Positions 1 to 64,000 of a stretch of DNA of 64,000 nt are shown one piece after another. The stretch lies in the sequence record OK335775.1. The stretch is one strand, 5' to 3'. The number at the start of each line of letters is the position of its first letter. Position 1 is the first letter of the stretch. The position numbers were made by a program, and so were the translations under genes. The DNA is from Escherichia phage PSD2002. The notes below the pieces were generated by a model. It was not told the origin of the DNA, did not search any database, and saw nothing but the letters and a program-made list of their open reading frames with translations.

Positions 1-26
1 CTGTACAATTCAACTTTAACATTACA

Positions 27-569
27 ATGGACCCTGAAGTTCCTCGTTATTACATCGATGAGTTTATTGATACCGACGTGTCTTCAGTTGAACGTTCGAT
101 TTATACTACAGTCCTGAACCAATGCCAGAAAGACGTCCTGGTGTCACGAGGTGCGTCCTCTGATAAGATTTTTGTAGACCAAAAGGTAATTAATCCTGCA
201 GTAATTGAGCGTTACTCTGAAGGTCTAGCGCCTATTAAAATTGATGGTATTTTCCATCCATTCCGTATTTCAGATAAATGCTACCAATTCGAAAGAGTTG
301 TAGACCAAGCTGCGGCTGAAGGTTCTCGTCTTTACATCACCGACCCGAATGATTCATTTAAGCGTGAAGACTATCGTCCTGATGTAGAGATTATTAAATT
401 CAAACCGAGTAAGGTTGAATATTATCAGATTCTGAAATCAAGACCTCATATCATTTATCATGAGAATCCTGGTTTAGTATTCCATCCTGGTCTAGCTGAA
501 TTCATTTATTTCGGTGCCCACATCCATTCTGAGCACGAAATGCCAAGTTATGAGGACGTGGTCCTTTAA
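27..569 (+). CDS. Hypothetical protein; may be the 3' part of a gene that starts upstream of the window
   Basis: ORF on early-gene strand directly upstream of uvsX; no in-frame stop between window start and the ATG at 27, so the true start may lie outside the window. In T-even phages this position holds a glucosyltransferase gene, but no similarity was recognised. Confidence 0.3.
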   Translation: MDPEVPRYYIDEFIDTDVSSVERSIYTTVLNQCQKDVLVSRGASSDKIFVDQKVINPAVIERYSEGLAPIKIDGIFHPFRISDKCYQFERVVDQAAAEGSRLYITDPNDSFKREDYRPDVEIIKFKPSKVEYYQILKSRPHIIYHENPGLVFHPGLAEFIYFGAHIHSEHEMPSYEDVVL

Positions 570-646
570 CGCTGTAAATGTGAAGTGATATAATTACCCT
601 ATCTTAAAACGTGAGTAAAATATAATGATGCCTATGGAAAAATATA

Positions 647-1819
647 ATGTCTGATTTAAAATCCCGTTTGATTAAAGCTTCTACTTCTAAAATGACTGCC
701 GACCTGACCAAATCTAAATTGTTTAATGGTCGTGACGAAGTTCCTACTCGTATCCCTATGCTGAATATTGCATTAGGCGGTGCGTTGAATGCAGGCTTAC
801 AATCAGGTTTGACAATCTTTGCTGCTCCATCTAAACACTTTAAAACGTTGTTTGGACTTACCATGGTCGCGGCATATATGAAGAAATATCCAGACGCAAT
901 TTGTTTGTTCTATGACTCTGAGTTCGGTGCTTCAGAATCTTATTTCCGTTCGATGGGTGTTGATTTGGAACGTGTGGTTCATACCCCAATCCAGTCAGTC
1001 GAACAGCTTAAAGTTGATATGACCAACCAGTTAGAAGAAATTACTCGTGGCGAAAAGGTTATTATCTTTATCGACTCCATTGGTAACACCGCTTCTAAGA
1101 AAGAAACCGAAGATGCTTTGAACGAGAAAGTTGTAGGTGATATGACCCGTGCCAAGTCACTGAAATCTCTGTTCCGTATCGTAACGCCTTATCTGACCAT
1201 TAAGGATATTCCTTGCGTAGCAATTAACCATACGGCTATGGAAATTGGTGGAATGTATCCTAAAGAGATTATGGGTGGTGGTACTGGTATTCTGTACTCT
1301 GCTTCTACCGTGTTCTTTATCTCTAAACGTCAGGTTAAAGATGGTACCGAGCTCACGGGTTATGACTTCACACTGAAGGCTGAGAAATCTCGTACGGTTA
1401 AAGAGAAATCAACGTTCCCTATCACCGTTAACTTCGAAGGTGGTATCGACCCATTCAGTGGATTGCTTGAAATGGCTACTGATATTGGCTTTGTCGTGAA
1501 ACCTAAAGCTGGCTGGTATAATCGTGCATTCCTTGACGAAACCACGGGTGAAATGGTTCAAGAAGAAAAAGCATGGCGTGCTAAAGCTACTGATTGTGTT
1601 GAGTTCTGGGGACCGCTGTTTAAACATGCTCCGTTCCGTGAAGCAATCGAGAATAAGTATAAGCTTGGTGCAATTAATTCTATTAAAGAAGTTGACGATG
1701 CAGTGAACGACCTTATTAACTCTCGTGTCTCCAAGAACGTTGCTGTTAAATTAGGCGGAAATACCCAAAGCGCCGCTGATATCGAAAACGATTTAGAAGA
1801 GATGGATTTAGATGACTGA
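647..1819 (+). CDS. uvsX: UvsX RecA-like recombinase
   Basis: 390 aa; N-terminus MSDLKSRLIKASTSK and the RecA-type ATPase core closely match T4 UvsX as recalled; followed by genes 40 and 41 as in T4. Confidence 0.95.
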   Translation: MSDLKSRLIKASTSKMTADLTKSKLFNGRDEVPTRIPMLNIALGGALNAGLQSGLTIFAAPSKHFKTLFGLTMVAAYMKKYPDAICLFYDSEFGASESYFRSMGVDLERVVHTPIQSVEQLKVDMTNQLEEITRGEKVIIFIDSIGNTASKKETEDALNEKVVGDMTRAKSLKSLFRIVTPYLTIKDIPCVAINHTAMEIGGMYPKEIMGGGTGILYSASTVFFISKRQVKDGTELTGYDFTLKAEKSRTVKEKSTFPITVNFEGGIDPFSGLLEMATDIGFVVKPKAGWYNRAFLDETTGEMVQEEKAWRAKATDCVEFWGPLFKHAPFREAIENKYKLGAINSIKEVDDAVNDLINSRVSKNVAVKLGGNTQSAADIENDLEEMDLDD

Positions 1820-2141
1820 TTTATCTGATTTAGATAATTTTGTTAAAGATGCTGAAGAGGGCCCTAGTGACCCTCGTTATTATGAGAAATCATTAGATAT
1901 AATCCGTAAGTCAATGGGTTCTGTTAAGCAGGAAATTATGCTTACTTTACCCGATGGCACTGCTCACATCGTTTATGTGATGAATATTGTTATTGAGAAA
2001 GATGGAAAAGTGTCGGTTGATTTCGGAACACCTTCCGAAGACCGAAAAGAAGAGCTAGCGCTTCATGTAGAAAAATGTGTTACAATGCAAATACAAGAAG
2101 AACTGGATAAAATTAAATCTAAGAGGTGGTGGAAGTGGTAG
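1812..2141 (+). CDS. 40: Gene 40 head vertex assembly protein
   Basis: 109-aa ORF between uvsX and gene 41, overlapping both; assigned by position and size (T4 gp40 is of similar size). Confidence 0.65.
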   Translation: MTDLSDLDNFVKDAEEGPSDPRYYEKSLDIIRKSMGSVKQEIMLTLPDGTAHIVYVMNIVIEKDGKVSVDFGTPSEDRKEELALHVEKCVTMQIQEELDKIKSKRWWKW

Positions 2142-3565
2142 AAACTATTTTGGCTCAACTGCTAGGCAATAGTGATTATTTCACTAAGGTCTGGCCTTAT
2201 ATGAATGATTCTTATTTTGACCAGGGTCCTGCAAAGACCCTTTTCAAAGAAATTAAAAAACACGTCAATGAATATAATGCAGTGCCTTCTAAGAATGCAT
2301 TAAGCATTGCATTAGATAACAGTACGCTTTCAGAAGTTGAACATCAAGGCGCTAAAGAGCTTTTAAGTTCGCTGAACGCCGGGCCTGAAGACCAAGAATG
2401 GTTGGTTAAAGAGACGGAGAAATACGTTCAGAAAGCAGCGATGTATAATGCAACTTCAAAAATCATTGAAATCCAAACTAATGCCGACCTTCCGGTTGAG
2501 CAACAAAATAGAAAACTTCCAGGTATTGGTGCTATTCCAGATATCATGCGTGATGCATTATCGATTTGTTTCGATTCTGAATTAGGTCATGACTGGATGG
2601 ATGACTATGAAGAACGATTCAAAAGTTATTCCGATAAAGCACGTAAGGTTCCGTTCCGTCTTAATATTCTGAATAAGATTACTAAAGGTGGTGCCGAGTT
2701 TGGTACTGAAAACGTATTGTTGGCAGGAACAAACGTAGGTAAGTCTCTCGGTCTTTGTTCATTGGCTGCTGATTATCTTCAATCTGGTTACGATGTTCTT
2801 TATATCTCCATGGAGATGGCAGAGGAAGTATGTGCTAAGCGTATCGATGCCAACCTTCTGGATGTATCACTGGATGATATCGATGATGGCCACGTCTCGT
2901 GGCCTGAATATAAAGCTAAGATGGATAAATGGCGTTCAACTGCTACTTTAGGTCGTTTAAAGATTAAACAGTATCCTACTGGCGGTGCTAATGCCGATAC
3001 ATTCCGTGCATTATTAAACGAATACAAGCTCAAACAAAACTTTGTCCCACAGGTCGTTATCGTTGACTACTTGGCTATCTGTGCATCGTCTCGTACGAAA
3101 GTTTTCTCTGAAAACAGTTACGGATTGATTAAGATGGTTGCTGAAGAACTACGTGGACTTGCAGTAGAGAAGAAATTACTGTTGTGGACTGCAGCCCAGA
3201 CTACTCGTGGTGCGAACGTTGCAGCCGAAATCGATATGGCCGATATTGCTGAATCCTTTGGTATTGCACATACTGCAGACTTCATGTTGGGTGTGGTCGA
3301 GACAGAAGAGTTCGCTCAGATGGGTATGCAGATGGTTAAGCAGCTTAAATCTCGTTATGGCGATAAGAGCTACTACAACAAATTTAAGATTGGCGTTAAG
3401 AAAGGAAATCAACGTTGGTACGAAGTTGAAGATGATTCCAACCCAGGCCCAGTGAACACTGTTCGTGAGGCTACAGGTGAGATGAATCGCCAGGCCGAGG
3501 TCAATCGACAGACGCGTGTTAATAGAAGTGATTTGGACGATTTAGCAGCATCTATCAAATTTTAA
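2126..3565 (+). CDS. 41: Gp41 replicative DNA helicase (DnaB-like)
   Basis: 479 aa; Walker A GTNVGKS, DnaB-family architecture, N-terminal similarity to T4 gp41; position after 40. Confidence 0.95.
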   Translation: MVEVVETILAQLLGNSDYFTKVWPYMNDSYFDQGPAKTLFKEIKKHVNEYNAVPSKNALSIALDNSTLSEVEHQGAKELLSSLNAGPEDQEWLVKETEKYVQKAAMYNATSKIIEIQTNADLPVEQQNRKLPGIGAIPDIMRDALSICFDSELGHDWMDDYEERFKSYSDKARKVPFRLNILNKITKGGAEFGTENVLLAGTNVGKSLGLCSLAADYLQSGYDVLYISMEMAEEVCAKRIDANLLDVSLDDIDDGHVSWPEYKAKMDKWRSTATLGRLKIKQYPTGGANADTFRALLNEYKLKQNFVPQVVIVDYLAICASSRTKVFSENSYGLIKMVAEELRGLAVEKKLLLWTAAQTTRGANVAAEIDMADIAESFGIAHTADFMLGVVETEEFAQMGMQMVKQLKSRYGDKSYYNKFKIGVKKGNQRWYEVEDDSNPGPVNTVREATGEMNRQAEVNRQTRVNRSDLDDLAASIKF

Positions 3566-3591
3566 GGAGCTTCGGCTCCTTTTTTGTTTTT
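3566..3591 (+). terminator. Rho-independent terminator after gene 41
   Basis: GGAGC-TTCG-GCTCC hairpin followed by TTTTTTGTTTTT; immediately followed by an early promoter. Confidence 0.7.
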
Positions 3592-3595
3592 AAGG

Positions 3596-3624
3596 GTTTA
3601 CATCTCCTGTAGGCGTGATACTAT
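3596..3624 (+). promoter_or_regulatory. T-even early promoter (GTTTAC-N17-TACTAT)
   Basis: Match to the T4 early promoter consensus with sigma70-like spacing. Confidence 0.6.
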
Positions 3625-3648
3625 AGACCTATCAACTTGGAGAACAAA

Positions 3649-3966
3649 ATGAAAACCATCGACTGTAAAGCAGAATATAAAGTGTATTACCATGGAAGTT
3701 GTAGTGTCGCTAATATCGGTAATATGCTTTGTCCTCCTGAGGAAACAGGAGTTCTGTCTGAAACCGGTCGTAAGAAAAACCTAAATCGTGTGTTCTTTAC
3801 TGAAGATATCGGTTTGGCTAAGATTTATGCCGGACGTGCAGCTCGTTCAGTGGGAGGAGAACCCCGTCTTTATCGTGTAATTGCTCCGGTGGATGTGGTT
3901 TGTTTAAATGATACTAAAGGCGCTACGGTTTATCATGCTGAATGGGCCTTCTGCGAGGAAATCTAA
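3649..3966 (+). CDS. Hypothetical protein, possible minimal ART-like fold
   Basis: ATG at 3649 preceded by GGAGAA; ORF track start at 3637 is a TTG inside the 5' UTR. Contains YYHGS ... KIYAG ... EWAFCEE. Own early promoter upstream. Confidence 0.5.
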   Translation: MKTIDCKAEYKVYYHGSCSVANIGNMLCPPEETGVLSETGRKKNLNRVFFTEDIGLAKIYAGRAARSVGGEPRLYRVIAPVDVVCLNDTKGATVYHAEWAFCEEI

Positions 3967-4161
3967 ATGTCTGAATCAATTAAAGTAAAATTTGTCGGCC
4001 ATTTCGCCAACGGTGATACCGCTACCAAAGAAGCTTCAGTGCGTGAAAACGATATCGTGTGGGTGACTACCCAATTCGCTGAAGTAAATAATATTTTGGT
4101 TAAGGCGTATGTCGACGACGTAGAAGTTTATGAACATGATGCCCGTATTGAGGAAATCTAA
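3967..4161 (+). CDS. dmd: Candidate Dmd (discriminator of mRNA degradation; antitoxin against RnlA/LsoA)
   Basis: 64-aa ORF in the 41-61 interval where T4 encodes dmd; pattern VKVKFVGHF...WVTTQFAEVNNILVKAY resembles the remembered T4 Dmd sequence. Not verifiable without alignment. Confidence 0.4.
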   Translation: MSESIKVKFVGHFANGDTATKEASVRENDIVWVTTQFAEVNNILVKAYVDDVEVYEHDARIEEI

Positions 4162-4302
4162 ATGGAAGAATTTGAATGTGTAGTATGTGGTTGTTCGGTC
4201 TGTGAAGACCAGGCAGTATTTGATGCTTGGGACAACGCAACCTGTTTAGACTGTGACAGCGAATTCGAAGAAATTGCTCATAAACATGAAGGCGAGGAAT
4301 AA
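4162..4302 (+). CDS. Small Cys-rich (zinc-ribbon-like) protein
   Basis: 46-aa ORF with SD GAGGAA, fills the gap between neighbours; CVVCGC...C...CLDC cysteine pattern. Confidence 0.35.
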   Translation: MEEFECVVCGCSVCEDQAVFDAWDNATCLDCDSEFEEIAHKHEGEE

Positions 4303-4542
4303 ATGAATATCGTACTAATGAAACCAACTCCTAGCTCTTTTTGGAATAAATCTTTCGGTAAGCATAATATGTTTATCCAACGTACCGTAAACAACTGGGA
4401 ACTAGTTCTTTCAGTGGGCCACAACGATTATGAACAAGAATACGTAGAGTTCTTCGAATTTCCTGTGAAGCCCACTAAGCGTCAGATTCGTCAGACAAAA
4501 CGTAAATTCCGTAAAATTTCTTTGGAAGATTCATTAAAATAA
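4303..4542 (+). CDS. Hypothetical small protein with basic C-terminal tail
   Basis: 79 aa; SD GGCGAGGAA upstream; C-terminal PTKRQIRQTKRKFRK motif shared with ORF 5330..5551. Confidence 0.45.
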   Translation: MNIVLMKPTPSSFWNKSFGKHNMFIQRTVNNWELVLSVGHNDYEQEYVEFFEFPVKPTKRQIRQTKRKFRKISLEDSLK

Positions 4543-4543
4543 A

Positions 4544-4573
4544 GTTTACAACGGTCTATGGTAGTGATACTAT
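4544..4573 (+). promoter_or_regulatory. Early promoter upstream of spackle-like gene
   Basis: GTTTAC -35 and TACTAT -10. Confidence 0.55.
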
Positions 4574-4601
4574 GGACCTATCAACTAACGAGGAGATTGA
4601 A

Positions 4602-4895
4602 ATGAAAAAGTTATTAATCGCAGCAATTCTTACCGTAGCATCATGTGGCACAGCTCCGGTAACTGCCGGATTGGATAAAGACCTTTGTGAATGGTCTATG
4701 ACTGCAGACCAAGAATCAGTCGAACATCAGATTTATGCTGATATCATGAACATCACTAAACGTGACCGCCCTGATATGGTTAAAGAAGTGTCAGACCAAT
4801 TGGCTTCAGGTGGTGTTATGCAATATAACTATGTTTTGTATTGTGATGCCAATTTCGATAACAAAAATATCGTTAAAGAGGTGACAGGTGAATAA
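4602..4895 (+). CDS. sp: Spackle-like periplasmic protein (superinfection exclusion; inhibitor of gp5 lysozyme)
   Basis: 97 aa from ATG 4602 (SD AGGAG at 4591); N-terminal signal peptide MKKLLIAAILTVASCG; conserved DKDLCEWSMTADQ and GGVMQYNYVLYCD resemble T4 Sp as recalled; located in the 61.x cluster. Confidence 0.6.
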   Translation: MKKLLIAAILTVASCGTAPVTAGLDKDLCEWSMTADQESVEHQIYADIMNITKRDRPDMVKEVSDQLASGGVMQYNYVLYCDANFDNKNIVKEVTGE

Positions 4896-5328
4896 GATTA
4901 ACAGAAATTTAGTTATCAAAAAACTTTGTTGTAAAAATCCAAATGCACAAGCATACAGGATGTTTTGGAGCGACGACCACCAATACCTAGGTTATTTTCT
5001 TGTTGATAGCGATGATCGAATTACAATGGCTCATAAACTTCTTAACAGAGAATTAAACCATTGGCAAGAACTTATTGCGGTGAGGTCTAAATTATTTTCT
5101 CGCAATACAATGCACCAATTGGTTTATTTTTTCGCCGAAGGTATTCCTGACAAGGTTGAGTTTGATGGATTCGAATTTAAAGACATCCTCCCAGACAACG
5201 AATTGAACGACCGCGTTAATATGGACATCCCTAGCAAGTATATCAAAAACAGTCTGTTGAAAATTCTGGAAGCTCCGGTTTATTCAATAGATGACCAGAT
5301 TTTTAATGCCTTTATGAATCGAGGTTAA
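4888..5328 (+). CDS. Hypothetical protein
   Basis: 146-aa ORF beginning at GTG 4888 (start uncertain), SD AAGAGG upstream; no similarity recognised. Confidence 0.45.
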   Translation: MNKINRNLVIKKLCCKNPNAQAYRMFWSDDHQYLGYFLVDSDDRITMAHKLLNRELNHWQELIAVRSKLFSRNTMHQLVYFFAEGIPDKVEFDGFEFKDILPDNELNDRVNMDIPSKYIKNSLLKILEAPVYSIDDQIFNAFMNRG

Positions 5329-5329
5329 T

Positions 5330-5551
5330 ATGTTTGTCTTAACTCAATTCTCTAAAGCGGTGTATAGTTACTCTTGTCAGTGGGAAGTCTTTATCGATTC
5401 TCCTTCACCTAAGTACGGTGTTTTTGGTCGAGTAACTACTCAAGCTTATGTTGCACGGCCAACTAAGCGCCAGCTTCGTAAACTTAAAAAGGCCCATCGC
5501 CAACTGATTGAGAGAAGGGAACAATATGAGTGCAATGTGTACGGGCTCTAA
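5330..5551 (+). CDS. Hypothetical small protein with basic C-terminal tail
   Basis: 73 aa; PTKRQLRKLKK motif paralogous to the tail of ORF 4303..4542. Confidence 0.45.
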   Translation: MFVLTQFSKAVYSYSCQWEVFIDSPSPKYGVFGRVTTQAYVARPTKRQLRKLKKAHRQLIERREQYECNVYGL

Positions 5552-5717
5552 GATTTCTGTATTCGAATTATTCGAAGAGTATGAAATCGTATCAAAGGAC
5601 CAAGAAGCTATCCATATTATTGCCGGTGATGGTGTGACTTGGATTATCCCACTGTATCATGAAGATACCTATGAAGTCACTGATGCGAATGGTGATAAAG
5701 CTATTTTCGTAATATAA
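5526..5717 (+). CDS. Hypothetical small protein
   Basis: ATG at 5526 after GAAGGG; ORF track begins at TTG 5508. Overlaps the end of the preceding ORF. Confidence 0.35.
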   Translation: MSAMCTGSKISVFELFEEYEIVSKDQEAIHIIAGDGVTWIIPLYHEDTYEVTDANGDKAIFVI

Positions 5718-5720
5718 ATA
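5713..5720 (+). promoter_or_regulatory. Late promoter motif TATAAATA
   Basis: Exact TATAAATA upstream of the small ORF at 5735. Confidence 0.4.
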
Positions 5721-5734
5721 AGGCCAGGAGCCTA

Positions 5735-5895
5735 TGAAATCTTTTAAAGAAGTTATGAACGAAGATATGGTCGCAGGCGATGCAGGTGGTAACCCATCTA
5801 ATATTGCCTCCGGAACTACCTCAGGCGCAGTCGTCAATAAAGGGCCTGAACAAATCCCATCTAAAAAGCGTAAAGAAAAATCCGAAAACGAATGA
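5735..5895 (+). CDS. Hypothetical small protein, possibly late-expressed
   Basis: 53-aa ORF below the ORF-track cutoff; SD AGGAG at 5725 and TATAAATA at 5713-5720 directly upstream. Confidence 0.35.
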
Positions 5896-5933
5896 TATAA
5901 TGGCTCTATTAATTTAGAGCCCAAGGAAAAATA

Positions 5934-6962
5934 ATGTCATATGTCGATAGAGAATTTGCTGTACGTGCCTTGAATTACCAACCTAAATTCAGACAAGTAA
6001 CTGGTAGTGATTTTAAATTAAACTGTCGTTGTCGTGTATGTGGCGACTCCCAAAAAGATGAGAACAAAGCTCGTTTTTGGGCCTATCCGGCTAATGATGG
6101 CTCCGTAATGCTGCACTGTTTTAACTGCGACTATTCAGCAGGAATTAAGAAGTATCTATACGAATATGAGCCGGATTTATATCGAGAATATATTCTTGAG
6201 AAACATAAAGAGCAATCGTTCGGGAGACAAGCTGCACCTAAGGTGGAGATATCTGAAAAAATTAAAGCTAAGATGCCTGTCATCGAAAAGCTTAATTTCT
6301 GTGAACGATTAGATAGAATGCCGAAGGACCATCCTATTATCAAATATGTAACACTACGTTGCATTCCTGAAAACAAATGGAATCGCTTATGGTTTACTAA
6401 AGAATGGCCGGCATTGGTGAACTCTGTCAATCCAGGGACCTATTCTAAAGAAATGCCTGAGCCTCGTTTGGTTATTCCAATTTTCAATAAGAATAAACAA
6501 ATTGAAAGTTTTCAGGGTCGAGCCTTACGTAAAGATGCTCCACAAAAGTATATTACAATAAAAGCTCATGACCAAGCTACAAAAATATATGGAATGGATA
6601 CAGTTGACGAACGTCAGTTGGTGTGGGTAATGGAAGGTCCTATTGATTCATTATTCGTACCTAATGCAATAGCAATTACTGGCGGGTCGTTGGACTTGGC
6701 TATGGTTCCGTGCAAAGAAACTAGGGTTTGGGCCCTTGATAGCGAAAGCCGCCACCCAGATACTATTTCAAGAATGAAAAAGCTTATCGAGGCTGGTGAA
6801 AAAGTAGTGTTTTGGGATAAGGTCCCTTGGCCTTCTAAAGATATTAACGATATGATTAGAAAAGACGGGGCGTCGCCGGAAGCAATACTAGAATATATGA
6901 AAAGTAATTACAGTCAAGGATTAATGGCTAAATTGAGATTACAACGGTATGCTAAAATATGA
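5934..6962 (+). CDS. 61: Gp61 DNA primase
   Basis: 342 aa; N-terminal zinc-binding CRCRVCGD...CFNC and Toprim-like core; matches T4 gp61 in size and sequence as recalled. Confidence 0.95.
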   Translation: MSYVDREFAVRALNYQPKFRQVTGSDFKLNCRCRVCGDSQKDENKARFWAYPANDGSVMLHCFNCDYSAGIKKYLYEYEPDLYREYILEKHKEQSFGRQAAPKVEISEKIKAKMPVIEKLNFCERLDRMPKDHPIIKYVTLRCIPENKWNRLWFTKEWPALVNSVNPGTYSKEMPEPRLVIPIFNKNKQIESFQGRALRKDAPQKYITIKAHDQATKIYGMDTVDERQLVWVMEGPIDSLFVPNAIAITGGSLDLAMVPCKETRVWALDSESRHPDTISRMKKLIEAGEKVVFWDKVPWPSKDINDMIRKDGASPEAILEYMKSNYSQGLMAKLRLQRYAKI

Positions 6963-7714
6963 ATTATAATAAAATTTATGACGATTTGGTTAATAGGGCC
7001 CTTGAAAGGGGTCTTATTAAAGAAAATTTAAAATACTATACAGAATCTCATCATATTATACCTGAATGTATAGGTGGGCCTGATATAGATTCAAACAAAG
7101 TATTATTTACGGCAAGAGAGCATTTTATAGCTCACATATTATTGTATAAGATTTATAAGTTGCCTAAATTAATATATGCTGTGCATATGATGTGCAATTC
7201 TAGCGAAAAGCACCAAAGAAATTCTAAGATGTATGACTGGCTTAGAAAGGAGCATAAAGCAGCCTTAAGTAAGAAAATGACCGATGCTTGGAAAGCCCCT
7301 GAATTTAGGACCAAAATGGTGGCGGCCTTATACCAAAGGCACAAAGATAAGCCCGTCACAGAGGAGACTAGGGAAAAACAGTCTAATTCTCTAAAGAGGT
7401 ATTATAAAGAAAATCCTATCTCTGAAGAAGCAAAAAAGAAAAATTCAGAAGCCCAAAAACAAAGGTTTAAAGATAGGCCTCAAACAGAAGAAACAAAAAG
7501 ATTAAGGAAGGACTCATGCAGAAAAACCCAAGGCACCCCTATATGGTTATGTAATTCGAATGGGGTAGGAATAGAAAAGTTTTCTTCTGCGGCAGAAGCT
7601 AAAGAAATCTTAGGATTGTCCGGGCACACCCAAAATATATACACCGCTTGTAAGCGAAACAAAGAAACCGGGAGATTGTATAAATCCTCCGGTTTAATTT
7701 GGAAATATCAATAA
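6959..7714 (+). CDS. HNH-family homing endonuclease (Mob/I-Hmu-like)
   Basis: 251 aa; HNH core HHIIPECIGGPD...N...EHFIAH followed by a Lys/Glu-rich repeat region and a C-terminal DNA-binding-like module; start overlaps the gene 61 stop (ATGA); markedly AT-rich codon usage compared with flanking genes. Confidence 0.8.
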   Translation: MNYNKIYDDLVNRALERGLIKENLKYYTESHHIIPECIGGPDIDSNKVLFTAREHFIAHILLYKIYKLPKLIYAVHMMCNSSEKHQRNSKMYDWLRKEHKAALSKKMTDAWKAPEFRTKMVAALYQRHKDKPVTEETREKQSNSLKRYYKENPISEEAKKKNSEAQKQRFKDRPQTEETKRLRKDSCRKTQGTPIWLCNSNGVGIEKFSSAAEAKEILGLSGHTQNIYTACKRNKETGRLYKSSGLIWKYQ

Positions 7715-7720
7715 TGGCAT

Positions 7721-7921
7721 TTAAACCTGCATACCTGTAAAGAATCCAATGATGCTCAACACGTGTTCCATAGTAACCGCAGGGAGAGTAATACCCTGAC
7801 TAGCCGCAACAGGTACAACTAAAAGATTCCATAGGAACACATCTAAAGCAAGGAAGCCCATCATGAGCTTTTTATCTTTCTTGCTGGTTAATTTCCAAAT
7901 TTGGTAAAATATACTACCCAT
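7721..7921 (-). CDS. Small hydrophobic (membrane) protein, antisense to the early-gene block
   Basis: 66 aa on - strand, strong SD (AGGAGG 5 nt before ATG), TATAAATA late-promoter motif on - strand at 7943-7950; fills a 206-bp gap not covered by any + strand ORF. Confidence 0.45.
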   Translation of the reverse strand: MGSIFYQIWKLTSKKDKKLMMGFLALDVFLWNLLVVPVAASQGITLPAVTMEHVLSIIGFFTGMQV

Positions 7922-7942
7922 GTTATCCTCCTGTTAAATTAA

Positions 7943-7950
7943 TATTTATA
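7943..7950 (-). promoter_or_regulatory. Late promoter motif TATAAATA for antisense small ORF
   Basis: TATTTATA on + strand, i.e. TATAAATA on - strand, about 22 nt upstream of the - strand ATG at 7921. Confidence 0.45.
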
Positions 7951-7953
7951 TCT

Positions 7954-7977
7954 TGCTTTACAAATTAATGATATAAT
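7954..7977 (+). promoter_or_regulatory. Middle promoter (MotA box TGCTTTA + TATAAT) for gene 56
   Basis: TGCTTTA at 7954-7960, 11 bp spacer, TATAAT at 7972-7977. Confidence 0.55.
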
Positions 7978-8020
7978 TATCTAACTTATTACCTAATATG
8001 AATTGAAAAGGAAAAATATA

Positions 8021-8536
8021 ATGGCTCATTTTAACGAATGTAGTGGTTTGATTGCAGGTGTTGATAAAGCTGAGGAAGCTTATGTTAGTGCAATTACCAA
8101 AGGTATCGACCCACTGCAGGTTATGCTTGATATGCAGAAATCTTTACAGGTTCGTCTGGCTAATGACCGTGATTATTGTTACCACCCGGATAAACTGGCT
8201 ACTGCAGGTGATGTTGTTGGATGGATGCGCGAACAGAAAGACTGCATCGATGATGAATTCCGTGAACTTCTGACTTCACTTGGTGAAATGTCTAAAGGTG
8301 AGAAAGATGCTTCTGCCGTCTGGAAAAAATGGAAGGCACGTTACCCAGAAGCTCAGTCTAAACGTATTGATGAAATGAGCCCTGAAGACCAGTTGGAAAT
8401 TAAATTTGAACTTGTGGACATAATCCATTTCGTATTAAACATGGTTACAGGTCTTGGTATGACTTCTGAAGAATTGTTCAAACTTTATTATCTGAAAAAT
8501 CTTGAAAATTTCAAACGTCAGGACAATGGGTATTAA
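8021..8536 (+). CDS. 56: Gp56 dCTPase/dUTPase (dCTP pyrophosphatase)
   Basis: 171 aa from ATG 8021 (ORF track starts at TTG 8003); MAHFNEC... and long identical blocks match T4 gp56 as recalled. Confidence 0.9.
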   Translation: MAHFNECSGLIAGVDKAEEAYVSAITKGIDPLQVMLDMQKSLQVRLANDRDYCYHPDKLATAGDVVGWMREQKDCIDDEFRELLTSLGEMSKGEKDASAVWKKWKARYPEAQSKRIDEMSPEDQLEIKFELVDIIHFVLNMVTGLGMTSEELFKLYYLKNLENFKRQDNGY

Positions 8537-8540
8537 TCAG

Positions 8541-8548
8541 TATAAATA
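8541..8548 (+). promoter_or_regulatory. Late promoter TATAAATA for soc
   Basis: Exact TATAAATA about 30 nt upstream of the soc start; soc is a late gene in T4. Confidence 0.65.
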
Positions 8549-8579
8549 CACCTGTAATTAAACAACAAAGGAGTTAATT

Positions 8580-8813
8580 ATGGGTGGTTTCGTTAATATC
8601 AAAACCTTTACACATCCAGCTGGTGAAGGTAAAGAAGTTAAAGGTACTGAGGTTTCGGTCCCGTTTGAGATTTATTCAAACGAGCACCGTATTGCAGACT
8701 CTCATTATCAGACTTTCCCTTCGGCCGTTGCAGCCTATACTACTGTAGTGACTGATGCAGCCGATTGGCGAACTAAGAACGCAGCAATGTTCACGCCGAC
8801 CCCAGTAGTTTAA
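8580..8813 (+). CDS. soc: Soc small outer capsid protein
   Basis: 77 aa; VNIKTF...HYQTFPS..AAYTTV matches T4 Soc; TATAAATA late promoter at 8541-8548; terminator downstream. Confidence 0.85.
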   Translation: MGGFVNIKTFTHPAGEGKEVKGTEVSVPFEIYSNEHRIADSHYQTFPSAVAAYTTVVTDAADWRTKNAAMFTPTPVV

Positions 8814-8819
8814 TTATAA

Positions 8820-8842
8820 GGAACCTTCGGGTTCCTTTTTTG
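8820..8842 (+). terminator. Rho-independent terminator after soc
   Basis: GGAACC-TTCG-GGTTCC hairpin plus T-run. Confidence 0.7.
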
Positions 8843-8907
8843 GTTTTAAGGGTTTACTTTCTAAGAAGGTTATGTTAAGATGGTCTTATCTTATAGAGGA
8901 GAACACT

Positions 8908-9117
8908 ATGTTAAATCGTTGGATTAAACCAAATAAATCTTTGGATGAAATTATCGCTAATCATGTATTGAAAAAGTACTTTTATACTCCTTGGTATACC
9001 GAAGTTATTGTCCATTCATTTATGATGCATGAAGACGGTTCTATCGAATTTAATGCCGAAATCCGTCACGAGACTGATGATATCGATAAAGTTGAATTTA
9101 AACGAGGTTTCCTATGA
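8908..9117 (+). CDS. Hypothetical small protein
   Basis: ATG 8908 after AGAGGAG; the ORF-track start at 8872 lies in the promoter -10 region. Confidence 0.4.
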   Translation: MLNRWIKPNKSLDEIIANHVLKKYFYTPWYTEVIVHSFMMHEDGSIEFNAEIRHETDDIDKVEFKRGFL

Positions 9118-9437
9118 TTCGTTGGCTTAAGAATTTTTTCAAGACCAAACCTGGTGAAGGGGTGGTTCCTATCTCAGGTCTGAAGGAATATGTTTATGTG
9201 GGCGATGGTATGATGGAAGAAGTTATCCGTCAACCTGAAAAAGCAGGTAATGTAGGCCCGGGTGCCCTTCCTTTGAATTCTAAAAAGTTTAAAGAGCATC
9301 TAGAAGCTCGTCGCACAAGCCATATTGATACTACTCCTATTATGGTTGCGGCTGCTGTCAGTTCTTGGACTGGTGATTCTTCTTATTCGTCTTATGACTC
9401 AGGAAGCTGTGACTCATCGTCCGGCTCGTGTGATTAA
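9114..9437 (+). CDS. Hypothetical protein with Ser/Cys-rich C-terminal tail
   Basis: 107-aa ORF; C-terminus SSWTGDSSYSSYDSGSCDSSSGSCD. Confidence 0.45.
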   Translation: MIRWLKNFFKTKPGEGVVPISGLKEYVYVGDGMMEEVIRQPEKAGNVGPGALPLNSKKFKEHLEARRTSHIDTTPIMVAAAVSSWTGDSSYSSYDSGSCDSSSGSCD

Positions 9438-9637
9438 TGAAACCTTTATCATGGCTTAAAGATTGGCTGGACCGTCCTGGTGATTATCTTGATGACGGGT
9501 GGTTGGACCAAGCTAATGCAGAAATGAAACGCGAGTCCGAAGAATGGATTCTTAAAGGTATCCGTGAAGAACGCGAAAAGAAATTAGAACGCGAAGCTCT
9601 TAGAATTATGCGTGACATCTATGGGGATAAATCATGA
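9437..9637 (+). CDS. Hypothetical small protein
   Basis: 66-aa ORF in tight array with neighbours. Confidence 0.4.
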
Positions 9638-9801
9638 CTACTGAAGAGGCCGAAAAACAAGCTAAAGAGGCACTGGATTTGCTTCTTAAAATTGGTAGTA
9701 AAATGATGAAAGAAAACGAGAAATACATCCAAGAAAATAAAATTCCGGATGGTCCTTTAGTAGGTAAACTAAGAAGAGGAAATCATAATGAAAGTTTATG
9801 A
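9634..9801 (+). CDS. Hypothetical small protein
   Basis: 55-aa ORF below the track cutoff, start overlaps the previous stop; fills an otherwise non-coding interval. Confidence 0.3.
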
Positions 9802-10276
9802 ACTAGAATTCTTTGTTCGTGATTCTGCCGGACAAACGCGTCCTTATGATGCTACGGCGTGTCTTATCCTTGTCGATAATGGTACGAATTCTATAACCCA
9901 GCTAGAAACACGATTAAAAGATATTAAGCCACCAGAAAATATTCTAATGAAGGCATATCATAATAAAAATGTTGATGTTGCTGAGGGTTGTCCTTTTAGC
10001 CTGGCTGAAGCATTACATATCAAGGGTTATCGCCATCCGGACCCGTATGGCGAAGGAACAATGGACATTTTCTATAAAGATACCGATAGAATGTCCAACG
10101 AACGTCTTAAAGGTCGTACTTATCTTATTTCCGCTACCGAAGACCTTATTGAAGTTGAACGTCAGATTTGGAAGCACTTTGATATTGGATTGCGCTTTAC
10201 CATGACTGAAGACGCTATTCGTGATGCTAAGGTACGAGCTCGTATGTACGAGTACGGTCCTATCGGTGGTTACTAA
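9788..10276 (+). CDS. Hypothetical protein (occupies the mrh position of T4)
   Basis: 162-aa ORF with SD AGAGGA; assignment by position only. Confidence 0.45.
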
Positions 10277-10464
10277 TGGACTTATTTGATATGTTTGTCA
10301 TTCCGGACCCTGAGCCTGAAACAACTCAGGAGCCGCCTGTTGACCTTGTCAATGAACTTGATATGATTATACAGAAGCACGGTTTTAAGTTGCCTAAAGA
10401 TGCTCTTAGCGACCTTGCTTCTTATTACTTAGACCCTCCTCCATGGGCCCCTTGGGTAAAATAA
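10276..10464 (+). CDS. Hypothetical small acidic protein
   Basis: 62-aa ORF. Confidence 0.4.
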   Translation: MDLFDMFVIPDPEPETTQEPPVDLVNELDMIIQKHGFKLPKDALSDLASYYLDPPPWAPWVK

Positions 10465-10519
10465 AGTTTTACACCTCCTCCCTTCATGTTATAATGACCT
10501 CTAAATCACTGGAGGTCAT

Positions 10520-11089
10520 ATGAACATCGAACAAAAATGTCTTTATCAAGACCGAATCAATTCCAAATTCTCAAAACACGAACAGAATCTTTTAGAAAAA
10601 TGTCTAGATGCTAAAAAGGACCCTAACTTCCATTACGACCTTGATAAGCTAGTTCGTAAGCATGTTACTTCAGCGGTTCCGGTAGAGCTTTATCGTGGGA
10701 TTACCGCTATGGAACTTGAGCAACTTGAAGTTCTTTCTGTTGGGTGCCAGTGGTCTCCTGGCCGGGTTACTTCTTTTAGTACACAATACTCACAGGCTCG
10801 TCAGTTCGCAGGGGCATGGGAATATGGAACCAGAACCATTTTAAGTCTCAGGAATGCACCGTTCATTTTCGACTACTATAACCATGCTATCGACCTTGTT
10901 CTTGCAGGGAATGTGGATGAGCTTGAAATAGATGAAACCCGTATTGACCTCTATGATATGGTTGAAACTGAATGCGAGTTCATGGTCTCCAGCCAATCAC
11001 GATTTGAGATTGTGGAAATCGAAACCGTCAAAAGAGACCCGTACGAAATCGAGTATAAAACAATTCATTTAAAAATGTTGGATTTTTAG
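10520..11089 (+). CDS. ADP-ribosyltransferase, ModA/ModB-like
   Basis: 189 aa; R-S-E class ART signature LYRG ... SFSTQ ... ECEF in correct order and spacing; located between soc and dda where T4 encodes modA/modB. Confidence 0.6.
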   Translation: MNIEQKCLYQDRINSKFSKHEQNLLEKCLDAKKDPNFHYDLDKLVRKHVTSAVPVELYRGITAMELEQLEVLSVGCQWSPGRVTSFSTQYSQARQFAGAWEYGTRTILSLRNAPFIFDYYNHAIDLVLAGNVDELEIDETRIDLYDMVETECEFMVSSQSRFEIVEIETVKRDPYEIEYKTIHLKMLDF

Positions 11090-11143
11090 TTTACAGGCAA
11101 GGAAGCTTGTGGTACTATCTTTCTACCAACTGAGGAGAATAAT

Positions 11144-11758
11144 ATGTTATATCCGAGCCATAAATTAGCAGAATTTATCAACAACGCTAAATGCGATGAT
11201 TTCCGTGAGAATACTCAGATAGAAATTGATGAGGTGTATTCTGATTTAGAACAGAGTACCCTCTGGCAGTGCATGGAAAATAAACCAGATTGTATCCAGG
11301 AAACTCTGAACAAAATCATCCGTAAGAACCTGACTTCTGTAGTGCCTGATAAGCTCTATCGCGGCATATCTAAAAAGACTATGAAGTATCTAGAGTCCAC
11401 AATGTGTGTAGGTGCCGTAATTGAATTCGACCGAGTAATGAGCTTCTCTAAAGACTTCAACGTGGCAAGGAATTTTGCATCTTATAACTTCTATGGAACA
11501 TTTAATATCTTTTGTATTAATGATGCGCCATTTGTGTACAATTATCAGGAAGAAATCTTTAAAATGTTATGTGCTGCGCCCCCTGAAGAGTTCCCAGGCG
11601 CATTTCCTGAATCTACCCGTGTAGCAAACTTACAATTAATCAATGATGAAGATGAGATGATGTTCCCTGCGGGAACTACGCTGCGCGTAGACTCTATTGA
11701 GAGAAATCCTAAATGGAATAATTACACCATTTGGAATCTTTCCGTTCTTTCTTACTGA
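11144..11758 (+). CDS. ADP-ribosyltransferase, ModA/ModB-like paralog
   Basis: 204 aa; LYRGI ... MSFSKD ... DEDEMMF; shares the NAPF(I/V) and LYRGI blocks with the upstream ORF. Confidence 0.6.
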   Translation: MLYPSHKLAEFINNAKCDDFRENTQIEIDEVYSDLEQSTLWQCMENKPDCIQETLNKIIRKNLTSVVPDKLYRGISKKTMKYLESTMCVGAVIEFDRVMSFSKDFNVARNFASYNFYGTFNIFCINDAPFVYNYQEEIFKMLCAAPPEEFPGAFPESTRVANLQLINDEDEMMFPAGTTLRVDSIERNPKWNNYTIWNLSVLSY

Positions 11759-11827
11759 ACCACCCGGTTTAATTGAAAGGCAAAGTCCTTGATTCATTAT
11801 ACCGTCGAAAATTTAAAGCAAAAAAGT

Positions 11828-11856
11828 GTTTACTTTATCGAGTAACTTGATACTAT
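11828..11856 (+). promoter_or_regulatory. Early promoter
   Basis: GTTTAC-N17-TACTAT. Confidence 0.55.
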
Positions 11857-11882
11857 AGACATATCAACCAATCGTCCGTAAG

Positions 11883-12629
11883 ATGAGAAATATCATGACT
11901 ACTGAATTTGAGTTAAAGGTTTACAAACGTCGCGAACACACTAAAGCCTCTGCCAAAAAACGTGGTAAGGACTTTAACCTGTCTAGTAAGTATGTTCGTA
12001 GACTTCTTGAACAAAAAGTGTGTGCATATTCAGGCGAACGTTTTGATGAGAATTCAGTTAGTGATAAGATTTCATTTGAACGTTTTAATAATGATATTGG
12101 TTATATCGAAGGTAATGTAATCCCAGTTAAAGTCAAGTACAATAGCTTACGTGCTGATTTGTCTTTAGATGAATTGAAACGTGCACAGACTCGTTTAGCG
12201 TCCCGTATTTCAGGTGGTTCTAAAATGCCTAATAGTTTTAAAGTTACCCCAGATAATTATTATAAAATTCGTAAAATAGTTAAAAATATTAAAGATACCC
12301 AAAGAGGTCTTAAAAAGCGTGAAAAACGTCTTAAGGACCTTATTAAATCAGGAGCTACTGATAAGACCCCTTCCGTCATCGCGGTTAAAGCTCGTATCCA
12401 TGGTTCTAATGCTTCAATTGGTACTATGGAAAAAGGTCTTAAATCTTTAATCGGTGGGCCTGATTGGCGCGTCAAGTTTAAATTGTCTGAAGCAGAAACG
12501 CGTTACGATATGTATGATAAAATTATTCAAGGTCTGGAGCGTTTAGAACACCTTTCTTTTATTGACAAAATGAAGTTGAAAAAAGGTCTTCCACTGAATG
12601 CTTCAATTTTTTCACTGATTAGAGGTTAA
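11883..12629 (+). CDS. Hypothetical protein (srd position)
   Basis: 248-aa ORF between the ART pair and dda; own early promoter at 11828-11856; identity assigned by position only. Confidence 0.45.
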   Translation: MRNIMTTEFELKVYKRREHTKASAKKRGKDFNLSSKYVRRLLEQKVCAYSGERFDENSVSDKISFERFNNDIGYIEGNVIPVKVKYNSLRADLSLDELKRAQTRLASRISGGSKMPNSFKVTPDNYYKIRKIVKNIKDTQRGLKKREKRLKDLIKSGATDKTPSVIAVKARIHGSNASIGTMEKGLKSLIGGPDWRVKFKLSEAETRYDMYDKIIQGLERLEHLSFIDKMKLKKGLPLNASIFSLIRG

Positions 12630-12630
12630 C

Positions 12631-12930
12631 GTGATGTACTATGCATACGTATTAGTTCACAAGGACAAAGATGGATATGAAATTCCATTAGAAGAGGCAG
12701 GTGAAGTGACTTTGTATTCGACAAAGATCGGAGCCGACACAGCTCTATCTGATTATGAAATGACAACAAAAAGATATCTTCGGCTTGGACGCCTTGAAAC
12801 GGTGTGCACACCTAGAAAATGGTGGTTTGATAAGCGGGAAACTAAAACAGTATATCCTACCGAAGAACGAGCCCGAGAACTTAAATTAGTTTTAGACACT
12901 TTATATGTTAAGCGAGTAAAATTGGCATGA
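12631..12930 (+). CDS. Hypothetical protein (dda.1 position)
   Basis: 99-aa ORF immediately upstream of dda. Confidence 0.45.
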   Translation: MMYYAYVLVHKDKDGYEIPLEEAGEVTLYSTKIGADTALSDYEMTTKRYLRLGRLETVCTPRKWWFDKRETKTVYPTEERARELKLVLDTLYVKRVKLA

Positions 12931-14258
12931 TTACATTTGAAGACTTGAACATCGGCCAGAGGACGGCCTTTAAAGAAATCATTGAAGCTATTAAACGACG
13001 TAAGGGTGAATGGATTACATTGAACGGTCCAGCCGGTACAGGTAAAACAACCCTTACCAAATTTATTCTTGACCATCTAGTCAAGAATGGTGAACTCGGA
13101 GTTATTTTGACTGCACCCACTCATGCGGCCAAAAAGGTATTGTCGAAACTCGCAGGTCAAGAAGCATCAACAATCCATAGAATCTTAAAGATTAACCCTA
13201 CCACATACGAAGACCAGGACATCTTTGAACAACGCGAAGCTCCTGACTTGAGCAAATGTAACGTTCTGGTTGTTGATGAAGGCTCGATGATTGACGGTAA
13301 GCTGTTTAAGATTATCGAATCTTCAGTGCCACCATGGTGTACTGTATTAGGGATTGGCGACAGAGCTCAGCTACAGCCAGTGGAACCTGGAAGTGATGGT
13401 AGTCCACAGTTGTCTCCGTTCTTTACCCATCCAAAAATCAAGCAATTGCATTTGACCGAAGTAATGCGTAGCAATGCTCCAATCATTGAGGTTGCTACTG
13501 AAATCCGTAATGGCGGATGGTTTAGAGATTGTGTATTCGAAGGACATGGTGTCCATGGTTTTAAATCTCAAACTGCTTTAAAAGATTTTATGATGAATTA
13601 TTTTTCCATTGTAAAAGACGCGGATGCCTTATTTGAAAATAGGATGTTTGCTTATACAAATAAATCGGTTGAAAAGCTGAATAGCATTATTCGTAAAAAG
13701 CTTTATGAAACCGATGCACCTTATATCAAGGGTGAAATCCTGGTGATGCAAGAGCCTTTTATGAAGGAACTTGAATACGATGGTAAGAAATTCTCTGAAA
13801 CCATTTTTAATAACGGTCAAATGGTTCGTATTCTGGATGTGAACCACACCTCATTGTTCTTGTCTGCTAAGGATGTAGGCACTCGACAAATGATTAATTA
13901 CTGGGACCTGCAAGTAGAATCTATCGATGAAGATGATGAGTATTATGTAGAGCATTTAAAGGTTATCGATGAGGCTTCGGTTGAGAAGTTCCATTATTTC
14001 TTGGCTAGGGTTGCTACTGAATACAAAGCCATGCGTGGAACGGGTAAGAAACCTAAGTGGGCTGATTTTTGGAAAGCTAAGAGAATGTTTACTAAGGTTC
14101 GAGCTCTTCCTGTGAGCACTGTTCATAAATCCCAAGGACTTACAGTCCAAAACAGTTTCATCTATACTCCATGCATGCATATGGCTGATGCGAATTTAGC
14201 TTCACAGCTGGCTTATGTTAGTATTACTCGTGCTCGTACTGACGCCTACTACGTTTGA
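12927..14258 (+). CDS. dda: Dda SF1 DNA helicase
   Basis: 443 aa; Walker A GPAGTGKTT, helicase motifs; strong match to T4 Dda as recalled. Confidence 0.95.
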   Translation: MITFEDLNIGQRTAFKEIIEAIKRRKGEWITLNGPAGTGKTTLTKFILDHLVKNGELGVILTAPTHAAKKVLSKLAGQEASTIHRILKINPTTYEDQDIFEQREAPDLSKCNVLVVDEGSMIDGKLFKIIESSVPPWCTVLGIGDRAQLQPVEPGSDGSPQLSPFFTHPKIKQLHLTEVMRSNAPIIEVATEIRNGGWFRDCVFEGHGVHGFKSQTALKDFMMNYFSIVKDADALFENRMFAYTNKSVEKLNSIIRKKLYETDAPYIKGEILVMQEPFMKELEYDGKKFSETIFNNGQMVRILDVNHTSLFLSAKDVGTRQMINYWDLQVESIDEDDEYYVEHLKVIDEASVEKFHYFLARVATEYKAMRGTGKKPKWADFWKAKRMFTKVRALPVSTVHKSQGLTVQNSFIYTPCMHMADANLASQLAYVSITRARTDAYYV

Positions 14259-14265
14259 GGAAAAT

Positions 14266-14505
14266 ATGATTAAAGTAACTAAAGACCAATTTTATAAGTT
14301 GAAATTCGAAACCGAACATATTATTAAAGTCAACCAAAATAATATCAGCATTAGGCAAAAGGCCCATACTGTCCTGAACTCTCTTAAAGAGATTGAAAGT
14401 GATTTTATTGCAGTACAAAATCTGATGGACGACAATATCTCTTCGGTTTATATTGAAGACTACACCGTTGGCCAAATCCGAGACCTTATGAGGTACGTTA
14501 AATGA
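14266..14505 (+). CDS. Hypothetical small protein
   Basis: ATG 14266 after GAGGAAAA; the ORF-track N-terminal extension overlaps the dda C-terminus. Confidence 0.4.
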   Translation: MIKVTKDQFYKLKFETEHIIKVNQNNISIRQKAHTVLNSLKEIESDFIAVQNLMDDNISSVYIEDYTVGQIRDLMRYVK

Positions 14506-15176
14506 AAGATATAATTATTGACTTTGAAACCTTTGCCACTACTCAAAATGCAGCGGTTATCGACCTAGCCGTAATTGCTTACGACCCTAATCCAGAGGTT
14601 GTAGAAACGTTTGAAGAGCTTACTCAACGAGGCCTTCGTATTAAATTTGACCTCGCTTCTCAACGTGATAAACGACTGTTTTCTAAAAGCACGTTGCAGT
14701 GGTGGAAAGAGCAAGGGCCTGAAGCGCGTAAAAACCTGGCTCCATCTGAAATTGATGTGTCCACTTCTATTGGTCTCGGTAATTTCCTGGAATACTGCCG
14801 TAAAAACGAAGTAGACCAATGGAAATCCCAGATGTGGTGTCGTGGAATGTCCTTTGACTTTCCTATCTTAGTCGACCTTATTCGTGATGCTTATCGTTCT
14901 GAAGGGGTTCCTGAGAATGAAATCGATACCAGTAAATTAGAACCGGTTAAATTCTGGAACCAACGTGACATCCGTACAGCTATTGAAGCATATTCACTAA
15001 CTCGTGGATTGAGCATGTGTCCTCTGCCTAACGGAACATTGAACGGCTTTGTTGCTCATGACTCCATCCATGACTGTGCTAAGGATATCTTGATGCTGAA
15101 ATATGCCCAACGTTATGCCTTAGGCCTGGAAGATGTCCCTGAGAATCCGGACCCATTAAGTATAAAAAATCGATAA
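14502..15176 (+). CDS. dexA: DexA exonuclease A (DEDD family)
   Basis: 224 aa; N-terminal IIDFETFA exonuclease motif; size and position as T4 dexA. Confidence 0.8.
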   Translation: MKDIIIDFETFATTQNAAVIDLAVIAYDPNPEVVETFEELTQRGLRIKFDLASQRDKRLFSKSTLQWWKEQGPEARKNLAPSEIDVSTSIGLGNFLEYCRKNEVDQWKSQMWCRGMSFDFPILVDLIRDAYRSEGVPENEIDTSKLEPVKFWNQRDIRTAIEAYSLTRGLSMCPLPNGTLNGFVAHDSIHDCAKDILMLKYAQRYALGLEDVPENPDPLSIKNR

Positions 15177-15180
15177 AAGT

Positions 15181-15209
15181 GTTTACTTCTCCTCATGACA
15201 TGTTATTAT
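15181..15209 (+). promoter_or_regulatory. Early promoter embedded in a 10-bp inverted repeat
   Basis: GTTTAC-N17-TATTAT; arms TCTCCTCATG (15188-15197) and CATGAGGAGA (15222-15231). Confidence 0.6.
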
Positions 15210-15236
15210 CTACCCTATCAACATGAGGAGAACAAA

Positions 15237-15746
15237 ATGAAAATTTATCGAGTGGAGTCATCGTTCAGTATCTTAGATAACAGCGATGTTATAGCAATCA
15301 CTCACCAACAGTGCCGCCAATTAACACCGTATAGAGGCTCGTTTGATGAATGGAGCGAAGGTTGGTTATTAGAAGTAGGTTTCGACAAACCTAATTTTAG
15401 ACACCACCATACCAATAATAAAAATATTCCGCTACCAGGTCAAGACAAGTTGTTGGTGGAAAATTCTAATAAAAGCATTAGAACTAAGTGGAACCAGCCT
15501 GATTATGAAGGCTGTGATGATTGTATTCCAGGTTGGTTTGTTAATCTCTACCATTTTGCTTTTGCCAGCGAGTATGATATGATGCGCTGGTTCACTCGTG
15601 AAGAGCGTGAAGAATTATCTTCTAAAGGATTCTATCTTGCTGTTTACGAAATCCCTGAAGATGAGGTTGTCATTGGTAGCCGTCAATTAATGTTCCGCAA
15701 ATCCTATGCCGAACTCGTAGATTTTATTGAAATGAGAAAATTATGA
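15237..15746 (+). CDS. Hypothetical protein
   Basis: ATG 15237 after GAGGAG; early promoter 15181-15209 with flanking inverted repeat. Confidence 0.45.
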   Translation: MKIYRVESSFSILDNSDVIAITHQQCRQLTPYRGSFDEWSEGWLLEVGFDKPNFRHHHTNNKNIPLPGQDKLLVENSNKSIRTKWNQPDYEGCDDCIPGWFVNLYHFAFASEYDMMRWFTREEREELSSKGFYLAVYEIPEDEVVIGSRQLMFRKSYAELVDFIEMRKL

Positions 15747-16291
15747 AATTTAATTATAACCCTGAATATACACCAAATCCTGCAGCTAAACTGATTGATT
15801 TTGATGTTTTAAGCACTTATGTATGCCCTGTTAAACCACTGGAAATTAAGGAAACCACTATGACTACTCAGACTATCGAAATCGGCAAAACCTACAAACT
15901 GGTTGAACCTGAAATTAAAACTAAGGCCTTGATTTCCGGCCATAAAACCCTGACTGATGTTTTTGGTGAAGGCGAATTTATTGTTGAAGAATTTGCCAAA
16001 AGTGAGTGGTTCTCTAAAGCCTATATTCTCCACGGCCGTCGTTTAGACAATAACAAAATTGAGCAAACCCTGGTTTATGAAGATGAGTTCATCCTGTTCC
16101 AAGAAGTTGAAGAACAAGACCCTACCGACCTTCTGTGTGCTGCTGTGTCTATCCGTCGTCCTTTTGATAATCCTATCTGTGGTTGGGTAACAGACCAGTG
16201 GGTTGAAGACGGTGTTGAGCTGCTGAACGTTGTACATGCTGGTGATTTTAGCGTAGTACCTCGTAGTGCAGTGGTTAATGTATTGAATTAG
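15743..16291 (+). CDS. Hypothetical protein, paralog family A
   Basis: 182 aa; C-terminal block TDQWVEDGVELLNVVHAGDFSVVP shared with ORF 16365..16916. Confidence 0.5.
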   Translation: MKFNYNPEYTPNPAAKLIDFDVLSTYVCPVKPLEIKETTMTTQTIEIGKTYKLVEPEIKTKALISGHKTLTDVFGEGEFIVEEFAKSEWFSKAYILHGRRLDNNKIEQTLVYEDEFILFQEVEEQDPTDLLCAAVSIRRPFDNPICGWVTDQWVEDGVELLNVVHAGDFSVVPRSAVVNVLN

Positions 16292-16293
16292 TA

Positions 16294-16322
16294 GTTTACT
16301 TTATCGAGAGCCGTGTTATAAT
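16294..16322 (+). promoter_or_regulatory. Early promoter
   Basis: GTTTAC-N17-TATAAT with flanking inverted repeat GAGAGCC/GGCTCTC. Confidence 0.6.
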
Positions 16323-16364
16323 GGCTCTCATGGAGAATAAACTTATTAACCAAGAGAGAAAATT

Positions 16365-16916
16365 ATGATTACTATCGGTGAAATTGTTCGTGTATCCAAA
16401 GAATCTCGCTCAAAAGCCGCAGGTCGTTTTGTTGAAGTTGCTGGTATTCGTACTAATTTAGTAGGTGGAATTAAAGAAGTTAAAGTGCGTATTATTCCTA
16501 AAAATGGCCAGACTGAAACTCAATTCGCTTATGTGCATCCTAAATTCCTGGAATCAACTGAATTCACTGGACACATCGCTCCTGTAGTTGAAGAAGTTGA
16601 ATCCCATGATGGGTATGTATGTGAAAGCAATGATATCCGTGGCGTAGTAGCTCAAGACGTTGAAACTATTGACCAATCTCATGTTGGTGTTGATTTCAAA
16701 TGGAAATTAGGTAAAGGTGTCTTTTTCGTTTCACCTAAACCGTTTGAATACAATTGCAAGTATGGTCCGACTTATGAAACCACTAGTATGTCCGGTTACA
16801 TCACAGACCAATGGGTTGAAGAAGGTGTTAAGCTGTATAACATCGTGTTCCTTGGCACCTTTAAAGTAGTTCCTGAAAGTTTTATTGTTGAGTACGCTGA
16901 TATTCATTTTGCATAA
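16365..16916 (+). CDS. Hypothetical protein, paralog family A
   Basis: 183 aa; C-terminal block TDQWVEEGVKLYNIVFLGTFKVVP. Confidence 0.5.
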   Translation: MITIGEIVRVSKESRSKAAGRFVEVAGIRTNLVGGIKEVKVRIIPKNGQTETQFAYVHPKFLESTEFTGHIAPVVEEVESHDGYVCESNDIRGVVAQDVETIDQSHVGVDFKWKLGKGVFFVSPKPFEYNCKYGPTYETTSMSGYITDQWVEEGVKLYNIVFLGTFKVVPESFIVEYADIHFA

Positions 16917-16988
16917 AGTTTAAAAACAGTATACAACAGGGTAGTAGTGTGATACTATTACCCTATCAACAAATGAGAGGAAAATAAA

Positions 16989-17207
16989 ATGGCTAAAGTT
17001 ACTGTGAACTCGACTCGTGAAGAATTTGAAGATGTTCTGTTCAACCCTGATTTAATCGTGGTTCAAAAGGAACATTCTGATACGTTTTCTCATTTATCGT
17101 CGGTTTATGTATACGAAAACCAAGGTGATGAAAACCCTATCTATGCGGTGTTCCGTGAAATCACTGCTGAAGGCACCGACTTCTGGAAGGAAACTTATAA
17201 TGCTTAA
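16989..17207 (+). CDS. Hypothetical small protein
   Basis: 72-aa ORF after early promoter. Confidence 0.4.
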   Translation: MAKVTVNSTREEFEDVLFNPDLIVVQKEHSDTFSHLSSVYVYENQGDENPIYAVFREITAEGTDFWKETYNA

Positions 17208-17637
17208 TCAAGAACTTGAATTTGAAAAAGGTAAATGGTACTATTTTAAAGATGATGCGGCAGAAGCTGAATTCCGTAAGCTGAATTCCCATAATATTAG
17301 GAATCCTAATAATTCTTCTATAGCAGATATCATTGTCAATTCTGAAGGTTTTTGCCCTGTTAGATTAGCGGCAGGTTATGTGATGAACGTGGACTTGGCT
17401 TATGGTGATAACACTGATATGGTTTTATATCCAAGCGAGCGTAAATTCTTTACAGAAATGGTTGTAGTTGACAGTGAAGACGAATGGGCTGAAGATGGTT
17501 TCTCTGAAGACGAAGACCGGTCTGAAGATGCAGCTCCATTCGAACCGAGTGATTTTCCTTTAACTAAAATCACTATCTCTAATAATTCTGAAGCCTGGTC
17601 AGTTTTCCAGATGTTGAAAGCTCACTTTAAGGAATAA
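17200..17637 (+). CDS. Hypothetical protein with acidic C-terminal region
   Basis: 145 aa from ATG 17200; DSEDEWAEDGFSEDEDRSED acidic stretch. Confidence 0.45.
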   Translation: MLNQELEFEKGKWYYFKDDAAEAEFRKLNSHNIRNPNNSSIADIIVNSEGFCPVRLAAGYVMNVDLAYGDNTDMVLYPSERKFFTEMVVVDSEDEWAEDGFSEDEDRSEDAAPFEPSDFPLTKITISNNSEAWSVFQMLKAHFKE

Positions 17638-17638
17638 T

Positions 17639-17815
17639 ATGCCACTTTATGATTACAAATGCCAATCTGAAGACTGTGCAAAAGAATACGAAAAAATCAA
17701 GAAAATCTCTGAAAGAGATAATGATGTTTGTCCTGATTGCCATCGGCTGGCTGTTCGGTTAGTCTCGGCTCCTAAACATGTTAATGGCGGTTTTTACGAC
17801 CTGCTGACTAAGTGA
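17639..17815 (+). CDS. Small zinc-ribbon protein (FmdB-like CxxC...CxxC)
   Basis: 58 aa; MPLYDYKCQSEDC...CPDCH. Confidence 0.4.
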   Translation: MPLYDYKCQSEDCAKEYEKIKKISERDNDVCPDCHRLAVRLVSAPKHVNGGFYDLLTK

Positions 17816-17821
17816 GAAATT

Positions 17822-18082
17822 ATGAAATATATTAATCGTTCTATTGCAGCTCTCGTATTAGCAGTTTCTTTGGTTGGATGTACTGATGCCGATAATGCTA
17901 CCCGTGTATTGGATGCAAATGGCTACGAACAAATCCAAATCACAGGATACAACCTATTTGGCTGCTCTGAAGATGATTTCCAACGTACAGGCTTTATTGC
18001 TGTGGGTCCGACAGGTAAAAGGGTTGAAGGAACTGTTTGTTCTGGATTATTCTTTAAAAAGTCGACCATTCGATTTGATTAA
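17822..18082 (+). CDS. Putative lipoprotein
   Basis: 86 aa; signal peptide with lipobox LVGC; terminator follows. Confidence 0.5.
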   Translation: MKYINRSIAALVLAVSLVGCTDADNATRVLDANGYEQIQITGYNLFGCSEDDFQRTGFIAVGPTGKRVEGTVCSGLFFKKSTIRFD

Positions 18083-18100
18083 GGGCTTCGGCCCTTTTAT
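18083..18100 (+). terminator. Rho-independent terminator upstream of gene 39
   Basis: GGGC-TTCG-GCCC plus TTTTAT. Confidence 0.55.
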
Positions 18101-18124
18101 GCTTTAAGTGAAATGGGATAATAT
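18099..18124 (+). promoter_or_regulatory. Middle promoter (MotA box) for gene 39
   Basis: ATGCTTTA followed about 12 bp later by TAATAT. Confidence 0.5.
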
Positions 18125-18148
18125 TCTCCTACTACATGAGGAAATAAC

Positions 18149-19966
18149 ATGATTAAGAATGAAATTAAAGTACTGTCCGACATTGAACATATCAAAAAAC
18201 GTAGTGGGATGTATATTGGCTCCAGTGCTAATGAAGCTCACGGTCGATTCCTGTTTGGCAATTTTACACAGGTAAACTATGTTCCTGGACTGGTTAAATT
18301 AATTGATGAAATCATTGATAACTCTGTCGATGAAGCTATTCGTACCAATTTTAAATTCGCAAATAAAATTGATGTTCAAATTAAGAATAACCAGGTTTCA
18401 GTTTCTGATAATGGTCGTGGTATTCCACAAGCAATGGTCACAGACCAAAATGGTGAACAGATTCCAGGTCCTGTAGCTGCATGGACTATTCCAAAGGCAG
18501 GTGGTAACTTTGGAGATGACGCTGAGCGTAAGACAGGCGGCATGAATGGTGTCGGTAGTAGTTTAACTAATATCTTCTCTGTTTTGTTCACAGGCATCAC
18601 CTCTGATGGTGAGAATGAGATTACTGTTAACTGTTCAAACGGAATGGAAAACAAAGGTTGGTCTACTAAGAAATCTAAAGGTAAGGGTACTTCGGTTATA
18701 TTCACCCCAGACTTTAATCATTTCGAAGAAAATAGCCTGTCACAAATTTATCTGGATATTACATTAGACCGATTGCAAACTCTGGCCGTAGTTTATCCTG
18801 ATATTCAATTTACTTTTAATGGTAAAAAAGTAGATGGCAACTTTAAAAAGTATGCTAAGCAATTTGGTGAAGACTTTGTAATCCAAGAAACCGATAATGT
18901 TTCGATGGCGTTCACTCCTTCTCCGGATGGATTCCGTCAACTGACTTATGTAAACAATATCCACACCAAGAATGGTGGCCACCACGTTGAATGTGTATTC
19001 GATGATATTTGTGAACACCTTCTGCCAGGCATTAAAAAGAAATACCGTGGAATTGAAGTAACTAAAGCTCGTGTTAAAGAATGCCTTACGATGGTGATGT
19101 TCATTCGTGATATGAGCAACATGCGTTTTGATTCACAGACTAAAGAACGTTTGACCTCTCCTTTTGGTGAGATTCGCAATCATATCCAAATTGATGCTAA
19201 GAAAATTGCTCAAGCCATTCTTAAAGTTGATGGGTTGATTATGCCTATCGTTGAAGCTGCTTTAGCACGTAAATTAGCAGCTGAAAAGGCCGCTGAAACT
19301 AAAGCCGCTAAGAAAGCTTCTAAAGCCAAGGTCCATAAGCATATTAAAGCTAACTTATACGGCAAAGATGCTGATACAACCCTGTTCCTAACCGAAGGTG
19401 ATTCCGCTATGGGTCCTTTCATTGAAGTTCGTAATAAAGACCTTCAAGGTGGTTATCCATTACGTGGTAAGGTTATGAATACCTGGGGAATGACAGCAAC
19501 AGATATCATGAAGAACAAGGAGCTATTTGATATCTGTGCAATCACTGGATTGGTTATTGGTGAACCTGCAGAGAAAACCAACTATCGTAATATCGCCATC
19601 ATGACCGATGCCGATGTGGATGGTACTGGTTCGATTTATCCATCATTGCTAGCCTTCTTTAGTCAATGGCCTGAATTGTTCGAACAAGGCCGAGTACGTT
19701 TCTGTAAAACACCTGTAATTATTGCCCAGGTTGGTAAAGAACAGGAATGGTTCTATGATGTGCCTAGTTATACCAAAGCTAAGGACTCTCTACCAAAACA
19801 CTCCATTCGTTATATCAAAGGACTGGGTTCTCTTGAGAAGGCTGAATACCGTCGAATGATTCAAGACCCTAAATTTGATGTGGTTCAATTACCTGAAGAT
19901 TGGAAAGAACAGTTCGAAATGCTCCTTGGTAATGACCCACAACTCCGTAAGGCCTGGATGTCGTAA
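18149..19966 (+). CDS. 39: DNA topoisomerase II large (GyrB-like) subunit, fused gp39+gp60 form
   Basis: 605 aa single ORF; ATPase and Toprim regions; T4 splits this protein into 39 and 60 whereas T2-type phages encode one fused protein. Confidence 0.9.
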   Translation: MIKNEIKVLSDIEHIKKRSGMYIGSSANEAHGRFLFGNFTQVNYVPGLVKLIDEIIDNSVDEAIRTNFKFANKIDVQIKNNQVSVSDNGRGIPQAMVTDQNGEQIPGPVAAWTIPKAGGNFGDDAERKTGGMNGVGSSLTNIFSVLFTGITSDGENEITVNCSNGMENKGWSTKKSKGKGTSVIFTPDFNHFEENSLSQIYLDITLDRLQTLAVVYPDIQFTFNGKKVDGNFKKYAKQFGEDFVIQETDNVSMAFTPSPDGFRQLTYVNNIHTKNGGHHVECVFDDICEHLLPGIKKKYRGIEVTKARVKECLTMVMFIRDMSNMRFDSQTKERLTSPFGEIRNHIQIDAKKIAQAILKVDGLIMPIVEAALARKLAAEKAAETKAAKKASKAKVHKHIKANLYGKDADTTLFLTEGDSAMGPFIEVRNKDLQGGYPLRGKVMNTWGMTATDIMKNKELFDICAITGLVIGEPAEKTNYRNIAIMTDADVDGTGSIYPSLLAFFSQWPELFEQGRVRFCKTPVIIAQVGKEQEWFYDVPSYTKAKDSLPKHSIRYIKGLGSLEKAEYRRMIQDPKFDVVQLPEDWKEQFEMLLGNDPQLRKAWMS

Positions 19967-20010
19967 TAAATACGTATGGTACTAATTGGTGCCATACAAA
20001 AGGAGACTTT

Positions 20011-20172
20011 ATGAGAAAGTACTGGGTTACGCTCGTCACCGGTGAATACGGTTATATCTGGACTGATACTAGACCTCAGTTTGCAGAATACGTGACTATT
20101 ACAGTCGAGACATGGGACGGCGAAGTTTACCAAACCCGCGGACAAGTCTATAAGGTCGATTCAAGTAACTAA
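20011..20172 (+). CDS. Hypothetical small protein
   Basis: 53-aa ORF below cutoff, followed by terminator hairpin. Confidence 0.3.
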   Translation: MRKYWVTLVTGEYGYIWTDTRPQFAEYVTITVETWDGEVYQTRGQVYKVDSSN

Positions 20173-20175
20173 TAA

Positions 20176-20196
20176 GGGCCTTCGGGCCCTTTTCGG
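20176..20196 (+). terminator. Rho-independent terminator
   Basis: GGGCC-TTCG-GGCCC plus TTTTCGG. Confidence 0.6.
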
Positions 20197-20197
20197 G

Positions 20198-20221
20198 GTT
20201 TACAAAGACCCGTGGTTATGA
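20198..20221 (+). promoter_or_regulatory. Early promoter
   Basis: GTTTAC immediately after a terminator; -10-like TATGAT. Confidence 0.45.
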
Positions 20222-20244
20222 TAGGATTATCTAGAGGTGAGAAT

Positions 20245-20568
20245 ATGATTATGCAAGATAACAGTATAGTGAACACTGACAACCTGGCTCTATCCTTTAT
20301 GGAAACGGCCATTCGTAACTGTAAAGATGAAGGAGTAGTGACTACAAGCGGTAAGGGACTTGAATACCTTAAGGTTGTAAAATCTATTGCCTTAAAGATT
20401 AAAGATAACCAGGCGCTCTCTCCTGTGGTCCAGGAAAAGGTTTTAGAGATAATGTATCGCCACAGAGAGCACAAAAGTACAATGGGTTCTATGAGAAGAA
20501 TTCTGGCTGAACTAGGTTCTACCAGAGAATATGTTCAACATGAGGTAGTTAAAAATGACAAACTTTAA
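20245..20568 (+). CDS. Hypothetical protein
   Basis: ATG 20245 after AGAGGTGA. Confidence 0.45.
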   Translation: MIMQDNSIVNTDNLALSFMETAIRNCKDEGVVTTSGKGLEYLKVVKSIALKIKDNQALSPVVQEKVLEIMYRHREHKSTMGSMRRILAELGSTREYVQHEVVKNDKL

Positions 20569-20758
20569 AGTGAATATTGATTTGTTCGATAAAGCCGTCC
20601 ATAAAGAATTCCGGTTAATCCAACGATTTTTTGATATCAATGCGGCTGAGGATTTTAAAGAACGCTTTAAAGAAATCAGATATAAAATACTCAACGACAT
20701 CGCTACTAAGGACGAGCTCCTTGAAGTGGCAGACATTTTTAAACGTAACCTGAATTGA
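20555..20758 (+). CDS. Hypothetical small protein (rIIA.1 position)
   Basis: 67-aa ORF immediately upstream of rIIA. Confidence 0.4.
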   Translation: MTNFKVNIDLFDKAVHKEFRLIQRFFDINAAEDFKERFKEIRYKILNDIATKDELLEVADIFKRNLN

Positions 20759-20765
20759 GAAAAAT

Positions 20766-22976
20766 ATGATTATTGAAACCGAAAAAGAACAAATCATTGG
20801 TAATGGTGCTAAGTCCACAGGCTTTACTATTCAGGCATCGCCTAAGGTCTTTAAAATTTTGTCATCAGACCTTTATAGTAATAAAGTACGTGCCGTAGTT
20901 CGTGAACTAATTACCAACATGATTGATGCCCATATTCTAAATGGTAATAAAGAACGTTGGAAAGTACAGGTTCCTGGTAAACTGGACCCTCGCTTTGTAT
21001 GCCGTGACTTCGGGCCGGGTATGAGTGATTTCCAAATTCGTGGTGATGAAAACGAAACAGGTTTGTATAACTCTTATTTCGCGTCGTCCAAAACCGCTTC
21101 TAACGATTTCATCGGCGGCTTTGGCCTTGGTTCAAAATCTCCGTTCAGTTATACCGAAACGTTTAATATTACCTCATGGCACAATGGCGAAGTTCGCGGT
21201 TATGTAGCATATATGGATGGTGATGGCCCGCAGATTAAACCTACTTTCGTAGAACCTATGCAGCCAGGTGATAAAACAGGTATCGAAATCACGGTTCCTG
21301 TTGATGAAGAAGATTTCCGTAAGTTTGAAACTGAAGTTCGTTATATCATGCGGCCTTTCATTGGTCTTGGTGATGTAGACGGTGTTGAAGTTGATTATTT
21401 CCCTGAATTTGACGATTACCATCCTGTAACCACTACAAATTATGGCAGCTTCGAACGTTCAGGACTTTATGCAGTTTATGGTGGTATTGTTTATCCATTG
21501 GATTCCGCCTATAATAAAGGCACGTGGATGCGTACTCGCCATGATGTGGTTTATATTAAGTTCCCTATGGGTTCACTGGATATTGCTCCTTCTCGTGAAG
21601 TGATGTCTCTTGATAAACGTACGATGGAAAATATTGCAACCCGTATCGAAGCACTGGATGCAGTGGTCTTTAAAAACGATACACAGGAATGGGTTGAATC
21701 TGATAATCCACGCCATGTTTATCGTGACCTTTCTAACCTTGGTTACAGTGCTCGTGACTATCTTACCAAAAAAGGTGGAACTAGCCTGTTTACTACAGAA
21801 AAATTGACATATGAGAAATTATACCAGCGTTATACCCTTCAAAACGACCTTATTAATTTAGGTGTGGTTTACGAAGTCGTTTCAGACCCGCGTTTGAAAC
21901 GAATTAAGCCGAGTGGTAATACTTCTTCAGTAGCAGGACTTAGTAATTTATTAGGCATTAATAAGAAAGAAATCCATGTTGTTTATGATGATGAAAAAGG
22001 TCGTGTACCTCTGGTTCGAGGACTTTGGGCTCTAGCAATGGACAACAGTGCTTCGGCTAAGAAAATTGTTAAAGAGAACAATATTCCTAAATACGGAACT
22101 GACCTTATTTTTGTCGACCCAAATTCAATGTTGCAAATGCAACAACTTGAAAAGGTTAAAGAACTTTTTAAAGGTGACACAATTCATTTTTATAAAGTCT
22201 CTGAACTGAATAAAATTGTTAAGCCATGGATTCCGGTTACGGTTCGTTCGTCAGAACCGCGTCCTAAAACACCGAGTGCTTATCGTTGGTTCATTAAAGA
22301 CGGGCGCTGGCAACAAGAGACCATGTATTTGACTGCTGCCGAAGCAGAAGAAATTACAGGTTATGTTCTGTTTGGCAGTCGTTCTGATATTATGGGAATG
22401 GATGAAGCTTATGGTATCTTTGACATCAATACCACTACCATGTGTCGTATGGCTAATTTGATTGGTGCTACCGAATTCCATATCATTCGCCCTCAGATTG
22501 CCAAAAAGATTAAAAAGTTAGGCCAATGCGAATGCTTGATGGAAGCTACATTAGAAGCTTATGCTGAAGCCTTAGACGCGGTAGATGTTGATGACTACCT
22601 TGGTAGCAATACTCGAGCTCGGTATTACCTTGAAATCATTGCTAAGTTCCCTCAGCTTAATTTCATGACCAAGTATTTCAGTGATAAGCCGGTAACTGAA
22701 GCATATACTCGTCTGAGTAATTTCTATGATATATTCCGTTATATGAATTTCCATGGTTATATCACTGATGACAAGCTTTCCGTTATCAAGAAAATCTGTA
22801 ATACAACGTTTAATACGTTAACCAATAATGCTTCAAGCAACAATGATAAAATGACTGTACAGTTTGAATCTGATTACCATTTAGTTTCGGACTACATGTA
22901 TCGTCGTGGAACATCCATTACCGAGGCTTCTGTAGCTCAAATCGTTAAATTCATGAAAGCCGTGGAAGCGGCTTAA
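20766..22976 (+). CDS. rIIA: rIIA membrane-associated protein
   Basis: 736 aa; N-terminal ATPase-like region; strong match to T4 rIIA as recalled; followed by rIIB. Confidence 0.95.
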   Translation: MIIETEKEQIIGNGAKSTGFTIQASPKVFKILSSDLYSNKVRAVVRELITNMIDAHILNGNKERWKVQVPGKLDPRFVCRDFGPGMSDFQIRGDENETGLYNSYFASSKTASNDFIGGFGLGSKSPFSYTETFNITSWHNGEVRGYVAYMDGDGPQIKPTFVEPMQPGDKTGIEITVPVDEEDFRKFETEVRYIMRPFIGLGDVDGVEVDYFPEFDDYHPVTTTNYGSFERSGLYAVYGGIVYPLDSAYNKGTWMRTRHDVVYIKFPMGSLDIAPSREVMSLDKRTMENIATRIEALDAVVFKNDTQEWVESDNPRHVYRDLSNLGYSARDYLTKKGGTSLFTTEKLTYEKLYQRYTLQNDLINLGVVYEVVSDPRLKRIKPSGNTSSVAGLSNLLGINKKEIHVVYDDEKGRVPLVRGLWALAMDNSASAKKIVKENNIPKYGTDLIFVDPNSMLQMQQLEKVKELFKGDTIHFYKVSELNKIVKPWIPVTVRSSEPRPKTPSAYRWFIKDGRWQQETMYLTAAEAEEITGYVLFGSRSDIMGMDEAYGIFDINTTTMCRMANLIGATEFHIIRPQIAKKIKKLGQCECLMEATLEAYAEALDAVDVDDYLGSNTRARYYLEIIAKFPQLNFMTKYFSDKPVTEAYTRLSNFYDIFRYMNFHGYITDDKLSVIKKICNTTFNTLTNNASSNNDKMTVQFESDYHLVSDYMYRRGTSITEASVAQIVKFMKAVEAA

Positions 22977-22990
22977 TCTAAGGAAATATT

Positions 22991-23956
22991 ATGTACAATA
23001 TTAAATGTCTGGCTAAATCTGAACAAGAGAAAGTAGTTTCCCTCTATAAATCCGGTAATTATACTCAGCAAGAACTAGCTGACTGGTATGGTGTTTCGGT
23101 TGATACCATTCGTAAAGTTCTGAAAAATGATGAAGAAGCTAAACGTTCTCAAGTGGTTATTACCGGAAATGTTACGGTAACAGTTCCTAACCTGCTGGTT
23201 GTTCCTGTTGAAGCCACTATTGGCGGTTCTCGTCCTGAAATTATTTGGAATGCCAGTTCTAAATTCGTATCCATCACTGAAGGTCGTACAGTATGGAACA
23301 CTACTAATAAGAATAAACATTTCGATGCCATCGTACAGGCTCTTAAAGAATCCCGTTTCGATGATGCAATTAAACTGATTTCTATTAAAGAAGCTGTTAA
23401 AGCATTTGTTAAAGGTAACGTTCGTATTGAAGGTGGACGTCTGGTTTACCAAGGCATTGAATTGCGTTCAGGGCTGATTGACCGTATTATCACTTCAATG
23501 GAAAATGGTGAAGACTTCGAATTCTACCTGCCGTTCCTTGAAAACCTGTTAGAAAACCCAAGCGAAAAAGCTGTACAGCGTCTGTTCGACTTCCTGGTGG
23601 CAAACGACATCAAAATTACTGAAGATGGTCACTTTATTACGTGGAAGGTGGTTAACTCCGATTACACCGACTGCCGTACCGGTACGTTTGATAACTCACC
23701 AGGCAAACCGGTTAAAATGCCTCGTTCTCGTGTAAATGATGACGACGAAGTAACCTGTTCAAGTGGTCTGCACGTTTGCTCTCGTAGTTATATCAGTCAT
23801 TTTGGTAACTCAAGCTGTAAAGTGGTTTCATGTAAAGTTAACCCACGTGATGTTGTTAGTATTCCGGTCGATTACGGTGATGCTAAAATGCGTGTATGTT
23901 ATTATGAAGTTCTAGAAGACGTCACCGAACAGTTCGCAAACGAATACAAATACTAA
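22991..23956 (+). CDS. rIIB: rIIB protein
   Basis: 321 aa directly after rIIA; size and position as T4 rIIB. Confidence 0.9.
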   Translation: MYNIKCLAKSEQEKVVSLYKSGNYTQQELADWYGVSVDTIRKVLKNDEEAKRSQVVITGNVTVTVPNLLVVPVEATIGGSRPEIIWNASSKFVSITEGRTVWNTTNKNKHFDAIVQALKESRFDDAIKLISIKEAVKAFVKGNVRIEGGRLVYQGIELRSGLIDRIITSMENGEDFEFYLPFLENLLENPSEKAVQRLFDFLVANDIKITEDGHFITWKVVNSDYTDCRTGTFDNSPGKPVKMPRSRVNDDDEVTCSSGLHVCSRSYISHFGNSSCKVVSCKVNPRDVVSIPVDYGDAKMRVCYYEVLEDVTEQFANEYKY

Positions 23957-23965
23957 ATCAATAAC

Positions 23966-23981
23966 GGAGGCTTCGGCCTCC
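23966..23981 (+). other. GC hairpin with TTCG loop after rIIB (no U-tract)
   Basis: GGAGGC-TTCG-GCCTCC directly abutting the SD of the next ORF; similar hairpins at 27029-27046, 52620-52633 and 62345-62362. Confidence 0.5.
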
Positions 23982-23993
23982 TAATGAGGAATT

Positions 23994-24191
23994 ATGTTAG
24001 GTTACCAAGCACGTGTAGTTGAAGAATACGACCAGTTGGTTCTTAAAATTAACGCACTAGAAACCTTTATTGAAGGTGGTGTTTTTGAAACTCTTGATAT
24101 CCGTCAACAAGGGTTACTGATTGCACAACTGGACGCGATGGGTGCTTATGCTCATTGTTTAGAGGTTCGTATTTCTTATTTCGGTGAGTAA
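23994..24191 (+). CDS. Hypothetical small protein
   Basis: 65-aa ORF after GC hairpin and SD. Confidence 0.4.
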   Translation: MLGYQARVVEEYDQLVLKINALETFIEGGVFETLDIRQQGLLIAQLDAMGAYAHCLEVRISYFGE

Positions 24192-24192
24192 A

Positions 24193-24492
24193 ATGATTAA
24201 TTATATGAATGTCGGTGAACGCGATATCAAGATTTCTAATTTGCGTGGGTTCCATAAAGCAGGTACTGTTTATTGCGCTAAGCTCGTTAAACACCCGGGT
24301 GATGTTCATTACGCTTTTCTAGAATGCGATGAGGTGGTTGAAGGCGAGTTTCCTTTAGTAGATTCTGATACTTTAGAGCCTAACGACCGAATTTATTATG
24401 GCGAACTTCATATTCGAGGCATTTATGGTGAAGACGAACCCGGGGCTACTCCGATTGGCAGCGATGCCGACATTTACCCTGAAGACATCTGA
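24193..24492 (+). CDS. Hypothetical protein
   Basis: ATG 24193, 1 nt after the previous stop. Confidence 0.4.
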   Translation: MINYMNVGERDIKISNLRGFHKAGTVYCAKLVKHPGDVHYAFLECDEVVEGEFPLVDSDTLEPNDRIYYGELHIRGIYGEDEPGATPIGSDADIYPEDI

Positions 24493-24505
24493 TTTGACAG
24501 GTGAA

Positions 24506-24982
24506 ATGAAGGTTAAGATTAAGGATACCGTACTGTATTCCTTAAGCCAAGACCCGTCCCAAGATAAGAAAGAAGTATTGACTCGGTGTGTCATTGCAAC
24601 GTATGCCGAGTATATGGTTGCTGATTGGTTGAAAGGATATGTTAATAGTGGTCTAGAAGACCATGACGACCCTTATACCTATGCATGGGATGTTTTAGCT
24701 CATCCTATGTATTGTGGACTCCGTGTAGAGGTTAAGACCCATCAATCAGATTCTAAGTGGATTTCCTGTACTACAGGATACTCTGGTGACTTCCCTTATG
24801 GAACAGGGATTAACCTGGGTCCGCTCTTGAATCATAAAGTTGCAGACTGTATAATCATATTCGACACTTCAGTAAATGAGGCAGGCGATGTCCTGTTCAC
24901 TCCTAAGTTCTCTGGTGACAGAGAAGCCATCACAAAGCTAGTCCGTAAGAGTAATTACAACGGCTGGTATCTCGCCTTATAA
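24506..24982 (+). CDS. Hypothetical protein with D...EVK nuclease-like motif (denB position)
   Basis: 158 aa from ATG 24506 (SD AGGTGA); motif YAWDVLAH...LRVEVKTH resembles a PD-(D/E)xK core; lies where T4 has denB. Confidence 0.35.
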   Translation: MKVKIKDTVLYSLSQDPSQDKKEVLTRCVIATYAEYMVADWLKGYVNSGLEDHDDPYTYAWDVLAHPMYCGLRVEVKTHQSDSKWISCTTGYSGDFPYGTGINLGPLLNHKVADCIIIFDTSVNEAGDVLFTPKFSGDREAITKLVRKSNYNGWYLAL

Positions 24983-25058
24983 ATTTTTAAAATAAGTATT
25001 TACATACGCCATGGATGGTGTTACTATCTTCCTATCAACTACACGAGAGGAAAATATT

Positions 25059-25286
25059 ATGACTTCTATTACTTATGTTAAAGCAATCAATCGTAAAATC
25101 GAAGAATATAAATTTGAGAACGGTAAAGTGTTTCACAAGCTTACCAATATTAAAACGGGTAATGTTCAAAAAGATTGGACTGAAGTTACCACTCCTACAG
25201 TAATTAATCTTTACGGTTCTATCGAAAAGTATTGGGAATTTTTAGTAGGTTGGGCTAAACAGCATCCAAAACATTCTGTTGCTTAA
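25059..25286 (+). CDS. Hypothetical small protein
   Basis: ATG 25059 after GAGAGGAAAA; own promoter cassette. Confidence 0.4.
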   Translation: MTSITYVKAINRKIEEYKFENGKVFHKLTNIKTGNVQKDWTEVTTPTVINLYGSIEKYWEFLVGWAKQHPKHSVA

Positions 25287-25342
25287 GTTATAATGCCACG
25301 GATGGTGTTACTATCTTCCTATCAACTAATGAGGAGAACAAA

Positions 25343-25609
25343 ATGGATATCAAATTATATTACGCTAAACACAAAGTTACAGGTATGGTTGTTGCCGCTA
25401 TGTATGATGCATCAGGTGAAGGTGATGATGTTACTACAGAGTTATCTCTTTCTGAATGTAAATTTCTCCGTCCTTTAATCGCATCAAAGGAAGATTTACA
25501 AAAACTTATCGACGGTAAACTGGATAATGTTGACGGCATAGATATTCTTTATGACCTTCGTACTGCATTGCACAGGGGATTAATTGAGATAAAAGAGGTG
25601 GTGTTTTGA
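25343..25609 (+). CDS. Hypothetical small protein
   Basis: 88-aa ORF after GAGGAGAA; promoter cassette near-identical to the upstream one. Confidence 0.4.
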   Translation: MDIKLYYAKHKVTGMVVAAMYDASGEGDDVTTELSLSECKFLRPLIASKEDLQKLIDGKLDNVDGIDILYDLRTALHRGLIEIKEVVF

Positions 25610-25699
25610 GTAGCAAAATGTGGTGCCTTATTTGGATGGCCTGTATCCCAGTGATTTGCGTATGTTTTAGTTTATTGTTGTGGAAATTGGCATAAATCA

Positions 25700-25728
25700 G
25701 TATACATCTCCGTTAATCATGATACTAT
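25700..25728 (+). promoter_or_regulatory. Early promoter
   Basis: GTATAC-N17-TACTAT, with inverted repeat CATCTCC/GGAGATG. Confidence 0.5.
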
Positions 25729-25754
25729 AGACCTATCAACTAATGGAGATGATT

Positions 25755-25865
25755 ATGAAAAACTTACTTAAAGCAATTTGGAACATGTTTGTGTTGTTAA
25801 TGGTATTGAGCATTTTCCCAATCGTTTTTATGATTGACCATGTACGTGTATTCTTTAACTTCTGA
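25755..25865 (+). CDS. Hypothetical small membrane peptide
   Basis: 36-aa hydrophobic ORF after promoter 25700-25728. Confidence 0.3.
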   Translation: MKNLLKAIWNMFVLLMVLSIFPIVFMIDHVRVFFNF

Positions 25866-25875
25866 GGAAAATATT

Positions 25876-26088
25876 ATGAAACTTTTTAAAGATGTTGCAG
25901 TTGGCGAGAGCTTTGTATTACATAATGGTCAACAACTGATTCGTATTTCTCCTTTGCAAGTTGGGACCGAATTACAACCTGTTAATGCTACAGACCTTTA
26001 TGATTCAACTAAGCGCTTTTGTGTAGGACCCAGTGTACAGTGTCTTACCGTTGATGAACTGATGGCTATTTCTGTTGACGCTGAATAA
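25876..26088 (+). CDS. Hypothetical small protein
   Basis: ATG 25876 after GAGGAAAA. Confidence 0.4.
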   Translation: MKLFKDVAVGESFVLHNGQQLIRISPLQVGTELQPVNATDLYDSTKRFCVGPSVQCLTVDELMAISVDAE

Positions 26089-26098
26089 GGAAAATATT

Positions 26099-26443
26099 AT
26101 GTCTAAATTATTTTTTGGTAATCGCAACATTATGTTCTTTAAACAGATTAGCATGTCAGAAACATTTGATTTAAGTTATTCAGGCGACACAAAAGCTGTT
26201 AACCTTAAAAATTTAGCGTCTGCAGAATTTGCATTCTATCAGGACCCTGAAACTGGTTTCTACAAATTTATTAAGTTCCGCATGACTATGGACCGTGATT
26301 ATCGTGACGTTTATTATACAAGTTATGAAAGTGTTATCAATGCAATTCGTGAAGCTTATGGATTGGATTCATTATCTCTTGACCGCCTGTATAATGCAAG
26401 CCTTTACACCAGCGGATTTATTTTAGAACAGCTACAAAAATAG
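26099..26443 (+). CDS. Hypothetical protein
   Basis: 114-aa ORF after AAGGAAAA. Confidence 0.4.
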   Translation: MSKLFFGNRNIMFFKQISMSETFDLSYSGDTKAVNLKNLASAEFAFYQDPETGFYKFIKFRMTMDRDYRDVYYTSYESVINAIREAYGLDSLSLDRLYNASLYTSGFILEQLQK

Positions 26444-26471
26444 TTTACAACCTCGAGAATCATGTTATAAT
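26443..26471 (+). promoter_or_regulatory. Early promoter upstream of ndd
   Basis: GTTTAC-N17-TATAAT. Confidence 0.6.
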
Positions 26472-26520
26472 GGTTCTCGTTGACTGGATAACAAAACATT
26501 AATCTACTGAGGAAATTGAT

Positions 26521-26970
26521 ATGAATACTTATATGACTCGCCGTAACGTTCTGTCTGCTGGTGCTACTACTGTTGCTTATGTTAAGAACGGTGAATACCA
26601 AAATGGTAAACCTTCTAAAGAAATCTCTGCTCAGCCAGGCTTCTACTTCTTTGTTAAAGGCGGAGCTGATTCTCGTGTCGTAGCGGCTCGTTTTTATGTC
26701 GGTAATCAACGTTCGGCCCAAGGGCTCGACGGTATCATGGCTAACATTCGTAAGAAACGTTCTCAATCAGCTCGCACTATGGCAGTGAACGGTGTTGTGT
26801 ATGAAGTTCTTTATGTACCGGCTTCTAAGATGAAACCCCTGACTACAGGTTTTGGTAAGGGTCAAATTGCAATGGCTTTCACTCGTAATCATAGTTCCGA
26901 CCTCCAGACACTGGAAGAAATGAACCGTATGTTGGCTGATAACTTTAAATTCATCCTGCAGGCTTACTAA
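26521..26970 (+). CDS. ndd: Ndd nucleoid disruption protein
   Basis: 149 aa; C-terminal LTTGFGKGQ...[15 protein letters not shown] block matches T4 Ndd as recalled; located between rIIB and 52. Confidence 0.8.
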
Positions 26971-27057
26971 TGAGTAATTTCCATAACGAGCATGTGATGC
27001 AGTTCTATCGTAACAATCTTAAAACTAAAGGCGTCTTCGGACGCTAATGAGGAAAAT

Positions 27058-27219
27058 ATGGTTATCCTAGTTTTTATTGAACTTATTATGGCTATAGTCT
27101 GTTCAGTTTGCTTCTTTTTAGGTGTGTGGGCCCCTGGTCCGATATTCTTAAGTTTTCTGCTTATTGGTTGGGTTCTTTCTACTTTTGTCGGTTTACTTAA
27201 GACGATTAAAAATGATTAA
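27058..27219 (+). CDS. Small membrane protein
   Basis: 53-aa hydrophobic ORF after GAGGAAAA. Confidence 0.35.
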   Translation: MVILVFIELIMAIVCSVCFFLGVWAPGPIFLSFLLIGWVLSTFVGLLKTIKND

Positions 27220-27352
27220 TAAAATCCTGGGCTACTCGTTAGCCCTTGCTGCTTTATTAGTAGCGCTGTATTACGGAGTAATGTTCGGACTTATCCAAGT
27301 TGTGCTTTTTATTTCCGATGTTATTATGGCTATTCATTCACTAGTATGGTAA
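27212..27352 (+). CDS. Small membrane protein (ac-like position)
   Basis: 46-aa hydrophobic ORF immediately upstream of gene 52. Confidence 0.35.
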   Translation: MINKILGYSLALAALLVALYYGVMFGLIQVVLFISDVIMAIHSLVW

Positions 27353-27356
27353 AATT

Positions 27357-28736
27357 ATGGCTGATGTAATTGATACCCTTTTTAAACAGGCTTTAGATGT
27401 TTACGATGATTCTTTCACTCGTCGTGACTTAAAAAGTATTATCGACAACGAAGCATTGGCTTATGCAATGTATACTGTCGAAAACCGAGCCATTCCAAAT
27501 ATGATTGATGGCTTTAAACCTGTACAACGTTTTGTAGTGGCTCGTTGTCTTGATATGGCTCGTGGTAATAAAGAAAAATTCCACAAACTGGCTTCTATCG
27601 CTGGTGGTGTAGCCGACCTCGGATATCACCACGGTGAAGGTTCTGCTCAGGAAGCAGGGGCTTTGATGGCTAACACATGGAACAACAACTATCCATTGTT
27701 AGACGGCCAAGGTAACTTCGGTTCTCGATTGGTTCAAAAGGCTGCAGCCTCTCGTTATATTTTTGCTCGTATCGGAAGTAACTTTGCAAAAGTTTATAAG
27801 GACACAGAATATGCTCCGGTTCATGCGGATGTCGAACATAAGCCACCGGCTTTTTATCTGCCTATTATTCCTACTGTTCTTCTTAATGGCGTTTCCGGTA
27901 TTGCAACTGGTTATGCAACTAATATTCTTCCTCATAGTTTTGATTCTGTTAAGAAAGCTGTATTGCAAGTTCTTCAGGAAAAACGTGTAACCAAGCCTAA
28001 AGTGGCTTATCCTGAATTCCGTGGTGAAGTTGTTGAGATTGAGCCTGGTAGTTATGAGATTCGCGGAACGTATAAGTTCACATCCCGAACCCAAATGCAT
28101 ATCACGGAAATTCCATACAAATACGACCGTGAAACATATGTGGCTAAGGTATTAGACCCTCTGGAAGACAAAGGGTATATCACATATGATGACGATTGTG
28201 ATGAGAACGGTTTCGGCTTCAAGGTTAAGATTCGTAAAGAATATGAATTGCCCACTGATGAAGATAAGAAACACGAAAAACTCATGAAGGACTTCGGGTT
28301 AATTGAACGTCGTTCACAAAACCTGACTGTCATTAATGAGAAAGGTAAACTTAAGGTTTACGAAGATGCAGTTGAACTGATTCGTGATTTCGTTGAGGTC
28401 CGTAAGACCTTTGTACAGAAACGTATTGATGGTAAAATCATCGAAACCGAAGAAGCTTTCAAACTGGCACTGGCTAAAGCCACATTTATCAAAGATGTTA
28501 TTGATGGAATTGTAGTTATCCAAGGTAAGACTCGTAAGGTTTTAACCGAAGAATTGGCTGGTAATAAAGTCTACGGCGGATATGCCGATAAACTGGTTGC
28601 AATGAACATTTTCCATATCACTTCTGACGAAGCTAAGAAACTGGCTTTGGAAGCCAAGGCTAAGAAGGAAGAGCATCAATACTGGAAAACCACTGATGTT
28701 GTAACTGAGTATGTTAAAGATTTGGAGGCTCTATGA
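27357..28736 (+). CDS. 52: DNA topoisomerase II medium (GyrA-like) subunit
   Basis: 459 aa; GyrA N-terminal breakage-reunion motifs; matches T4 gp52. Confidence 0.95.
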   Translation: MADVIDTLFKQALDVYDDSFTRRDLKSIIDNEALAYAMYTVENRAIPNMIDGFKPVQRFVVARCLDMARGNKEKFHKLASIAGGVADLGYHHGEGSAQEAGALMANTWNNNYPLLDGQGNFGSRLVQKAAASRYIFARIGSNFAKVYKDTEYAPVHADVEHKPPAFYLPIIPTVLLNGVSGIATGYATNILPHSFDSVKKAVLQVLQEKRVTKPKVAYPEFRGEVVEIEPGSYEIRGTYKFTSRTQMHITEIPYKYDRETYVAKVLDPLEDKGYITYDDDCDENGFGFKVKIRKEYELPTDEDKKHEKLMKDFGLIERRSQNLTVINEKGKLKVYEDAVELIRDFVEVRKTFVQKRIDGKIIETEEAFKLALAKATFIKDVIDGIVVIQGKTRKVLTEELAGNKVYGGYADKLVAMNIFHITSDEAKKLALEAKAKKEEHQYWKTTDVVTEYVKDLEAL

Positions 28737-28837
28737 GCCTTGGAGTCGAGTTCTTATTACTCTGTATCTTTGCTGTTATTCTAGGCCTGGCGACAGGCTT
28801 AGCTATAGGTTTAATAGCAGCCCACTTTAAAAAGTAA
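28733..28837 (+). CDS. Small membrane peptide
   Basis: 34-aa hydrophobic ORF, start overlaps gene 52 stop (ATGA); terminator follows. Confidence 0.3.
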   Translation: MSLGVEFLLLCIFAVILGLATGLAIGLIAAHFKK

Positions 28838-28859
28838 GGAACCTTCGGGTTCCTTTTTT
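28838..28859 (+). terminator. Rho-independent terminator after gene 52
   Basis: GGAACC-TTCG-GGTTCC plus TTTTTT; same module as at 8820. Confidence 0.7.
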
Positions 28860-28875
28860 GGTTTAGCAAAAAAGT

Positions 28876-28904
28876 GTTTACATCTGCTTTAAACATGATA
28901 CTAT
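28876..28904 (+). promoter_or_regulatory. Early promoter upstream of motA
   Basis: GTTTAC-N17-TACTAT. Confidence 0.6.
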
Positions 28905-28939
28905 AGACCTATCAAATAAATGGTTATCGGAGATACAAA

Positions 28940-29575
28940 ATGTCTAAAATTACTTATATCATCAAAGCTTCTGAAGACGCCCTGAATGAAAAAACGGCTT
29001 CGATCTTAGTACATATCATCAAGCATAACTTCATCACTTCAGGCGAAGTCCGTGAAGCCCTGAGTGAGCAATTTAGTGCTGCGGTAGTTAACTCTAATAT
29101 CGGTGTATTAATTAAGAAAGGATTCATCGAAAAATCTGGTGACGGACTAGTGGCTACAGGTGAAGCAATGGACCTAGTTCAAAAAGCTGCTGACTTGTTC
29201 GCTTCTGAAAATGCTCCAGAGATGTTGGAAAAACGTAAAACGCGTAGTTCACGTGGTGTTACTCCTGAAATGGTAACACTGGCTGATGAAGTTAAAGCTT
29301 TATTAGAAGACCGTATCGAGATTCGTGAAATTGCTGAAAACCGTAGCAACCTTGAAGTTCGATTCGCCAAACGTACCAATGGTATTCGTCAAATTGAAGT
29401 CCGTCGTGACGGAATGATGCGCATCTTCGGTTATAATATGACCGATAAAGAAAAACAAGTGTTTACTTCCTTGAATCTTGATGTTAAGATTAAGACCGGT
29501 GGTAAGAATACTTATATCGACTTCCAAAATGTATCATCTGAAGTTATCAAAACCGTAACCAACGCAATTATCTGA
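28940..29575 (+). CDS. motA: MotA middle-transcription activator
   Basis: 211 aa; MSKITYIIKAS...NSNIGVLIKKG matches T4 MotA as recalled. Confidence 0.9.
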   Translation: MSKITYIIKASEDALNEKTASILVHIIKHNFITSGEVREALSEQFSAAVVNSNIGVLIKKGFIEKSGDGLVATGEAMDLVQKAADLFASENAPEMLEKRKTRSSRGVTPEMVTLADEVKALLEDRIEIREIAENRSNLEVRFAKRTNGIRQIEVRRDGMMRIFGYNMTDKEKQVFTSLNLDVKIKTGGKNTYIDFQNVSSEVIKTVTNAII

Positions 29576-29589
29576 CTGAGGAAATTATT

Positions 29590-29919
29590 ATGAACAAGTT
29601 TAATATTCTGTGTGAATTACAGCGTTGTAAAGAAAACACCCAAGAAGGTTGGGATATCTGGTATCACGGTGCTTATCTTGGAAGTATCATAAAGGTTAAA
29701 GTCGGTAAATACTTAATCGTCCGTAATGATTCAGGCGCTCCATACGGTTCTCGTGATACTTTTATGGCGGCATTAGGTTCTTTCGTTGATGCTGCTGGTG
29801 AGGTGTACCAAGCAGACTACAAAGAATACCAGGAATCACAACCTGTTATTCGTTCAATTGGTGTAAATAAAGCTCAACAGAAAACTTTATGGCAACGTGT
29901 TAAAGGATGGTTCAAATGA
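29590..29919 (+). CDS. Hypothetical protein
   Basis: 109-aa ORF after GAGGAAA. Confidence 0.45.
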   Translation: MNKFNILCELQRCKENTQEGWDIWYHGAYLGSIIKVKVGKYLIVRNDSGAPYGSRDTFMAALGSFVDAAGEVYQADYKEYQESQPVIRSIGVNKAQQKTLWQRVKGWFK

Positions 29920-30254
29920 TTCCGATGGAACTTAACTGGGACGGTGAAGGTCATTCCCTTAAATTGATTGAAGAACAACGTAATGATTGGGACGAGCGTG
30001 TAGCTTTGGTAAGCGGTATTAAGAAAATTTACCAACTCGATCTCCAGATTGATAACGTTTATCTTGAATTTGGTATGCAGTTATTACGATTTCTTGAGAT
30101 TATTTTTATTGAAAAGGTAAATATAACTTCGTATGGCGAGGGCCAAACAGTTAATATTAAATTATCATCCTATTATAAAGGTGATTTAATTGAAACTGCC
30201 ACCAAAATTCAAGAATTTGCTAAAGATAATGGTCATAAGGTGATTTTCAAATGA
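29907..30254 (+). CDS. Hypothetical protein
   Basis: 115-aa ORF, overlapping start. Confidence 0.45.
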
Positions 30255-30739
30255 ATCTATTAAAAGGTAAAGCATTATCCTTTAAAGACCGTATGGCTTT
30301 ATTAGATAAAGCTCTTTCTCGTGAGACGCCTGAAAGTCTAGCAGCTAAATTACGGGCTTATGGCGATTACACCGAATATACAGAAGAGGATGTTTTGGAA
30401 GAGGTTCCTGAAATCTGTTGGCAAATCGCTCATTGGTGCGAAGACCAAAAATTCCAGCGTCGAATTGTGTGTGCTGCAAACCGTTTTAAGTTAAAAGATG
30501 GTGGAACTCTGGTTATTCCTGCGACACGTCATTACTCTAAAGATATGGGTGCGGTTATCAAGGCGGTTGAAGATAAATTGGTAACACGATTTGTCTGTGA
30601 TGATGACCAAGGCTTTGTCGACCAATATGGTAATTATTGGACTCGCGAAGAAGCAATGATTATTGCGACTTATGCTAATCAAGTTCGTATTGAACGTGGT
30701 GGTAGTGAAAAAGAACTTTACTCTGAGGACCTTTACTAA
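30251..30739 (+). CDS. Hypothetical protein
   Basis: 162-aa ORF in the motA-asiA interval. Confidence 0.45.
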
Positions 30740-31020
30740 TGAATCTTAAACAACTCCAGATTGATGCAATCGAAGCCCATATTAATCATGTTAAACGACA
30801 GAATGTCACGGTGGAAGATAATTGGGGAACTTATGTAAACCAACCGGCTTGGGATGCCTTAGACCACGAATATATAAAGAATATTAGTTCTAAGACAATC
30901 CATGGTAATATGGAAGGGTTGAAGCCGTTCCTACGTGATATGTATATTGCAACTAATAAAGAAATTATCAGCTCTCTTGAATATCAATTAAGGAAATTAC
31001 GTGAACAATCTGGTAGCTAA
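30739..31020 (+). CDS. Hypothetical protein
   Basis: 93-aa ORF. Confidence 0.45.
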   Translation: MNLKQLQIDAIEAHINHVKRQNVTVEDNWGTYVNQPAWDALDHEYIKNISSKTIHGNMEGLKPFLRDMYIATNKEIISSLEYQLRKLREQSGS

Positions 31021-31109
31021 GCACGATTTCAATAAGGCTTCTGTCCATAAGGACAAGAAGAAAAATCTTAAAGAGTCTAAACGTAAGCAGAAACATAAGG
31101 GTAAAGGCT

Positions 31110-31268
31110 ATGAGTCATAACTTAGAGAATACCGTAACAGGCATGCGTACACGTGAGCAGGAGTGCTTTGAGGAATTCCTGGGAGCTGATTTTAAGTTCC
31201 AGGAACCAATAGAAGAGATGTATCAGGAATATGTTAAAAAGAACGAAGAACATGTTTACAATCCCTAA
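31110..31268 (+). CDS. Hypothetical small acidic protein
   Basis: 52-aa ORF below cutoff. Confidence 0.3.
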   Translation: MSHNLENTVTGMRTREQECFEEFLGADFKFQEPIEEMYQEYVKKNEEHVYNP

Positions 31269-31323
31269 GGATATGTTAGTATAGCCCTATCAGATAATGG
31301 CGTACTGAATTGAAGAGAATATT

Positions 31324-31599
31324 ATGACTAAAATTGAAATTGTTTCCGAAATTGCTACTATTGTTTCCATTTTGATTAAAACGGATTGTGAAGACATCAT
31401 GCAACGTCGTGATGAGTTTATTGCCTTTTTGAATGAGTTGGGTATTCGTAATGAACATGGAAAGGAACTTAATGGTTTGTCTTATAACAAATTATTTAAG
31501 TCATTAACTGAAGATGAACGTGACACTCTTATTGAGCAATTTAATGAAGGGTATGAAGATATACACCGTTACTTAATGATGTATACCTCCAATTTCTAA
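31324..31599 (+). CDS. asiA: AsiA anti-sigma70 factor
   Basis: 91 aa; ...VSILIK...FIAFLNE...NEGYEDIHRYLMMYT matches T4 AsiA as recalled; convergent with holin t. Confidence 0.85.
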   Translation: MTKIEIVSEIATIVSILIKTDCEDIMQRRDEFIAFLNELGIRNEHGKELNGLSYNKLFKSLTEDERDTLIEQFNEGYEDIHRYLMMYTSNF

Positions 31600-32249
31600 C
31601 GTGTTCGACCTAATGTCCTCCCAGCCTGACCGCACATAGACGAAAGTCTAGGAAATCCTAAATCCGGTTTGATATCATACCAGTACAACGATATCGAGCC
31701 GGCGTAGACGTTATCCAAATTAAAAAACGGGCACGAAAACATATACGTGAATTGTGTTTTCTTCTTTGTAGGAAGGAATACAGTTTCGGTACTTGATTCA
31801 AAATAGTTCCCGTTAACTCCCGCCATATATTCTACTGACGTTTTGTCAATTGGAAACCCTCCCGTATTTTTTGCGTCTACCGTTTCCGGTAATTTACCCT
31901 CGTAAGCAACCATATCCACAAAATAATTCATGTTGGTTGGTCTAAAAGAATATATTGCTGTGAAGTCTGCGCCTGAAGAAGAATGCACTATTCGGAGCTG
32001 CTCGATAGCCGCAATTTTAAATCTATTGTCCTGGTCTTGTCTAATCATTTCAGTATAAGAGGCATAAGTAGTCTCTTTATAAAAGTTTAGAATATACTCG
32101 CCTTTATACCAAACCAATGCCATAAAGAACAATAATACCACGACTAGGACCCGGGAAAAAACTACTTTCCCGGAAGAAGTATCTTTAAAAATTCTATCAA
32201 GAAGTCCAAAAAGTAGGTCTGATAATGATATTCCTACTTTTGGTTCCAT
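31596..32249 (-). CDS. t: Holin T
   Basis: 217 aa; single N-terminal TM segment with large periplasmic domain; size and position (after gene 38) as T4 t; late promoter upstream. Confidence 0.85.
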   Translation of the reverse strand: MEPKVGISLSDLLFGLLDRIFKDTSSGKVVFSRVLVVVLLFFMALVWYKGEYILNFYKETTYASYTEMIRQDQDNRFKIAAIEQLRIVHSSSGADFTAIYSFRPTNMNYFVDMVAYEGKLPETVDAKNTGGFPIDKTSVEYMAGVNGNYFESSTETVFLPTKKKTQFTYMFSCPFFNLDNVYAGSISLYWYDIKPDLGFPRLSSMCGQAGRTLGRTR

Positions 32250-32267
32250 ACTTTTCTCCTTTAAAGA

Positions 32268-32275
32268 TATTTATA
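32268..32275 (-). promoter_or_regulatory. Late promoter TATAAATA for holin t
   Basis: TATAAATA on - strand followed by SD AGGAG and the t start codon. Confidence 0.6.
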
Positions 32276-32286
32276 GCGCTTATGTA

Positions 32287-33081
32287 CTATAGCCAGGAAC
32301 CGTAGATAACACCTGTATTATGCCAAGTAGGAGAACTTCCAGCAACAGCAGCTCCTGCGCCGCCACCAGCGCCGACTTTTAGAACTTTACCACCATCAGA
32401 CCATGCATTCTGACCTGCGCCGCCAGCATCGCCACCCTGACCAGAGTGAGCATTTCCGTATTGATAACCACCTCCTGGACTATCCAAAGAAGCTCCGCCA
32501 CCTGAATATCCACCACCACCGCCTGGGCCAAATGGTCTTCCTCCACCACCGCCAATATCTTGCCAGTTTGCACCAGAGTGAGGACGATAAGCGATACCAC
32601 CGCCGCCACCGCCACCGCCGCAGATAACCCCACCATTATTAATTCTTAAACGACCGCCAATATCATTTACAATACAAGTTCCACCCAATTGGCCGTTGCC
32701 ATCGCCGCCCGAGTGGGTCCATCCACCTTGACCACCTCGGCCCCATATATGAACCCCACCACCAATATTCAATTGAACATATTCGTTTGGAGTATCCCCA
32801 TACATAAAGAACAATGGAACATCACGGGTATAAGATACTAATGTATCTGTAAGATTAAACACAATAGGCGCACTACCGGCTTCAAAGCAACGGTCGCGGA
32901 ACCATTGCCCATTAAAGTTATGGTCCCCACCTAAAGTATGAATTACTTCAACAGACCGACCGTTCATATTACTCATCCAAAACGGAATACCCATTCTCAA
33001 TCGCTGGGCGGCGCCGCCCATCCAATTTTGTCCTGTATTAGCTACTGCAGACGATCCTACCCACGGTCCTCCAACTGCCAT
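32287..33081 (-). CDS. 38: Gp38 tail-fibre adhesin, T2-type with glycine-rich motifs
   Basis: 264 aa from ATG 33081 (SD GGAGG; the ORF-track start is a TTG 12 nt upstream); conserved N-terminal domain and C-terminal polyglycine tracts (GGGGGGGG, GGGGG) separating variable segments. Confidence 0.85.
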
Positions 33082-33112
33082 ATAAACCTCCAAGGGGCCT
33101 AAGCCCCTCTTA

Positions 33113-36100
33113 TTATTTTAACAATGATTTAATTAGTGCTTTAAGTTCTTCAATCTCTGATTTCAATTCTGCTATTTCTGCAGTGTGCTCATTGATTGCA
33201 GCTGTATTTAAACCAATTACACCGTTATAGTTTAAACGAAGTAAAGCTTCACCGTCAGGGTCGCCTTCAACCAATTCAGGTAAAATAGCTTGAACTTCTT
33301 GAGCAATTAAACCAGCATTAGGTTCCCATTTCTGATTACCTTCTTCATCCAGGCCACGTTTCTGCATATAAGTGTAACCGTTAATTTTTGAAAGTGTTTG
33401 TGAAGCATTTTCAAATTTAACAAGGTCTTTTTTAACACGAATATCAGAACGAACATAAACATCACGAACAAATGTCGAATAGCTATCGTTTGCCTGAACT
33501 AAATGGCCGTGAGAAATAATTGCTCTGCCAACTTCTGTCCAAAAAGATCCATTTGAATCCCAAAGGCCCGGATGAGATTGATACATTGTACCCCAGCTTG
33601 CAATATGTACACTATTAGCAACCATATTGATTCGGCCGTCACCGCCGTGTGATAATCCTGTGTCGTTATCACCAATAGCAATACTAGGAGAGCCTAATCC
33701 ATTAACAGTACCAACACCAATTGCAGGAGTCTGGACTAAAGACGGGGCGTAAAATAAACCACTAGAGTGGAATTCGAAAATACCTACAGGACCGTTGCCA
33801 TTTTCCTGGTTACCAACACGAATTATAGCTTGTCCCCATGTTTGTGGAGTACGACGCATACCGAAATCAACACCTGATATGTATCCTTCGTTAGTAATAC
33901 CAGATTTTCCTTTGATAATCGGATAATAACTATCATTACCGACGTTGCCAAAATCCACAAATACAGGAGCTTCTAAACCCCATTGGTCACCCCATGCACC
34001 AGATTGATGAGCCACCCATTGTGCAGCCTTTATATAAAGTCGGTCCCTATTAAAATAAAAAGTATCCGACCCCTGAGGAGCTAAACCAACTTCTCCACTA
34101 TTATGAATATTAACGCCTGAATTAGTTTGGAAACTATAAAACGATAAGTTGTTATCAGCGCCGCCATTACCAACATACCAGTTATTAACGCCTGCTTTTT
34201 GTCCTTTCACATAACCAGATTCGGTTGCAGCACTGTTAATAACAATAGCATCCGAGTTTGCATTAAGAGTTAAGCGGCCTGTCATTGTGTCGCCTTCTTT
34301 AGAAACACGGCTATAGACAGCACCAAGAAGATTGGTTACATCACCGGCAGAAGTAAACGTTTTCCAGATATCAGACCAGATGTTACCATTTTTGGCAATA
34401 GTAGCTTCACCACCGCCAACCTGCACGTTATCCGGGAAATTAACTGTACCATCAGCATTAAATCTTGATGTATGACCTTGGGTCCCGTCTTCTTTGTAAT
34501 GATGCAAAACAAAAGTCCCGGAATTAATTTCAGTACCTAAAGACCAAACAGCTTTTCCTTGTAAGAATTTCTGCTTAACAATAGGATAATATTTACTTAC
34601 CGCGTCATCATCAATTTCTTGGAAAACAGGAGCTGCTTGTGCATATTGAATATCATAACCACCCGCACCGGCGCCGTGTCCACCGAATTTAATATAACCG
34701 TTTGCTGCAAAAGAAGCATAACTCAAATCTAAGTCAGGAATAACTACCTTACCATTACTTAAATCTATACTTAAAGGACGAAGTGGCCCTATATCGCCGG
34801 TTTTACCTTCACCAAAGGCGGTAGGAATAATATGTAGGCTTGTTTCTGAACGGCGGAAAATGGCGCCGTAGTCATCATTCCAAATTCTAAGAGCATTGAC
34901 AGCATTACCAGCAATAGTGCCGGAGGCGTTAACTTCTTTACCGACATTTATGCTTTCGTTTACATTCATGCCACCATTTAAATGGGCTTCAACTTTGTCA
35001 TCGGTTTTGCGCTGAATATACCACATCCAACTAGTGGCATCAGATATTTCCATTACGTTTTTGCGGTCACCAGCGACATTAGTAAAGGTATTACCCCAAA
35101 CGCTGATAGTCATATTATCAACTGAACTACTTCCTGTTGTATTTCCTCTGAACATAAGAGTCGAAGCGTTGTTGCGGCCATCAATATTAACCGAACCACC
35201 AACAACATCAATATTACCAGGAGTAACTAACAAACCACCAGCGGTGTTAACGTTTGTAGTACCCTTACCACGGAAATAGTGGTGATAATTGCCACCTTGA
35301 TAATAACCTAAAAGAGTTTGACCGTCACCATACGCGTTATTATCATGATAAGTGACAACCGTCGCCAAAGCATAGTTTTCCGACGGAGGAGTGGTTAAAT
35401 CGGTACCGTTTACAGAATAACCCATAACCATTTTTCTAAGACTGGTGGTTTCTGCAGGGCCGTACAGGAAAGTTCTCGTGCCGTTATTAACGCTGAAATA
35501 ATATCCATCCTGATGCCATTTTAACCCGGTGTCATTATCGCCAAGAGCAATTGAAGCCGTTCCTAATTCAGAATATCCTTTAGAGTCGCCTGGGGTGCCT
35601 ACAGAAATAGAATGACCAGCTTTCAATCCGCCAGACCAGGTAAACGACCAAAGATAAGCTTCTAAGCCATCTCCAGCATACCAGGTTATTCCATCACTAT
35701 CTTTAACTTCATGGAATATACGTGCTCCTACAGCATTTCGCATAACACGGAGGCGGTTAATAGCCGTTTCGCTTTCTGTCATTGGAGTGTTATTTGCTAA
35801 TGAATAGATATCATAATCGCCCGTCTTCTTCCCATTTGTAATAACTTTATCGGTCAAAATCTGAGGAGACGAAATAGATTTCCATGCTGATACTTCAGGT
35901 GAAGTAAATAGGCCACTGCCTGAAAATGCATAAGTGCTTTCGCTTGCAGTAGAATAATCCTGTACGCGAATATTAACTACTTGGTTAGTTGCTCCTGCAT
36001 TATTAGGAGAAAAAATAATACCACGCTCACGGTCATCGCCATCAAAGAAACGAAGATGAGAAGTTGAGGCACTCTTAGAAATAAGTTCACCACCGTGGGT

Positions 36101-36415
36101 CATAATCTGCCCGGCGGCAATAATATCGCGAGTTACTCGAGCAATACCATTGAGATTGAAATCACCAATTTGAGTAAATACACCATTAAGTGTATAATCA
36201 CCGGTTTGATTGTAGTTACCGGTATGAATAACATTGCCGTCAATATTACCACCTTTAGCAAAGCCAAGGTCAATGATGGCACCGGTGTCGTCTTTAGTAA
36301 AAAGTAAACGGTCCTTTAAGTTAATAGCCAGTTCGCCTTCAGCCAACTGGGCTGGTGCCGGACGTACACCAGCTACTTTACTTCTTTTAAATTGGATTTG
36401 CTTTAAAGTAGCCAT
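33113..36415 (-). CDS. 37: Gp37 long tail fibre distal subunit with C-terminal intramolecular chaperone domain
   Basis: 1100 aa; N-terminus [13 protein letters not shown] matches T4 gp37; C-terminal ~120 aa resemble the autoproteolytic intramolecular chaperone of T2-type fibres. Confidence 0.95.
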
Positions 36416-36423
36416 AATGCCTC

Positions 36424-37071
36424 TTAATAATAACCAAAATCTTGAATAGAATCTTTAATAACAATCTGGTCAAAACGAGGAACGTGTCCTGCGTCAGAGG
36501 CCGGATTCAGCGAAATAAAGTTAGGAGCAGCAAGTACTCCGGTCATTGTTTGCATGTTAGTATTATTTATTTGGACTTGTTTTGCGTTATCTACTAATGG
36601 CAATCCGACTTGGGCTTTAGTAGGGGTGTTGCCTGGGCTGAATACGCGGCCAGATTCATCGTATACCTGACGGAATAATGAATCACCCATTACGGTAAGT
36701 CGTTTAGCACCAACTGCTGTATTCGGGTCAAATATTATAAATGGAGTACCGTTTTCCGTTTCATATCCAAAAGCGCCTTTAATACGGAAAGAAGCCGTGA
36801 ACGGTGCTCCACCAGTTCTTGTTCCTAATTTAATACCGTATCCATTAGTATCATTAAAGGTCAGCCCTTTTTCAAAATACACGTTATTCTTATAATTGCC
36901 GCCGTTTGCTTTTGAAACAAAGTCGTTATCAGCGGCTTGTGGTTTATTATATTCGGTATAAACTTTATATGTTTTGTAAAGAAGGTCATTTGATACAGGC
37001 GTTAAGGGAAAATTACCTTGGTGCCATAATACTGAACCTCCTGCTGTAGAACCTAATTTTAAATCTGCCAT
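36424..37071 (-). CDS. 36: Gp36 long tail fibre distal connector
   Basis: 215 aa; N-terminus MADLKLGSTAGGSV.WHQGNFPL and C-terminus HVPRFDQIVIKDSIQDFGYY match T4 gp36. Confidence 0.85.
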   Translation of the reverse strand: MADLKLGSTAGGSVLWHQGNFPLTPVSNDLLYKTYKVYTEYNKPQAADNDFVSKANGGNYKNNVYFEKGLTFNDTNGYGIKLGTRTGGAPFTASFRIKGAFGYETENGTPFIIFDPNTAVGAKRLTVMGDSLFRQVYDESGRVFSPGNTPTKAQVGLPLVDNAKQVQINNTNMQTMTGVLAAPNFISLNPASDAGHVPRFDQIVIKDSIQDFGYY

Positions 37072-37118
37072 TTGAGTTTCCTTTGGGAGTTATAGCCTTT
37101 TATATATTTATGGCCGTA

Positions 37119-37146
37119 GAAAACGAAAAAGGAACCCGAAGGTTCC
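37119..37146 (-). terminator. Terminator between tail-fibre genes 35 and 36 (possibly bidirectional)
   Basis: GGAACC-CGAA-GGTTCC hairpin flanked by T/A runs on both sides, directly downstream of the gene 35 stop. Confidence 0.6.
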
Positions 37147-38268
37147 TTAATATTTTTCTCTAAATTCAGCGACCCAAACCTGACCAGGTTTAGTGCCTGT
37201 TTTATCATATAGCTGGGCTATGGTAGTACCCATATTTTTAGTTTCCGTACCAAAGTTCATACGAATACCGTTAACACCAAATTCAGCAGGTTTTGGCTGA
37301 GGTTCTGATTCAGATATCTCACCGAACATAACATTTCGAACTCCGCCTTGGCCAGCCGAAGCTGTTTTTCTGGCATAAAGAGTAAAGTCTGTAGTACCTT
37401 CAGGAACCATTACTACCCGTTCAAATGTCATCCATGCACCAGCAGGAACGTTGGAAGGAACGTCCATATTAACTGTCCCAGTTAAAGCACCTGAGGCATT
37501 AAAAAATCTAACAGACATCTGAGAGGTCCCGACGTCTTTTAAAGCTTGGTCATACATTAATTGAAACTTAAGGTAAAAGAATTCACCTGGCTTCATGTTA
37601 TAATCTGTTAATGGGGTGGTAGGAGATTCGGTAGGAAATCGCTTAATTTCATCTCCCTCATTGCTTAGATAAGTGCTTTCGTCTTCAACAATTCTGACAG
37701 GATATCCTGTACCACCGACGTCGCTGATATCATCAAATACCACTTCTAATGGAGTAGAAACATCTTCGACAAGCACCCCATCATTATAAAGCACATGTTC
37801 CATTACTATAGCATTCCTTCCTGAAACATAAAATGCAGAATAAGATGGCTCAAACCGGTCTATTAACCATTTAGTAGGGAATGCGGTACTTCCTGCTGCA
37901 CGGAACCAATCGATAAGTTTTTGTGAAGCATTTAATCTACCAGAAGATACTAAACAAACTATTCTATTGGCCGGTATAGAATTTATATACGTTATAAAAG
38001 CTTCAGAAATAACATCAAAATCTTTTGTAAAACTATAAGTTTTGTTAGCCACTATTTTAGGTTCAGCACTAACATCAATTTCTATAAGGTTTAATCCATT
38101 TTGAAAATTCTGGGAACCGAAGTTCCCATCTTGAAATTTAACATATGCTTTTGTGGTAGACTTAGTACAACTACCCGCTATACTAAGTTTATACCTTACA
38201 GCATTGTTTTCAGATAATGTAGGAACCTGGACATATCCTTGTCCAAATTCTGCCATAAATCTTTCCAT
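37147..38268 (-). CDS. 35: Gp35 long tail fibre hinge
   Basis: 373 aa between 34 and 36; size and position as T4 gp35. Confidence 0.8.
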   Translation of the reverse strand: MERFMAEFGQGYVQVPTLSENNAVRYKLSIAGSCTKSTTKAYVKFQDGNFGSQNFQNGLNLIEIDVSAEPKIVANKTYSFTKDFDVISEAFITYINSIPANRIVCLVSSGRLNASQKLIDWFRAAGSTAFPTKWLIDRFEPSYSAFYVSGRNAIVMEHVLYNDGVLVEDVSTPLEVVFDDISDVGGTGYPVRIVEDESTYLSNEGDEIKRFPTESPTTPLTDYNMKPGEFFYLKFQLMYDQALKDVGTSQMSVRFFNASGALTGTVNMDVPSNVPAGAWMTFERVVMVPEGTTDFTLYARKTASAGQGGVRNVMFGEISESEPQPKPAEFGVNGIRMNFGTETKNMGTTIAQLYDKTGTKPGQVWVAEFREKY

Positions 38269-38276
38269 AATACCTC

Positions 38277-41200
38277 TTATTCAATCCACTCAAACTTAAC
38301 GGATTTAGTGACCGGGTCAGGAATAATACGAACGTTACCAATACGTAACCAATCAAGGATTGTAATGTTACCCATTGTAGCGTTATCAGCAGGCAATGCA
38401 CCAACCTCTTCCGCAGAAGGAGGGTTATCTGCCGTATAGACCATAGAGAACGTAGTCCATGCGTTTTTATTTTTCTGCCAGGTACGTGTATAACGAATAG
38501 TACCACCATTCAGTCCTGTAGGATAGCACACCCAATCCTGATAACATGAATCCAATGTATTACCAAACTGAGTTAACGTACCAGGATATTTAACTTCCTT
38601 ATCACGAACAGAATAATCAAACCAAGTACCACGTAATTTCTGACCTGATGTACCGAGAACCTCGTCACCAAAACTACCGTCTTCGTTACGATAACGAATA
38701 GCCGGAGAACTAAATGCACCCGTTTCTGTCAACCAACCAGAAGCATTCCATATCTCATCAGAAACACCGGCAGGTTTAGTTTGGACCGTATCAATATTAA
38801 CCTGACGTTTAGTTTTCATCGTCCAATAACCAGGGAACAGGTTAAATGTAGCCGAATCATTGATATCGACAGACCAGAAGCCAACGGTTTCTGCAGTAGG
38901 GGCCTGCGATGCTAATGTAGGTTTAACACCAACAGAGCGGACGTATTTTTGAGCAACCAAACCATTATTTGCCGATACCTGTCCGGTGGAAACGATAGTA
39001 CCTGAAGTAGTTACGTTTTGCAATGAAGACAGAGCAGAAGCATTTAATGTAGTTGTAGAAACACCGTTAGAAGTGGTTATACCTGTGATATTAGCATTCT
39101 TAGAAATACTAATGGAACCACTATTAACAGCAAAGTCACCAGTCGTATTAAAGGTCCAGTAGAAAGATTCTAAAGAACCCGGCGATGGAAGATAATGTAT
39201 TTTAAAATCACGAGTTCCGTCGTTTACAGTGCCTAAAGAGAATGTACCTTGCCCTAAACGTTGTTTAACAATAGGATGGAACTTGGCATCCGGGGTCGAA
39301 TTTATCTCGGCAAAAATCGGAGCTAAAGTATCACCTTGAGAGTTCCAAGTACCTGCACCAGATTGGGGTCCTACAAATTTAATAGATTTACCTGAGCTAA
39401 CAGATACATCATTTTTAAAAGTAGAATTTCCAGTTACTTCTAGAGAACCTAAAATAGTGTTGCCGGTAATATTAGCCGTACTAGAAGACACTAGAGGAGC
39501 GGCCAGGTTCAATTGTTTTGTCAACGTTAAAGAACCATTAACCGTTTGGTCAACGTCTCTACGAATGAACTGGAGTGAATCTAGGCCATCCAATTTCTCG
39601 GAGTTCACAGCCGTAGCATTTATAGGTAAAAAGTTCTGTAAAGTTTTATTCATCTCGTAAGATGAAACCGCATAACCTGTTTTAGGGTAGTTAGCTGCGT
39701 TCAGAACAGTATCGTCGTTCTCATAAAGGCCTGTACCTGAGTTAAATTTAACACCAGAACCGGTAACTTTATTTCCTGAATAGGTTAAAGCACCTTCGGT
39801 TAATTTAACAAATCCACGACGAAGTGCAGTAGCTTCCCAAGTAGTTTCGGTCTGTACTACATATTTTAAACCAGAAGGGCTTACAGCCAAAACTTTAGAA
39901 GTTCCTGCGGTTGTTTCGGTATTGGTTGCAACACGAATAATACCTTCAGAACTTTCAGTAGATTTTTTAGAGTGTAATTTCAAAGGAGTGATGATGGTTT
40001 TGTCATCAGTACCAACGTTGACTTCGGTCTGGGTCGCCAGGCGAGCAGTACCACGTTGAGTCTCATTTGCTTCTCTAATATCTAGTGTATAATGGTTCCA
40101 TAAGGTTCCTGATTCAACCAAACCACTGGCTGCTGAGACAGAAGTTCTAGCAGTATCATTAAATCTTGTTTTAATTTTCAACGGAGTTGAAATAACATTA
40201 TCTAACGTACCTGCATCAAATTCTACCTGTGTTGCAATTCTAGCAATACCAGTCAATCCTTCCATAGCTTTCCTATCATTTAACGTCTTAGGCGTTACCG
40301 CACGAGTATAATCTGTTCCAGTATCAGTTTCCTGTTGCGTAGCAATTTCAATTAACCCTGTACGAGTATCAAGAGCCACACGAGCATGTAATGTTTCCGG
40401 AGAAACAGCACTGTTGGCAAATCCACTTGCCGATTGGCCTGCGTTAACTTCAGATTGGTTAGAAAGATATACCGTACCCTGTTGAACTTGGGTAGCTTTA
40501 TACTGGTCAAGAGCTTTAGGAGAAATAACCAAATTGCCTACGTTCTTATTATAAACGTTAGTACCTACGGTGTCCCTAGCAGTCGCAGGAGTGGTTCCTA
40601 CAGTAGAGGTATATGTTACAATACCTGAAAGACTTTCCGAACCCTGGCGCGCTTGTAGCTTCTTAGGAGTGATGATTGTAGTATCATCTATACCAGCATC
40701 AGTTTCAACTTGCGTAGCAATTTCAGCAACACCACGACGAGTTTCGGTTGCAGTACGTTCGTTTAATTTCTTAGGAGAAATAATCAAATCGTCCTGGAAT
40801 GCGAAGGTTGTGTCCTGGTTCACCTGAGCAGTAGTAGCAATACGAGCAATACCACGACGAGATTCAGTCGCCACACGATTAGCTAAAGTCTGCGGAGTAA
40901 TTGCCAGTTCTTTTTCAGGATTATTTTCATGGTCAACGTTTGCTTGAGTCTGGGACGCAAGGGCAATAACACCTAAACGAGCACGAGTTAAATCATCTTT
41001 AGAATCCACACGTTCTATAGTAGGAACGTTCTGGGCAACAACCCAATATTTGCCACCTGTAGTGGTGTCTTCGATATAACTCAGTTCAATAACCGGAGTA
41101 TAACTTATATCGCCATTAAAGGTCAGTACATCATTCAATACCCATTCGGTTTCTGGTGGATATTCTGAACGTTTAGGGAATTGAAGCAATTGAACAGAAG

Positions 41201-42326
41201 AAGCAATCTTATCTCCTACAGCAGCCTTAATATTTACCGTCTGAGCTTTACGGAGATAGTTCAGAGCAATCTTAACGACATCACCCTGGGCTACGCCTGT
41301 AGGTAATGTGATATTAATCGTCTGCGGCGTGGTGTTATTAGGACCAAAAACAATAACGCTTTCGTTAGCCAAGAGTTCAACATCATCGCGAATTACACGT
41401 AAGCGAGTTTGAAGGTCGCCGTCCCAAACATACCATAATTTTTCGTTAGAGTTATAAACGAAGAATCCATCGCCTGAGGTACGGAATTCCATGCTATGCT
41501 GATCAGGTTTACCTAATGCAGACGAAGCATCAAACGTTTCAACGATTAAGTGGAACTTACTTCCTAAACCATCGATATCAACGGTTTTAATCATATCACC
41601 TTGGTTCGCATACTTAGGAAGAGTAAACTTAATTACTGCACCTGAAGTATAACGACGGAGAACATTATCACCGGCTTGAGCTTGGAACTGAGCGGTGTTC
41701 GGTTCTACACGAATACCACGTTCTTCGTTACCAGCTTCCCAGAAATGCCAAAGACGGTTAGCAAAGATAAGCATGTTATAAGAAAAAGGCTTCGTAATTA
41801 AGGTCTCAGTAAACTGATTACCAAAACGAACAATTTTCTGGTTACCACCACCAGGAGCAGAACTAGACTGAACCTTTATTTCGTTATAACCAACACGTCC
41901 ACCGATATCTTTAATTACAACGGTATCGCCGTCTGTAGGGTTAGGAGGCAAGGTAAATGTAGTAAAGCTAGCAGCGGAATCCACCGCAATATATTCACCA
42001 GAAGCCAGTTGGCGTGTAGGAGATGCTACGGTAATCCATTTAGGGTCCGTACGGGTAGCGGTCCAATAACCAGGTACAAAGGTTCCTGCCGGAGCATCGA
42101 TATCGCGTTGAGCAACCCAGATACGTTGGTCATGGATTACGGCGAACCCTTTCTTATATCCACGCGTCTCGTCGTACGCCTGGATGGTGTTCTCATCTAT
42201 AAAGAATTCAACGTTGACGCCGTCGTCTAATACATTGTAATCGGCTTTGGCAACATTGATAACTTTCTCGCCTGCAGCATCGAGTCCGGATGTAGCACGG
42301 AAGGCAGGTTTTAAAATATCGGCCAT
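38277..42326 (-). CDS. 34: Gp34 long tail fibre proximal subunit
   Basis: 1349 aa; extensive identity to T4 gp34 as recalled (N-terminus, internal RGIARIATTAQVN repeats, C-terminus VKFEWIE); late promoter upstream. Confidence 0.95.
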   Translation of the reverse strand: MADILKPAFRATSGLDAAGEKVINVAKADYNVLDDGVNVEFFIDENTIQAYDETRGYKKGFAVIHDQRIWVAQRDIDAPAGTFVPGYWTATRTDPKWITVASPTRQLASGEYIAVDSAASFTTFTLPPNPTDGDTVVIKDIGGRVGYNEIKVQSSSAPGGGNQKIVRFGNQFTETLITKPFSYNMLIFANRLWHFWEAGNEERGIRVEPNTAQFQAQAGDNVLRRYTSGAVIKFTLPKYANQGDMIKTVDIDGLGSKFHLIVETFDASSALGKPDQHSMEFRTSGDGFFVYNSNEKLWYVWDGDLQTRLRVIRDDVELLANESVIVFGPNNTTPQTINITLPTGVAQGDVVKIALNYLRKAQTVNIKAAVGDKIASSVQLLQFPKRSEYPPETEWVLNDVLTFNGDISYTPVIELSYIEDTTTGGKYWVVAQNVPTIERVDSKDDLTRARLGVIALASQTQANVDHENNPEKELAITPQTLANRVATESRRGIARIATTAQVNQDTTFAFQDDLIISPKKLNERTATETRRGVAEIATQVETDAGIDDTTIITPKKLQARQGSESLSGIVTYTSTVGTTPATARDTVGTNVYNKNVGNLVISPKALDQYKATQVQQGTVYLSNQSEVNAGQSASGFANSAVSPETLHARVALDTRTGLIEIATQQETDTGTDYTRAVTPKTLNDRKAMEGLTGIARIATQVEFDAGTLDNVISTPLKIKTRFNDTARTSVSAASGLVESGTLWNHYTLDIREANETQRGTARLATQTEVNVGTDDKTIITPLKLHSKKSTESSEGIIRVATNTETTAGTSKVLAVSPSGLKYVVQTETTWEATALRRGFVKLTEGALTYSGNKVTGSGVKFNSGTGLYENDDTVLNAANYPKTGYAVSSYEMNKTLQNFLPINATAVNSEKLDGLDSLQFIRRDVDQTVNGSLTLTKQLNLAAPLVSSSTANITGNTILGSLEVTGNSTFKNDVSVSSGKSIKFVGPQSGAGTWNSQGDTLAPIFAEINSTPDAKFHPIVKQRLGQGTFSLGTVNDGTRDFKIHYLPSPGSLESFYWTFNTTGDFAVNSGSISISKNANITGITTSNGVSTTTLNASALSSLQNVTTSGTIVSTGQVSANNGLVAQKYVRSVGVKPTLASQAPTAETVGFWSVDINDSATFNLFPGYWTMKTKRQVNIDTVQTKPAGVSDEIWNASGWLTETGAFSSPAIRYRNEDGSFGDEVLGTSGQKLRGTWFDYSVRDKEVKYPGTLTQFGNTLDSCYQDWVCYPTGLNGGTIRYTRTWQKNKNAWTTFSMVYTADNPPSAEEVGALPADNATMGNITILDWLRIGNVRIIPDPVTKSVKFEWIE

Positions 42327-42358
42327 TTTATTTCCTTTTCGTTTTCAGGGTATAGAAC

Positions 42359-42366
42359 TATTTATA
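42359..42366 (-). promoter_or_regulatory. Late promoter TATAAATA for gene 34
   Basis: TATAAATA on - strand about 33 nt upstream of the gene 34 ATG. Confidence 0.6.
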
Positions 42367-42373
42367 GCAAGAT

Positions 42374-42402
42374 GTTTACTTCCTTAAAACCCGTGATATA
42401 AT
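42374..42402 (+). promoter_or_regulatory. Early promoter for rnh
   Basis: GTTTAC-N17-TATAAT; divergent from the gene 34 late promoter. Confidence 0.6.
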
Positions 42403-42433
42403 GGACCTCTCAACTACTTGAACAGAGGTTCAT

Positions 42434-43381
42434 ATGAACGATTTAGATTTTTTACTTCCTGAAGAAGACCAACAAAAAGATGGATTTTTACTCCTAGATT
42501 TCAGCCAAATCATTATGGCTGCAGCTTTCCAAGAGTTTGGTGAGAATGCTGGATTTCCTAAAGTAACTACAGCAATGCTTCGACACCTCGTGTTGAATTC
42601 AATTAAGAAAAATATTAAAGACTTTAAAAAACAGGGGTACAACCAACTGGTTATTTGTGTTGATAACTCTAAATCAGGTTATTGGCGTCGTCGCTATTCA
42701 CCTTATTATAAGAAAAACCGTGCTAAGGCTCGTGAAGAATCATTATTTGATTGGGAAGGCTTATTTACGGCAATGCATATTATTGTTGATGAGCTTGAAC
42801 ATAACATGCCTTATATTGTTATGAACATCGATACTGTCGAGGCCGATGACCATATTGCTGTTTTAACCCGTATCCTTACGGCTTTAGGCCATCCTGTTAT
42901 GATCGGTTCTTCGGATGGTGACTTTACCCAACTTCATAAATTCCCTGGGGTAAAACAATGGTCTCCAATGCAGAAAAAATTCGTCAAAACAAAATCTGGC
43001 GATTCATTATTGGATTGTGTAACCAAGGTTGTTAAAGGCGACCGTAAAGATAACGTTGCGAGTATTAAAGTTCGTGGTGATTACTGGTTGACAATGGTTG
43101 AAGGCGAACGTACTCCTAGCACTCGTGCCAAGGAACTTGAAGCAATTGCTCTTAATTATTACGACCATGATATAATTAAAACACTTCTTACTGAAGAACA
43201 ATATGAACGTTTCTGTGAAAACCAAATCTTAATTGATATGGACTTTATTCCAGATGATATTGTTGCTTTAATTACTGAAAGATATAATACGTATAACAAA
43301 CCTTCGAAATCTAAAGTTTATCCTTATTTCGTTAAATCTGGTTTGTCTAAACTAACCGCTACAGTAGCTGATTTTTATTAA
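42434..43381 (+). CDS. rnh: RNase H (5'-3' exonuclease, FEN-like)
   Basis: 315 aa; LLDFSQI, SGYWRR..YYKKNR.KAREES, EADDHIAVL, SSDGDFTQLHK motifs match T4 RNase H. Confidence 0.9.
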   Translation: MNDLDFLLPEEDQQKDGFLLLDFSQIIMAAAFQEFGENAGFPKVTTAMLRHLVLNSIKKNIKDFKKQGYNQLVICVDNSKSGYWRRRYSPYYKKNRAKAREESLFDWEGLFTAMHIIVDELEHNMPYIVMNIDTVEADDHIAVLTRILTALGHPVMIGSSDGDFTQLHKFPGVKQWSPMQKKFVKTKSGDSLLDCVTKVVKGDRKDNVASIKVRGDYWLTMVEGERTPSTRAKELEAIALNYYDHDIIKTLLTEEQYERFCENQILIDMDFIPDDIVALITERYNTYNKPSKSKVYPYFVKSGLSKLTATVADFY

Positions 43382-43391
43382 GGTGAATATA

Positions 43392-43661
43392 ATGGCTAAA
43401 GAAAAAGTGAAAGTTGAATTCAATCAAGAAGAACATGGTAACACATTGGCACAACTGATTAAGTCGGCTTCTGATACTAAATTAAAAATGGAAGCTTACG
43501 GTGACGAAATTAAAGATATCAAAGACCGTGCTAAGACTGAACTTGGTGTAGACGGTAAAATGTTTAACCAACTGTTTTCCCTGTACCATAAAGGCACTCG
43601 TGAACGTTTCGAAGACGAAAAAACTGAAGTGGTAGAACTGTATGACACAATCTTTGAATGA
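43392..43661 (+). CDS. dsbA: DsbA double-stranded DNA-binding protein (late transcription)
   Basis: 89 aa from ATG 43392; position and size as T4 dsbA. Confidence 0.75.
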   Translation: MAKEKVKVEFNQEEHGNTLAQLIKSASDTKLKMEAYGDEIKDIKDRAKTELGVDGKMFNQLFSLYHKGTRERFEDEKTEVVELYDTIFE

Positions 43662-43944
43662 TTTTGATGGAGCGGTTAATACCGCTTCCGAACCTGTCCA
43701 TGTATTGGTAAATAAACAACAGAATGGTCTCGATATTGAGGCCTTTGTTGAGGCTGAAGGTTGTAGCTACCTCGAAGCGGCTACCGCATGGTTGGAAGAG
43801 AACAGCATCCCTGAAGGTAACTTTGCTCGTTATTTGCCTGCAGGAATTATTGATAAAATTATGAACGAAGCCATTGATGATAACTTGCTTCGACCTTCAA
43901 TGGCTCGAACGCAAAAAACTAATACTCTGGATTTCTTGTTATGA
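43642..43944 (+). CDS. 33: Gp33 late-transcription co-activator
   Basis: 100 aa; SYLEA.TA.LEENSIPE...LLRPS....KTNTLDFLL matches T4 gp33 C-terminal half. Confidence 0.8.
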   Translation: MTQSLNDFDGAVNTASEPVHVLVNKQQNGLDIEAFVEAEGCSYLEAATAWLEENSIPEGNFARYLPAGIIDKIMNEAIDDNLLRPSMARTQKTNTLDFLL

Positions 43945-44594
43945 TTAAGATTCGCATGCCACCAAACAATAACCGTATGGTGAATGGTAAGAGCGTATAT
44001 TCACTATACTTAATGCTCAAACATCACTTCAATGCCAAATACGACGTTATAAAATATAACTGGGTCATGCGAATCTCTGATACGGCTTATCAAAAACGTC
44101 GTGACAAATATTTCTTTGAGAAATTGAGTGATAAATACACTTTGAAAGAGCTTGCTCTTATCTTCATGAGTAACTTGGTGGCTAACCAAGACGCATGGAT
44201 TGGCGACATCAGTGATGCTGACGCCTTAGTCTTTTACCGAGAATATATCGGTAGACTTAAAAGAATAAAACAAGTTTTTGAGGATGATATCAAAAACATC
44301 TATTATTTCAGTAAGAAAGTGGAAGTTAAAGCGCTTTCTGAAATTTTTGATTATAATAAAAAAGTTAACTCGAGCTATATTTTTAAGCTCCTTCAATCGA
44401 ATGTTATTTCATTCGAAACGTTTATTTTGCTTGATTCATTTATGGATATAATTGATAAACATGATGAACAGACCAACGATTTAGTGTGGTCTAAGTATTC
44501 GACTAAATTAAATGCTTACAAAAAAATTCTTATAGTAGATTCTATTGAGGCTCGTAAATTGTTCATTGAAACAATTAAGGGTTGTAAATTTTGA
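43941..44594 (+). CDS. 59: Gp59 helicase loader
   Basis: 217 aa between 33 and 32; size and position as T4 gp59. Confidence 0.8.
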   Translation: MIKIRMPPNNNRMVNGKSVYSLYLMLKHHFNAKYDVIKYNWVMRISDTAYQKRRDKYFFEKLSDKYTLKELALIFMSNLVANQDAWIGDISDADALVFYREYIGRLKRIKQVFEDDIKNIYYFSKKVEVKALSEIFDYNKKVNSSYIFKLLQSNVISFETFILLDSFMDIIDKHDEQTNDLVWSKYSTKLNAYKKILIVDSIEARKLFIETIKGCKF

Positions 44595-45226
44595 ATATAG
44601 TTTATAAAATGACTTGGCTTAATCGTCAGGCTAATAATATTAAGCCGTTTTCGTACATAGGTTCTAAAACTAATTGTACTTTTGAAAATGGCGTGATTAT
44701 TGACTGTAAAGGTAAAGAGTATTGGACCTCTTGCGAGCAATCAAGATTTAAAGAGGCCATCGAAGAAGAAAAACCTATTGTTGAAATTTTGGCTATAACG
44801 CCATTTGATATTGTTATTAATATTGAACGTTCAGAACAATTGGAAGTTCAAGCTAGAGATAATGATGATTATTTTAATTTGGTTTATGCCGGTGGCGGAT
44901 TTGGAGTCTTTGGATGCACTCACCCAGCCAAACGTCCTGAAGTTAGAGCCCATATGAAAGCTGCTAACTATATGAATCAACCCGATTACCGTCCTTGGAA
45001 AACTTCTAGAGCAAACCCTTTAGATTGGATGCTTAGTGATATTGCTTATACTAATTATTGTATAATTAATTCTAGTGGAAGAGCTTGTGGATGGAGGCGT
45101 CTCATTAACTCTGGTATAAATGTTAGTGAAACTACATCAAAGAGTATGATTAAACAATTTAATGAGGGTTGGATTCCTAATGATGACCCTGAATTCATTA
45201 AGTTAAAAATGCTTTATTCGAAGTGA
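44591..45226 (+). CDS. Putative GIY-YIG-like (Seg-type) homing endonuclease, possibly degenerate
   Basis: ORF between 59 and 32, where T4 carries segG; N-terminal IVYK...(15 aa)...YIGSK pattern if TTG 44591 is the start (alternative ATG 44609); AT-rich; canonical downstream Arg/His/Glu catalytic residues not clearly seen. Confidence 0.4.
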   Translation: MNIVYKMTWLNRQANNIKPFSYIGSKTNCTFENGVIIDCKGKEYWTSCEQSRFKEAIEEEKPIVEILAITPFDIVINIERSEQLEVQARDNDDYFNLVYAGGGFGVFGCTHPAKRPEVRAHMKAANYMNQPDYRPWKTSRANPLDWMLSDIAYTNYCIINSSGRACGWRRLINSGINVSETTSKSMIKQFNEGWIPNDDPEFIKLKMLYSK

Positions 45227-45234
45227 TATATAAT
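45210..45234 (+). promoter_or_regulatory. Middle promoter (MotA box) for gene 32
   Basis: TGCTTTA at 45210-45216, 12 bp spacer, TATAAT at 45229-45234; lies within the 3' end of the GIY-YIG-like ORF. Confidence 0.55.
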
Positions 45235-45324
45235 TACTTCATCTTCAAAACCTAGTTATCAAGGTAAACGTGATAACAACAACTGTTAATAAATTTATTA
45301 AATATATCAAATAAGGTAAATAAT
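45235..45324 (+). promoter_or_regulatory. Gene 32 5' leader (candidate autoregulatory translational operator)
   Basis: Extremely A/U-rich, apparently unstructured leader preceding gene 32; in T4 gp32 represses its own translation by binding such a leader. Confidence 0.45.
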
Positions 45325-46236
45325 ATGTCTATGTTTAAACGCCGTAATCCTGCTGAACTTGCTGCTCAACTGTCTGCAATGAAAGGTGGCTCTTCTTTCT
45401 CGTCTGATGACAAATCCGAATGGAAATTGAAAGATGACAATGGCGTAGGAACCGCAGTTATTCGATTCCTTCCTTCGAAAAACGAAGCTAATCCATCCCC
45501 ATTCGTTAAGCTTGTTAACCATGGTTTTAAGAAAAATGGTCAGTGGTATATCGAATCATGTACGTCTACTCATGGTGATTTCGATTCATGTCCTGTATGT
45601 AAATACATGAACCAGAATGATACCTTTAATACTAATAATGCCGAATACAAACTGATGAAACGTAAAACTTCCTTCTGGGCTAACATCCTTGTTATTAAGG
45701 ATAGTGCAGTGCCTGCTAACGAAGGTAAAGTGTTTAAATTCCGTTTCGGTCAGAAAATTATGGATAAAATCAACCAGATGGTTGAAGTTGATACCGATAT
45801 TGGTGAAGTGCCGGTTGACGTAACATGTCCGTTTGATGGTGCGAACTTCGTACTGAAATCTAAGAAAGTTGGCGACTTCAAGAACTATGACGATTCCAAA
45901 TTCATGGGTCAGTCTGAAATTCCTAACATCAATGATGAAGCTTACCAAGCTAAATTGATGGAAGAAATGCACGACCTTTCTAAACTGCTCGATTTCAAAT
46001 CATTCGAAACTAACGAAGCCAAGTTTAAGAAAGTTGTTGGTACAGCTGCTCTTGGTGGTGCTGCCGCTAAAGCTTCTGCAGCCGCTGATAAGATTGGTGA
46101 TGACCTGGACGCATTCAGTGCAGACCTTGATGCATATGATTCTAAACCATCTACACCGACTCGTTCCACTACTCCTGAGCCGTCAGTAAGTCCTTCTGAT
46201 GACGATGGTCTGGACGACCTGTTAGCTGGTCTATAA
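45325..46236 (+). CDS. 32: Gp32 single-stranded DNA-binding protein
   Basis: 303 aa; MFKRR..AELAAQ, zinc-binding C...H...C..C region, acidic C-terminal tail ending DDLLAGL; strong match to T4 gp32. Confidence 0.95.
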
Positions 46237-46252
46237 GTTATTGATTTATAAT

Positions 46253-46279
46253 GGGAAGACTTCGGTCTTCCCTTTTTGG
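46253..46279 (+). terminator. Rho-independent terminator after gene 32
   Basis: 8-bp stem GGGAAGAC-TTCG-GTCTTCCC plus TTTTTGG. Confidence 0.75.
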
Positions 46280-46288
46280 CATTTAATG

Positions 46289-46317
46289 GTTTACAACGCC
46301 TTTAAACATGATACTAT
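46289..46317 (+). promoter_or_regulatory. Early promoter cassette
   Basis: GTTTACAACGCCTTTAAACATGATACTATAGACCTATCAACTA; an identical copy begins at 46995. Confidence 0.6.
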
Positions 46318-46346
46318 AGACCTATCAACTACATGAGGAAATAAAA

Positions 46347-46730
46347 ATGGAAATCGGTAAAAAATACGAACTTCGTCCTGAGCGTATCAAAGCTTTTATT
46401 AATATCACCCCTATCAATAATAACGATATGGTGGATATTATCCAAGACAATGGTGGTTGGTTTGAAGTAAAGGATACGATGACCTCGGATGGGGATAAAT
46501 TTGTAACTAAAATCAAATGTGCGAATGGTAAGATTTTTAGTGCAGACGGGACACTAGAGGAATATTTTGAATTGCATGAAGATGAGTTCTATTGCTTCCG
46601 TGAATGTGCTGAACAAGACGAAGTTGACGAACCCGTTACTAAGGTGGGCGTGACTCAAATCCATTGCATTGTTACCGAACAGAACGTTGACCAAATCATT
46701 GAACTTTTGCAAAAAACTTTTAAGGCCTAA
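46347..46730 (+). CDS. Hypothetical protein
   Basis: 127-aa ORF after promoter cassette and GAGGAAA. Confidence 0.45.
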   Translation: MEIGKKYELRPERIKAFINITPINNNDMVDIIQDNGGWFEVKDTMTSDGDKFVTKIKCANGKIFSADGTLEEYFELHEDEFYCFRECAEQDEVDEPVTKVGVTQIHCIVTEQNVDQIIELLQKTFKA

Positions 46731-46731
46731 T

Positions 46732-46992
46732 ATGACTAAAGATGATTTCCTGGATGCAGTAGAAAAAGCCAGTGAGAAATTTGAAGTGATGGGTGTACGA
46801 GTTCATAAAGACCGAAATTACGGGCTCGATATCCAAACTTATTCATTATGGCTTGTAGGTGAACATAGTCTTGTAACCACCTTAGTTATGGGTGTTGATG
46901 CCCAACCTTTACTGGTTAAATTTAGAAGTATGGAAAAAGCTACCAAAGAAATGATTAAACTTGGTAAATGGCTTGATAAAATTCAAAAATAA
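46732..46992 (+). CDS. Hypothetical protein
   Basis: ATG 46732; the ORF-track extension overlaps the previous gene. Confidence 0.4.
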   Translation: MTKDDFLDAVEKASEKFEVMGVRVHKDRNYGLDIQTYSLWLVGEHSLVTTLVMGVDAQPLLVKFRSMEKATKEMIKLGKWLDKIQK

Positions 46993-46994
46993 AT

Positions 46995-47023
46995 GTTTAC
47001 AACGCCTTTAAACATGATACTAT
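46995..47023 (+). promoter_or_regulatory. Early promoter cassette (duplicate)
   Basis: Same sequence as the 46289 cassette. Confidence 0.6.
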
Positions 47024-47055
47024 AGACCTATCAACTAATGAGTGAGGAAAATAAA

Positions 47056-47283
47056 ATGGCTAAGGTTAATATTGATATCGTTGATTTTGAATACACTTAC
47101 GAAGTTATCCGTAATCGTTATCCTTCTTTAGTTATGACCCATATTAAAGATACCCAATTCTGTAGTATGCAAATTGAAGTCCAAGGTCCTCTTGAAGACC
47201 TTACCCGCTTTATGGCTGACGAGTATTGTGACGGTATGCACCCGGAAGACACTAAATTTTATATGGGCTTAATTCAAAAATAA
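47056..47283 (+). CDS. Hypothetical small protein
   Basis: ATG 47056 after GAGGAAA. Confidence 0.4.
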
Positions 47284-47284
47284 G

Positions 47285-47314
47285 TTTACACCAGGCTATG
47301 GTAGTGATACTATA
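47285..47314 (+). promoter_or_regulatory. Early promoter
   Basis: GTTTAC ... TACTAT with inverted repeat GGCTAT/ATAGCC. Confidence 0.55.
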
Positions 47315-47338
47315 GCCTTATCAACTAAGGAGAATAAA

Positions 47339-49037
<1,699 letters not shown>

Positions 49038-49095
49038 AAATTCAAATAATCTGTACTCTGTTTTTGGTTATTATGGTCGGACTGAATTTCATTCT

Positions 49096-49135
49096 ATAAA
49101 TATCAGTCCATGCTTAACAGGTTCTATGATAGAAT
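49096..49135 (+). promoter_or_regulatory. Promoter region for nrdA (late-like TATAAATA plus MotA-box middle promoter)
   Basis: TATAAATA at 49096-49103; TGCTTAA at 49111-49117, 12 bp, TAGAAT; inverted repeat GGTTCTAT/ATAGAACC flanks the -10. Confidence 0.5.
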
Positions 49136-49165
49136 AATTATAGAACCTAACATATTGAGGAAATT

Positions 49166-51421
49166 ATGCAAGTACAAAAAAGTAGTGGTGTATCCCAAGA
49201 TTTTGACGCACAAAAAATTATTAAAGTTCTGACTTGGGGCTGTGAAGGAACCCAAATCGACCCCTATGAATTATACGAAGAAATCAAATCCCATCTTCGT
49301 GACGGTATGACTACCAAAGATATCCAAAATCTGACTGTTAAGGTAGCAGCCAACCTTATTTCGGTTGAAGAACCTGATTACCAATATGTTGCTGCAAAGC
49401 AATTGATGTTTGCACTGCGTAAAGAAGTTTACGGCCAGTTTGAACCGCGTAGTTTTATCGACCATATTTCCTATTGCGTTAACGAAGGTAAATATGACCC
49501 CGAATTGTTGTCTCGATATTCTGCAGAAGAAATTACTTTCTTAGAATCTCATATCAAGCATGAACGTGACTTTGAATTAACCTATGCGGGTGCAATGCAG
49601 CTGAAAGAGAAATATCTGGTTAAAGATAAAACAACCGGTAAAATCTACGAAACCCCTCAGTTCGCTATCATGTGTATTGGTATGGCCTTACACCAAGACG
49701 AGCCAGGTAATCGTTTAGCACATATTATTCGTTTTTATGATGCCGTAAGTACTCGTCAGGTTTCATTACCAACTCCTATTATGGCTGGAGCACGTACACC
49801 AACCCGTCAATTTAGTTCTTGTGTGGTTATTGAAGCAGGCGACTCACTGAAATCTATTAACAAAACTGCTAGCTCAATAATTGAATACATTTCTAAACGT
49901 GCCGGTATTGGTATCAACGTTGGTATGATTCGTGCTGAAGGTTCTCGTATTGGCATGGGTGAAGTCAAACATACAGGCGTTATTCCATTCTGGAAACATT
50001 TCCAGACTGCTGTTAAATCATGTTCACAAGGTGGAATCCGTGGCGGCGCTGCTACTGCTTATTATCCTATTTGGCATTTGGAAGTTGAAAATCTGCTCGT
50101 TCTGAAAAACAACAAAGGCGTAGATGAGAACCGTATTCGTCATATGGACTACGGAATCCAGATGAACGACCTTATGATGGAACGTTTCGGTAAAAATGAT
50201 TACATCACGCTGTTTAGTCCTCATGAAATGGGTGGTGAGCTTTATTATTCTTATTTCGAAGACCAAGACCGTTTCCGTGAATTGTATGAAGCAGCTGAAA
50301 AAGACCCTAGTATTCGTAAGAAACGTATTAAAGCACGTGACCTCTTCGAATTGTTCATGACCGAACGTTCAGGCACTGCACGAATTTATCCTCAGTTCGT
50401 TGATAACACTAACAACTTCACACCATTTATTCGTGAAAAAGCTCCTATTCGACAGAGCAACTTGTGTTGTGAAATTGCTATCCCGACTACTGATGTAAAT
50501 AGTCCTGATGCTGAGGTAGGCTTGTGTACTTTGGCAGCATTCGTATTGGATAACTTCGATTGGCAGGACCAAGACAAAATCAACGAGCTCGCTGAAGTCC
50601 AGGTACGTGCACTAGATAACCTGTTGGACTACCAAGATTATCCTGTTCCTGAAGCTCTGAAGGCCAAGAAACGTCGTAACCTGGGTGTTGGTGTTACTAA
50701 CTACGCCGCTTGGTTGGCAAGCAACTTTGCTTCTTATGAAGACGCTAACGATTTAACTCACGAACTGTTTGAGAGATTACAATATGGACTTATCCGAGCA
50801 TCAATCAAGTTGGCCGAAGAAAAAGGACATTGCGAGTATTATTCAGACACTAAATGGTCTCGAGGCGAATTACCTATCGACTGGTACAATAAAAAGATTG
50901 ACCAAATCGCAGCCCCTAACTATGTTTGTGACTGGGCGTCGTTGCGGGAAGACTTGGCTAAACATGGCATCCGTAATAGCACATTATCAGCACTTATGCC
51001 GTGTGAATCAAGCAGCCAGGTTTCCAACTCTACAAACGGTATCGAACCTCCACGTGGTCCGGTAAGTATTAAAGAATCTAAAGAAGGTAACTTCCGTCAG
51101 GTAGTTCCTAATGTAGAACATAACCAAGGGCTCTACGATTACGCTTGGACCCTCGCTAAGAAAGGTAATAAACCTTATCTTACCCAAGTGGCGATTATGT
51201 TGAAATGGGTGTGTCAATCGGCATCAGCTAACACGTATTATGACCCACAGATTTTTCCAAAAGGAAAAGTTCCGATGTCTGTAATGCTTGATGACCTGCT
51301 ATATTTCTGGTATTATGGCGGAAAAAATCTCTATTATCACAATACCCGTGATGGCTCTGGTACTGATGACTATGAAATCGAAACTCCTAAAGCCGACGAT
51401 TGTGCAGCTTGTAAGCTTTAA
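49166..51421 (+). CDS. nrdA: Aerobic ribonucleotide reductase large subunit
   Basis: 751 aa; class I RNR alpha architecture; size and position as T4 nrdA. Confidence 0.95.
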   Translation: MQVQKSSGVSQDFDAQKIIKVLTWGCEGTQIDPYELYEEIKSHLRDGMTTKDIQNLTVKVAANLISVEEPDYQYVAAKQLMFALRKEVYGQFEPRSFIDHISYCVNEGKYDPELLSRYSAEEITFLESHIKHERDFELTYAGAMQLKEKYLVKDKTTGKIYETPQFAIMCIGMALHQDEPGNRLAHIIRFYDAVSTRQVSLPTPIMAGARTPTRQFSSCVVIEAGDSLKSINKTASSIIEYISKRAGIGINVGMIRAEGSRIGMGEVKHTGVIPFWKHFQTAVKSCSQGGIRGGAATAYYPIWHLEVENLLVLKNNKGVDENRIRHMDYGIQMNDLMMERFGKNDYITLFSPHEMGGELYYSYFEDQDRFRELYEAAEKDPSIRKKRIKARDLFELFMTERSGTARIYPQFVDNTNNFTPFIREKAPIRQSNLCCEIAIPTTDVNSPDAEVGLCTLAAFVLDNFDWQDQDKINELAEVQVRALDNLLDYQDYPVPEALKAKKRRNLGVGVTNYAAWLASNFASYEDANDLTHELFERLQYGLIRASIKLAEEKGHCEYYSDTKWSRGELPIDWYNKKIDQIAAPNYVCDWASLREDLAKHGIRNSTLSALMPCESSSQVSNSTNGIEPPRGPVSIKESKEGNFRQVVPNVEHNQGLYDYAWTLAKKGNKPYLTQVAIMLKWVCQSASANTYYDPQIFPKGKVPMSVMLDDLLYFWYYGGKNLYYHNTRDGSGTDDYEIETPKADDCAACKL

Positions 51422-51474
51422 TAAAATCTGATTATAATTGACTCATGGATGAGTCACTAACAAATGAGAATAAT

Positions 51475-52614
51475 ATGTCTACAGTTTTTAATACCACCCC
51501 AGTTGATGTTTTAGTCGAGCCGATGTTCTTTGGTTCAGGATTGGGTATTGCCCGTTATGATATCCAACGTCATAAAGTATTCGAAGAGCTTTGTGAAAAG
51601 CAGTTGAGTTTTTTCTGGCGTCCAGAAGAAGTCAACTTGATGATGGATGCTGCTCAATTTAATAAGCTTCCACAATTCCAACAAAATATTTTTACCAATA
51701 ACCTGAAGTATCAATCACTTCTGGATAGTATCCAAGGACGTGCTCCTTCTGCTGCACTTCAAGCCTTGATTTCAGACCCTAGCCTTGATACATGGGTGGC
51801 TACATGGACCTTTAGTGAGACTATTCACTCTCGTTCATATACCCATATCATGCGTAACCTCTATACAGACCCGTCAAAGGTATTTGATGAAATTCTGTTA
51901 GATGACGCTATTATGAAACGTGCTGAATCTATTGGACGTTATTATGATGACGTTATTAAGAAAACTCGCTATTGGCAGAATGCTTTAGAAGAATATCATG
52001 AGTTTAGCGAAGGCGTAAAACAGGCTAAATACGAACTAATGCGTTCTCTTTACCTCTGTCTGCACGTAATCAACGCCCTGGAAGCTATTCGTTTTTACGT
52101 ATCTTTCGCATGCACCTTTAACTTCCATAAAAACATGGAAATCATGGAAGGTAATGCTAAGATTATGAAGTTCATTGCACGTGATGAACAGCTTCACCTT
52201 AAAGGTACTCAGTACATTATTCGTCAACTCCAACTTGGTACTGATGGCGACGAATGGGTTAAAATTGCTCAAGAGTGCGAACAAGAAGCAGTTGATATTT
52301 TCATGGAAGTTAACCGTCAAGAAAAAGAATGGGCTGCTCACCTGTTCAAAGATGGTACTTGCCCTGGATTAAATACTCAGAACATGGGTGCTTTTGTAGA
52401 TTACCTGACAGTTTCTCGTATGAAGCAATGTGGCTTACCGTGTCCTATTACTGATGCTCCTACTCGCCATCCGTATCCTTGGATTCGCGAATACCTGAAC
52501 TCTGATTCAGTGCAGGCTGCTCCTCAGGAAGTGGAAATCAGTTCTTATCTTGTAGCACAAATTGATAACGATGTCGATGAAAAAGTAATGGCATCGTACA
52601 AGAAATATTTTTAA
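51475..52614 (+). CDS. nrdB: Aerobic ribonucleotide reductase small subunit (intron-less)
   Basis: ATG 51475 (MSTVFNTTPVDV matches T4 NrdB N-terminus; the ORF track begins at an upstream ATG 51445); uninterrupted ORF. Confidence 0.95.
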   Translation: MSTVFNTTPVDVLVEPMFFGSGLGIARYDIQRHKVFEELCEKQLSFFWRPEEVNLMMDAAQFNKLPQFQQNIFTNNLKYQSLLDSIQGRAPSAALQALISDPSLDTWVATWTFSETIHSRSYTHIMRNLYTDPSKVFDEILLDDAIMKRAESIGRYYDDVIKKTRYWQNALEEYHEFSEGVKQAKYELMRSLYLCLHVINALEAIRFYVSFACTFNFHKNMEIMEGNAKIMKFIARDEQLHLKGTQYIIRQLQLGTDGDEWVKIAQECEQEAVDIFMEVNRQEKEWAAHLFKDGTCPGLNTQNMGAFVDYLTVSRMKQCGLPCPITDAPTRHPYPWIREYLNSDSVQAAPQEVEISSYLVAQIDNDVDEKVMASYKKYF

Positions 52615-52641
52615 GGAATGGGGCTTCGGCCCCTTATTGCT

Positions 52642-53055
52642 ATGAAAGAAATCGCAGACGAATTTAGCTTTATCAAGTACGTCACCCTAGAACTCCAAGA
52701 TGACGCCAGCATTGCTCCACTCACAGTACCAAATAAACAAAATGTCATATATGCTATAGCGGTTGATGATATACTAGTCTACATCGGGAAGACTAAAAAT
52801 CTTCGTAAGCGCATCAACTACTACCGAACCGCTATTAATCGTAAGGACCAAACGTCAGATTCGACCAAGTCCATTCTGATTCATGAAGCACTAATGGCAG
52901 GTAAAAAGGTAGAGTTCTATGCACGGCAGTGCTTTAATCTGTCGATGACTAACGAACTTGGAACTATGTCAGTTGAGACCATGTCTCTTGAAGAGCCAAT
53001 GTTCATAAAGAAATTTAATCCACCTTGGAATACCCAACACCGATTAAAAGGATAA
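52642..53055 (+). CDS. denA: DenA endonuclease II (GIY-YIG family)
   Basis: ATG 52642 (MKEIADEFSFIKY); VIYAIA...YIGKTKNLRKRINYY block matches T4 endonuclease II. Confidence 0.85.
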   Translation: MKEIADEFSFIKYVTLELQDDASIAPLTVPNKQNVIYAIAVDDILVYIGKTKNLRKRINYYRTAINRKDQTSDSTKSILIHEALMAGKKVEFYARQCFNLSMTNELGTMSVETMSLEEPMFIKKFNPPWNTQHRLKG

Positions 53056-53059
53056 AGCA

Positions 53060-54208
53060 ATGATTGAATTATATGATAACTTGATGGCCCTGGTTAAAAA
53101 CTCGACTAAATCTAAGTTCTTCTTTAAAGACTTTCAGAGTGCGCTAGGAGTCAACTATCGCATCTTTAGTTATAACTATGCATCGTACAGTGATTGGTTG
53201 GAAGACGGCGCACTAGAGTGCCGAGGCATTATGTTTGAAATGGACGAGAACGGTCCAGTACGTATTGCTGCTCGTCCTATGCAAAAGTTCTTTAACCTTG
53301 ACGAAAACCCTCTGACCATCGGTCTAGATTTGTCACCAGAAAATATTGACCTCGTAATGGCTAAGGAAGATGGTTCTCTGATTTCTACATTCATGGACCG
53401 ACAGTATCTTTCTGTTAAATCTAAAGGCTCTATCCATTCATCAATGGTGCATGATTCTTTACGGTTCCTTCGTCTCCCTGAGAACGAGGCCTTTGCCGCA
53501 CGTCTAGAAGAAATCACTAAAGCTGGGTATACCTGCAACCTTGAATATGTAGCACCTACCAACCGTATCGTTCTGGCTTACCAAGAAACAAACCTCATCC
53601 TGTTGAACGTTCGTAATAATGAAACAGGTGAATATATTCCGTATGCTGAATTGTTTAAAGATGGTGCCCTGCGTAAGCATTTGGTTGAAAGTTATGAGCT
53701 CGCTGAGGGCGATTTCGTAGAAAACATCCGTAAGCAGGAAGGCATTGAAGGTTTCATCTTTGTACTGAAAGATGGTACGTTCTTTAAACTCAAAACCGCC
53801 TGGTACAGTGCACTGCATCATACCAAAGATTCCATTAACAATAACGAACGTTTGTTTGAAGTTGTAGTGGCTGGTGGTACTGATGACCTTCGTGGTCTGT
53901 TCAGTACGGATTCGTTTGCTATCGAGAAAATCGATGCCTTTGAACGTATCCATTTAGATTACTTAGAACAATCATTAGCCTTGTTAGAAGCAGCGTACTC
54001 CCAACTTAAGGGTCGCGACCGTAAGGACTACGCCGTTACTGGTCAACTAATCCTTAAGGACTTTCCAGGGTTGTTCTCTATTCTTATGCAGGCGTACGTA
54101 GGCGGCATTAATTATGATACGGTCATGGACCAGATTAACTCTGTGTTCTTGAAAAACCATAAAGCCCAAATCCCTGAAAAATATTTGAAAGAAATTGTGG
54201 TAGAGTAG
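53060..54208 (+). CDS. rnlA: RNA ligase 1
   Basis: 382 aa; YRIFSYNYASYSDW, ECRGIMFEMD, IVLAYQE, LLNVRNNETGEYI match T4 gene 63 RNA ligase. Confidence 0.85.
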   Translation: MIELYDNLMALVKNSTKSKFFFKDFQSALGVNYRIFSYNYASYSDWLEDGALECRGIMFEMDENGPVRIAARPMQKFFNLDENPLTIGLDLSPENIDLVMAKEDGSLISTFMDRQYLSVKSKGSIHSSMVHDSLRFLRLPENEAFAARLEEITKAGYTCNLEYVAPTNRIVLAYQETNLILLNVRNNETGEYIPYAELFKDGALRKHLVESYELAEGDFVENIRKQEGIEGFIFVLKDGTFFKLKTAWYSALHHTKDSINNNERLFEVVVAGGTDDLRGLFSTDSFAIEKIDAFERIHLDYLEQSLALLEAAYSQLKGRDRKDYAVTGQLILKDFPGLFSILMQAYVGGINYDTVMDQINSVFLKNHKAQIPEKYLKEIVVE

Positions 54209-54236
54209 TTTACATCTCCTCATGATGTGTTAGTAT
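54208..54236 (+). promoter_or_regulatory. Early promoter embedded in a 9-bp inverted repeat
   Basis: GTTTAC-N17-TAGTAT; arms TCTCCTCAT / ATGAGGAGA, the downstream arm being the SD. Confidence 0.6.
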
Positions 54237-54266
54237 AGACTTACCAACTAATGAGGAGAAAACAAA

Positions 54267-54767
54267 ATGAATATGCAAATGATTACTAACGAAATGGTTG
54301 TTAAGGCTTTTGGTGATTCTACTGACGGTATCCAAGTTTTTAAAGGTTCTCGTGCAGTAGGTTACCTGACCGATCTTCGTGTTACTTTAGCTAAAAATGC
54401 TAAAAAGAAAATCAAGCAAAAAGAATACTCTACCCGTTACGCTGAAGAAAAGCGTGAAGCCATGCCCGAAGCTGTTAACTCTATGGTTGAGTTTCTCCGA
54501 AACAACCTTTCCAAATACGATGCCGAGGTGTTTATTAATATTAGCCAACCTAATGTTAAAATCTCAGGCATCACTTTCTATTTGATTTGTGACCCATTAA
54601 GCGACAAGTTTAATCGCCTTGGCATTTCAAGTCCTTACCATACTGCTGAAGAATTATGTTTTATGTTTGAAACGTATAAAATTCAGTGTGAAAATCCTAA
54701 AACGGTTCTTATTAATTCCCTGTCACGTGATGACATCATCGAGATTATTACCAAATGTCTAAATTAA
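54267..54767 (+). CDS. Hypothetical protein (alc position)
   Basis: 166 aa; size and position correspond to T4 alc but similarity could not be confirmed from memory. Confidence 0.4.
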   Translation: MNMQMITNEMVVKAFGDSTDGIQVFKGSRAVGYLTDLRVTLAKNAKKKIKQKEYSTRYAEEKREAMPEAVNSMVEFLRNNLSKYDAEVFINISQPNVKISGITFYLICDPLSDKFNRLGISSPYHTAEELCFMFETYKIQCENPKTVLINSLSRDDIIEIITKCLN

Positions 54768-55108
54768 GTATTTACCTTTTAGCTGGAGCCATTGCAGTAG
54801 GTGCTTATGGTTTTATTTCGTATCAATCAAGCCGTATTGATACCCTTACCGAAGAACTGAAAACAACCCAGCAAACAGCTAAACAGAACGCTGAAGCTGT
54901 AGAGGACCTTCGTGGTCAATACTCTGATATTGAATTCCGTACTACTGAAATGAATGCCCGAATGGATAAAATTAAGGTAGAAAATGAAAAGCTCCGTAAA
55001 GATTCGAAGAAGGCGCACGTGGTGGCAAGTAAGCCAGGATTGGTCGAAAAACAAATCAACAAGTCCTTCGATTCCTTTACAGAAGACTTCAGGAGCATTA
55101 CAGAATGA
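54755..55108 (+). CDS. Putative i-spanin (Rz-like; pseT.3 position)
   Basis: 117 aa; N-terminal TM anchor followed by a coiled-coil-prone periplasmic domain; adjacent to a lipoprotein ORF. Confidence 0.55.
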   Translation: MSKLSIYLLAGAIAVGAYGFISYQSSRIDTLTEELKTTQQTAKQNAEAVEDLRGQYSDIEFRTTEMNARMDKIKVENEKLRKDSKKAHVVASKPGLVEKQINKSFDSFTEDFRSITE

Positions 55109-55395
55109 TTAAATTATCTGTAGTAGTATTATCTATTGGCTTGTTAGTTGGATGTGCCCAGGACATCCCTGTAGTGCCTAAGCAACAACTACATCCTTCG
55201 TGGCCACAACCTATCGCCGAACATAATGTTAAATGGCAGGTTAAGGTAATCGACGGTAAGGCCTGGGTTGGAATGCCATTTGAAGATTCCCAAGAACATC
55301 GTATTTGGTTGAACGACGTAAAAAGATATGTACAAGACCAGAAATCCATGTTATGTTATTATCGTTCCGGTCTAAAAGAGGAGAAGTGCAAATGA
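55105..55395 (+). CDS. Putative o-spanin lipoprotein (Rz1-like; pseT.2 position)
   Basis: 96 aa; signal peptide with lipobox LVGC. Confidence 0.55.
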   Translation: MIKLSVVVLSIGLLVGCAQDIPVVPKQQLHPSWPQPIAEHNVKWQVKVIDGKAWVGMPFEDSQEHRIWLNDVKRYVQDQKSMLCYYRSGLKEEKCK

Positions 55396-55499
55396 TTGAA
55401 GCGTGTACTGATGGATGGGATATTGTTAGATTTGGTTTTGTCTGCTTTTGTTTTGGAATTCTGATTAGTATATGTATTGGCGGTCTTTTCGGAAAGTAG
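55392..55499 (+). CDS. Small membrane peptide
   Basis: 35-aa hydrophobic ORF. Confidence 0.3.
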   Translation: MIEACTDGWDIVRFGFVCFCFGILISICIGGLFGK

Positions 55500-55528
55500 T
55501 TTACAAACTCTTGGGAGCAGAGTATAAT
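55499..55528 (+). promoter_or_regulatory. Early promoter
   Basis: GTTTAC ... TATAAT. Confidence 0.55.
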
Positions 55529-55562
55529 GCTCCTACGGATTATAAAATTTGAGGAAATTATT

Positions 55563-56041
55563 ATGACTTTACGTGATAACAGTTTTGTGGCTAAGCCTGA
55601 ATACATTTCAGGCGTTAAATCTCCTGTATTACAAAAGCTCTTAAAATTAGGGTCCTGTGCAAGTACACCGCTTGAAAAGAAGGCAACTTTCAATTTTGCT
55701 TGGGCTATTGTGGACGGTATTGATGTAGTAAGACAGGTAACTTTTTATGCTCCAGGGTCTATTGAGCCTTCGCAGATTATTAATTTGAATGGAAGTAATT
55801 ATATCACCATCCAACAATGGTATCGTATGATGCGCCCGGTTTGGGAATACCCTGAATTCATTGAAGAGTACAATGAAAAAGAACGTATTCGCGAGCTAGT
55901 AAAAAGTTTTGAATATGCGGCTAAACGCCATGGACAAATGCAATCCGCAGTAACCCTCGGTGATGTTCCTGAAAGTGTTGCTTACGAATCAGGTAAAACC
56001 CTTAAAACTTGCCGTGAAGAACTTTATAAGGAACTTGGTGT

Positions 56042-56045
<4 letters not shown>
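55563..56045 (+). CDS. Hypothetical protein
   Basis: ATG 55563 after GAGGAAA; promoter 55499-55528. Confidence 0.45.
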
Positions 56046-57245
<1,200 letters not shown>

Positions 57246-57246
<1 letters not shown>

Positions 57247-57443
57247 TGAATAATATCGAAAAGATTTTTCGTACAATCGAAGAAATTGAAAAACGTAAAT
57301 GCTTTTTCTTCGGCGTATGGCCTTTAACTGATGGACGTATTGGCCTGGATGTTATGGACTATAAAGATGAAGACAAGGTCGATGGTGGTATTTTTAAATC
57401 CGCTCCTGAACTCCTTGCCTTCTTGGAAGAACATTATGTATAA
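57246..57443 (+). CDS. Hypothetical small protein
   Basis: ATG 57246 overlapping the pseT stop. Confidence 0.4.
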
Positions 57444-57651
57444 CAAACACCACGAAGTTGAAGAAGAAGCTTATAAAGAGCTTCAGAAACTGGTAGGTCA
57501 GAATATGTCTCCTACCCTCATTAACTCACTAGCAGCCCTTCGTAATGACCTCAATGAACGTTACAAAGGCGAGTACTATGTTGAGTTCGTTCCTCTGACT
57601 GAAGTCGTTGACCGGTTTATTGTTAACGTGAAGGTCCATACTGTACACTGA
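57436..57651 (+). CDS. Hypothetical small protein
   Basis: 71-aa ORF from ATG 57436. Confidence 0.4.
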   Translation: MYNKHHEVEEEAYKELQKLVGQNMSPTLINSLAALRNDLNERYKGEYYVEFVPLTEVVDRFIVNVKVHTVH

Positions 57652-57658
57652 GGTAATT

Positions 57659-57937
57659 ATGTTCCCTACTTATTCTGAAATTGTTAAAGTAGTTTTTAGT
57701 CAGATTGTATCTGATTACCTATACGAACCTGTCAACACGTCGACTGAACTAAAGGTGCATGGTCGTTTGTCTGCTATTCTGGAAATCATGTTCCCGGATG
57801 CAGTTGATGCAATCACTGTTCAACTCACGCCTGGTGCAGCAATTGCAATTGTCCCATTTAAAATTGATAACCACATTTTGGCTATTTCATGCAAAATGGA
57901 CTTCCAGAAACAAACGGTAGTTGTCGAAGCAATTTAA
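57659..57937 (+). CDS. Hypothetical protein
   Basis: 92-aa ORF. Confidence 0.4.
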   Translation: MFPTYSEIVKVVFSQIVSDYLYEPVNTSTELKVHGRLSAILEIMFPDAVDAITVQLTPGAAIAIVPFKIDNHILAISCKMDFQKQTVVVEAI

Positions 57938-58000
57938 GTGTTTACACTATGGTAGGACTGTGGTATAGTAGTCCTACCGAAACAAATGAGGAAATCGAAA

Positions 58001-58554
58001 TGAGCCAGTTCTTTGAAGAGCGTAAGTTTTATAAGTTCGTTGGTGAATACACTAAAAACAAATTCACTAATAACGGTGCTTATGGCCTCAATACAGCTTT
58101 TGCTAAGTATGTGGGTATGAATCCGTTTGAAGTTGAAATTGATTACCATAACGGGAAGCCACGTGTAAGCCGAATTCGTGTATATGACGAGATGATGTTT
58201 GTCGACCCGAGCAAAATGACAGGTAATCCTAATGATGCAAATAGTGTTCTTTTTAATTCATCAGGCTTTTTTAGCCATGAATTCGAATACTTTATCGAAG
58301 TGGTAGACCCTAAAGAACTGCAGTTAGTTTTCCAGAACCCTGAAATCAAACCTATTAAAACTCCGGCCGATTGGAAAGTGCTTATTGTTAAAAATGGTAA
58401 GATTGAAGTTCATTCTCGCCATAACACAAAGGAACAAGCCGATCGTCAGGCTGAAGAGCTTTTGACCAGTTCGTTCCAACAAGTGTGTTATATTGTTAAA
58501 GGCGACGTTACCCAAGCTACCACTACCAAACAACTTAAGTTGGAGACCATCTAA
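58001..58554 (+). CDS. Hypothetical protein
   Basis: 184 aa from ATG 58001 after GAGGAAA; promoter 57940 upstream. Confidence 0.45.
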
Positions 58555-58787
58555 TGCTGAGCGAACAACCTATTACTGTAGAGCAGTTCCAAGTTAAAGT
58601 TAAAGAATTTGCTCAGGCCCTGATTAATAAGGTTTCTGTACGTTTTCCTGACGCAACTCTGCGAGTAATTCAGGAATCACCACGTGCGGTATTGGTTATC
58701 GTTAATCCTAAAAATGGCGGCCAGATTACCCAGTTGAAACTTGGTTCTGATGGTCTGGTCGAAGCGCAGCGAGTGTTCATAGAATGA
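58554..58787 (+). CDS. Hypothetical small protein
   Basis: 77-aa ORF, overlapping start. Confidence 0.4.
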   Translation: MLSEQPITVEQFQVKVKEFAQALINKVSVRFPDATLRVIQESPRAVLVIVNPKNGGQITQLKLGSDGLVEAQRVFIE

Positions 58788-59329
58788 AAGCAAGCACATA
58801 CCTTCAGATTGCATATCTGATTTCTCAAGAATCAAAATGTTGTTCATGGAAAGTGGGTGCGGTTATCGAAAAGAATGGTCGCATTATCTCTACAGGTTAT
58901 AACGGTTCGCCTTCCGGTGGTGTTAACTGTTGTGACCATGCTGTAGAACAGGACTGGACCCGTGTTGTGTATGACCCGACGCGAATGTCGCATAAATCCG
59001 TTCTTCTTAAAGAACACCGAATGGCTCACGCTGCATGGTCATCTAAAAATGAAATCCATGCCGAACTGAATGCTATTTTGTTTGCAGCTCGTACCGGAAG
59101 TTCTATTGATGGCGCTACGATGTACGTGACATTATCTCCGTGCGCCGATTGTGCTAAGTCTATTGCGCAGTCTGGAATTAAAACATTGGTTTATGCTGAG
59201 CTCTATGACCGAAATCCTGAAGGGTGGGACGATATCCTCCGTGAATCAGGCATCGAAGTTATCCAGTATAATCGTACAGGTCTCCGTTCTTTGAACTGGG
59301 AATCAATTCAAAACTATTGCGGTGAATAA
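58784..59329 (+). CDS. cd: dCMP deaminase
   Basis: 181 aa; cytidine/dCMP deaminase zinc motifs HAELNAI and SPCADCAK. Confidence 0.9.
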   Translation: MKASTYLQIAYLISQESKCCSWKVGAVIEKNGRIISTGYNGSPSGGVNCCDHAVEQDWTRVVYDPTRMSHKSVLLKEHRMAHAAWSSKNEIHAELNAILFAARTGSSIDGATMYVTLSPCADCAKSIAQSGIKTLVYAELYDRNPEGWDDILRESGIEVIQYNRTGLRSLNWESIQNYCGE

Positions 59330-59634
59330 TGAATATTTTATTTGAAAAACCTAAACAAGTGGTTACTGTTGATTACACAGATACATTTATTGATGCTCTT
59401 CTCCAAAAAGGTATCAAATCTATTAAAGTAGGTCCACTTTATGTTATTGAACAGCTTAAAGGCAATTCTACTGGCGAAATTTCGACTCATTCTACTAGTG
59501 ATATCGAATATGTTATCGACCAATTGGTAAATGTAAACCCAGAATTGGTATTAGTCCGTGAAGTTCGTAAAGAAACTCGTGGCGGCGAAACCAAGTATAT
59601 TGTCCGCATTGATTATATAAAAATCGAAGGCTAA
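59329..59634 (+). CDS. Hypothetical protein
   Basis: 101-aa ORF. Confidence 0.4.
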   Translation: MNILFEKPKQVVTVDYTDTFIDALLQKGIKSIKVGPLYVIEQLKGNSTGEISTHSTSDIEYVIDQLVNVNPELVLVREVRKETRGGETKYIVRIDYIKIEG

Positions 59635-59657
59635 GCATCCTAATTGAAGGAAACAAA

Positions 59658-59891
59658 ATGAAATTTCGTTTAGTTAAGTTTTCAGGTCTGAACTCAAAAG
59701 GTGAAAACCTGATAGCTTATTCAGTAGAATATAAAAAGTACTTTTTCTCTCGTTGGAAATCGTACTATAAATCCGAGTGGGTTCGCGCTGAAATGAAATA
59801 TAAAACGGTGCCTATTCTTGATAATTGCCATAGCCTATTAAGAGCTCTAAAAGAGCGTAATGCAACCACTATCAAAACTATTCTGGAATAA
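59658..59891 (+). CDS. Hypothetical small protein
   Basis: 77-aa ORF. Confidence 0.4.
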   Translation: MKFRLVKFSGLNSKGENLIAYSVEYKKYFFSRWKSYYKSEWVRAEMKYKTVPILDNCHSLLRALKERNATTIKTILE

Positions 59892-59893
59892 TT

Positions 59894-60193
59894 ATGATTT
59901 TAACCGAACAAGAAACTATTCGTCTCCGTGAAAAAGTCAAGACTATTTTGTCTGTTGGTTTTCACGAAGTCCTGTTTGAAAAAGCTGATGGTAGTGCCCG
60001 TCGTATGACTTGTACTCGCGACTTAGACCTGCTGCCGTATAAAGAAGTCCAGGCCCCTGGGCCAGAAGCCAATAAAGAATCTGTTAATTATATCAGAGTA
60101 TTTGATACCAAGGTTAATGATTGGCGCTCATTCCGTTTCGATAAGCTGATTTCTATTAACGGCCTTCAGACTGAAACTCTGCTTGTCCTGTAA
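59894..60193 (+). CDS. Hypothetical protein
   Basis: 99-aa ORF. Confidence 0.4.
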   Translation: MILTEQETIRLREKVKTILSVGFHEVLFEKADGSARRMTCTRDLDLLPYKEVQAPGPEANKESVNYIRVFDTKVNDWRSFRFDKLISINGLQTETLLVL

Positions 60194-60251
60194 TATGCTT
60201 TAAGAATAGCGTGTTATTATTAATCTATCAACAAAACAATATGGATTAAAT

Positions 60252-60575
60252 ATGGAACTTCCTATTAAAGCGGTCGGAGAATATGTTATTCTCGTTTCCG
60301 AACCAAAACAAGCCGGTGATGAAGAAACTACTGCATCTGGTATCGTTATTGGCAAACTTCATCAAGGTGAAATCCCTGAACTTTGTGAAATTTATTCTGT
60401 AGGACCTGATGTCCCTGAAGATTTTTGTGAAGTAGGCGATTTGACTCCACTTCCTGTTGGTAAGATTGCTAACGTGCCTCATCCGTTGGTTGCATTGGGT
60501 ATTAAACAACCTAAAGAAATTAAACAAAAATTCGTTACCTGTCACTATAAAGCTATTCCTTGCCTTTATAAGTGA
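60252..60575 (+). CDS. 31: Gp31 co-chaperonin (GroES analogue)
   Basis: 107 aa; [48 protein letters not shown] match T4 gp31. Confidence 0.9.
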
Positions 60576-60583
60576 TATAAATA
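60576..60583 (+). promoter_or_regulatory. Late-promoter-like TATAAATA downstream of gene 31
   Basis: Exact TATAAATA 140 nt upstream of rIII, at the start of an ORF-free structured interval. Confidence 0.35.
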
Positions 60584-60721
60584 ATAATATGGATTGGCTG
60601 CCGGACTAGTTAGTTAACCGGAGAATCCTAAGCGGTGGACTACAACTGAGAGACTTGCCGAAAGGAAGTGAAATTCAGAAGAACGTGTCCACCAATCTTT
60701 ATCTCGAATTGAGAAACTAAA

Positions 60722-60970
60722 ATGAACAAACAATTGAATCACGCTCTTGAACTGCAACGCAACGCTTGGAACAACGGTCACGAAAACTACGGCGCATCTA
60801 TTGATGTTGAGGCCGAAGCACTGGAAATCCTGCGTTATTTCAAACATCTGAATCCTGCTCAGGCTACTCTGGCTGCTGAACTGGAAGCTAAAGATGAACT
60901 GAAATTTGCTAAGCCTTTGGCTTCAGCAGCTCGTAAAGCAGTACGTCATTTTATTATTACCCTGAAGTAA
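60722..60970 (+). CDS. rIII: rIII lysis-inhibition accessory protein
   Basis: 82 aa after gene 31; size and position as T4 rIII. Confidence 0.8.
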   Translation: MNKQLNHALELQRNAWNNGHENYGASIDVEAEALEILRYFKHLNPAQATLAAELEAKDELKFAKPLASAARKAVRHFIITLK

Positions 60971-61232
60971 GTTAAATCGAGGAGCCGTCGAACTGTTTGA
61001 TTAATGATTTGCGAATCATTATAGTTTTAAGACCCCAACAGTTTTACGGTGTACCTCTTGAATGTATTTTGTACTATCACGCGTCAGAAAAAGGTTATCT
61101 GTCTAAGTCGTGGTTGGTATGATGACGAGGTTTATGGTTATCCTGTCGTTAAATATCCTAAACCTATGTTCCCCTTGAGGGCTTGCGCAGGCAACGCCAA
61201 TAAGTCCTGCATCCTAATTTAAGAGATTTAAA

Positions 61233-61394
61233 ATGGCTAAGAAAGAAGTTAAAGTAGTTGACGGTACCTCTAAACGCGCTGGTTACAAGCGTGCGTCCAA
61301 CAAGCGTATCAATCAGGTAGTTGATAAGCTTCAAGCTCGTGCTCGTGCAGTATTGCGTGCAGATGCTGCTTGCTTTGGTAAGCCTCAGGCATAA
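61233..61394 (+). CDS. Hypothetical small basic protein
   Basis: 53-aa ORF below cutoff, Lys/Arg-rich, followed by a strong terminator. Confidence 0.35.
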   Translation: MAKKEVKVVDGTSKRAGYKRASNKRINQVVDKLQARARAVLRADAACFGKPQA

Positions 61395-61399
61395 GTTAT

Positions 61400-61428
61400 G
61401 GGACTCCGAAGAGTCCCATTTTTGTTTC
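61400..61428 (+). terminator. Rho-independent terminator
   Basis: GGGACTC-CGAA-GAGTCCC plus ATTTTTGTTTC. Confidence 0.7.
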
Positions 61429-61445
61429 TAAATCTTTAAAAAAAT

Positions 61446-61474
61446 GGTGTACATCTCCGGTAGGCATGATACTA
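61446..61474 (+). promoter_or_regulatory. Early promoter cassette
   Basis: GTGTAC ... TACTAT followed by the leader ACCAAATAATACGAAAACAAACT, which is repeated at 61925. Confidence 0.5.
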
Positions 61475-61516
61475 TAGACATGTACCAAATAATACGAAAA
61501 CAAACTGGAGAATAAA

Positions 61517-61885
61517 ATGAAAATCAATCTTAACTCATATATCAAATGTAAAGACCACGACGGTTACAAAGCAATCGAAACTAAAGAAATGCAATGGCAC
61601 TTGTACAAAGAACAATTTGAATTTGTAGGTTGCATGACTCCGGAAGGTCCTTCTGATGACTTCTCTTGGAAAATTATGGTAACAAACTTTTTTACCGGTG
61701 ATACCTACGAACTGAAAACTATCATAACCGGTAAGATTCGTTGTAAGACCTATGAAGATGAAGAAACCGGTTATTCTGAAGATGTTACATGGTATCAAAA
61801 TGGTCGCACTACTGCTGATGAGTTGATTGAAAAAATGAAAGCCAAAGGTGAATTAAATTTAGATAATTGGATTAAAGTTGCATAA
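61517..61885 (+). CDS. Hypothetical protein
   Basis: 122-aa ORF after promoter 61446-61474 and GGAGAA. Confidence 0.45.
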   Translation: MKINLNSYIKCKDHDGYKAIETKEMQWHLYKEQFEFVGCMTPEGPSDDFSWKIMVTNFFTGDTYELKTIITGKIRCKTYEDEETGYSEDVTWYQNGRTTADELIEKMKAKGELNLDNWIKVA

Positions 61886-61889
61886 AACA

Positions 61890-61919
61890 GTTTACTTTGG
61901 TACAGGTTGTGTTATTATA
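61890..61919 (+). promoter_or_regulatory. Early promoter cassette
   Basis: GTTTAC ... TATTAT flanked by inverted repeat GGTACAGG/CCTGTACC, then the same leader as at 61475. Confidence 0.55.
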
Positions 61920-61967
61920 GACCTGTACCAAATAATACGAAAACAAACTAAACCAAAGGATAATAAA

Positions 61968-62333
61968 ATGAACTACATCAACTTCGAACGTAAATATGTT
62001 TCTATCGGTGCGGTTGGTTCTAACGAATACATGTGTTTATGGGAGCATAAAAACGGTTCAGTTTGCGAAATCGACCATTGGGTTTCTCCTGATTATGTTT
62101 ATATGCGATTTGAAAATGGTATCACTCTTTCAATCACTAAAGAAGGTTCTTCTTTTAAAATAGCTTTAGATGATGATTTCCGTCAACGTGATTTAGGTAC
62201 TCATCCTTGCTGGAACGGCGTTAATCGTAAGCTTCTGGTTAAAACCTGGATTCGTCACATCCTGAGCAACCGAGCTAAACCTGAACACCTGGAAGCAATC
62301 TTTGATGTAGTTCTGAACGAATTCGATATCTAA
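61968..62333 (+). CDS. Hypothetical protein
   Basis: ATG 61968 after AAGGA; promoter 61890-61919. Confidence 0.45.
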   Translation: MNYINFERKYVSIGAVGSNEYMCLWEHKNGSVCEIDHWVSPDYVYMRFENGITLSITKEGSSFKIALDDDFRQRDLGTHPCWNGVNRKLLVKTWIRHILSNRAKPEHLEAIFDVVLNEFDI

Positions 62334-62375
62334 TCTTAAAAATGGAGGCTTCGGCCTCCTTTGAGGAAAATATTA

Positions 62376-62662
62376 TGTTTATGACCACTTATTTCGATAC
62401 TCGTAAAAATTTCTGTGAAGTTGTTTTCTCTAAAGCAGGTAAAGACGTTCCTGCCGACAAACAACCTACTCGTGAATCTATTAAGGCCTATGCTGATGTT
62501 GTATGCCCTGTAGAATTCCGTACTGTTAATGGTCGTGATACCTTAGCAATCACTAAGCTCAACCGTGATATCAATATCGACCCTAGTGCCGCCCGTGAAG
62601 TCAATACCTCTGACATCTATGGTGGTAATGTTAAATCACACGGCTTTCAGATGAGGTTCTAA
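62376..62662 (+). CDS. Hypothetical protein
   Basis: ATG 62376 after GAGGAAAA. Confidence 0.4.
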
Positions 62663-62856
62663 TGCAACTATTTTTATCGCAAACAGTCCAGTTAAAAGGC
62701 GTAGGTATTCCTGGAATGATTTCCAAGGTTCTACCTGCTTTTAAATTAGGTAATGTTATTATTAAAGAAGCCTACACCGTCTTATGGGTCGATGGAACTG
62801 AAGACGTTCGCATGGGCGGTGAACTGTCTGTAATCAAATGTTTAAAGCGAGGATAA
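62662..62856 (+). CDS. Hypothetical small protein
   Basis: 64-aa ORF. Confidence 0.4.
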   Translation: MQLFLSQTVQLKGVGIPGMISKVLPAFKLGNVIIKEAYTVLWVDGTEDVRMGGELSVIKCLKRG

Positions 62857-62857
62857 T

Positions 62858-63070
62858 ATGTTTAAGAAATTGATTCAGAAATTATTAGGTACGGAAATGG
62901 TCGAAGTGACTTATCGTGTAACTGATTTATCTCCTGTGCATCCACAAGATGAACCATATACTAAAACAATTAAAATGCTGAAATCTGACGGCGGATTATC
63001 TATTAAAGACCGTCTACCTTGTTATGGTCATTGGGCTGATGTAGAGATTATCAGTGTCAAAGATATTTAA
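62858..63070 (+). CDS. Hypothetical small protein, tandem paralog 1
   Basis: 70 aa; shares EVTYRV.DLSP ... SIK(D/E)RLP ... IISVKD with the next ORF. Confidence 0.5.
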   Translation: MFKKLIQKLLGTEMVEVTYRVTDLSPVHPQDEPYTKTIKMLKSDGGLSIKDRLPCYGHWADVEIISVKDI

Positions 63071-63079
63071 GGAGTCTTC

Positions 63080-63292
63080 ATGATTAAGAAATTATTTAAA
63101 AAGCTGTTTGGCTTGGAACTGGTTGAAGTGACTTATCGTGTTATTGATTTATCACCGCCATATGCTTGCGATGAAGATGCTATTAAAACTGTTGTTATGC
63201 GAAAAACATATCGCGGGCAGTCAATTAAAGAAAGATTGCCAGATCATGGCATGTGGTATGCAACCAAGATTATCAGTGTCAAAGATGTCTGA
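63080..63292 (+). CDS. Hypothetical small protein, tandem paralog 2
   Basis: 70 aa; same conserved blocks as the preceding ORF. Confidence 0.5.
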   Translation: MIKKLFKKLFGLELVEVTYRVIDLSPPYACDEDAIKTVVMRKTYRGQSIKERLPDHGMWYATKIISVKDV

Positions 63293-63743
63293 GTTAGAAA
63301 TCAGAAGTAATTTTCCGTGGCCATCGTGTGCATTAAGTAACTTTGCTAAATGGCCTTTCGTTATGGATGGTATCCAATTTGGAGGGCTCGAAGGATTCCT
63401 CCAAGGGTGTAAGGTGAGAAATCATGAACAACAAAAACGTATATTTGGGATGTCCGGTCTGGCCGCACAACAAACTGGAAGAGCTTATGCAAGAGCTGCG
63501 GACCGTGGGACGCTTTTCTGGCTTGGAATTCCCTTTTCAAGATACTCTACATCATGGAAAGAGTTGTATACAAATGCATATTTTGAAGCAGCGCTCCAAA
63601 ACAAAGGATTCCGCGACGCATTACAAGCTACAAAGGGCAAAGTTTTAAAGCATTCGATGGCGAGTCACCTTACAGAATGTGATACAATACTAACTGAAAA
63701 AGAGTTTATCGACATCCTAAACAAATTGAGAGATTTATTATGA
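63285..63743 (+). CDS. NADAR/YbiA-like domain protein (putative N-glycosidase or ADP-ribosyl hydrolase)
   Basis: 152 aa from ATG 63285; N-terminal F.W.S.ALSNFA...F...G..F...E motif typical of NADAR/DUF1768. Confidence 0.45.
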   Translation: MSELEIRSNFPWPSCALSNFAKWPFVMDGIQFGGLEGFLQGCKVRNHEQQKRIFGMSGLAAQQTGRAYARAADRGTLFWLGIPFSRYSTSWKELYTNAYFEAALQNKGFRDALQATKGKVLKHSMASHLTECDTILTEKEFIDILNKLRDLL

Positions 63744-64000
63744 AACCAGTTATCTTAACAGATATCGATGGAGTATGTTTAAGTTGGCAGTCCGGCTTGC
63801 CTTATTTCGCACAGAAATATAATTTGCCTTTAGAACATATTTTGAATATGATTCAGGACGAACGTTTCTTATCTCCTGGTGAGCTGTTTAATTGTGATAA
63901 TGAATTAGGCGCTCGTTTAATCGAGAAGTACAATCAGTCAGATTTTATTCGTTATCTGTCTCCTTACATGGACGCATTAAAACATATCAACAAGCTCAAA
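63743..64000 (+). CDS. Hypothetical protein, 3'-truncated by window end (HAD-like N-terminus)
   Basis: ORF beginning MKPVILTDIDGV (HAD phosphatase-like DxDG motif); runs off the window. Confidence 0.4.

Follow-up and report, generated by a model that had tools for sequence, protein, structure and literature searches.

The window analysed here is a stretch of 64,000 nt from Escherichia phage PSD2002 (OK335775.1), a T4-like phage of the Dhakavirus lineage whose nearest relatives are Shigella phage PSD9 (99.1%) and phage WG01. Its genes follow the order rIII, 30.9, 30.8, 30.7, 30.6, 30.5, then a pair of small ORFs (copy A and copy B), then 30.3, 30.2, 30.1 and ligase (Table 1). The two ORFs are spaced 222 nt apart in one reading frame, and each has its own Shine-Dalgarno sequence upstream, GAGGA for A and AAGGAG (63069-63074) for B. 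In genomes that carry the tandem, A terminates in ...KDI-TAA. The single-copy gene of other genomes terminates in ...KDV-TGA and overlaps adfN. An earlier note, made from the sequence alone, had placed the two adjacent 70-aa ORFs correctly and had quoted their conserved blocks and divergent centre accurately. In a single BLASTP comparison, A and B align without gaps at 40 of 70 positions (57% identity, E=1e-25), a likeness far past chance. The note's description of divergence gathered around the centre is right as regards the centre itself, but it overlooked codons 55-63, which read CYGHWADVE in A and DHGMWYATK in B.

Upstream of the pair, a strong terminator-like hairpin (9 bp stem followed by a T-run) after 30.9 and a promoter-like site before 30.8 (61398-61419 and 61466-61493) suggest that the genes from 30.8 to 30.2 make up a single compact early unit. 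In the same string of genes, 30.6 (62342-62662) contains a short hypervariable patch at 62432-62462, where identity to Gaprivervirus relatives is 62-70%, compared with 86-92% on either side.

Table 1. Features of the 30.4 locus in the PSD2002 window, in order of their first position
Feature	Coordinates	Strand	Description
Gene 30.5	62662..62856	+	64 aa; PHROG 1690 (E=1.3e-28) and synteny; upstream neighbour
Copy A	62858..63070	+	70 aa, ATG start; orthologue of T4 gene 30.4; 'VHPQ' central allele
5' identical block A/B	62903..62919 (B partner 63125-63141)	+	17 nt
A variable centre	62927..62998	+	Codons 24-47; from column entropy and pN/pS
A beta1-beta2 loop	62927-62956	+	Codons 24-33, hypervariable; followed by beta2 and turn
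Mosaic tract	62950..63358	+	3' two-thirds of A, junction, B and first ~70 nt of adfN
3' identical block A/B	63045..63064 (B partner 63267-63286)	+	20 nt
A-B junction	63068..63079	+	TAA stop of A, AAGGAG for B, 5-nt spacer
Copy B	63080..63292	+	70 aa, ATG start; derived 30.4 paralogue
B centre	63149..63220	+	Codons 24-47; PPYACDEDAIKTVVMRKTYRG, invariant across all B copies
B-specific C-terminal block	63242..63268	+	Codons 55-63, DHGMWYATK against consensus GYGHWADVE
adfN (T4 gene 30.3)	63285..63743	+	Pfam PF08010 (E=3.5e-64); NADAR DNA ADP-ribosylglycohydrolase

Both copies belong to a single small-protein family, PHROG 2042, whose profile is matched over its full length by A (E=2.4e-34) and by B (E=4.1e-26), and this bears out the tandem paralogy that the earlier note had proposed. 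The Pfam tag PF26911 (Phage_T4_Y12I) is attached to all homologues of A and B. The T4 member of the family is gp30.4 (UniProt Q02405, Y12I_BPT4), which resembles the window copies in family profile, in length and in its slot between 30.5 and 30.3 (adfN), and whose stop-start overlap with adfN is the one seen in B and in all single-copy genes. It differs in that T4-type proteins are only 41-46% identical, and in that the window phage has two copies. The syntenic slot was confirmed in PSD9, dhaeg, IME08, WG01, P896, PST and Sso113. Within the family, A is 96-99% identical to 30.4 of PSD9 and WG01 and 44% identical to that of T4, and the identities of A to the family in tblastn form a continuum from 99% down to 41%. 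The T4-type and all A-types share a C-terminal block, (G/S/C)YGHWADVEIISVK, containing the motif YGHWADVE; the block is kept in A (CYGHWADVEIISVK) but not in B (DHGMWYATKIISVK), which has HGMWYATK instead. Because B lacks this conserved block and carries unique residues at invariant columns, it stands as a divergent subtype.

By these searches the gp30.4 family is narrow and confined to T-even coliphages. It was found by tblastn in 721 phage records, essentially all of them T-even-type coliphages, and 1.84 billion representative proteins, searched exhaustively with a profile, yielded only three real clusters. In IMG/VR there are 10 family loci, every one of them A-type. A Foldseek search of the PDB with 30.4 gave nothing significant (best E 0.68), the structure matches of 30.4 in BFVD were solely uncharacterised small phage proteins, and neither A nor B was matched in a PDB profile search, NCBIfam or PADLOC. 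A search of the published literature for gp30.4 or Y12I by name found no relevant paper. A and B are already deposited as hypothetical proteins, and the locus is an ordinary feature of a gene family.

What distinguishes the window from most of its relatives is copy B. Proteins at least 96% identical to B occur in 14 phage records, and all others fall below 60% (tblastn). A copy-number survey of relatives, as the earlier note had recommended, recovered two family members in 13 of the 721 records, each of them an A+B tandem, and no other duplication of the family. The junction between the copies (AAAGAYATTTAAGGARYCWTCATGATTAA) is identical in six loci, namely the window, WG01 and dhaeg in Dhakavirus, P896 and TH54 in Gaprivervirus, and a metagenomic Logan contig (L020), which argues for a single origin of the tandem. 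When B copies are compared with one another, dS reaches 0.54 while dN is at most 0.05 (omega ~0.09), and the A copies that accompany B carry any of four loop alleles (VHPQ, HTADH, WARN and YLQD). Given this low omega, its own Shine-Dalgarno sequence, and its persistence as the sole copy in phage 212 and in contigs L021-L026, B is, to judge from its sequence, a functional gene. It might instead be thought a redundant and decaying duplicate on its way to being lost, as it is missing from ~98% of the phages that bear the family, and deletions that collapse the A/B pair do occur. Yet B is intact in all of its carriers, with a strong Shine-Dalgarno sequence, its constraint holds across a dS of 0.5, the collapsed hybrids retain the body of B rather than that of A, and B keeps the coupled position beside adfN. 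We therefore consider a decaying B very improbable, and regard it as a maintained gene.

The age of the pair bears directly on how it arose. The earlier note had read it as a recent tandem duplication, which would have happened in situ, with one surface of a small inhibitor then diversifying rapidly, and on the face of it A and B would fit such an event, being adjacent, in frame and equal in length, and conserved at both ends but not in the middle. The synonymous divergence between them is hard to reconcile with a recent date. A and B are 65% identical at the nucleotide level and 56% identical at third codon positions, with a dS of 1.5 over the whole gene and 1.18 when the centre is left out, and a dN of 0.33 and 0.25 respectively (Nei-Gojobori). 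Among the non-T4 genera, even the deepest comparisons of orthologues give a dS no higher than this (0.9-1.05), and A against the T4 type gives a larger one (2.25). Outside the centre, where A and B differ from each other by a dN of 0.25, the dN to the T4 type is 0.52 for B and 0.30 for A, so that the B branch accounts for nearly all of the change in protein sequence. In addition, the residues found only in B (Q7K, Y56H, H58M, A60Y, D61A, V62T and E63K, in protein numbering) fall at sites where 42 A-type sequences and T4 show no variation, or almost none. Taken together, the saturated dS, the asymmetric dN and the B-only residues point to an old event, in which A is of the ancestral type and B is derived. 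B had one ancient origin, followed by asymmetrically fast change that was later frozen by strong purifying selection.

We also asked whether B could simply have been acquired as an allele of some other phage. Its unique N- and C-terminal changes and the synonymous divergence throughout the gene speak instead for a distinct old paralogue. Of the alleles in single-copy phages, 'YEFC' is the nearest to the centre of B. ENA and Logan contigs (L004 and L005) carry a single 30.4 (P0023) whose centre, YEFC-EKPFTETIVMRKNKDGKSIK, resembles PYAC-DEDAIKTVVMRKTYRGQSIK of B, and the C-terminus of this protein is A-like despite its B-like centre. The centre of B may thus derive from the YEFC allele class.

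The second part of the earlier note's reading concerns the divergent centre. AF2 models of both copies (pLDDT 86.2 for A and 84.6 for B) have a helix at residues 2-9/10, strands at 14-23 and 34-41, a short helix at 49-52 and a strand at 60-69, and gp30.4 is accordingly predicted to be a small protein of the alpha+beta kind, in which an amphipathic helix at the N-terminus precedes a sheet of three strands. Among 42 A-type variants, the hypervariable columns are residues 27-33, in the loop between the first two strands, with a column entropy of 1.6-2.7 bits; variation in A-type proteins is moderate in beta2 and the turn that follows, and both ends are conserved. Across nine allele classes, pN/pS is 0.4-1.8 in the centre and 0.07-0.3 in the flanks, with many of the pairwise contrasts significant, and dN/dS is about 1-2 in the loop and ~0.1 in the flanks (omega 0.04-0.15), although the ratio for the centre covers just 24 codons and is confounded by recombination, and a value near 1 fits relaxed and diversifying selection alike. 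In the cleanest case, A of the window and A of TH54 differ in the loop by 12 nonsynonymous and 2 synonymous changes, and in the rest of the centre by none, while their flanks differ by 2.5 nonsynonymous and 8.5 synonymous changes (p=0.003 against the loop).

These patterns indicate that the loop is a family-wide, cassette-like polymorphism of the single-copy gene, one that predates the duplication and is independent of it. Diversification of one surface after duplication is thus not supported, since the loop polymorphism is older and family-wide, and the C-terminal block of B has changed as well. Within the family, dN/dS is indeed near or above 1 in the variable segment; between the two copies, the comparison that the earlier note had put forward as a check, dS is saturated and the duplication is old.

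How the window came to carry two copies, and its close relative PSD9 one, is best seen from the mosaic tract. Against TH54, which belongs to the other genus, the window differs at 9 of 409 positions within the tract and at 125 of ~592 to its left (Fisher p=5e-21). Against single-copy PSD9, which is near-identical elsewhere, the tract aligns over 152 nucleotides and holds 10 of the 19 differences (p=4e-5). As the differences from PSD9 cluster in the tract, the contrast between two copies and one reflects an exchanged tract, rather than duplication in situ or simple deletion. B is today a presence/absence polymorphism, passed between Dhakavirus and Gaprivervirus on a tract of ~400 nt by homologous recombination. 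A second mosaic tract was observed further into adfN (63471-63620), where the window is 98-100% identical to TH54, P896 and 212, and the adjoining parts of adfN are 85-92% identical.

With this, little is left of a recent duplication at this site. The dS between A and B is saturated (1.2-1.5), one A-B junction is common to both genera, B copies have diverged from one another to a dS of 0.54 with just 5% protein change, the divergent centre is a pre-existing polymorphism across the family, and the difference from PSD9 is an imported tract. The equal lengths and shared frame notwithstanding, we regard that origin as highly implausible. Rather, we are confident in the evolutionary and anatomical account of the A/B pair given here, in which an old, derived paralogue sits beside an ancestral-type gene with a variable loop.

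The tandem may also be lost by recombination. A and B share two blocks of identical sequence, one near codons 13-21 that is 17 nt long in the window and 23-27 nt in other tandem phages, and one towards the 3' end that is 12-20 nt long across the tandem phages. These blocks permit unequal crossover, by which the pair collapses to one hybrid gene. Phage 212 and metagenome contigs L021-L026 have a single gene of this kind, with A codons 1 to ~12 joined to the body of B, and the body is 98% identical to B at the nucleotide level; this is the product expected of unequal crossover in the 5' block. The hybrid was also considered as the ancestral B allele, and this was rejected on the grounds that the N-terminus of B in the tandems has diverged from A at synonymous sites to the same degree as the remainder of the gene. 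At Val17, a synonymous variant (GTT or GTG) is common to both copies within each genome, and it separates P896 (L008) from the window, WG01, dhaeg and TH54. This hints at occasional gene conversion between A and B in the conserved 5' block.

Downstream of B lies adfN, for which much more is known. T4 gene 30.3 has been renamed adfN, and its product, a NADAR DNA ADP-ribosylglycohydrolase, enables T-even phages to overcome DarTG1 (PMC11825919). AdfN strips ADP-ribose in vitro and rescues RB69, yet in cells that are not infected it fails to neutralise DarT1, and its rescue of T5 or Bas25 is slight (PMC11825919). RB69, which is rescued by ectopic AdfN, carries an intact 30.4 (P0027). In the window, the adfN ATG lies within the last codons of B (ATGTCTGA), an overlap of 8 nt, and no Shine-Dalgarno sequence is visible at the adfN start. 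The same overlap is present with a single 30.4 in every relative examined, the T4 type included. Given the overlap of the adfN start with the stop of B, and the lack of a visible Shine-Dalgarno sequence, translation of adfN is probably coupled to that of B or, in single-copy phages, of 30.4.

The two genes are nevertheless separable. Records with adfN number 1510, as against 721 for 30.4, and no relative of 30.4 was found upstream of adfN in the more distant T4-like genera Pseudotevenvirus, Slopekvirus, Lazarusvirus and Krischvirus, so AdfN homologues exist without 30.4. The N-terminal protein sequence of AdfN is identical whichever 30.4 allele precedes it, and does not co-vary with the allele or with B. 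All three observations tell against a partnership between gp30.4 and AdfN. Some further observations concern the adfN reading frame. A 201-aa ORF with a GTG start (63138-63743) is the adfN frame remaining open upstream into B, and some gene callers used on metagenomes placed the adfN start farther upstream (161 and 165 aa), as in L020, L025 and L026. In Escherichia phage vB_EcoM_005 (L012), adfN encodes 119 aa rather than 152, with an internal deletion of residues ~9-41; judging by this deletion, vB_EcoM_005 may, like RB69, be a T-even-like phage that is naturally defective in adfN.

The function of gp30.4 has been approached through T4. In PMC9697503, T4 gp30.4 appears as an early transcript and as an early protein detected by MS. 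The gene is dispensable on laboratory hosts, being scored 'Not Fit' in CRISPRi-ART and Non-essential in HIDEN-SEQ, where 21 of 21 TA sites were disrupted (10.1101/2025.11.20.689424). On a DarTG1 host, just two T4 genes were significant in that transposon data set, 30.3 and 30.4 (10.1101/2025.11.20.689424, Extended Data Table 6, sheet Data S6). The log2FC was -7.25 for 30.3/adfN and -1.79 for 30.4 (375.9 to 108.0, p=0.0001, q=0.014), values that concern the T4 orthologue rather than the window phage and that may include a polar or coupling effect on adfN (10.1101/2025.11.20.689424). Genes 30.6, 30.2 and 30.1 were unaffected on DarTG1, 30.5 had a log2FC of -3.0 that was non-significant owing to a jackpot insertion, and on DarTG2 30.4 was unaffected (log2FC -0.03) (10.1101/2025.11.20.689424). 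The main text of the preprint covers adfN alone with respect to DarTG1, and not 30.4 (10.1101/2025.11.20.689424).

On one hand, these data make the anti-defense role proposed in the earlier note plausible, as adfN adjoins 30.4 and is coupled to it, and T4 30.4 is early, dispensable on laboratory hosts and depleted on the DarTG1 host. A hypervariable loop together with a second, fixed paralogue is also the pattern expected of a factor that faces variable host targets. On the other hand, the depletion could be explained by a polar effect, since the 8-nt overlap and the lack of a visible adfN Shine-Dalgarno sequence mean that insertions in 30.4 could act through lost coupling. In that case gp30.4 would have no anti-DarTG1 role of its own, the depletion would come entirely from an effect in cis on adfN, and A and B would be independent small early factors of host interaction or takeover, directed at a variable target; a weaker version holds that translation of 30.4 mainly delivers ribosomes to adfN. 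Such a reading is served by the partial depletion of 30.4 next to that of adfN, by the frequency of adfN without 30.4, by the lack of co-variation between AdfN and 30.4, and by the conservation of A in tandem phages even though it is there uncoupled from adfN. What it leaves unexplained is the strong constraint at the protein level, with omega at 0.04-0.15 in the flanks and 0.09 in B, which shows that the protein itself matters. Insertions in 30.6, farther upstream in the gene string, are not depleted, and the unexplained need of AdfN for T-even infection makes a partner conceivable. We hold an effect purely in cis to be a serious possibility, though one that falls short of even odds.

The alternative is that gp30.4 has an accessory role in an anti-DarT counter-defence module headed by adfN, a suggestion that we make tentatively and that is, taken by itself, slightly less probable than the effect purely in cis. 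Here, gp30.4 would act as a T-even-specific helper of AdfN or as a small binder of the host toxin, the variable loop would set its specificity, and phages with A and B would carry two specificities. A bolder form, which we consider distinctly doubtful, would make gp30.4 the missing T-even-specific partner on which the full activity of AdfN depends, or a DarT1-directed specificity subunit, with a loop that tracks variants of DarT/DarTG and a B cassette that spreads by widening host range; if true, phages with A and B would be armed against two DarT/DarTG variants. To the best explanation as a whole, which joins the evolutionary account to the functional one, we assign a probability of roughly 0.55.

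Whatever its function, the locus illustrates how small genes evolve, in that a hypervariable loop, an old neofunctionalised paralogue, the transfer of a cassette between genera and collapse by unequal crossover are all seen in one place. In addition, 30.4 is a candidate in relation to the question raised by the AdfN study, of why AdfN works only in T-even infections, because it adjoins adfN, is coupled to it, is restricted to T-even phages, and is the one T4 gene besides adfN to be depleted on DarTG1. A comparison can be made with AdfA (T4/RB69 gp61.2) and AdfB (ICP1), which are small orphan anti-DarT proteins (PMC11825919). Like gp30.4, AdfA and AdfB are small phage proteins with no known homologues; their alleles differ in the DarT that they neutralise, and natural variants occur in relatives. 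By analogy, the hypervariable loop of 30.4 and its two-allele tandem would fit the same logic, and T-even phages do stack several anti-DarTG factors. A relationship in sequence between gp30.4 and AdfA or AdfB is not expected, and the sole functional datum for 30.4 is a transposon depletion that is confounded by polarity.

A second comparison is with the plastic regions of T-even genomes, such as the internal-protein loci, in which conserved linkers flank variable cassettes. Polymorphism is common among the small accessory genes of such regions in T4-like phages. The 30.4 locus is like these polymorphic accessory loci in its short conserved blocks around a cassette, in recombinational exchange between co-infecting relatives, and in presence/absence variation. 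It is unlike them in its variable unit, which in 30.4 is both a loop inside one 70-aa protein and a whole extra paralogue.

Follow-up and report, generated by a model that had tools for sequence, protein, structure and literature searches.

What does the small open reading frame at positions 63285-63743 of the window (the whole stretch of 64,000 nucleotides analysed from the Escherichia phage PSD2002 record OK335775.1) encode, and whose ADP-ribosylation, if any, would its product undo? An earlier note on this DNA had read the ORF as NADAR/YbiA-like and had offered two roles for it, namely the reversal of an ADP-ribosylating host defence or participation in the phage's own ADP-ribosylation programme alongside its ART paralogs.

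Reading frame of the ORF and orthology to T4 gene 30.3

According to the ORF listing of the window, the frame runs on the + strand from the ATG at 63285 to the TGA at 63741-63743 and encodes 152 amino acids. The ORF is real and its coordinates had been given exactly in the earlier note; the peptide quoted there, FPWPSCALSNFAKWPFVMDGIQFGGLEGFLQ, corresponds to residues 10-40. BLASTP against T4 gp30.3 (NP_049816) aligns proteins of equal length without gaps, with 130 of 152 residues identical (86%). The protein matches the Pfam family PF08010 (Phage_30_3) along profile positions 2-138 of 138 (E=3.6e-64; score 215.1 bits, cut-off 36), as well as PHROG 652, which is annotated 'unknown function'. 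Megablast of positions 62800-64000 finds 99.2-99.7% identity to the Escherichia phages LHE83 and WG01 and to Salmonella phage ABTNLS3, and the protein itself is identical in LHE83, a member of the genus Dhakavirus (Tevenvirinae). The gene order of LHE83 is that of T4, i.e., cd, 31, rIII, 30.9 and onwards to 30.4, 30.3, 30.2 and 30.1 (DUF3045), followed by a 507-aa ORF at the position of the DNA ligase gene, so that the order 30.4-30.3-30.2-30.1-ligase is conserved with T4. Judged from these sequence comparisons, the window belongs to a T4-like Dhakavirus and the ORF is a syntenic orthologue of T4 gene 30.3, renamed adfN in T4; we use this name for the whole feature (63285..63743, + strand, stop codon included), the product of which is a predicted NADAR-fold DNA ADP-ribosylglycohydrolase of 152 aa.

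Compared with T4 30.3, adfN shows 81% nucleotide identity, 53 of the 86 differences falling at third codon positions, and a dN/dS of 0.11, which indicates that the frame is under purifying selection. The stop codon of the upstream gene overlaps the adfN ATG (ATGTCTGA), and the adfN stop is shared with the start of the next gene as an ATGA at 63740; overlapping stop and start codons of this kind are typical of the tight packing of T4 early genes.

Two other reading frames at the locus were considered and rejected. Upstream of its ATG, the adfN frame continues without a stop as far as a GTG at 63138 (63138-63743, + strand), giving an in-frame version of 201 aa that runs back, in a different frame, through the second of two copies of gene 30.4. 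This version was discarded because of that overlap and because the family alignment begins at the 63285 ATG. It may be mentioned that the T4 gp30.3 construct of PMC11125620 is described as 'residues 1-208', while the RefSeq T4 protein has 152 aa. The internal ORF 30.3′, annotated in T4, lies in the window at 63424-63648 (+ strand), in the +1 frame inside adfN, and spans 74 codons; it was not retained as a supported gene. An ORF of this length appears in 6-24% of synonymous-codon shuffles of adfN, 30.3′ is missing from five of six distant homologues, and synonymous change between adfN and T4 amounts to 22/65 inside the overlap and 22/65 outside it.

Homologues of 30.3 were found by tblastn in 1510 of 50,697 phage records, mostly among Straboviridae of Escherichia, Klebsiella, Shigella, Aeromonas, Acinetobacter and Vibrio, and also in some jumbo phages of Caulobacter and Brevundimonas. 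A blastn search of complete E. coli genomes returned no nucleotide match to adfN, and hence no prophage or host copies among them. The position of the gene varies. In phiR1-RT (locus L005), Aeromonas phage 31.2 (L006) and Klebsiella phage KP182 (L009), a 30.3 homologue of about 40% identity (around 3001-3450 of each locus) is found inside a tRNA gene cluster and not beside the DNA ligase gene. The genera with the NADAR gene in the tRNA cluster are Jiaodavirus, Biquartavirus and Tegunavirus. In Caulobacter phage CcrColossus (L007) the homologue adjoins an RNA ligase gene. The 30.3/AdfN gene has thus changed place within the family.

Neighbouring genes and expression signals

Upstream of adfN lie two tandem paralogues of T4 gene 30.4 (62858-63070 and 63080-63292, both on the + strand), each encoding 70 aa. 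The two copies share 57% identity with one another, as against 44% and 28% with T4 gp30.4, and neither matches a Pfam family. The second copy overlaps the adfN start codon and is translationally coupled to adfN. T4 carries a single 30.4 copy; the duplication of this upstream gene thus distinguishes the PSD2002 locus from that of T4. In several close relatives (QL01, IME281 and PSD9), the megablast match falls into two pieces and extends over no more than 83% of the 1.2-kb query, which could mean that these phages also have a single copy. No 30.4 homologue adjoins the NADAR gene in the distant phages.

Downstream, adfN is translationally coupled through the shared ATGA to the 5′ end of a gene 30.2 orthologue (63740..64000, + strand, cut by the window end), the product of which is HAD-like, with the HAD motif I DIDGV (LTDIDGV). 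Its first 86 aa show no difference from LHE83 30.2, and their identity to T4 gp30.2 is 86%. The full-length gene of LHE83 (locus L002, 5941-6579) gives a sub-threshold match to NT5C (5′-nucleotidase) and encodes 212 aa, as against 278 aa in T4. In Acinetobacter phage KARL-1, too, the NADAR gene is followed by a 30.2 homologue (49% identity), and an unrelated but clear NT5C-type gene is located directly after NADAR in Vibrio phage Va3; the pairing of a NADAR with a HAD phosphatase may be recurrent. Homologues of 30.2 occur in 1447 phage records, compared with the 1510 for 30.3, and in the same genera. Since both are near-core genes of the Straboviridae, this co-occurrence is uninformative as to a functional link.

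Within positions 59000-64000, the scan for promoters and terminators returned 14 promoter-like sites where shuffled sequences give an expected 14.5, and it therefore says nothing about early or middle expression. A strong terminator-like hairpin, with a 9-bp stem containing five GC pairs and followed by a T-run, was observed at 61398-61419 (+ strand), just before the orthologue of gene 30.7 (61517-61885), and a weak promoter-like site follows it at 61466-61493. This hairpin may mark the boundary of a transcription unit inside the 30.x cluster.

NADAR fold, catalytic residues and known relatives

Membership of AdfN in the NADAR superfamily is not apparent from direct profile searches. Using hmmscan against Pfam at E<=10, PF08010 was the only family reported, with no match to PF08719 (NADAR). 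AdfN also had no match among the PADLOC models, and the only NCBIfam match was TIGR02464 at 13 bits, under its cut-off of 73.7. The earlier note had itself counted a missing NADAR profile match against its call, and no direct match was indeed obtained; this outcome arises because the gp30.3 clade has a Pfam family of its own, and not because AdfN is unrelated. The NADAR link consequently rests on remote homology and structural evidence. Fifteen of the 62 members of the family do match PF08719 (best E=1.5e-7), and JGI gives several metagenomic relatives the name 'YbiA (DUF1768 family)'. Against PDB sequences, phmmer reached YbiA at E=1.2 only, a marginal match that made the fold search and hhalign necessary for a firm link, whereas a profile of the family ranked YbiA first (E=0.027). 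Alignment of the 62-sequence family to E. coli YbiA by hhalign gave E=2.9e-6 and a probability of 88% over 95 columns.

The AlphaFold model of AdfN, built from a 61-sequence alignment from which the T4 sequence was left out, has a pLDDT of 95.4 and a pTM of 0.90, and shows a YbiA-like alpha+beta fold in which a helical core is flanked by two small beta-sheets. The top three PDB structures found by Foldseek are 2B3W (YbiA), 8BAU (a Phytophthora NADAR with ADP-ribose) and 8BAT (the NADAR/DarG1 of Geobacter lovleyi), all others having E>4. The structure prediction that had been proposed as a check thus leads to NADAR structures only. Together with the hhalign result and the PF08719 matches among the relatives, it bears out the NADAR/YbiA-like assignment, and the placement of AdfN in the gp30.3 family, and through it in the NADAR superfamily, is secure.

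The residues that a functional NADAR of this type would need are in place. The codons of Ser18-Asn19-Phe20 (63336..63344, + strand) form the (L)SNF motif common to YbiA (FSNFA), are invariant in the 62 members and align with YbiA residues 29-33 in both phmmer and hhalign. The catalytic Glu36 (codon GAA, 63390..63392) is likewise invariant in the 62 sequences, occupies the identical position in T4, where it is AdfN E36, corresponds to E43 of PnNADAR and aligns with the Glu of YbiA SEHYFQAQK. Lys43 (codon AAG, 63411..63413; K43 in T4 AdfN, K50 in PnNADAR), the phosphate-binding catalytic lysine, is also invariant and aligned to the YbiA Lys; it lies seven residues after Glu36, the same spacing as between E43 and K50 of PnNADAR. 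His123 (codon CAT, 63651..63653) is located on the last beta-strand (predicted strand 120-122/123), is invariant in the 62 members and serves as a marker of the phage gp30.3 class; it comes to stand opposite YbiA E125 once the hhalign alignment is extended by one column. All these codons are on the + strand. The catalytic residues that the earlier note had wished to see in an alignment, E36, K43 and H123, are accordingly present throughout the family. In PnNADAR, E43, K50 and E125 line the ADP-ribose site; at the third of these positions, that of AdfN His123, NADARs linked to DarT1 carry Asp and those of phages carry His (Schuller et al. 2023, PMC11543638). In T4 AdfN, E36A is inactive in vitro, and both E36A and K43A impair function (PMC11825919). 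As a separate observation, in the homologue of Acinetobacter phage KARL-1 (L004 3001-3483) the place of the catalytic Lys43 is taken by Arg (TEGFLQGLR); in the E. coli C7 NADAR, the K95R mutant is reported to retain hydrolysis in vitro while losing antitoxin function (PMC11543638).

The C-terminal alpha-helix (residues 138-151, 63696..63737, + strand) is predicted with a pLDDT of 96-98, is intact and is collinear with T4 to the last residue. In RB69, which is naturally sensitive to DarTG1, a frameshift removes the last 15 residues, i.e., the C-terminal helix, and activity is lost (PMC11825919).

AdfN may be compared with four groups of relatives. Its likeness to T4 gp30.3/AdfN extends from the sequence identity and equal length to the place between 30.4 and 30.2, the retention of E36, K43 and H123 and the intact C-terminal helix, the proteins being set apart by 22 substitutions. 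By analogy, AdfN would work like DarG1, the DarT1-linked NADAR (BC4488; G. lovleyi 8BAT), but as an orphan, and is not a DarG1 in the strict sense. DarG1 adjoins the DarT1 toxin gene, whereas adfN is flanked by the 30.4 paralogues and the HAD-like 30.2, with no ART domain in either. DarG1 also carries an N-terminal beta-beta-alpha extension proposed to bind ssDNA, while AdfN in its predicted structure starts directly with the core; the catalytic residue of DarG1 on the last strand is Asp and not His; and DarG1 is an antitoxin, a role that T4 AdfN does not fulfil in uninfected cells. With E. coli YbiA (2B3W) and the Phytophthora NADAR (8BAU), AdfN shares only 18-20% identity, and where these have Glu on the last strand it has His. 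YbiA is a riboflavin-intermediate N-glycosidase encoded in a LexA-controlled operon and is not a phage counter-defence protein. Functionally, AdfN(Bas32) and AdfN(Bas60) of T5-like and Vequintavirinae phages are likewise phage-borne orphan NADARs that neutralise DarTG1, but they belong to other NADAR clades, were independently acquired and work without a T-even-specific cofactor (PMC11825919).

Probable counteraction of DarTG1 and alternative roles

The function of the T4 protein is already known and has been characterised experimentally; published experiments on T4 AdfN are the source for its enzymatic activity, for its specificity for guanine, and for the finding that it is both necessary and sufficient against DarTG1. 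NADARs hydrolyse guanine-linked ADP-ribose (Schuller et al. 2023, PMC11543638). The NADARs of phages have been termed 'gp30.3 proteins' (2024 Toxins, PMC11125620), and in the same work T4 gp30.3 removed guanosine-ADPr and not thymidine-ADPr in vitro, and did not rescue uninfected cells from DarT1 toxicity (PMC11125620). In T-even phages, resistance to DarTG1 was then mapped to gene 30.3, which was renamed adfN for 'anti-DarT factor NADAR' (Johannesman et al. 2025, PMC11825919). Ectopic adfN(T4) rescues RB69, T4 or T2 from which adfN has been deleted no longer plates on DarTG1 hosts, and purified T4 AdfN strips ADP-ribose off DarT1-modified DNA (PMC11825919). AdfN is in this sense necessary and sufficient for T-even resistance to DarTG1 (PMC11825919).

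What is established here is that the PSD2002 gene is a full-length, syntenic orthologue, the product of which has the NADAR fold and retains the catalytic residues. By analogy with the 86%-identical T4 protein, from which it differs at 22 of 152 positions, we infer that the PSD2002 allele has the same activity. The ORF is very probably the Dhakavirus orthologue of T4 adfN acting as an orphan, antitoxin-like enzyme against DarTG1, through a mechanism that can be outlined as follows. AdfN would be made early in infection, from a co-directional cluster of tightly overlapping small genes. Host DarT1 of the DarTG1 system would ADP-ribosylate guanines in the phage DNA and block its replication. The ADP-ribose moiety would be bound by AdfN in the pocket of the YbiA/NADAR fold formed by Glu36, Lys43 and His123, and hydrolysis of the N-glycosidic bond between guanine and ADP-ribose would return unmodified DNA on which replication proceeds. 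The anti-defence option of the earlier note is supported by the demonstration that the T4 orthologue removes the ADP-ribose which DarT1 places on guanines of phage DNA (PMC11825919): the function had been guessed correctly, but the ORF had been recognised neither as T4 gene 30.3 nor as one whose function was already demonstrated.

Full activity of T4 AdfN requires a further T-even factor (PMC11825919), and since T4 AdfN by itself does not counteract DarT1 in E. coli that is not infected, the enzyme depends on some T-even background. It is conceivable, though unlikely, that the potentiating factor is one of the coupled neighbours gp30.2 or gp30.4, a suggestion based on their adjacency and on the overlapping stop and start codons; 30.4-30.3-30.2 would in that case act as a functional counter-defence module.

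The second option of the earlier note assigns AdfN to the phage's own ADP-ribosylation programme, where it would reverse or tune the modification by Alt, ModA or ModB of host proteins (arginine-ADPr) or RNA. Its 'ART paralogs' are two adjacent ModA/ModB-like ADP-ribosyltransferase genes at 10520-11089 and 11144-11758 (+ strand), which show 33-35% identity to T4 ModA/ModB by tblastn, one of them with only a faint Pfam DRAT match. Besides the presence of these paralogues in the window, the proximity of 30.3 to alt (a few kb apart in T4-like genomes) and the early expression of T4-like phage NADARs along with ARTs (Iyer et al., PMC9503650) are in keeping with such a role. However, the mod genes lie 52 kb from adfN and are not co-located with it, alt is past the window end, and the NADARs assayed in PMC11125620, T4 gp30.3 included, showed activity only on guanine-linked ADP-ribose in DNA, with none on thymidine-ADPr and none reported on protein-linked ADP-ribose. 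Moreover, the phenotype of adfN deletion in T4 and T2 is a specific loss of DarTG1 resistance (PMC11825919). This option is left unsupported by the distance of the paralogues and the activity on DNA guanosine-ADPr, and we regard it as very improbable.

It has also been proposed, on contextual grounds, that phage NADARs act on soluble substrates (PMC9503650). AdfN would then degrade not adducts on DNA but soluble molecules derived from ADP-ribose, for instance nucleotides used in immune signalling or RNA-repair by-products. That 30.3 homologues of other Straboviridae lie in tRNA clusters or close to RNA ligase genes fits this proposal, as does the putative nucleotidase encoded by the downstream HAD-like 30.2. 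Yet de-ADP-ribosylation of DNA has been shown directly for the T4 protein and explains the phenotype (PMC11825919), so that activity on soluble substrates would be at most additional; as a replacement for the DNA-directed role, this proposal has just as slim a chance as an involvement with Alt and the Mod enzymes. In the least credible reading, AdfN is a housekeeping N-glycosidase of the YbiA type that clears reactive intermediates of the riboflavin pathway. In its favour are the fold, which is that of E. coli YbiA, and the weak TIGR02464 match. This match falls far under its cut-off, however, AdfN has His123 in place of the family-defining Glu of YbiA, it is not evident why a lytic phage should need such a function, and the genetics point to DarTG1 (PMC11825919).

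Counteraction of DarTG1 accordingly stands as the preferred role, although the natural substrates of AdfN may extend beyond the products of DarT1. In T4-like phages, adfN is an orphan homologue of a bacterial antitoxin, carried by the phage itself, which undoes the DNA ADP-ribosylation imposed by a toxin-antitoxin defence. Because this principle was published for T4 gp30.3 (AdfN) between 2023 and 2025, the window adds only another orthologue to it. In the matched annotated phage records, adfN is labelled 'hypothetical protein' almost everywhere, being named only in JS10 ('30.3: hypothetical protein') and phiR1-RT ('gp30.3'), and nearly all of the LHE83 genes listed above, from cd onwards, bear the same label. 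The practical value of the identification lies in the annotation of adfN, now carried as 'hypothetical protein'.
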